Assembly (NCBI RefSeq): GCF_006345805.1
Contig: NW_021823699.1
Location: 1-21,635 of the forward strand
Source of the DNA: Octopus sinensis
Lineage: Eukaryota
DNA length: 21,635 bases
Reading direction: 5' to 3'
Part shown: piece after piece, positions 1-21,635 of the stretch
Layout: the number at the start of each line of letters is the position of its first letter
Numbering within the stretch: the first letter of the stretch is position 1
The notes under the pieces: model-generated
Databases searched by the model: none
Seen by the model: only the letters and a program-made list of their open reading frames with translations
What the model was told of the DNA's origin: nothing
Program-made: the position numbers and the translations under genes

Positions 1-1058
1 ATCAAATTTACGTGTCAAATGTATTTGAAGAGTCAGGAACCAGTCCTGCATTATCCGATTCTGGATTGTCCATTTATCTTCGCCAGTATATACGCAGTGA
101 AGCTTTACAATAGCGTCGTATTTGTATAGATTGCTATTTTCCAGTAAATATTAGTACCTTTTTGTATTACTCATCTGTTTATATATATACCGTGAAATAC
201 TCTCAAATATTGACCACCGCATCATGAAGACATTAAATTATTTGGTCTTAAAACATTATAACTCCCTCACTCCTAATGGAAGAGGCTATATTACAACTTT
301 TGAGTCGAATTGCAGCAACTTCTATGGCTTGCCTAAGATACACAAGTCAAAAGAAATATAAAATGCTATAAAGGAATAGTGAATACATAAAAACTACTAC
401 AGCAAAATACCTTAAACTAAGACCCATTGTAGCTGGTCCAGCCTGTCCTACATATTGTCTGAGCAACCTCCTTGACATTATTCTAAAACCTGTATGTAGT
501 CACACACCCAGTTTCAGTTGAGATGACATCGATTTCTTGTCACATCTGCCCAAAACAACATAATTCCGTTCATTGTTAGTTTTGATGTAACAGACTTATA
601 TACAAACATTCCACATGATTTGAGACTTACTGCCAGAAAATATTTGGCCCGAGAAACATAGTGAAGCGACCCCGTAGATTGCTGTAACATTCATACTAGA
701 TGCAGTCAGCCACGTCCTCAAAAAAAAAAAACATTCCTTTTCAATGGAAAAAACTACCTCCAAATTCGATGCACAACTATGAGCATTTGCTCCAGTTTTC
801 GTGAACTCAGCATTGGGATACTTGGAAAAAGCCTATATGAGAAAACCGACGAGAACTACGGCATTACTTTTAAAAGACATATAGAGGACACATGGAAAAG
901 ATACTTCGATGATTAATTCTTAATTTGGACCAAATCCCTAGAAAATCTGAAAGATTTCAGCACCCTCCTCAACACTCTATTCTCTAGTCTCAAATTCACA
1001 AGAAAAATGAGCAACACACAATTAGTCTTTCTTGGCACAATGGTACTTAAAAACAGCA

Positions 1059-1290
1059 AGGCGGCGAGCTCGCAGAAACGTTAGCGCGCCGGGCGAAATG
1101 CTTAGCGGTATTTCGTCTGCCGCTACGTTCTGAGTTCAAATTCCGCCGAGGTCGACTTTGTCTTTCATCCTTTCGGTGTCGATAAATTAAGTACCAGTTA
1201 CGCACTGGGGACGATGTAATCGACTTAATCCGTTTGTCTGTCCTTGTTTGTCCTCTCTGTGTTTATCCCCTTGTGGGTAGTAAAGAAATA
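1059..1290 (+). mobile_element. tRNA-derived SINE (head family C) inserted in the PLE RT
   Basis: Head GGCGGCGAGCT..., B-box-like GAGTTCAAATTCC, central AAGTACCAG...GGGGACGAT...TCGACT block. Flanked by a perfect 17-bp target site duplication GGTACTTAAAAACAGCA (1042-1058 and 1291-1307). Confidence 0.95.
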
Positions 1291-2360
1291 GGTACTTAAA
1301 AACAGCACATTTATTACAAAAGCACCGATGCCCAGCAATACCTAAATTTCAAATCATGCCACCCTACACACACAAAATGCAACATCCCGTACTGTCTAAC
1401 CAGGAAAATTTGTACTATAGTAGATGATCGAAATACTAGGAACACGCGACTTATAGAAATCAAAGAATTTCTGCTCAAGCAAAATTATCCTCTCCTACTT
1501 ATAGAAAATAGCATACAACGAGCAAACGAGAAACCTATAGAATAGCTTAGGGCAACACGAAGAAGACGAACCCATCATCGAAACACAATACCATTTCTAG
1601 TAACACACAATCCGCATCACCAAAACATATTTAACATCATCAAAACAAATTTACCAGTCATAAAACAAAGTGAAAAATTAAAATACATAATAACTAATCA
1701 AACACTTATCTTAAGCAAAAGGCAACCACATAATCTAAAGAAACTATTAACAAAGGCAAAATGCAACAGAAATGAAAACAGGATAACACATTCACAGCAT
1801 CCAAGTGTAATGATAACAAATGTGGAACGTGTCAATACATGCATTCTGGTAGATCCATTAGAATAGAAAATGGACAGATTTTGGCAAATGCAGATATGAA
1901 CTGCAAAAGTAGAAATTTGATCTACTGCAGTAAAATCCCCGAATTGCGATACAGGGAATGCATTATCGGAACGCTCACGAGTCCACAGAAACCAAATCCG
2001 GAACATCAATATTCGCCAAATTCCATTGAGCGAACATATAGAGACGTGGTCAGAAAATGTTTCTAATATTTCCTTTCCGCAAACTACGTGACACAAGTAA
2101 GGTTGGAAGAAAGATAAAAGAAAAATGGTTTATTAAAATGTTCAAACCTGTTTGGAATGGATATAACAGCAATAATATAACAGCCAGTTAATGATGTGGA
2201 TTAATAGACATAAACAAGTTACAGAATATCGGTACGCCTGACAAACCATGATGTTTAAGAGCATGCGGATTGATCAAAAAGGTATTCTAAAAATTCAGCT
2301 GATTGGAGCGTTCTAAGAGGTACTAAAAGTTGTCAAGAATTCAACTGTCAGTTAAACACA

Positions 2361-2404
2361 TTTTCAATCTGATGAGTACAGTATGTATGAAAGCGCTAAT
2401 TTTG
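2361..2404 (+). ncRNA. Degenerate minimal type I hammerhead ribozyme in the PLE 3' pseudo-LTR
   Basis: CTGATGA (2369-2375), stem II GTACA-gta-TGTAT (G.T at the core-closing pair), GAAA (2389-2392), palindromic AGCGCT stem III, CTA triplet. Stem I keeps only 3 bp (AAT/ATT). Confidence 0.7.
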
Positions 2405-2487
2405 TTAAAATATAATAATTAAAAAAAACTTTATTTAACTGATATTGTTATTCTATACACATTCACACAAATTCGAAACACTAAATA

Positions 2488-2490
<3 letters not shown>

Positions 2491-2565
<75 letters not shown>

Positions 2566-2631
2566 GAAGAGTGAGAGAGGGAGAGAGGAAGAGAGTGCTA
2601 GATAGATAGACAGATAGATAGATAGATAGAT

Positions 2632-2681
<50 letters not shown>

Positions 2682-2743
2682 TAATAGATAGACAGATAGA
2701 CATACAGACAGATAAATAGATAGATATATAGATAGATATAGAC

Positions 2744-2794
<51 letters not shown>

Positions 2795-2831
2795 GAGATA
2801 GATAGATAGACAGACAGACAGACTGACAGAC

Positions 2832-2908
<77 letters not shown>

Positions 2909-2909
2909 T
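2491..2909. repeat. Compound microsatellite (TC)n-(TA)n-(GA)n followed by long (GATA)n
   Basis: Read directly from the sequence. It explains the IYLS-repeat ORFs in the ORF track. Confidence 0.98.
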
Positions 2910-3044
2910 AATGTTACCTGAGGAAGGTTTGCGAAATGGACGCATTTCCTCTTACATATCACGCATGCCAGAAAGGTATGTATTAAATGGTTTCAAAAAT
3001 CACTGTTTGGCTTGACTTCATTATTACAATATATATATATACAA

Positions 3045-3047
<3 letters not shown>

Positions 3048-3098
<51 letters not shown>

Positions 3099-3131
3099 AG
3101 AGAGAGAGAGAGAGAGTGAGTGAGTGAGTGA
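3048..3131. repeat. (TG)n-(AG)n-(TGAG)n microsatellite
   Basis: Read directly from the sequence. Confidence 0.95.
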
Positions 3132-3799
3132 GCGCTTCCCTTTGGAAATTCGAGCTACCAGATATGGAGAATCAAACTTACAACCTAAGCCCTAAATAAC
3201 GGTTTTAATAAAGTAGAACTTATGAAACGACGTAGTCTCAGGTGTAGAGGAAGAAGGAGAAAAGTTGTACTGGTTACAGTCTGGAAGACCTTTCATCGTG
3301 GGGTTACTGGTTCAGAAATGACCTTGCTACAAACACTCGGTCCACGCTTTCGGTCTGATAAACGATAGCACCAACACATATTGTTACTCTGACTTTCCAC
3401 ACAGATTCTAGGATATCGCTCCACTCCCATCTCTTTCCCATACCAGTCACGGAATTCCTTTCCTACTGTGGATAAACCATACAAAAAGCGAAAAAAAAAA
3501 CCCCAAATAATAAATAGATAAAGATAAAAACAGTAGGGTGTCTTTATGGGTACCAAACTCAGAAGTTATTTTACCGTTTTATTACCTGTTTGTATATGGT
3601 ATTTTGGATCGAAATCTGACATCTTTACAGCATCGCAGTTCCACTGGAATGGGAATATAAAATTTGATATCTCAAGACCTCGCTGTTACAAACACAACCC
3701 CGTCTGTTTATTTTGTTTTTATGATAAATTTATGTTGGCAAAATAGAGGCAAGTTACCTAACATGATACTTCAATACAGATATTTATATACTTACAAAT

Positions 3800-3840
3800 A
3801 CACACCTACACACACGCGCGCGCACACGCACACGCACACG

Positions 3841-3874
<34 letters not shown>

Positions 3875-3968
3875 CATAGCATTAAACTCACGCCGTCACC
3901 ATATAGATGTATGTGTGTATGTGTATGTGTAAATAATGAATGTGTGCGTGTCTGTGCGTATGTGTATG

Positions 3969-4001
<33 letters not shown>

Positions 4002-4135
4002 TGTAGATGGCTTATTAACAATTTTAAAACCTAATACATACATATATGTACATGTATGTATGTATGTGTATGCATATATAGATATATATGTGTTTGTGTG
4101 TGTGCGTGTGTGTATGTGTATATGTATGTATATCT
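3800..4135. repeat. Compound (CA)n/(TA)n/(TG)n/(TATG)n microsatellite patch
   Basis: Read directly from the sequence. Confidence 0.9.
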
Positions 4136-4182
4136 ACAAGTTTTTTTCATTTTCTCTCTGTTTATTTTCTTTTATTCCTTTG

Positions 4183-4302
4183 TTTTGAAGAGCATAGGCT
4201 CGAAACGTAAAAGACTTTTTCATTTTCCCGAGCGTTAAACTAATACACCTGCTGTTGTTCATACAGCTCTCTTTTGTTTTTTACTTTTCTATAAATTCAA
4301 CA

Positions 4303-4306
<4 letters not shown>
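4183..4306 (+). mobile_element. PLE pseudo-LTR-like fragment with decayed minimal hammerhead
   Basis: TGAA-GAGC-atag-GCTC-GAAA-CGTA (4186-4209) gives a 4-bp stem II, GAAA, palindromic ACGT stem III and a GTA triplet. The CTGA part of the core is mutated and stem I is poor. The fragment ends at a (TA)n tract (4307-4370). Confidence 0.55.
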
Positions 4307-4370
<64 letters not shown>

Positions 4371-4371
<1 letters not shown>

Positions 4372-4475
4372 CGGTAAGCTTTATGAAAAAGACAAAGACG
4401 AAGGCAGGTTACGGAAATAAACAAAAGACGAAGGCAGGTGGAATACAAACAAACAATTGTATTAGTATGATACTC
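4371..4475 (-). repeat. Repeat fragment related to the 3' part of the 4183-4306 element, opposite orientation
   Basis: The reverse complement contains ACTAATACA...TTGTT...TCTTTTGTTT, which is also present at ~4233-4290. It has an internal duplication of AAAGACGAAGGCAGGT. Confidence 0.4.
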
Positions 4476-4804
4476 TTTACTCTTTTTACTCTTTTACTTG
4501 TTTCAGGCATTTGATTTCGGCCATGCTGGAGCACCGCCTTTAGTCGAGCAACTCGAGACCCCGAGACTTATTCTTTGTAAGCCTAGTACTTATTCTATCG
4601 TCTCTTTTGCCAAACCGCTAAGCTACGGGGACGTAAACACACCAGCATCGGTTGTCAAGCGATGCTGGGGGTGGAGACAAACACACACACACACAATATA
4701 TATTTATATACATATACATACATAGGACGGGCTTCTAAATCCACTCACAAGGCTTTGGTCGGTCCGAGGCTAAGCAAGCTACTTACCACACAGCCACTCC
4801 TGCG

Positions 4805-4806
<2 letters not shown>
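4472..4806 (-). mobile_element. tRNA-derived SINE family A, internally deleted
   Basis: Reverse complement of the 8727-9148 family (head GGCGCAGGAGTGGCTGTGTGG, tail CTGAAACAAGTAAAAGAG). The B-box segment is deleted. Confidence 0.9.
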
Positions 4807-4839
<33 letters not shown>

Positions 4840-5094
4840 TATGAAGGAAAATATAATATGATATAAATTTGGGTGAATGCCTCTTTCAATACGCTTTGAA
4901 AATAGAGCCCAACTTTATCCTGTACATTATCCAGTTCATATCACGGCAGTCCTTAGATATTGTTACTCATTTCTAATGACAAGTACAATTTGTAAATCCG
5001 ATTCACAAATTATTTTGGGTGCATTAATCACGGAGGATATTGGAAAGTAAAAAACATAAAGAATGAAATGCAATTTCAACGGTTTATTTAATTT

Positions 5095-5514
5095 ACAGTC
5101 GAACCAATTCTACTACATGGCTCAGAAACCTGGACGTTATCAAAGAAGCTTGAGAGGCGGTTGGATGGAACCTACACTCGCCTCCTTATGAGAGCTCAAA
5201 ATCTCTCGTGGAAGCGTCATCCAACCAAAATGCAAATATATGGGAAATTACCACCTGTATCATCTCTTGTGAAAGGTAGAAGAGTCCAGTTTGCTGGACA
5301 TTGTTGTAGAGCTGAAAACGAGGTAATTTCTACTCTTCTCCTCTGGAGGCCATCTACTCGCAATACCAGAGGGCGCACACTCTCCTACCCTGATGTAATC
5401 TCCAGGGATACAGGCATCCAGCAACAGGACCTCCGTAATGCTATGATGGACCGTGAAGTCTGGCGTAACATAGTAAATTCCATTGTCTCGACATGGTCGA
5501 ACAACGATGATGAT
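5095..5514 (+). mobile_element. 5'-truncated RTE-clade LINE, ORF C-terminus and tail
   Basis: TVEPILLHGSETWTLSKKLERRLDG...RRVQFAGHCCRA...AMMDREVWRNIV is a typical RTE C-terminus. A TCGAC-atg-GTCGA hairpin (5488-5500) precedes a (GAT)3 tail. Confidence 0.9.
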
Positions 5515-5754
5515 AATAGTTTACACGTGTTGCAAATAGCACAGCACAATGCAAGCGTTGCATTCATTAAAATATGGATATTTAACTGATTCTTCAATTC
5601 ATCGATAAATTCGACAGAAACACGTAGTCTCTAACTGCAAAGCTATTTCTTTCAAAATGTTTCTACGCGCGCGTGCGCATACACGCACACACATACACAT
5701 ATATACTCACGCAAACACACGCACATACACAAACACAGACAAAATTTACATAGG

Positions 5755-6148
5755 GGCGCAGGCGTAGCTGTATGGTAAAAAATCTTGCTACCCATGTATA
5801 TGGTTCACGATTCAGTCCCACTGCATGGCCTCTTGAGCAAGTGTCTTCTATTATAGCCTCGGGCCAACTAAAACCTTGTGAGAGGATTTGGTAGACGGAA
5901 ACTGAAAGAAGCCTGTCGTATATATACTATATGTGTATATTTAAATGTTTGCGTGTGTTTGTGTCTGTTTGTCCTCCACCACTGTTGTTGGTGTGTTTAC
6001 TCCCCGCAACTTAACAGTTCGGCAAAGGAGAATAACAGAATAAGTACTAGGCTTTAAAAAATATGTTCTGGGATTCGATCCGTTTGATCGTTTGACTAAA
6101 ATCTTCCATGGCCGCAATCAAATGGCTGAAACAAATAAAAGATAAAAA

Positions 6149-6150
<2 letters not shown>
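5755..6150 (+). mobile_element. tRNA-derived SINE family A, diverged copy
   Basis: Colinear with 8727-9148: head, TTCAGTCCCACT B-box region, GGTAGACGGAAACTGAAAGAAG, internal TA/TG tract, CTGAAACAAATAAAA tail. Confidence 0.9.
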
Positions 6151-6181
<31 letters not shown>

Positions 6182-6351
6182 TGAGTGTGTTTGTATGTGT
6201 GTGTCTTTATACACACTTATATATGCTAACATACACACACACACGCACACATAAACACATGCAAACAAACACACACATACACACATACACGCACATACAC
6301 ATCAGTACGTATGTGCATAAGAATATATGTATATGGCATACGTCGGTTTAT

Positions 6352-7290
6352 ATACAAAATATTCCGAAAGAATATTAAATAGAATAGATGGAATATTAGA
6401 AACAAAGAAGAGATCATTAGAAAAGGCATTGTAACAAACGTGTTCGCGGTGAGAATCCCTCTCAACCAATTCTTCAACGCGAAGCACGAAGTTTGAATTT
6501 TCAGAGCTATGGTGCGTGCTCGTGCTCTAAGACACGAATGAATGAAAGACACTCGGCTGGTGATGGTTCAACATGGTCCCTAAAGAACCAAAATTCACTC
6601 TTTGGTGGACAAAAATGGTCGTATGCCACTCTAGTTCAGCCAGATGAGTTTGTCATTTCATCAGGACTTCGCTCGACAGTTTGAAAAAAATGACGGACCG
6701 AAACAAAGGGTAACAAATAAACTTTTGCCCATATCTCTTCTACTAAAGGCAAATTTCAAAATTTTGTCCTAAGTAATAGTGAAGGTTATAGTGTTTTTCG
6801 TCGAGAGACTGATTGGTGATGCACAAAACATGAGCCATCCCAAGAAGATCTATTCGCAACAACCTCCACCTCATGCGATACATCATAGAAAAGGTGGGTA
6901 AAGAATGGATGGGGCGCTTATCAATTTGGATCGATCAAAATCCTTCGATTGGGTCGACCACCAGTATTTTGAAGCCGTTTACACAATGGTCGGATTAGGT
7001 TCCCTCTTCTGCTACAGAATTACCGCAATGTACAGTGACATCTGCTCGGTAGGTTGGGTGAATGGTTACCTATGGGAACCATTCACTATTACCCGTTCCC
7101 CTCTCTTCTATATGTACTAACTCTAAAACATCTACTGTGAAAACTGAAGTCGTTGAGGTGCATCCCACGCGAACACTAGGATGCGAAAGAACCGTACAGA
7201 CATATGCAGTCGATGCCATCGTCATTGTGTCAACCACCAAGCGCATAGACGCTTCTCTAAAACAATACGAGGCGATGACAGAAACAAAAA
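6352..7290 (+). mobile_element. Decayed L1/Tx1-clade LINE ORF2 fragment with internal deletion
   Basis: Linker-like NQFFNAKHE..RAMVRARAL and IHSLVDKNG (6465-6620). RT motifs RRSIRNNLHLMRYII, ALINLDRSKSFDWVDHQY, PLLYVL (the QGCPL motif is deleted) and TYAVD (decayed YADD). Confidence 0.8.
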
Positions 7291-7419
7291 CTCGGCACTT
7301 AGAGAGACAAGTCCAAGCTATTCAATAACGCTGTGCGAAGCTGAACCGGCAATGCGGTTAATTTAAAGAAACTTTTGGTGAAAGCGAGGATAATTTTTCA
7401 GCTTCAACTTGTACATTTT

Positions 7420-7755
7420 ACTATGAAATCTGTTTCAGAAATTTTTTTCAGGAGTAAACAACAGGCCGCAGTAATGAGTAATTTTATTCCCATAGAAATA
7501 CATTTCAGTAATTGATTTGTTGTGACATGTAGCTTTGGTAAAACTTATCAAAAGCCGATATAAGCACAAAGTAACCTACACTTTTTGTTATGACAAGTCA
7601 ACTTGTTGTGATTTATTTCATAAACCTTTGTCTAAACTCAGTTTATCACTGAAGTTCTCATGGGAAATATTACGGTGAGAAAAGATGTTTCACCTGCGTA
7701 AGTCGTCATTGGCATTCACCTTTACTACAACATGAAAAAGTTTATGAACCATGAA
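7420..7755 (+). repeat. Unclassified ~330-bp dispersed direct repeat, copy 1
   Basis: Shares TGACATGT, GTAAC, ACAAGTCAAC, CTAAACTCAGTTTAT (7632), TTCTCATGGGAAA and AAAGTTTA blocks, in the same order, with copies 2-4. Confidence 0.9.
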
Positions 7756-8174
7756 GGAACGCTTGGGGTTAACATGCGAATACGTTTATAGCCATGCTCT
7801 TAGAAATAGAAGTGAAATTTCTCTCAAATAGAAGCTATGTTCTTTAAAATATATAACATAATACAAATGCAAATTTATATATCATGTCAACAAAATAATG
7901 ATGATGCTGATGATTACAACGATGAGGAAGATTATTCTTATGAATGTTGGTGAACCCCATACAAGATTTCACTGGGAACACTCCTATATTTCCTTTTCCA
8001 AGTGCGTTATATTGTTTATATGATATAACAAGAAGACGAAAGTGAAAGAAACACATTGCATCGCATAAATCATAACCAAGATGAGTGGATATTGATAGAT
8101 GTGTAGACTGTGGTCATTTTGATTTTTCTTTTGCTGCTGCTTATATTAAACTTCATGAATACCACTTCATCATA

Positions 8175-8361
8175 GGCGCAGAAGTGGCTGTGAGGTTAGA
8201 AACTTGCTTACCAACCACATGGTTACGGGTTCAGTCCCACTGCGTAGCACCTTGGGAAAGTGTCTTCTGCTATAGCCTCGAGCCGACCAAAGCCTTGTGA
8301 GTGGATTTGGTAGACGGAAACTGAAAGAAGGCCGTCGCATATATGTATATATATATATATG

Positions 8362-8396
<35 letters not shown>

Positions 8397-8598
8397 ATGT
8401 TTGTGTGTGTGGTGTGTGTGTATGTTTGTGTGTGTTTGTCCCCCGAACATTGCGGTTCGACAAAAGAGACAGTTAGAATAAGTACTAGGCTTACAAAGAA
8501 TAAGTCCCGGGGTCGATTTGCTCGACTAAAGGCGGTGCTCCAGCATGGCCGCAGTCAAATGACTGAAACAAGTAAAAGAATAAAAGAATAAAAGAATA
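8175..8598 (+). mobile_element. tRNA-derived SINE family A
   Basis: A-box-like TGGCTGTGAGG, B-box-like GGTTCAGTCCC, internal (TA)n(TG)n, (TAAAAGAA)n tail. Confidence 0.95.
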
Positions 8599-8726
8599 CG
8601 ATCAGCCACGAGATCTTGGATGAGATTTTGCTGAGCATGGCTTTCAAGTCATTTAATCTGCCAGAAATATATCTTCAACTACATACAGAACTTGTATTTC
8701 GCTACAGTTTATATAGATTAATCACA

Positions 8727-8897
8727 GGCGCAGGAGTGGCTGTGTGGTAAGTAGCTTGCTTACCAGCCACATGGTTCCAGGTTCAGTCCCACTGTGTGGC
8801 ACCTTGGGCAAGTGTCTTCTGCTATAGCCCCGGGCCGACCAATGCGTTGAGAGTGGATTTGGTAGACGGAAACTGAAAGAAGCCTGTCGTATATATG

Positions 8898-8948
<51 letters not shown>

Positions 8949-9148
8949 TTGTCCCCCTAGCATTGCTTCACAACCAATGCTGCGTGTTTACGTCCCCGTT
9001 ACTTAGCGGTTCGGCAAAAGAGACCAATAGAATAAGTACTGGGCTTACAAAGAATAAGTCCCGGGGTCGATTTGCTCGACTAAAGGCAGTGCTCCACCAT
9101 GGCCGCAGTCAAATGACTGAAACAAGTAAAAGAGTAAAGAGTAAAGAG
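8727..9148 (+). mobile_element. tRNA-derived SINE family A, near full length
   Basis: A-box-like TGGCTGTGTGG, B-box-like GGTTCAGTCCC, internal (TA)n, (GTAAAGA)n tail. Confidence 0.95.
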
Positions 9149-9159
9149 AGGTCAGTAGT

Positions 9160-9577
9160 GAATAAAAGTCATATGGTATTTAAGTCTCTGGTCCTCCCTA
9201 TTTTGGTCTATAGTTGTGATTCTTGAACACTGTCTAAGTGCTGCTTGAACTACCTTGGTTCTACAGGTTACCATTGGTTGGATTTTATTTGTATGATTCG
9301 GAAGCGTCGGCTCAGACCGTTTGGTTCTGTTGATCTATTTTCTAATTAGATCCTACGTATCATGTTCTCTAATCTGAGAATTCGGCTGGGATGACGGCTC
9401 ATGTTGATCGGCCAATTGCCTCATGGTAACGATGGATGAGGAAGTATTTTATAGAGGTGGGAACTGGGACACTTATCGAGGGGTTGTTCGAGAAGACTCG
9501 AGCAAATACTAAGAAATAGTTGATGTAGTGACGTGCTGCAATGGCGCATGACCCCCCCCCCCATAATTAACCTTACC
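9160..9577 (+). mobile_element. Old RTE-clade LINE 3' fragment
   Basis: VFKSLVLPILVYSCDS*TLSK...GYHWLDF..MIRKRRLRPFG resembles the RTE C-terminus (LxPxLLYGCETWTL; RxRxLRxxGH). It ends in CCCATA...ACCTTACC. Confidence 0.7.
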
Positions 9578-10124
9578 AGCTCTGACTGCACCTTCATTTG
9601 TTTTCACACAAGCTTTCTAGTACTACCGTTTCCAGTGATTATTCTTTGTGGTCATTTAGCCGTAGTTCATCCCTGATCTAACACACATATGATCTAAGTA
9701 CCATGATCAGTCTGTTTTTTTTTCTGAATAGTTCCAAATGTGGCCATCTCTTTTATTCAAATATACATTACCTACATTTTTCTAATGGGACTACATTATC
9801 CAATGTGTCCTTCCTTCTTGTAGATTAGCGCCTTATTAGTCCTGATCCCGCAGATCTATGATCAAAGTTGACCCAGCTGTAATTACCTTCATCGTTTCTT
9901 TTAAACGATCAATCAGACTTATGGCGAAAATCATCTCCTGTTGTGACAATGTTATCTTTTATTCAAACCTGGTGTACTCAGACATTAGTTCTTGTTTAGC
10001 AGAATTATGATCATAGATACTAGCGCTGTGACCGTCCTGAATTTTAATCAGAAAGAATGCATCTCAGTGCACAGATTCTAACATGCCTTTTCTTGTCGAT
10101 GACGTCCGACCCTAGGTCCATTGT

Positions 10125-10422
10125 CACGTGACGTCACGTGACCGACCAGGCTATCTAATTTTGGTATAAATCGCTGGTCACAATGCGATTCGCATTGTTT
10201 TAGCCTTCAAATGACGCCACCCCGCTAGCTAAGTGAGCAGGACAACAGAAGGAAGAGTGAGAGAAAGTTGTGGGGAAAGAGTACAGCAGGGATCGCCGCC
10301 CCCTGCCGGACTTCGTGGAGCTTTAGGTGCTTTCGCTCAATAAACACTCACAACGCCCGGTTTGGGAATCGAAACCGCGATCCCACGACCGTGAGTCCGC
10401 TGCCCTAACCATTGGGCCATTG
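10125..10422 (-). mobile_element. tRNA-derived SINE family B
   Basis: Reverse complement of 12051-12350. A CCATTGT direct repeat at 10118-10124 and 10417-10423 may be the TSD. Confidence 0.93.
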
Positions 10423-10537
10423 TATTATCACTATTATAGATCTAGTGGGTTGCCATCGTCCAACAAATTTCCGCCCGTGACCCTCATGCACAACAGAGAA
10501 TAATCTGTTTCTTTTTTTACTTTTTTATTGAGACATA

Positions 10538-10753
10538 CGAGTAGGTGCAGAAAAGTTCCTGGTTTTGGGTAAAAGAAAACAAAAGTAGATCGGTTAATTG
10601 CAATTTCATCCAACATATTCCCCTCTCAGATTCACAGACTTATTGCAGCGATTCTTCAGTTTTTCTAATCCCTGTAAAAGACTTCGGAAAGCTGGGCCTC
10701 CAGCCAAGCCTTTTGCGATTCCTTTGAAGCCAGAAACTTTTCAGTATCTCCTA
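10538..10753. mobile_element. Tc1/mariner-type MITE
   Basis: Imperfect ~28-bp TIRs CGAGTAGGTGCAGAAAAGTTCCTGGTTT and AAGCCAGAAACTTTTCAGTATCTCC. TA at the left boundary (10536-10537) and TA at the right end. No ORF. Confidence 0.75.
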
Positions 10754-11085
10754 TAATGTATGACCGAATGCAATATTAAAAATAACCCTCACAGTGCTGT
10801 TTATTTTGCTTTTGTTTTTGTTTCGACACCAGATCATCCCTCTCTAAGCAGCATCACAATCAAATATCTTCTAGAAATGACCATTTAAATCATCGAAGCT
10901 AGGTTTTCTGTCTTCGTACATGTTGAACGTGAATAATTGAAGAGGTCGATCAGATGTAAATACATTTATTTCTCTGTGATTTTTTAGAAACCAAGAAGAG
11001 AAACCTCAGTTATCAGTTTTCCATGGCCTGCAAATGATTGAGATCCTAACATTGCCCTGAACGGGATGCGAGGCCGTTGCAGGGT

Positions 11086-11193
11086 GTGTATGTGTGTATG
11101 TGTGTATGTATGTGTGTATGTATGTATGTATGTATGTATGTATGTATGTATGTATGTATGTATGTATGCCTGTATGTGTGTATGCATGCATGC

Positions 11194-11230
<37 letters not shown>
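11086..11230. repeat. (TATG)n + (TA)n microsatellite
   Basis: Read directly from the sequence. Confidence 0.95.
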
Positions 11231-11234
<4 letters not shown>

Positions 11235-11481
11235 ACAATTAAGGATAACTTCTTAATAAGGAATCTTAACAAGAAATTATCAGGTAGATAGCGTGAAAAA
11301 CCTCATAAGACAAAAATTTCGAAAATAATTCTTTCTTATTGAACATATTAATTTATATATAGAGGGCATTATTACACATAAATGCCTCACGCTAAGAGGG
11401 ACATCAGTCATTTCTACCAAAAAATTTTACTAATCATGCCCAATGCAATTTTTCAAAGCAAGACATTTAAAAAATGAATTT

Positions 11482-11549
11482 AGTCATATATCACCTGTGA
11501 TTTCGCACTTACCGCAGAAGAATTTGCGACCATGCTCATCAGTAATACT
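11482..11549 (-). ncRNA. Type I hammerhead ribozyme, left-arm copy (core intact, stem I with two mismatches)
   Basis: Minus strand reads AGTATTA-CTGATGA-GCA...TGC-GAAA-TCACAGGTGA-TA-TATGACT. Confidence 0.7.
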
Positions 11550-11780
11550 GATTCTGAACATATAAATAAACGACCAGTACCGTCAAAGTCGAACAGCCAA
11601 TTGCTCTATTCCAACGAAGCACATGGAGAAGTTTACAAATCATATATCCGGTAAATATTCGAAGAAGCCCGCCATTTACCGGATATATGATTTGTAAACT
11701 TCTCCATGTGCTTCGTTGGAATAGAGCATTTGGCTGTTCGACTTTGACGGTACTGGTCGTTTATTTATATGTTCAAAATC

Positions 11781-11848
11781 AGTCTTACTGATGAGCATGG
11801 TCGCAAATTCTTCTGCGGTAAGTGCGAAATCACAGGTGATATAAGACT
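11781..11848 (+). ncRNA. Type I hammerhead ribozyme, intact
   Basis: Stem I AGTCTTA (11781-87)/TAAGACT (11842-48) is a perfect 7 bp. Core CTGATGA (11788-94). Stem II GCA/TGC extended by CGCA/TGCG. GAAA (11826-29). Stem III TCA-cagg-TGA. AUA triplet with predicted cleavage after 11841. Confidence 0.88.
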
Positions 11849-11968
11849 AAATTCATTTTTTAAATGTCTTGCTTTGAAAAATTGCATTGGGCATGATTAG
11901 TAAAATTTTTTGGTAGAAATGACTGATGTCCCTCTTAGCGTGAGGCATTTATGTGTAATAATGCCCTC

Positions 11969-12013
<45 letters not shown>

Positions 12014-12050
12014 TGTATGTGTGTGTGTGTGTGTGTGTGTGAGTGTGTGT

Positions 12051-12349
12051 GGAGGCGCAATGGCCTAGTGGTTAGGGCAGCGACTCGCGGTTGTAGGATT
12101 GCGGTTTCGATTCCGAGACCGAGCGTTGTGAGTGTTTATTGAGCGAAAACACCTAAAGCTCCACGAGGCTCCAGCAGGGAGGAAGGAGCGATTCCTGCTG
12201 TACTCTTTGCCACAACTTTCTCTCACTCTTTCTTCTGTTGGCCTGCTCGCTTAGCCAGCGGGGTGGCGTCATTTAAAGGTTAAAACAATTCGAAGCGCAT
12301 TGTGACCAGCGATGTGTAACAACATCTGATAGCCTGGTCGGTCACGGTG

Positions 12350-12350
<1 letters not shown>
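12051..12350 (+). mobile_element. tRNA-derived SINE family B
   Basis: A-box TGGCCTAGTGG, B-box GGTTTCGATTCC, tail GCCTGGTCGGTCACGGTGA. It lies between (TG)n and (TA)n tracts. Confidence 0.95.
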
Positions 12351-12415
<65 letters not shown>

Positions 12416-12675
12416 GTCGGTGTGTGTGTGCTGTGTGCGCGTGCGAGTGTGTGTGTATGTAAAACTATGTAGGTTAAGGCAGTATCTCAGAGATCGAAAG
12501 CTAACCAAAACAGTAATACATTAACTTCGAAGGTAATAATTAATATTAAAAATTAGTTCTATTTTCGTAGAATTTCCTTATTATATTGATAAAAGCATTT
12601 TTTTTTTTGCGTGGAAGCTTCATTTTACTTTATCTGGAGTTCACACTATAAGCATTTGACGGGGAAATATGTATC

Positions 12676-12988
12676 ACAATGAAATTTAACAAAATTGATG
12701 GTGAATTTTCTTTCCCAGAAAGATACATTCTTAGTATTTGATTTGTTTTGACATGTAGCTTTGGTAAAGCTTAAATAAAGAGCATATCAGCACCAGGTAA
12801 CCTATATTTTGTCATAACAAGTCAACATGCTAATTTTTACTTAAAAAAACTTTAGTCTAAACTCAGTTTATTACTAAATTTCTCATGGGAAATTTACGAC
12901 GAGAAAAAAATAATTTCGTCAGTACATGTTGTCGATGGCATTCGCGTCTATTATAAGAGGAGAAAGTTTACGAACACACGATGTGGCT
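12676..12988 (+). repeat. Unclassified dispersed direct repeat, copy 2
   Basis: Same conserved blocks as copy 1; CTAAACTCAGTTTAT at 12857. Confidence 0.9.
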
Positions 12989-13002
12989 ACGCGAATGTAA
13001 AA

Positions 13003-13300
13003 GGATGAATTTTATTTCCCAGAAAGATACTTTTTGATATTGATTGATTTGCTGTGACATGTGACTTCGGTAAACCTTATCAAAAGAATAGCTAAGCAAC
13101 AGGTAACCTACATTCTATTACGACAAGGCAAAATGTTATGAGTTACTTGAAAAAAACCTTAGACTAAACTAAGTTTATTACTGAAAAGAGTTCTTATGGG
13201 AAATACTGAGGTTGGAGGAGATGCAGTTTCGGTTACGCTGGTGTCAATATCGTTTACCTATGTCATAATACGAGAAAGTCTACGGATACAAAATGTGGTT
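13003..13300 (+). repeat. Unclassified dispersed direct repeat, copy 3 (tandem to copy 2, most diverged)
   Basis: TTTCCCAGAAAGATAC, TGACATGT, CAGGTAACCTA, CTAAACTAAGTTTAT (13164), TTCTTATGGGAAA. Confidence 0.85.
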
Positions 13301-13380
13301 ATTCGACTTCCTTGAAACATCTTTACATCTCACTCAAATAACAAAAAGTATACTCTATTAGAGGATACAAATCCTTTGTA

Positions 13381-14230
13381 TTTTTAATGTTTTATGCATT
13401 TCAGCTCAAAGGCAGTGGCCATGCTAGGGCACCGCCAGTACTAACACCTTTCCTATGGCCATTCATTTATGGTTGTCTTTTGATGAAGGAGGGGGTTCGG
13501 TATTGCTGCTCTCTTTTGAGTTTCTTGCCATGGTGTAGATTCAAGTAGGACCTTAAACAGCAGAAGATCGAGTTGTTTTTTGAAAACATCAACTCCTACA
13601 CTATGTAGGTCACTCAGAGCTTTTGGCAAGCTATTAAATAGTTCTCGCGCTAGCTATCATGCCAAGCTATGGACCTCAATTTAGACGGGAGGGGTAGAAC
13701 CTTTGGAACATGGCAATGACATCTGCTTCGGGGTCTGTTATAAATCTCGATGCCAAAGTTTGGTACCAACTTTTCTAGGATCTTCCATATGTATATCACT
13801 ACATGTCTCTCCCGTCTTCGCTCCAAGGAGTAGAGTCATAGCTCTTTCAGTCTCTCCCAGTGGCTCAGCTGTTCCATCGCTGCAATCAGTTCGAAATAAC
13901 ATATGATGGTATGTGTATTTCAGCAGCTGCAACGCCAGAGATCAGGTGTATTGCTTGATTATATGTAACTAAGTCTCTCAGGAATTGGGTTTTGCGTTGA
14001 TGGGATTTTACAAGGCTGTTGACATTCAGCAGATATATTGGTGTGACATACAGAGTTTCTTGTATCAAGATTCTTCAGGGTTTCCGCAATTAGATTGTTT
14101 GGCAGTGATCGTTCTGCAAAGTTCCATGCTAGGCACATCGTTTTGATTTCCTCAAATTGTCAGTTTCTTTGTAATTTAAAGGTGGTGCTGTCTTTGCTGT
14201 AGTTGGTTTTGATGAGCTCCATGTTCTTGA
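13381..14230 (-). mobile_element. CR1-superfamily LINE with internal deletion (endonuclease start fused to ORF2 C-terminus and 3' UTR)
   Basis: Minus strand gives LLNVNSLV..FLRDLV..AEIHIPSYV(L)FRTD (APE N-terminus) joined to HWERLKEL*LYSLERRRERHVVIYIWKILEKLVPN...LFNSLPK...VDVFKKQLD, with a stop at 13453-13455, then a 3' UTR ending in TAAAACATTAAAAA. Confidence 0.85.
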
Positions 14231-14640
14231 GATAGGGAGGCAGAGAGGGCAAGAAAAAGTAGAGACAGATAAGCAGATAAAAGGGTAGAGAGAGGTCGGT
14301 AGTAAAGAAAGTCAAGAAAAGTAGAGAGAGCAGTAGAGATAGAGAAACGTAAGTGGAGATGAAGAAACAAAGAGAGAAAAACGAAGATAAGAGAGATAGG
14401 GAGAGAGAGAGAGAGAGCTGAGTGAAAATATGTGAGAAAGAGAGATCGATGTAAATAGAAAGTGAAGAGAGTGAAAGAATGTGGAGATGAGGGAGAGAGA
14501 AGGATAAATCAATATAAATAGAAGAGATAGTGGAAATGGATGTCAAAGAGAGGTCAATGTAGATATAAACGAAGAGGAGTAACAAAGAGATAGAAAGGGA
14601 AGAAAGAGTGAGAGGTATAGAGAAAATAGATCAATTTAAG
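14231..14640. repeat. Purine-rich (AG-biased) low-complexity tract
   Basis: About 400 bp of mostly A/G on the + strand; probably a decayed (AG)n/(AGAT)n array. Confidence 0.85.
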
Positions 14641-15447
14641 TGTAACTAGAGATAAAGACACAACTCAGAGGTGGTGATAAAAATTCTGTCTGACATTAGA
14701 CATGTGATAATGAAAATATATAAAAATTATCAGTATGTATCGAGGAAGGCAGAAAAAAAGAGATAATAATAAACTTTTGTTTCTGTTACCTTCAGATTGG
14801 TCCGATTAAAACGAAATAAATTTCTTCTCACTTTGTGTACTTACCCAACTTCAATGATCTAACCTACGTGATTTACTATCGAAAAATGTAAACAAACCTC
14901 AGATTCCAGAAATTCTTGTATTTGATACTCTTTTGCAATCTACAAAATTGCATACAAACGTTTGGGTCATACAAGTCGGAATCTTCCGATCGTATTTTTC
15001 AAAGTACAGTCATACGTAGATATGAAGATATATTTACTCAACGATTAGGCGAGTTGGCCTTAATCTTTTAACGTCGAAAAATTCCTTAAAAACTGCATTA
15101 CGGTTGATGGAATTAAAATATTGTTTTTTTTAAATTATGGTATAATGGCAGTAATATATTTCAACCAGAGACCAATTAGATTTCAGTTCAATTCGATCTA
15201 ATTGGAATTTGCCGATTCTTCCAGTATCTTAGCTTGACAGCTTTAACAAGCCGGAGTCATCTTATAAAATAAAAATTATGAAAACAAATAATATCGATGA
15301 TCTTAATGTTGCGAAATATTATTGATACAGTCAACATTTATGATAGTCTTTCGGTGACAATATTGAGTTCAGCCAAAACCGAAACTTATTTTACTAGATT
15401 AATCTGATATTCTAGATATAAAGCTCAAAGTGCTGGAAAAAAATTAT

Positions 15448-15601
15448 GCTTACGAACCACATGGTTCCGGGTTCAATCCCACTGCGTGGCAACTTGGGCA
15501 AGTGTATTCTACTATAACCTCGGACCGACCAATACCTTGTGAGTGGATTTGGTAGACGGAGACTGAAAGAAGCCCATCGTATATGTATGTATATATATAT
15601 A

Positions 15602-15654
<53 letters not shown>

Positions 15655-15880
15655 GGTGTGTGTGTGTTGTATGTTTGTATGTCTGTGTTTGTCCCCCCAA
15701 CATCGCTTGACAACCGATGCTGGTGTGTTTACGTTCCCGTAACTTAGCCGTTCGGCAAAAGAGACCGATAGAATACGTACTAGGCTTACAAAGAATAAGT
15801 CCTGGGGTCGATTTGCTCGACTAAAAGACGGTATTCCATCATGGCCGCAGTCAAAATGACTGAAACAAGTAAAAGACTAA
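15448..15880 (+). mobile_element. tRNA-derived SINE family A, 5'-truncated (A box missing)
   Basis: Begins GCTTACGAACCACATGGTTCCGGGTTCAATCCC; otherwise colinear with 8727-9148. Confidence 0.93.
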
Positions 15881-16129
15881 ATATAGACAATGATGATAAT
15901 ATCAGGATGATAGCGATGATAAGGATTATTGTTATCAATATCTATAAATTCGATAAATGATCGCAGTGAGATTATTTTCACACTTCCTTCGATAAATATA
16001 AAAATTCTTATCTGGTTTAATAAGAAGACGGATGTGAAAGAAACAGTATTGTGGGATTGATAACTGATGAAGTAGAACAATGATAGCTCTACAAAAAATG
16101 AAGTTAACACCTTGTTACTTCTGATATCT

Positions 16130-16633
16130 GGAGGTGCAATGGCCCAGGTGTAAGGGCAGCGGACTCGCGGTCCTAGGATCGAGGTTTCGATGCCCAGACC
16201 AGGCATTGTGAGTGTCTATTGAGCGAAAACACCTAAAGTAGTGGTGATCCCTGCTGTACTCTTTCACCACAACTTTCTCTCACTCTTTCCTCCTGTTTCT
16301 GTTGTACCTGTATTTCAAAGGGCCAGCCTTGTCACACTCTGTGTCACGCTGAATTTCCCGAGAACTACGTTAGGGGTACACGTGTCTGTGGAGTGCTCAG
16401 CCACTTGCACTTAATAAATGAGCTGCGACGTCAATGGTGCCAAGCTGTATCGGCCCCTTTGCCTTACCCTTGGATAACATCGGTGGCGTGGAGAGGGGAG
16501 GCCGGTATGCGTGGGCAACTGCTGGTCTTCCCTAAACAACCTTGCCCTGACTTTTGCCTCGAAGGGTAACTTTCTAGGTGCAATCCCATGGCCATTCATG
16601 ACCGAAGGGCGTCACAATCACACACACACACAC
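16130..16633 (+). mobile_element. SINE with family B head and a different, longer 3' body; (CA)n tail
   Basis: The head matches 12051-12230; sequence after ~16295 does not match family B. Perfect 13-bp TSD ACTTCTGATATCT (16117-16129 and 16634-16646). Confidence 0.92.
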
Positions 16634-16899
16634 ACTTCTGATATCTCATACCTATAGAGAAATAGGATTTTCTATTCTTTTATTCAAATAATAATATATC
16701 ATGGGCAACATATAATAATGTGTACTTCTTTGTCGTTGTAGATATTATTTAAACCTGCGCACATTTAGTCATCATTGTTGCTTGTCTTCTATTAATGCAT
16801 GGTGTACCTAGTATTACGTTATCGAATGTGTCCCTCGTTGTTATTATTCCTAATTTAAAAGATCTTGCTTATATTAAGAAGTGGTGTATCTAGGACTAC

Positions 16900-17285
16900 A
16901 TTACCTGGTGTATATTTTATTTATATTAGCATTATTTTTGGTCTCTTTCAGAAGACCTTCATCATCTGACCATCCGGTTGTGCTAAGAGAAACCTGTCTT
17001 TCAGCCAGTCATAGTGTATCAAGGACTACAACATTATCTAATATCTTCTTCCTTGTTGCTGCTCGGTCAATGTAGATCCATCAGATTTATAACCAATATG
17101 TGTTTCAGGAGTGATTGTTTTGTCTTTCATTCCAAACGAAGGTTCCTCTCTTTGGACATTATATGCTTTATTTTTAAGAAGTTTCGATACGATCCTATTA
17201 TGGTTTCGTTATTTTAAGCCAAGTCTAGGTGCCGTAGAATGTCCATTTATTGATAATTCACCGTTATCAGATTCAAGATTGAACA
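16900..17285 (-). mobile_element. Possible decayed C-terminal fragment of an RLE-type (R2/NeSL/R4-like) non-LTR element
   Basis: Minus strand K*RNHNRIVSKLLKNKAYNVQREEPSF...GYKSDG loosely resembles the RHNxIV...EP...KPD signature. It is degenerate and has stops. Confidence 0.3.
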
Positions 17286-17287
17286 TT

Positions 17288-17500
17288 GCGGCGAGCTTGC
17301 AGAATCGTTAACACGCCGGGGAACACGTCTAACGGCATTTCATCCGTCTTTACATTCTGAAATCTAATTCCGCGGAGGTCGATTTTGCTTTTCATCATTT
17401 CGGGGTCGATAAAATAAGTACCAGCTAAGCATTGGGGTCGATATAATTGATTTACCCTTCTCCTAAACTTTCTGGCCTTGTGCCAAAATTTGAAATCAAT
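17288..17500 (+). mobile_element. tRNA-derived SINE head family C, alternative tail, diverged
   Basis: Colinear with 1059-1230 (GCGGCGAGCTTGCAGAATCGTT...GGGGTCGATAAAATAAGTACCAG...GGGGTCGAT), then diverges to GGCCTTGTGCCAAAATTTGAAA. Confidence 0.85.
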
Positions 17501-17556
17501 GTTTAACTAAGTCTAGTGTTCAGAGAGCTTATACTTTTGAAGAAAAGATTGTTAAT

Positions 17557-17915
17557 ACTATGAAATTAACAGAAAAGTTATTCAGAAGAAAACAAGCTGC
17601 AAAATGGCGAATTTCATTTCGAAGCGAAATGATACATTTTTAGTAATTGATTTTTTGTGACATGTAGTTTTGATAAAACTTAACACACACAAAAAAAAAA
17701 AAAAGCCGAAGAAGAAACATATAAGCACCAGGTAACTTATATTTCGTTATGACAAGTCAACATGTTATGAATTACTTCAGAAAAACATAGTCTAAACTCA
17801 GTTTATTGCTTAAGTTCTCATGGGAAAAATCACGGTGAGAAAAAGCGTAAGTTTTACCTGCGCGGGGCTTCAATGACATTCAACTCTACCACAAGAGGAG
17901 AAAGTTTACAAACCA
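17557..17915 (+). repeat. Unclassified dispersed direct repeat, copy 4 (with an internal A-run insertion)
   Basis: TACTATGAAAT shared with copy 1; TGACATGT, CACCAGGTAAC, CTAAACTCAGTTTAT (17792), TTCTCATGGGAAA. Confidence 0.9.
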
Positions 17916-18230
17916 CAAGAAAGTCAGTCTAATTTCTGGAAATAGCAGTCGAATTTACCAGAAATCAGACATTTATAGGAACATATTAGATAATACAAAC
18001 ATATGTACATTGTGCATGAAATAAAGATCTTTGTAATGATGATGACGATGATGTTTTAATATTGACAAAGTTTGTTATTGTCAGTAACAGGGGGACCATA
18101 CAAACAACTACACTGAAATGGTTTTCACATTTGCTTCACCAATGAATGTCAATCTTATTTAAATGGAGTATGGAAGTGAAAGATACATACTCTATTTTGG
18201 AATTGACAACAAAGGAGACTGGACAACAAT

Positions 18231-18568
18231 CTCTCTCTCTCTATCCGCTCAGTCGAAGTCGACTCTCGGTTACTCAATGGATCAGTGTTCTCTAGCCGGT
18301 TCTATCCTGGGCCGCTTCTTTCAGATTGGCTATGTCCATTCCCGTATCACTCTTGATGGTGTCAAGCCCGCGGGTTCTTGGTCGGCTTTTTCCTCTCTTG
18401 CCACTGACCATTCCGAGCTTGATGTCCTTCTCCAGGGATTTTCTCCGCATAATATGACCAAAATATGTCAATCTATGCTTGGTGATCCTAGCTTCTAGTG
18501 ACAGTTTTGGCTTGATCTGGTTAAGAACTTCTCCATTGGTGAGCCTCGCTGTCCATGGAATCCGTAAA
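18231..18568 (-). mobile_element. 5'-truncated BovB-like RTE LINE
   Basis: Minus strand LRIPWTARLTNGEVL...LTYFGHIMRRKSLEKDIKLGMVSGKR...ESRLRLSG* closely parallels the BovB C-terminus. (GA)n tail. 13-bp TSD ACTGGACAA(C/T)AAT (18218-18230 and 18569-18581). Confidence 0.92.
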
Positions 18569-19259
18569 ACTGGACAATAATAGATGCGTGAAATATTATG
18601 TTATTGCGGTTAACTCCAGGTCAGACCTTATTCACCAAATATTTCGATCAAACTTAGCGTAAACGTAAATCTCCAGTGCTTTTTCTTTTCTTTTCTTTTT
18701 AATTTACGTAGTAATGTACCAAGAAGTACAAATGTGACTAATTTTTGTTAGATGAAGAATGGCTCAAATCCTATCACTAAATTTGTTCTGGGTGTTAAGT
18801 CTATGTTTTAACTGTATATTTATCCATTGTTTTACTGCGGTTACATTTTGTCAGGCATCTCTTTATATTCTTATTGTTGCTTCATTGAGTTTTGTACAAG
18901 ATAATTCTTGCAGATCAATGATTAAGGGCGCTCCTTCCATGACCAGCCCTTAATTTAAATACGGAGATGTACTTTGATTACAGCATATAAATGTCTCTCG
19001 TTGTTGTTATTTAGTCACATGTCATCGATCAACCATCAGTGACCAAGTTATTCTACTTTACCATTATATATTTTGGCCGAATTCTGCTTTAAACACGCCA
19101 TATAACCACTAATGACTTTCTATTTTTGGGAATTTTCAGAAAACTTTTGTGAATTTGTATTCTACCACTCCTTGTTTCATAACCCGTGTCTTTCTATCCT
19201 GGCTGCTATTTCCTGTAGTAGGCAAAACCTGTACATACACACACATCACAAATATATGC

Positions 19260-19306
<47 letters not shown>

Positions 19307-20419
19307 AAGAAAATGCACATACTTTACATAGTTTTAATATACGTTAAAATTTATTTATAAGTGAAAGTGTATTGCGTTTGTCGGCCGGTTTCGCTTTCGC
19401 TAATAATGACATTTAGATTATTGTAATTTCGTATTTTCTTACGAAAATTTTAGTCCGTGTTCGTTTGGTAGTTTGTGAATGAAATGAATCAACAGGTAGA
19501 AAAATCTCAGGGAATGTAAGTGATGATGGTTATTATTCGGAACAGGGGAAGTAATTGCTCATTTTGGGAGAGGGGATATACTAAAACTCAAATGCTAAAT
19601 TATTGAGATTAAATATTTACAGTGATGTGTATGTATACCACACCCACACACACACATTTAGACGTGTATGTACGTATGTACATATGTGTGTGCGCTTGTG
19701 CGTGTCTGCGTGTATGTGTAAAATTATAAGGTGTTGAAAATGCACTAAATTTGTGTGGTTGTGTCTGTGTATTTGCATAAAAAAAGTTATATTTTTTTAA
19801 CCTAGAATGCATGTTTCATGTTTCCCAGAGGGAAGACCCTCTTCTCCCGGATCTTGTAGGTTTTGAATTATCATCGTTACCCTTGTAACTTTGCTTTTTC
19901 CTGGCAGAAAAAGCAATCCCATTTTTACCTCTTGAAAATGTGGTCTACATTAGTCTGGCCTCTGTTCTTTGACTTATCCAGCACAAGAGGCCCTATGGGG
20001 TCCTTGCGTTCTACAGGCATAGATTGAGGTACACAAGCTACAAAAGCCATACACTCGTACATACTTAATAAACGAAATGGACAGTGAAGCCCTCTGAGCT
20101 CCAGGATGTGACCGAAAATTTAGATTATGTCAAATTTCTGAGGGAGACATCACACATGTAAAAGCACTTTCCCCGAAAATGTCATCTGGGTTCCATCTCC
20201 CAATGCGACATGACATCTACCTCAAATTAAACTGTTCTAGGATAAATTTAGAGAATTCCCTCCTGTTACAGAATACGTAGATAAGTATCAACCCAAAAAA
20301 CATTGGTGGAACATTCCCATCAATATATATATATATATATATATATAAATATAAGCCCAGCTCTTGATTGACATGCATGTCTGCAGATACTGCTGATAAA
20401 ACATCTCCCATTCACTGCA

Positions 20420-20765
20420 CTGTCAGTGTGTTTTTGAGTCCCTCACTTCAGTTAATGCACAATGCGCATTTCTTCAAAAACATCCTCTCTTTACTTTATT
20501 CATTTTCTCCATTGTTAGCAGTGATAATTTTTTTCTTCCCAATTGATCTCCTATATTTCGCATATCTTCAACGAGGACTTTATGCCATACTTAAACCGTA
20601 ATCTTGGTTTCCGCTTTTTGCGCCATATAGCATTTGTGTAATGATCCTTTGATCATTCATCCGAACAAGCGCGTAATCCGTGCTTGTGCATCTTCGACTC
20701 AATGCTCAGGATGTCGGACCCCCTCCTGACCTCTGTGTCTGAGGTCCTCAAGGTCTAGCCATGGT
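20420..20765 (-). mobile_element. Old RTE-clade LINE C-terminal fragment
   Basis: Minus strand with frameshifts: LSIESKMHKHGLR / LVRMNDQRIITQMLYG / KPRLRFKYGIKSSLK..NWEE. Confidence 0.75.
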
Positions 20766-20849
20766 AAATACTTATACACACACTATACGTTCACACAGGT
20801 ATACATACATACAAGCACATACATACGTATATATGTGTATATAATATAT

Positions 20850-20880
<31 letters not shown>

Positions 20881-21232
20881 GTGACGTATTTTTGCCATTT
20901 CAATAGGCTAACCCCTAAGGTGGATGCTACTGTAGTTTTTAGCCCCAGGAGGACACACTCCTCCAGCTGGCCATAGACACACTTTCTGTGTCCTGTCAGT
21001 ATTTGCAAAGGGAAGTCATCCTTCCCGTCTTCAACTTATGATACACACGGACTCGAGTTTCGAGGTATTGACCTCTCGTCAGCGTGTGACAATCGTAGTT
21101 GTCGCCGAGATTAGATTTCCTTCACAAATACTTATACTTTTTCCAGCGTCCACTGTCGCTGATATTGAAAAAGTGAAATCAAACAATGAATAATATCAAA
21201 GTGAGTTATATACAATAGCGGTAACACATCGT

Positions 21233-21235
<3 letters not shown>
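20881..21235 (-). mobile_element. ~355-bp hammerhead-containing, non-coding element embedded in (TA)n (PLE pseudo-LTR or retrozyme-like)
   Basis: Sharp boundaries against (TA)n on both sides, GTGAC at both ends, an intact HHR inside, several short hairpins, no credible ORF. Confidence 0.7.
21044..21088 (-). ncRNA. Minimal type I hammerhead ribozyme, intact
   Basis: Minus strand reads CACACG-CTGACGA-GAGGT-caat-ACCTC-GAAA-CTCGAG-TC-CGTGTG. Stem I 6 bp, stem II 5 bp, palindromic stem III ACTCGAGT, canonical GUC cleavage triplet. Confidence 0.92.
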
Positions 21236-21287
<52 letters not shown>

Positions 21288-21498
21288 AGAGAGAGAGAGA
21301 TTTACTTGCATAGCGAGTGACTTGATCTGAGATCGTGTGCTGGAACGAAAACAATTGCAGCGTGGAAGGTGTTTATAAGCCATTTAAGAAACACACAAAA
21401 ACCGTTAGATTCACTTCAACATTTAATTTAATTGTTGAAGTGAATCTAACGGTTTTGTGTGTTCTTAAATGGCTTATATATACCTTCCACGCTGCAAT

Positions 21499-21635
<137 letters not shown>

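What the first reader, a model, noticed from the sequence alone, without database searches (positions are those of the whole stretch)
7420..17915. Unexplained ~330-bp element in four same-strand copies at ~5-kb spacing
Seen: copies at 7420-7755, 12676-12988, 13003-13300 and 17557-17915. The anchor CTAAACT(C/A)AGTTTAT lies at 7632, 12857, 13164 and 17792 (gaps 5225, 307, 4628). Copies are clearly diverged, yet the DNA between them is unrelated TE debris. No TIRs, TSDs, Pol III boxes or tails are visible. Each unit has an internal repeat close to TTGTTRTGACAWGT. Inference: relic of an ancient tandem array in which only this module persisted, such as a repeated exon, promoter/enhancer or ncRNA unit. 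A locally hopping unclassified TE is the alternative.
Basis: partly seen in the sequence, partly recalled or inferred. Interest (0 to 1): 0.7.

Follow-up and report, generated by a model that had tools for sequence, protein, structure and literature searches.

The report
Decayed local tandem repeat in octopus
The four look-alike ~300-bp stretches are real; with seven more on one other small scaffold they are the worn-down remains of a single local tandem duplication, later pushed apart by transposon insertions, with no convincing sign of a gene, an RNA or a mobile element.

Summary
Four + strand copies sit at 7421-7755, 12677-12987, 13002-13299 and 17558-17915, and the anchor motif is at exactly the stated positions. 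The window is a whole 21.6-kb unplaced scaffold of a 2.72-Gb, 13,516-scaffold assembly, figures that match Octopus sinensis. Genome-wide searches find only seven further copies, all on one other unplaced scaffold (C11595), so this is not a dispersed TE.

The repeated unit is larger than 330 bp. The ~305-bp core (M) carries homologous flanks, so units span at least 0.5-0.8 kb, and three units hold a head-to-tail M-M dimer. The intervening DNA is high-copy SINE, LINE and foldback sequence inserted later.

The ten full cores form a star tree at 64-80% identity, with nearly uniform substitution rates. There is no ORF, no Rfam match, and no covariation in the 27-bp imperfect hairpin. Subterminal inverted repeats are absent.

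A weak excess of conservation exists: M is better kept than its flanks, and one 30-nt block is about twice as conserved as the rest. Concerted evolution explains this at least as well as function.

Verdict: an ancient, locally confined tandem array decaying roughly neutrally. Low interest.

The parts
7419..7475 (+). Unit A, proximal upstream leader (end of flank U)
   Evidence: It is colinear with 17556-17611 of unit C. The 100 nt upstream of M in units A and C align above the shuffled null, z=5.7.
7476..7755 (+). It contains an imperfect 27-bp palindrome at 7512-7601 and the anchor at 7632.
   Evidence: nhmmer E=1e-75. Identity to other cores is 71-78%. Hairpin MFE is -24.1 kcal/mol, z=-3.3.
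7756..8089 (+). Unit A, downstream flank D
   Evidence: One contiguous alignment spans 7419-8089 against 17556-18223 (63.5% over 718 columns, E=5e-58). The D profile hits 7775-7928 at E=1e-26.
12676..12988 (+).
   Evidence: nhmmer hit at 12699-12980, E=8e-75. The dimer is colinear with the dimers C11595:1464-1921 and 7023-7471.
13002..13300 (+).
   Evidence: nhmmer hit at 13002-13291, E=5e-73. The start-to-start period to M1 is 306-312 bp (D13, D15, D18).
13301..13380 (+). Unit B, remnant of flank D, cut off by a dispersed repeat that starts near 13374
   Evidence: 12996-13380 is colinear with 17598-18007. 13374-13670 matches many chromosomes at 74-80% identity.
17504..17611 (+). Unit C, upstream flank U and leader
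   Evidence: 17504-17908 is colinear with C11595:1385-1756. A weak U-profile hit lies at 17466-17600, E=0.03, in the expected position.
17612..17915 (+).
   Evidence: nhmmer hit at 17604-17914, E=3e-74. The insertion is visible in the alignment.
17916..18223 (+). Unit C, downstream flank D, ending where a LINE fragment begins
   Evidence: The D profile hits 17912-18054 at E=2e-29. It is colinear with unit A as far as 18223. 18226-18291 matches chromosome C28 at 95%.
8166..9150 (+). Later insertions that split the array: two SINE-like copies (8166-8600 and 8718-9150)
   Evidence: The two are 84% identical to each other, and 77-89% identical to copies at 15408-15881, 5755-6150 and on C11595. Genome-wide hits appear.
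10124..10422 (.). Later insertion: a high-copy ~300-bp repeat, with an inverted partner at 12058-12346
   Evidence: There are 10,513 first-look candidates, and the scored copies are 90-92% identical on many chromosomes. The inverted partner is I2.
11345..11985 (.). Later insertion: a foldback element with 312-nt arms, 98% complementary
   Evidence: I1. Dozens of copies at 85-98% identity lie on many chromosomes.
13374..15277 (.). Later insertions: dispersed repeats filling most of the gap between units B and C
   Evidence: 13374-13887 and about 14070-15277 match many chromosomes at 67-85% identity.

Best explanation
This is the fossil of one local tandem (segmental) amplification. An ancestral unit of at least 0.5-0.8 kb consisted of an upstream flank U, a ~305-bp core M and a downstream flank D. 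In some units M had itself doubled head-to-tail. The unit was amplified in place, presumably by unequal crossing-over or replication slippage, giving at least 8 units with 11 cores. Amplification, or homogenisation of the cores by gene conversion, then stopped, and the copies have since drifted apart to 64-80% identity. SINEs, LINE fragments, foldback elements and microsatellites inserted between and into the units and stretched the spacing to ~5 kb. One unit on C11595 was inverted. What is shown: the copy census, the local confinement, the dimers, the shared flanks, the TE nature of the spacers, and the star-like, nearly rate-uniform divergence. What is inferred: the amplification mechanism, the order of events, and the absence of present-day function.
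For: (1) Census. Genome searches with copy 1, with the consensus and with a degenerate 31-mer (10 true sites plus 1 three-mismatch hit; the reversed-pattern control gave 2) find only C170 (the window) and C11595. Profile scans of both scaffolds give exactly 11 cores. (2) Tandem structure. Three head-to-tail dimers, W12676/13002, C1465/1775 and C7016/7283, are colinear with one another. (3) Units extend past the core. Colinear alignments include 7419-8089/17556-18223, 17504-17908/C11595:1385-1756 and C11595:1284-1921/6829-7420. Homology runs until a TE insertion or fades out, rather than ending at a common sharp boundary. (4) Spacers are high-copy dispersed repeats at non-homologous positions. 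Some copies elsewhere are 90-98% identical, so those insertions are younger than the array. (5) Divergence. The tree is a star with no supported inner branch and terminal branches of 0.11-0.23. Gamma alpha is ~5, and BIC prefers no rate heterogeneity. (6) No functional signature. All six frames are closed, and no paralogous ORFs exist other than TEs. There is no Rfam hit at gathering thresholds on either scaffold and no tRNA. The hairpin shows 89.4% paired cells against 89.0% in shuffles.
Against: M is clearly better preserved than its flanks: 70-79% identity against 52-63% for D, and flank z-scores are mostly near 0 while M gives 8-38. Against an equal-rate simulation there are more invariant columns than expected (76 vs 60±7, P=0.012). 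A 30-nt block, TTGATTTGTTGTGACATGTAGCTTTGGTAA, has half the expected changes (22 vs 32±3.5, P=0.008). This could mean weak constraint. I favour concerted evolution or low mutability of T-rich sequence, because M identity does not track flank identity. The pair C1465/C7016 has U at 70.5% but M at only 71-75%. The orientation bias is weak at the unit level (3 of 3 and 4 of 5 in the same direction). Both scaffolds are unplaced, so the true extent of the array is unknown. Expression and cross-species data could not be examined.
Confidence: 0.66

Rival explanations
1. A tandemly duplicated non-coding functional module. Each M would be a hairpin-RNA (miRNA- or siRNA-like) gene or a cis-regulatory element kept by weak purifying selection.
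For: M is preserved better than its flanks. There is an excess of invariant columns, and a 30-nt block is about twice as conserved as the rest; it coincides with the 5' arm of a 27-bp G·U-rich hairpin that forms only in the + strand RNA. Hairpins in copies 1 and 2 are more stable than shuffles, z=-3.3 and -2.5.
Against: There is no covariation, and pairing is no better than column shuffles. Hairpin z-scores across the 10 copies run from -3.3 to +1.4, and several copies no longer fold into it. The anchor palindrome is degenerate or deleted in C11595 copies. Substitution rates are nearly uniform (alpha ~5, pinv ~0.1), unlike miRNA paralogues or TF-site arrays. There is no Rfam match. M identity does not scale with flank identity.
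Confidence: 0.12
2. A very low-copy non-autonomous transposon carrying internal tandem repeats, like the tandem-repeat-bearing Helentron derivatives (HINE, pearl) of bivalves, that multiplied by local hopping.
For: The modular layout of left flank, 1-2 central ~305-bp repeats and right flank recurs in all 8 units. That layout is what PMC7492417 describes for Cg_HINE elements. One unit is inverted. A star phylogeny is also what a burst of transposition gives.
Against: No copy lies outside two small scaffolds in 2.7 Gb. No conserved 11-bp subTIR pairs link the upstream and downstream flanks. The ends are not sharp and shared: homology ends at different points in different pairs, usually at a TE insertion. 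ARAGORN finds no tRNA-like Pol III gene, and no poly-A tail is evident in the aligned flanks.
Confidence: 0.13
3. An assembly artefact: the two scaffolds are haplotigs, collapsed pieces or contaminants, so the 'family' is inflated or spurious.
For: Both C170 (21.6 kb) and C11595 (42.5 kb) are unplaced. C11595 starts in the middle of a core. About 14% of this assembly lies outside chromosome-scale scaffolds.
Against: Cores on the two scaffolds are only 64-80% identical, as are cores within a scaffold, so they are not alleles. The scaffolds share only TE-level matches. Their TEs match chromosomes C1-C29 at up to 98%, so they belong to this genome. Four diverged copies lie on one contiguous sequence.
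Confidence: 0.03

Closest known systems
Old, degenerate tandem arrays (macrosatellite-like or segmental tandem duplications) fragmented by transposon insertions
   Same: It has a locally confined, low-copy family and surviving head-to-tail pairs. Flanks are shared and younger TEs fill the gaps. The cores show a star-like tree, as expected after amplification or homogenisation stops.
   Different: It is far more diverged (64-80%) and shorter (11 cores) than typical homogeneous satellites. The unit is composite (U-M-D with an optional M doubling). The chromosomal position is unknown because both scaffolds are unplaced.
Tandem-repeat-carrying non-autonomous Helentrons of molluscs (Cg_HINE, pearl; PMC7492417)
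   Same: The architecture is the same: left flank, 1-2 central repeats of a few hundred bp, right flank, with constant orientation of repeats relative to flanks. The host phylum is also Mollusca.
   Different: HINEs are dispersed genome-wide in many copies. They carry 11-12-bp subTIRs, an inner complementary IR, a microsatellite in the left flank and a 3' palindrome. None of these termini was found here, and there is no dispersal.
Clustered animal miRNA or hairpin-RNA genes
   Same: There are tandem paralogues on one strand, each with an ancestral ~27-bp imperfect hairpin. The most conserved block lies on the 5' arm.
   Different: The terminal loop is large (~26 nt). There is no covariation, the hairpin is lost in several copies, no Rfam family matches, and conservation is not concentrated in a ~22-nt mature sequence.

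Membership tests
Tandem repeat / satellite-type array (decayed) | Head-to-tail adjacency of repeat units | tested here: met
   Three dimers have a 306-312-bp period: 12677-12987/13002-13299, C11595:1465-1767/1775-2079 and 7016-7282/7283-7577.
Tandem repeat / satellite-type array (decayed) | Copies confined to one or a few loci rather than dispersed | tested here: met
   All 11 copies lie on two unplaced scaffolds. The consensus and pattern searches of the 2.72-Gb assembly found nothing else.
Tandem repeat / satellite-type array (decayed) | Sequence homogeneity among monomers (concerted evolution still active) | tested here: not met
   Pairwise identity is 64-80% and the tree is a star with terminal branches of 0.11-0.23. 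It is a relic, not an active satellite.
Tandem-repeat-carrying Helentron non-autonomous element (HINE) | Left flank - central tandem repeats - right flank, in constant orientation | tested here: met
   The U-M(-M)-D layout recurs in all 8 units. This is a resemblance of layout only.
Tandem-repeat-carrying Helentron non-autonomous element (HINE) | 11-12-bp subterminal inverted repeats and a 3' palindrome (as listed in PMC7492417) | tested here: not met
   No 11-mer inverted pair (up to 1 mismatch) at conserved positions links the upstream and downstream flanks of the 6 units tested. Power is limited by decay and uncertain ends.
Tandem-repeat-carrying Helentron non-autonomous element (HINE) | Genome-wide dispersal in many copies | tested here: not met
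   The core gave 8 first-look candidates, all on C170 or C11595. The 31-mer pattern found only the known copies.
SINE / Pol III retroposon | tRNA-, 5S- or 7SL-related head with A/B boxes, an A-rich or simple-repeat tail, and dispersal | tested here: not met
   ARAGORN finds no tRNA. Neither scaffold has a gathering-threshold Rfam hit, and none of the below-threshold window hits falls inside a copy. The family is not dispersed. The A-run in copy 4 is an internal insertion unique to that copy.
miRNA / structured ncRNA gene cluster | Hairpin conserved by compensatory change, more stable than shuffled sequence in all paralogues | tested here: not met
   Paired cells are 89.4% against 89.0% in shuffles (168 of 500 as high), with 2 double changes. 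The RNAalifold covariation term is +2.2. MFE z-scores run from -3.3 to +1.4.
miRNA / structured ncRNA gene cluster | Discrete small-RNA reads (a 5p/3p duplex) from the hairpin | not testable with these tools
   No expression data are available. The held supplements of the octopus miRNA paper contain no sequences: the let-7 positive control was also absent.
Repeated protein-coding exon | An open frame shared by the copies | tested here: not met
   Stops occur in all six frames of every copy. A 20-30-codon ATG-initiated sORF at 7423, 12679 and 17560 is not kept in the C11595 copies.

The most novel reading that the evidence does not exclude
The ~305-bp core is a lineage-specific functional non-coding module, kept in at least 11 tandem paralogues under weak selection. 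The most likely form is a + strand hairpin RNA locus producing small RNAs from the conserved 5' arm TTGATTTGTTGTGACATGTAGC. An alternative form is a repeated regulatory element. Its flanks and spacers would have decayed and filled with TEs.
Probability: 0.1. Interest if true: 0.5.

Novelty: new member of a known kind. Interest (0 to 1): 0.22.

Why it matters
It matters mainly as a clean negative. A conspicuous, regularly spaced repeat is explained as a decayed local tandem duplication plus later TE insertions. It is not a new mobile element, a repeated exon or an RNA family. It gives a small dated marker for TE insertion order in an unplaced, repeat-rich part of the octopus genome. It also illustrates that cores can stay more similar than their flanks, probably through concerted evolution, without being functional. 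If the weakly conserved hairpin arm turned out to yield small RNAs, it would add a lineage-specific tandem small-RNA locus in a clade noted for miRNA expansion. The present evidence does not favour that.

Tried and rejected
1. Coding exon. Six-frame translation shows stops everywhere. An all-against-all comparison of 6-frame ORFs from both scaffolds found only TE-derived pairs and the cores themselves. The sORF starting at ACTATGAAAT is kept only in the three window units.
2. Known RNA. Rfam gave nothing in the copies at E up to 1 on the window, and nothing at gathering thresholds on either scaffold. No tRNAs were found.
3. Conserved structure. RNAalifold predicts a 27-bp hairpin, but the covariation term is unfavourable. 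Pair counts equal the shuffles, and per-copy MFE z-scores are inconsistent.
4. Dispersed TE. The upstream neighbour C11595:6599-6803 did hit other loci, but those loci carry no U, M or D; it is an unrelated repeat.
5. HINE-type termini. No conserved subTIRs were found.
6. Other collections. A metagenome-contig scan with the 31-mer found 0 matches. No cephalopod genome other than G000 is reachable.
7. Octopus miRNA lists. The held supplements of PMC9699675 contain no sequences, since the let-7 control also failed, so that negative is uninformative.
8. Pfam on ORFs between the copies gave only a Mos1-type HTH and a sub-threshold RVT_1 match (E=2e-4, 21.4 bits against a 29.6-bit cut-off), both on C11595. 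The window ORF 5092-5586 has relatives carrying RVT_1 domains. No host gene was found on either scaffold.
9. Tandem continuity from the end of D into the start of U. Direct D-to-U continuity between neighbouring units could not be shown. At C11595:2152-2535 only truncated D and U remnants abut a SINE.
Full report
**Context.** The window is the whole of scaffold C170 (21,635 bp) of assembly G000, which has 2,719,151,902 bp in 13,516 scaffolds. A published table gives exactly these figures, 13,516 scaffolds and 2,719.2 Mb, for the chromosome-scale Octopus sinensis assembly GCA_006345805.1 (PMC10700109). About 14% of that assembly is outside chromosome-scale scaffolds, and C170 is one of those pieces.

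**Observation.**
- The four copies exist where stated. nhmmer with a profile of the four gives 7421-7755, 12677-12987, 13002-13299 and 17558-17915, all on the + strand.
- Their mean column identity is 73%.
- The anchor CTAAACTMAGTTTAT occurs at 7632, 12857, 13164 and 17792 and nowhere else, against 0 expected.
- The internal repeat TTGTTRTGACAWGT occurs six times, all inside copies, against 0.06 expected.

**Census.**
- Searching the genome with copy 1 and with a 288-nt consensus returns only C170 and one other unplaced scaffold, C11595 (42,544 bp). All 8 first-look candidates were scored in each search.
- A degenerate 31-mer with up to 3 mismatches finds the ten sites expected plus one three-mismatch hit. 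The reversed-pattern control gave two hits.
- Profile scans of both scaffolds give exactly 11 cores. Four are in the window. Seven are on C11595: 1-169 (cut by the scaffold start), 1465-1767, 1775-2079, 2552-2833, 7016-7282 and 7283-7577 on the + strand, and 10956-11241 on the - strand.
- The scaffolds are not haplotigs. Cores are 64-80% identical both within and between scaffolds, and the only high-identity matches between the scaffolds are TEs.

**Anatomy.** The repeated unit is larger than 330 bp.
- Lenient pairwise alignments are colinear well beyond the core M (~305 bp):
  - 7419-8089 with 17556-18223 (718 columns, 63.5% identity, E=5e-58)
  - 12996-13380 with 17598-18007
  - 17504-17908 with C11595:1385-1756
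  - 7450-7935 with C11595:2535-2989
  - C11595:1284-1921 with 6829-7420
- A profile of the downstream flank D finds four units at E values from 1e-26 to 1e-31. With the threshold relaxed it gives weak hits in the right position in two more units. The start of D is visible by eye after every unit.
- About 55 nt upstream of M is shared by nearly all units, and 80-180 nt by some.
- Homology ends at different points in different pairs, typically where a dispersed repeat begins. Examples are 8166, ~13374 and 18226 in the window, and 2146 and 3003 on C11595.
- Three units carry a head-to-tail M-M dimer, and the dimers are colinear with one another.
- There are thus at least 8 units of U-M(-M)-D. All 3 window units are in the same orientation, as are 4 of the 5 on C11595. 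At the unit level this is a weak orientation bias.

**Spacers.**
- The stretches queried return 27,736 (7756-12675), 10,513 (9151-11066) and 3,100 (13671-15407) first-look candidates. Scored copies lie on many chromosomes at 67-98% identity.
- The repeats include SINE-like copies (8166-8600, 8718-9150, 15408-15881) and a ~300-bp high-copy repeat (10124-10422, inverted at 12058-12346).
- They also include a foldback with 312-nt arms (11345-11985) and LINE C-terminal fragments (5092-5589 and 18292-18600). The first of these ORFs has relatives with RVT_1 domains.
- None sits at a homologous position in two units, so these insertions post-date the amplification.
- The ~5-kb spacing is thus a by-product of insertions. 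On C11595, units lie 1.2-4.3 kb apart.

**Sequence evolution of the core.**
- A maximum-likelihood tree of the ten full cores is a star. No inner branch is supported, and terminal branches are 0.11-0.23 substitutions per site.
- First and second monomers of the dimers do not group.
- BIC prefers models without rate heterogeneity. Gamma alpha is ~5 and the proportion of invariable sites is ~0.10.
- Compared with 500 equal-rate simulations on the fitted tree, there is a modest excess of invariant columns (76 vs 60±7, P=0.012).
- One 30-nt block, TTGATTTGTTGTGACATGTAGCTTTGGTAA, has fewer changes than the best window in simulations (22 vs 32±3.5, P=0.008). The permutation P for this block is 0.005.
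- M is also better kept than its flanks: 70-79% against 52-63% for D, where shuffled sequences align at ~45%. Most flank pairs score near the shuffle mean.
- M identity does not track flank identity. C1465 and C7016 share a U flank at 70.5% identity, yet their cores are 71-75% identical, like any other pair.
- That pattern fits cores that were homogenised until a common time, or amplified last, better than cores under steady purifying selection. This is an inference from few, noisy flank alignments.

**Tests of function.**
- No frame is open in any copy. A short ATG-initiated ORF is kept only in the three window units.
- No paralogous ORFs lie between units except TE-derived ones.
- No Rfam family matches in the copies, and nothing on either scaffold reaches a gathering threshold. 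ARAGORN finds no tRNA.
- RNAalifold predicts a 27-bp imperfect, G·U-rich hairpin (5' arm TTGATTTGTTGTGACATGTAGCTTTGGT).
- The covariation term is unfavourable, and 89.4% paired cells equals the 89.0% seen in column shuffles.
- Single-copy MFE z-scores range from -3.3 to +1.4.
- The anchor palindrome TAAACT-N-AGTTTA is intact in the window but degenerate or deleted in most C11595 copies.
- No conserved subterminal inverted repeats link the flanks. This, with the lack of dispersal, argues against the tandem-repeat-bearing Helentron derivatives known from bivalves (PMC7492417).

**Conclusion.** The best-supported reading is an ancient, locally confined tandem or segmental amplification of a composite ~0.5-0.8-kb-plus unit, since broken up by TE insertions and decaying close to neutrally. 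The amplification mechanism (unequal exchange or slippage), a period of concerted evolution of the cores, and the absence of present function are inferences. Terminal branches of ~0.18 substitutions per site suggest an age of tens of millions of years under any plausible metazoan nuclear rate, but no calibration was available. A weak residual conservation signal on the hairpin's 5' arm keeps a functional small-RNA or regulatory reading alive at roughly 10%.

**Limits.** No other cephalopod genome, no expression data and no TE library were reachable. Genome searches score only the best 40 candidates, so copy numbers of the spacer repeats are lower bounds. The single-copy status of some short flanks is therefore only probable.

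Noticed in passing
window 21044-21088 (-): There is a near-threshold type I hammerhead ribozyme motif (RF00163, 32.2 bits against a gathering score of 34, E=2e-6 on the 351-nt stretch). The CUGACGAG...CGAAAC...GUC core is intact. From my own knowledge, such minimal hammerheads are typical of Penelope-like retroelements and retrozymes in metazoans.
   Followed up: partly
window 11345-11656 / 11674-11985: A 312-nt inverted repeat is 98% complementary, with a 17-nt loop. It belongs to a very abundant foldback family: dozens of scored copies at 85-98% identity lie on many chromosomes, many with both arms.
   Followed up: partly
window 21348-21503 (+): A long, near-perfect hairpin scores 82.6 bits against the plant MIR2646 model (gathering score 245). 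This is almost certainly a palindromic MITE or foldback rather than a miRNA. Part of the adjacent sequence (21236-21348) matches C11595:25073-25183 at 87%.
   Followed up: no
window 8166-8600, 8718-9150, 15408-15881, 5755-6150, 4473-4776 (-); C11595 868-1247, 2146-2532, 12910-13341: A ~430-bp SINE-like family carries an internal (TA)n(TG)n microsatellite. The 5' region resembles a Pol III B box, judged by eye only. Eight copies on the two scaffolds are 66-89% identical.
   Followed up: partly
window 1546-2129: An ORF fragment (…CGTCQYMHSG…NCKSRNLIYC…) recalls the GIY-YIG endonuclease region of Penelope-like elements. It has no Pfam hit at E up to 0.01, so the assignment rests on memory only.
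   Followed up: partly
window 2480-3000: A ~0.5-kb compound microsatellite, (CT)n(TA)n(GA)n followed by (GATA)n/(GACA)n, accounts for most of the spurious miRNA-model hits in the Rfam E-value scan.
   Followed up: no
C11595 19541-20524 (+) (L011 9541-10000 and L012 1-524): A 328-codon open frame has a Mos1-type HTH_48 domain (E=4e-19). It looks like an apparently intact mariner-family transposase gene on the sister scaffold.
   Followed up: partly
C11595 30670-31740: A young, homogeneous 56-bp-period tandem array (~19 units, 95-97% identity between shifted copies) contrasts with the decayed 305-bp family.
   Followed up: no
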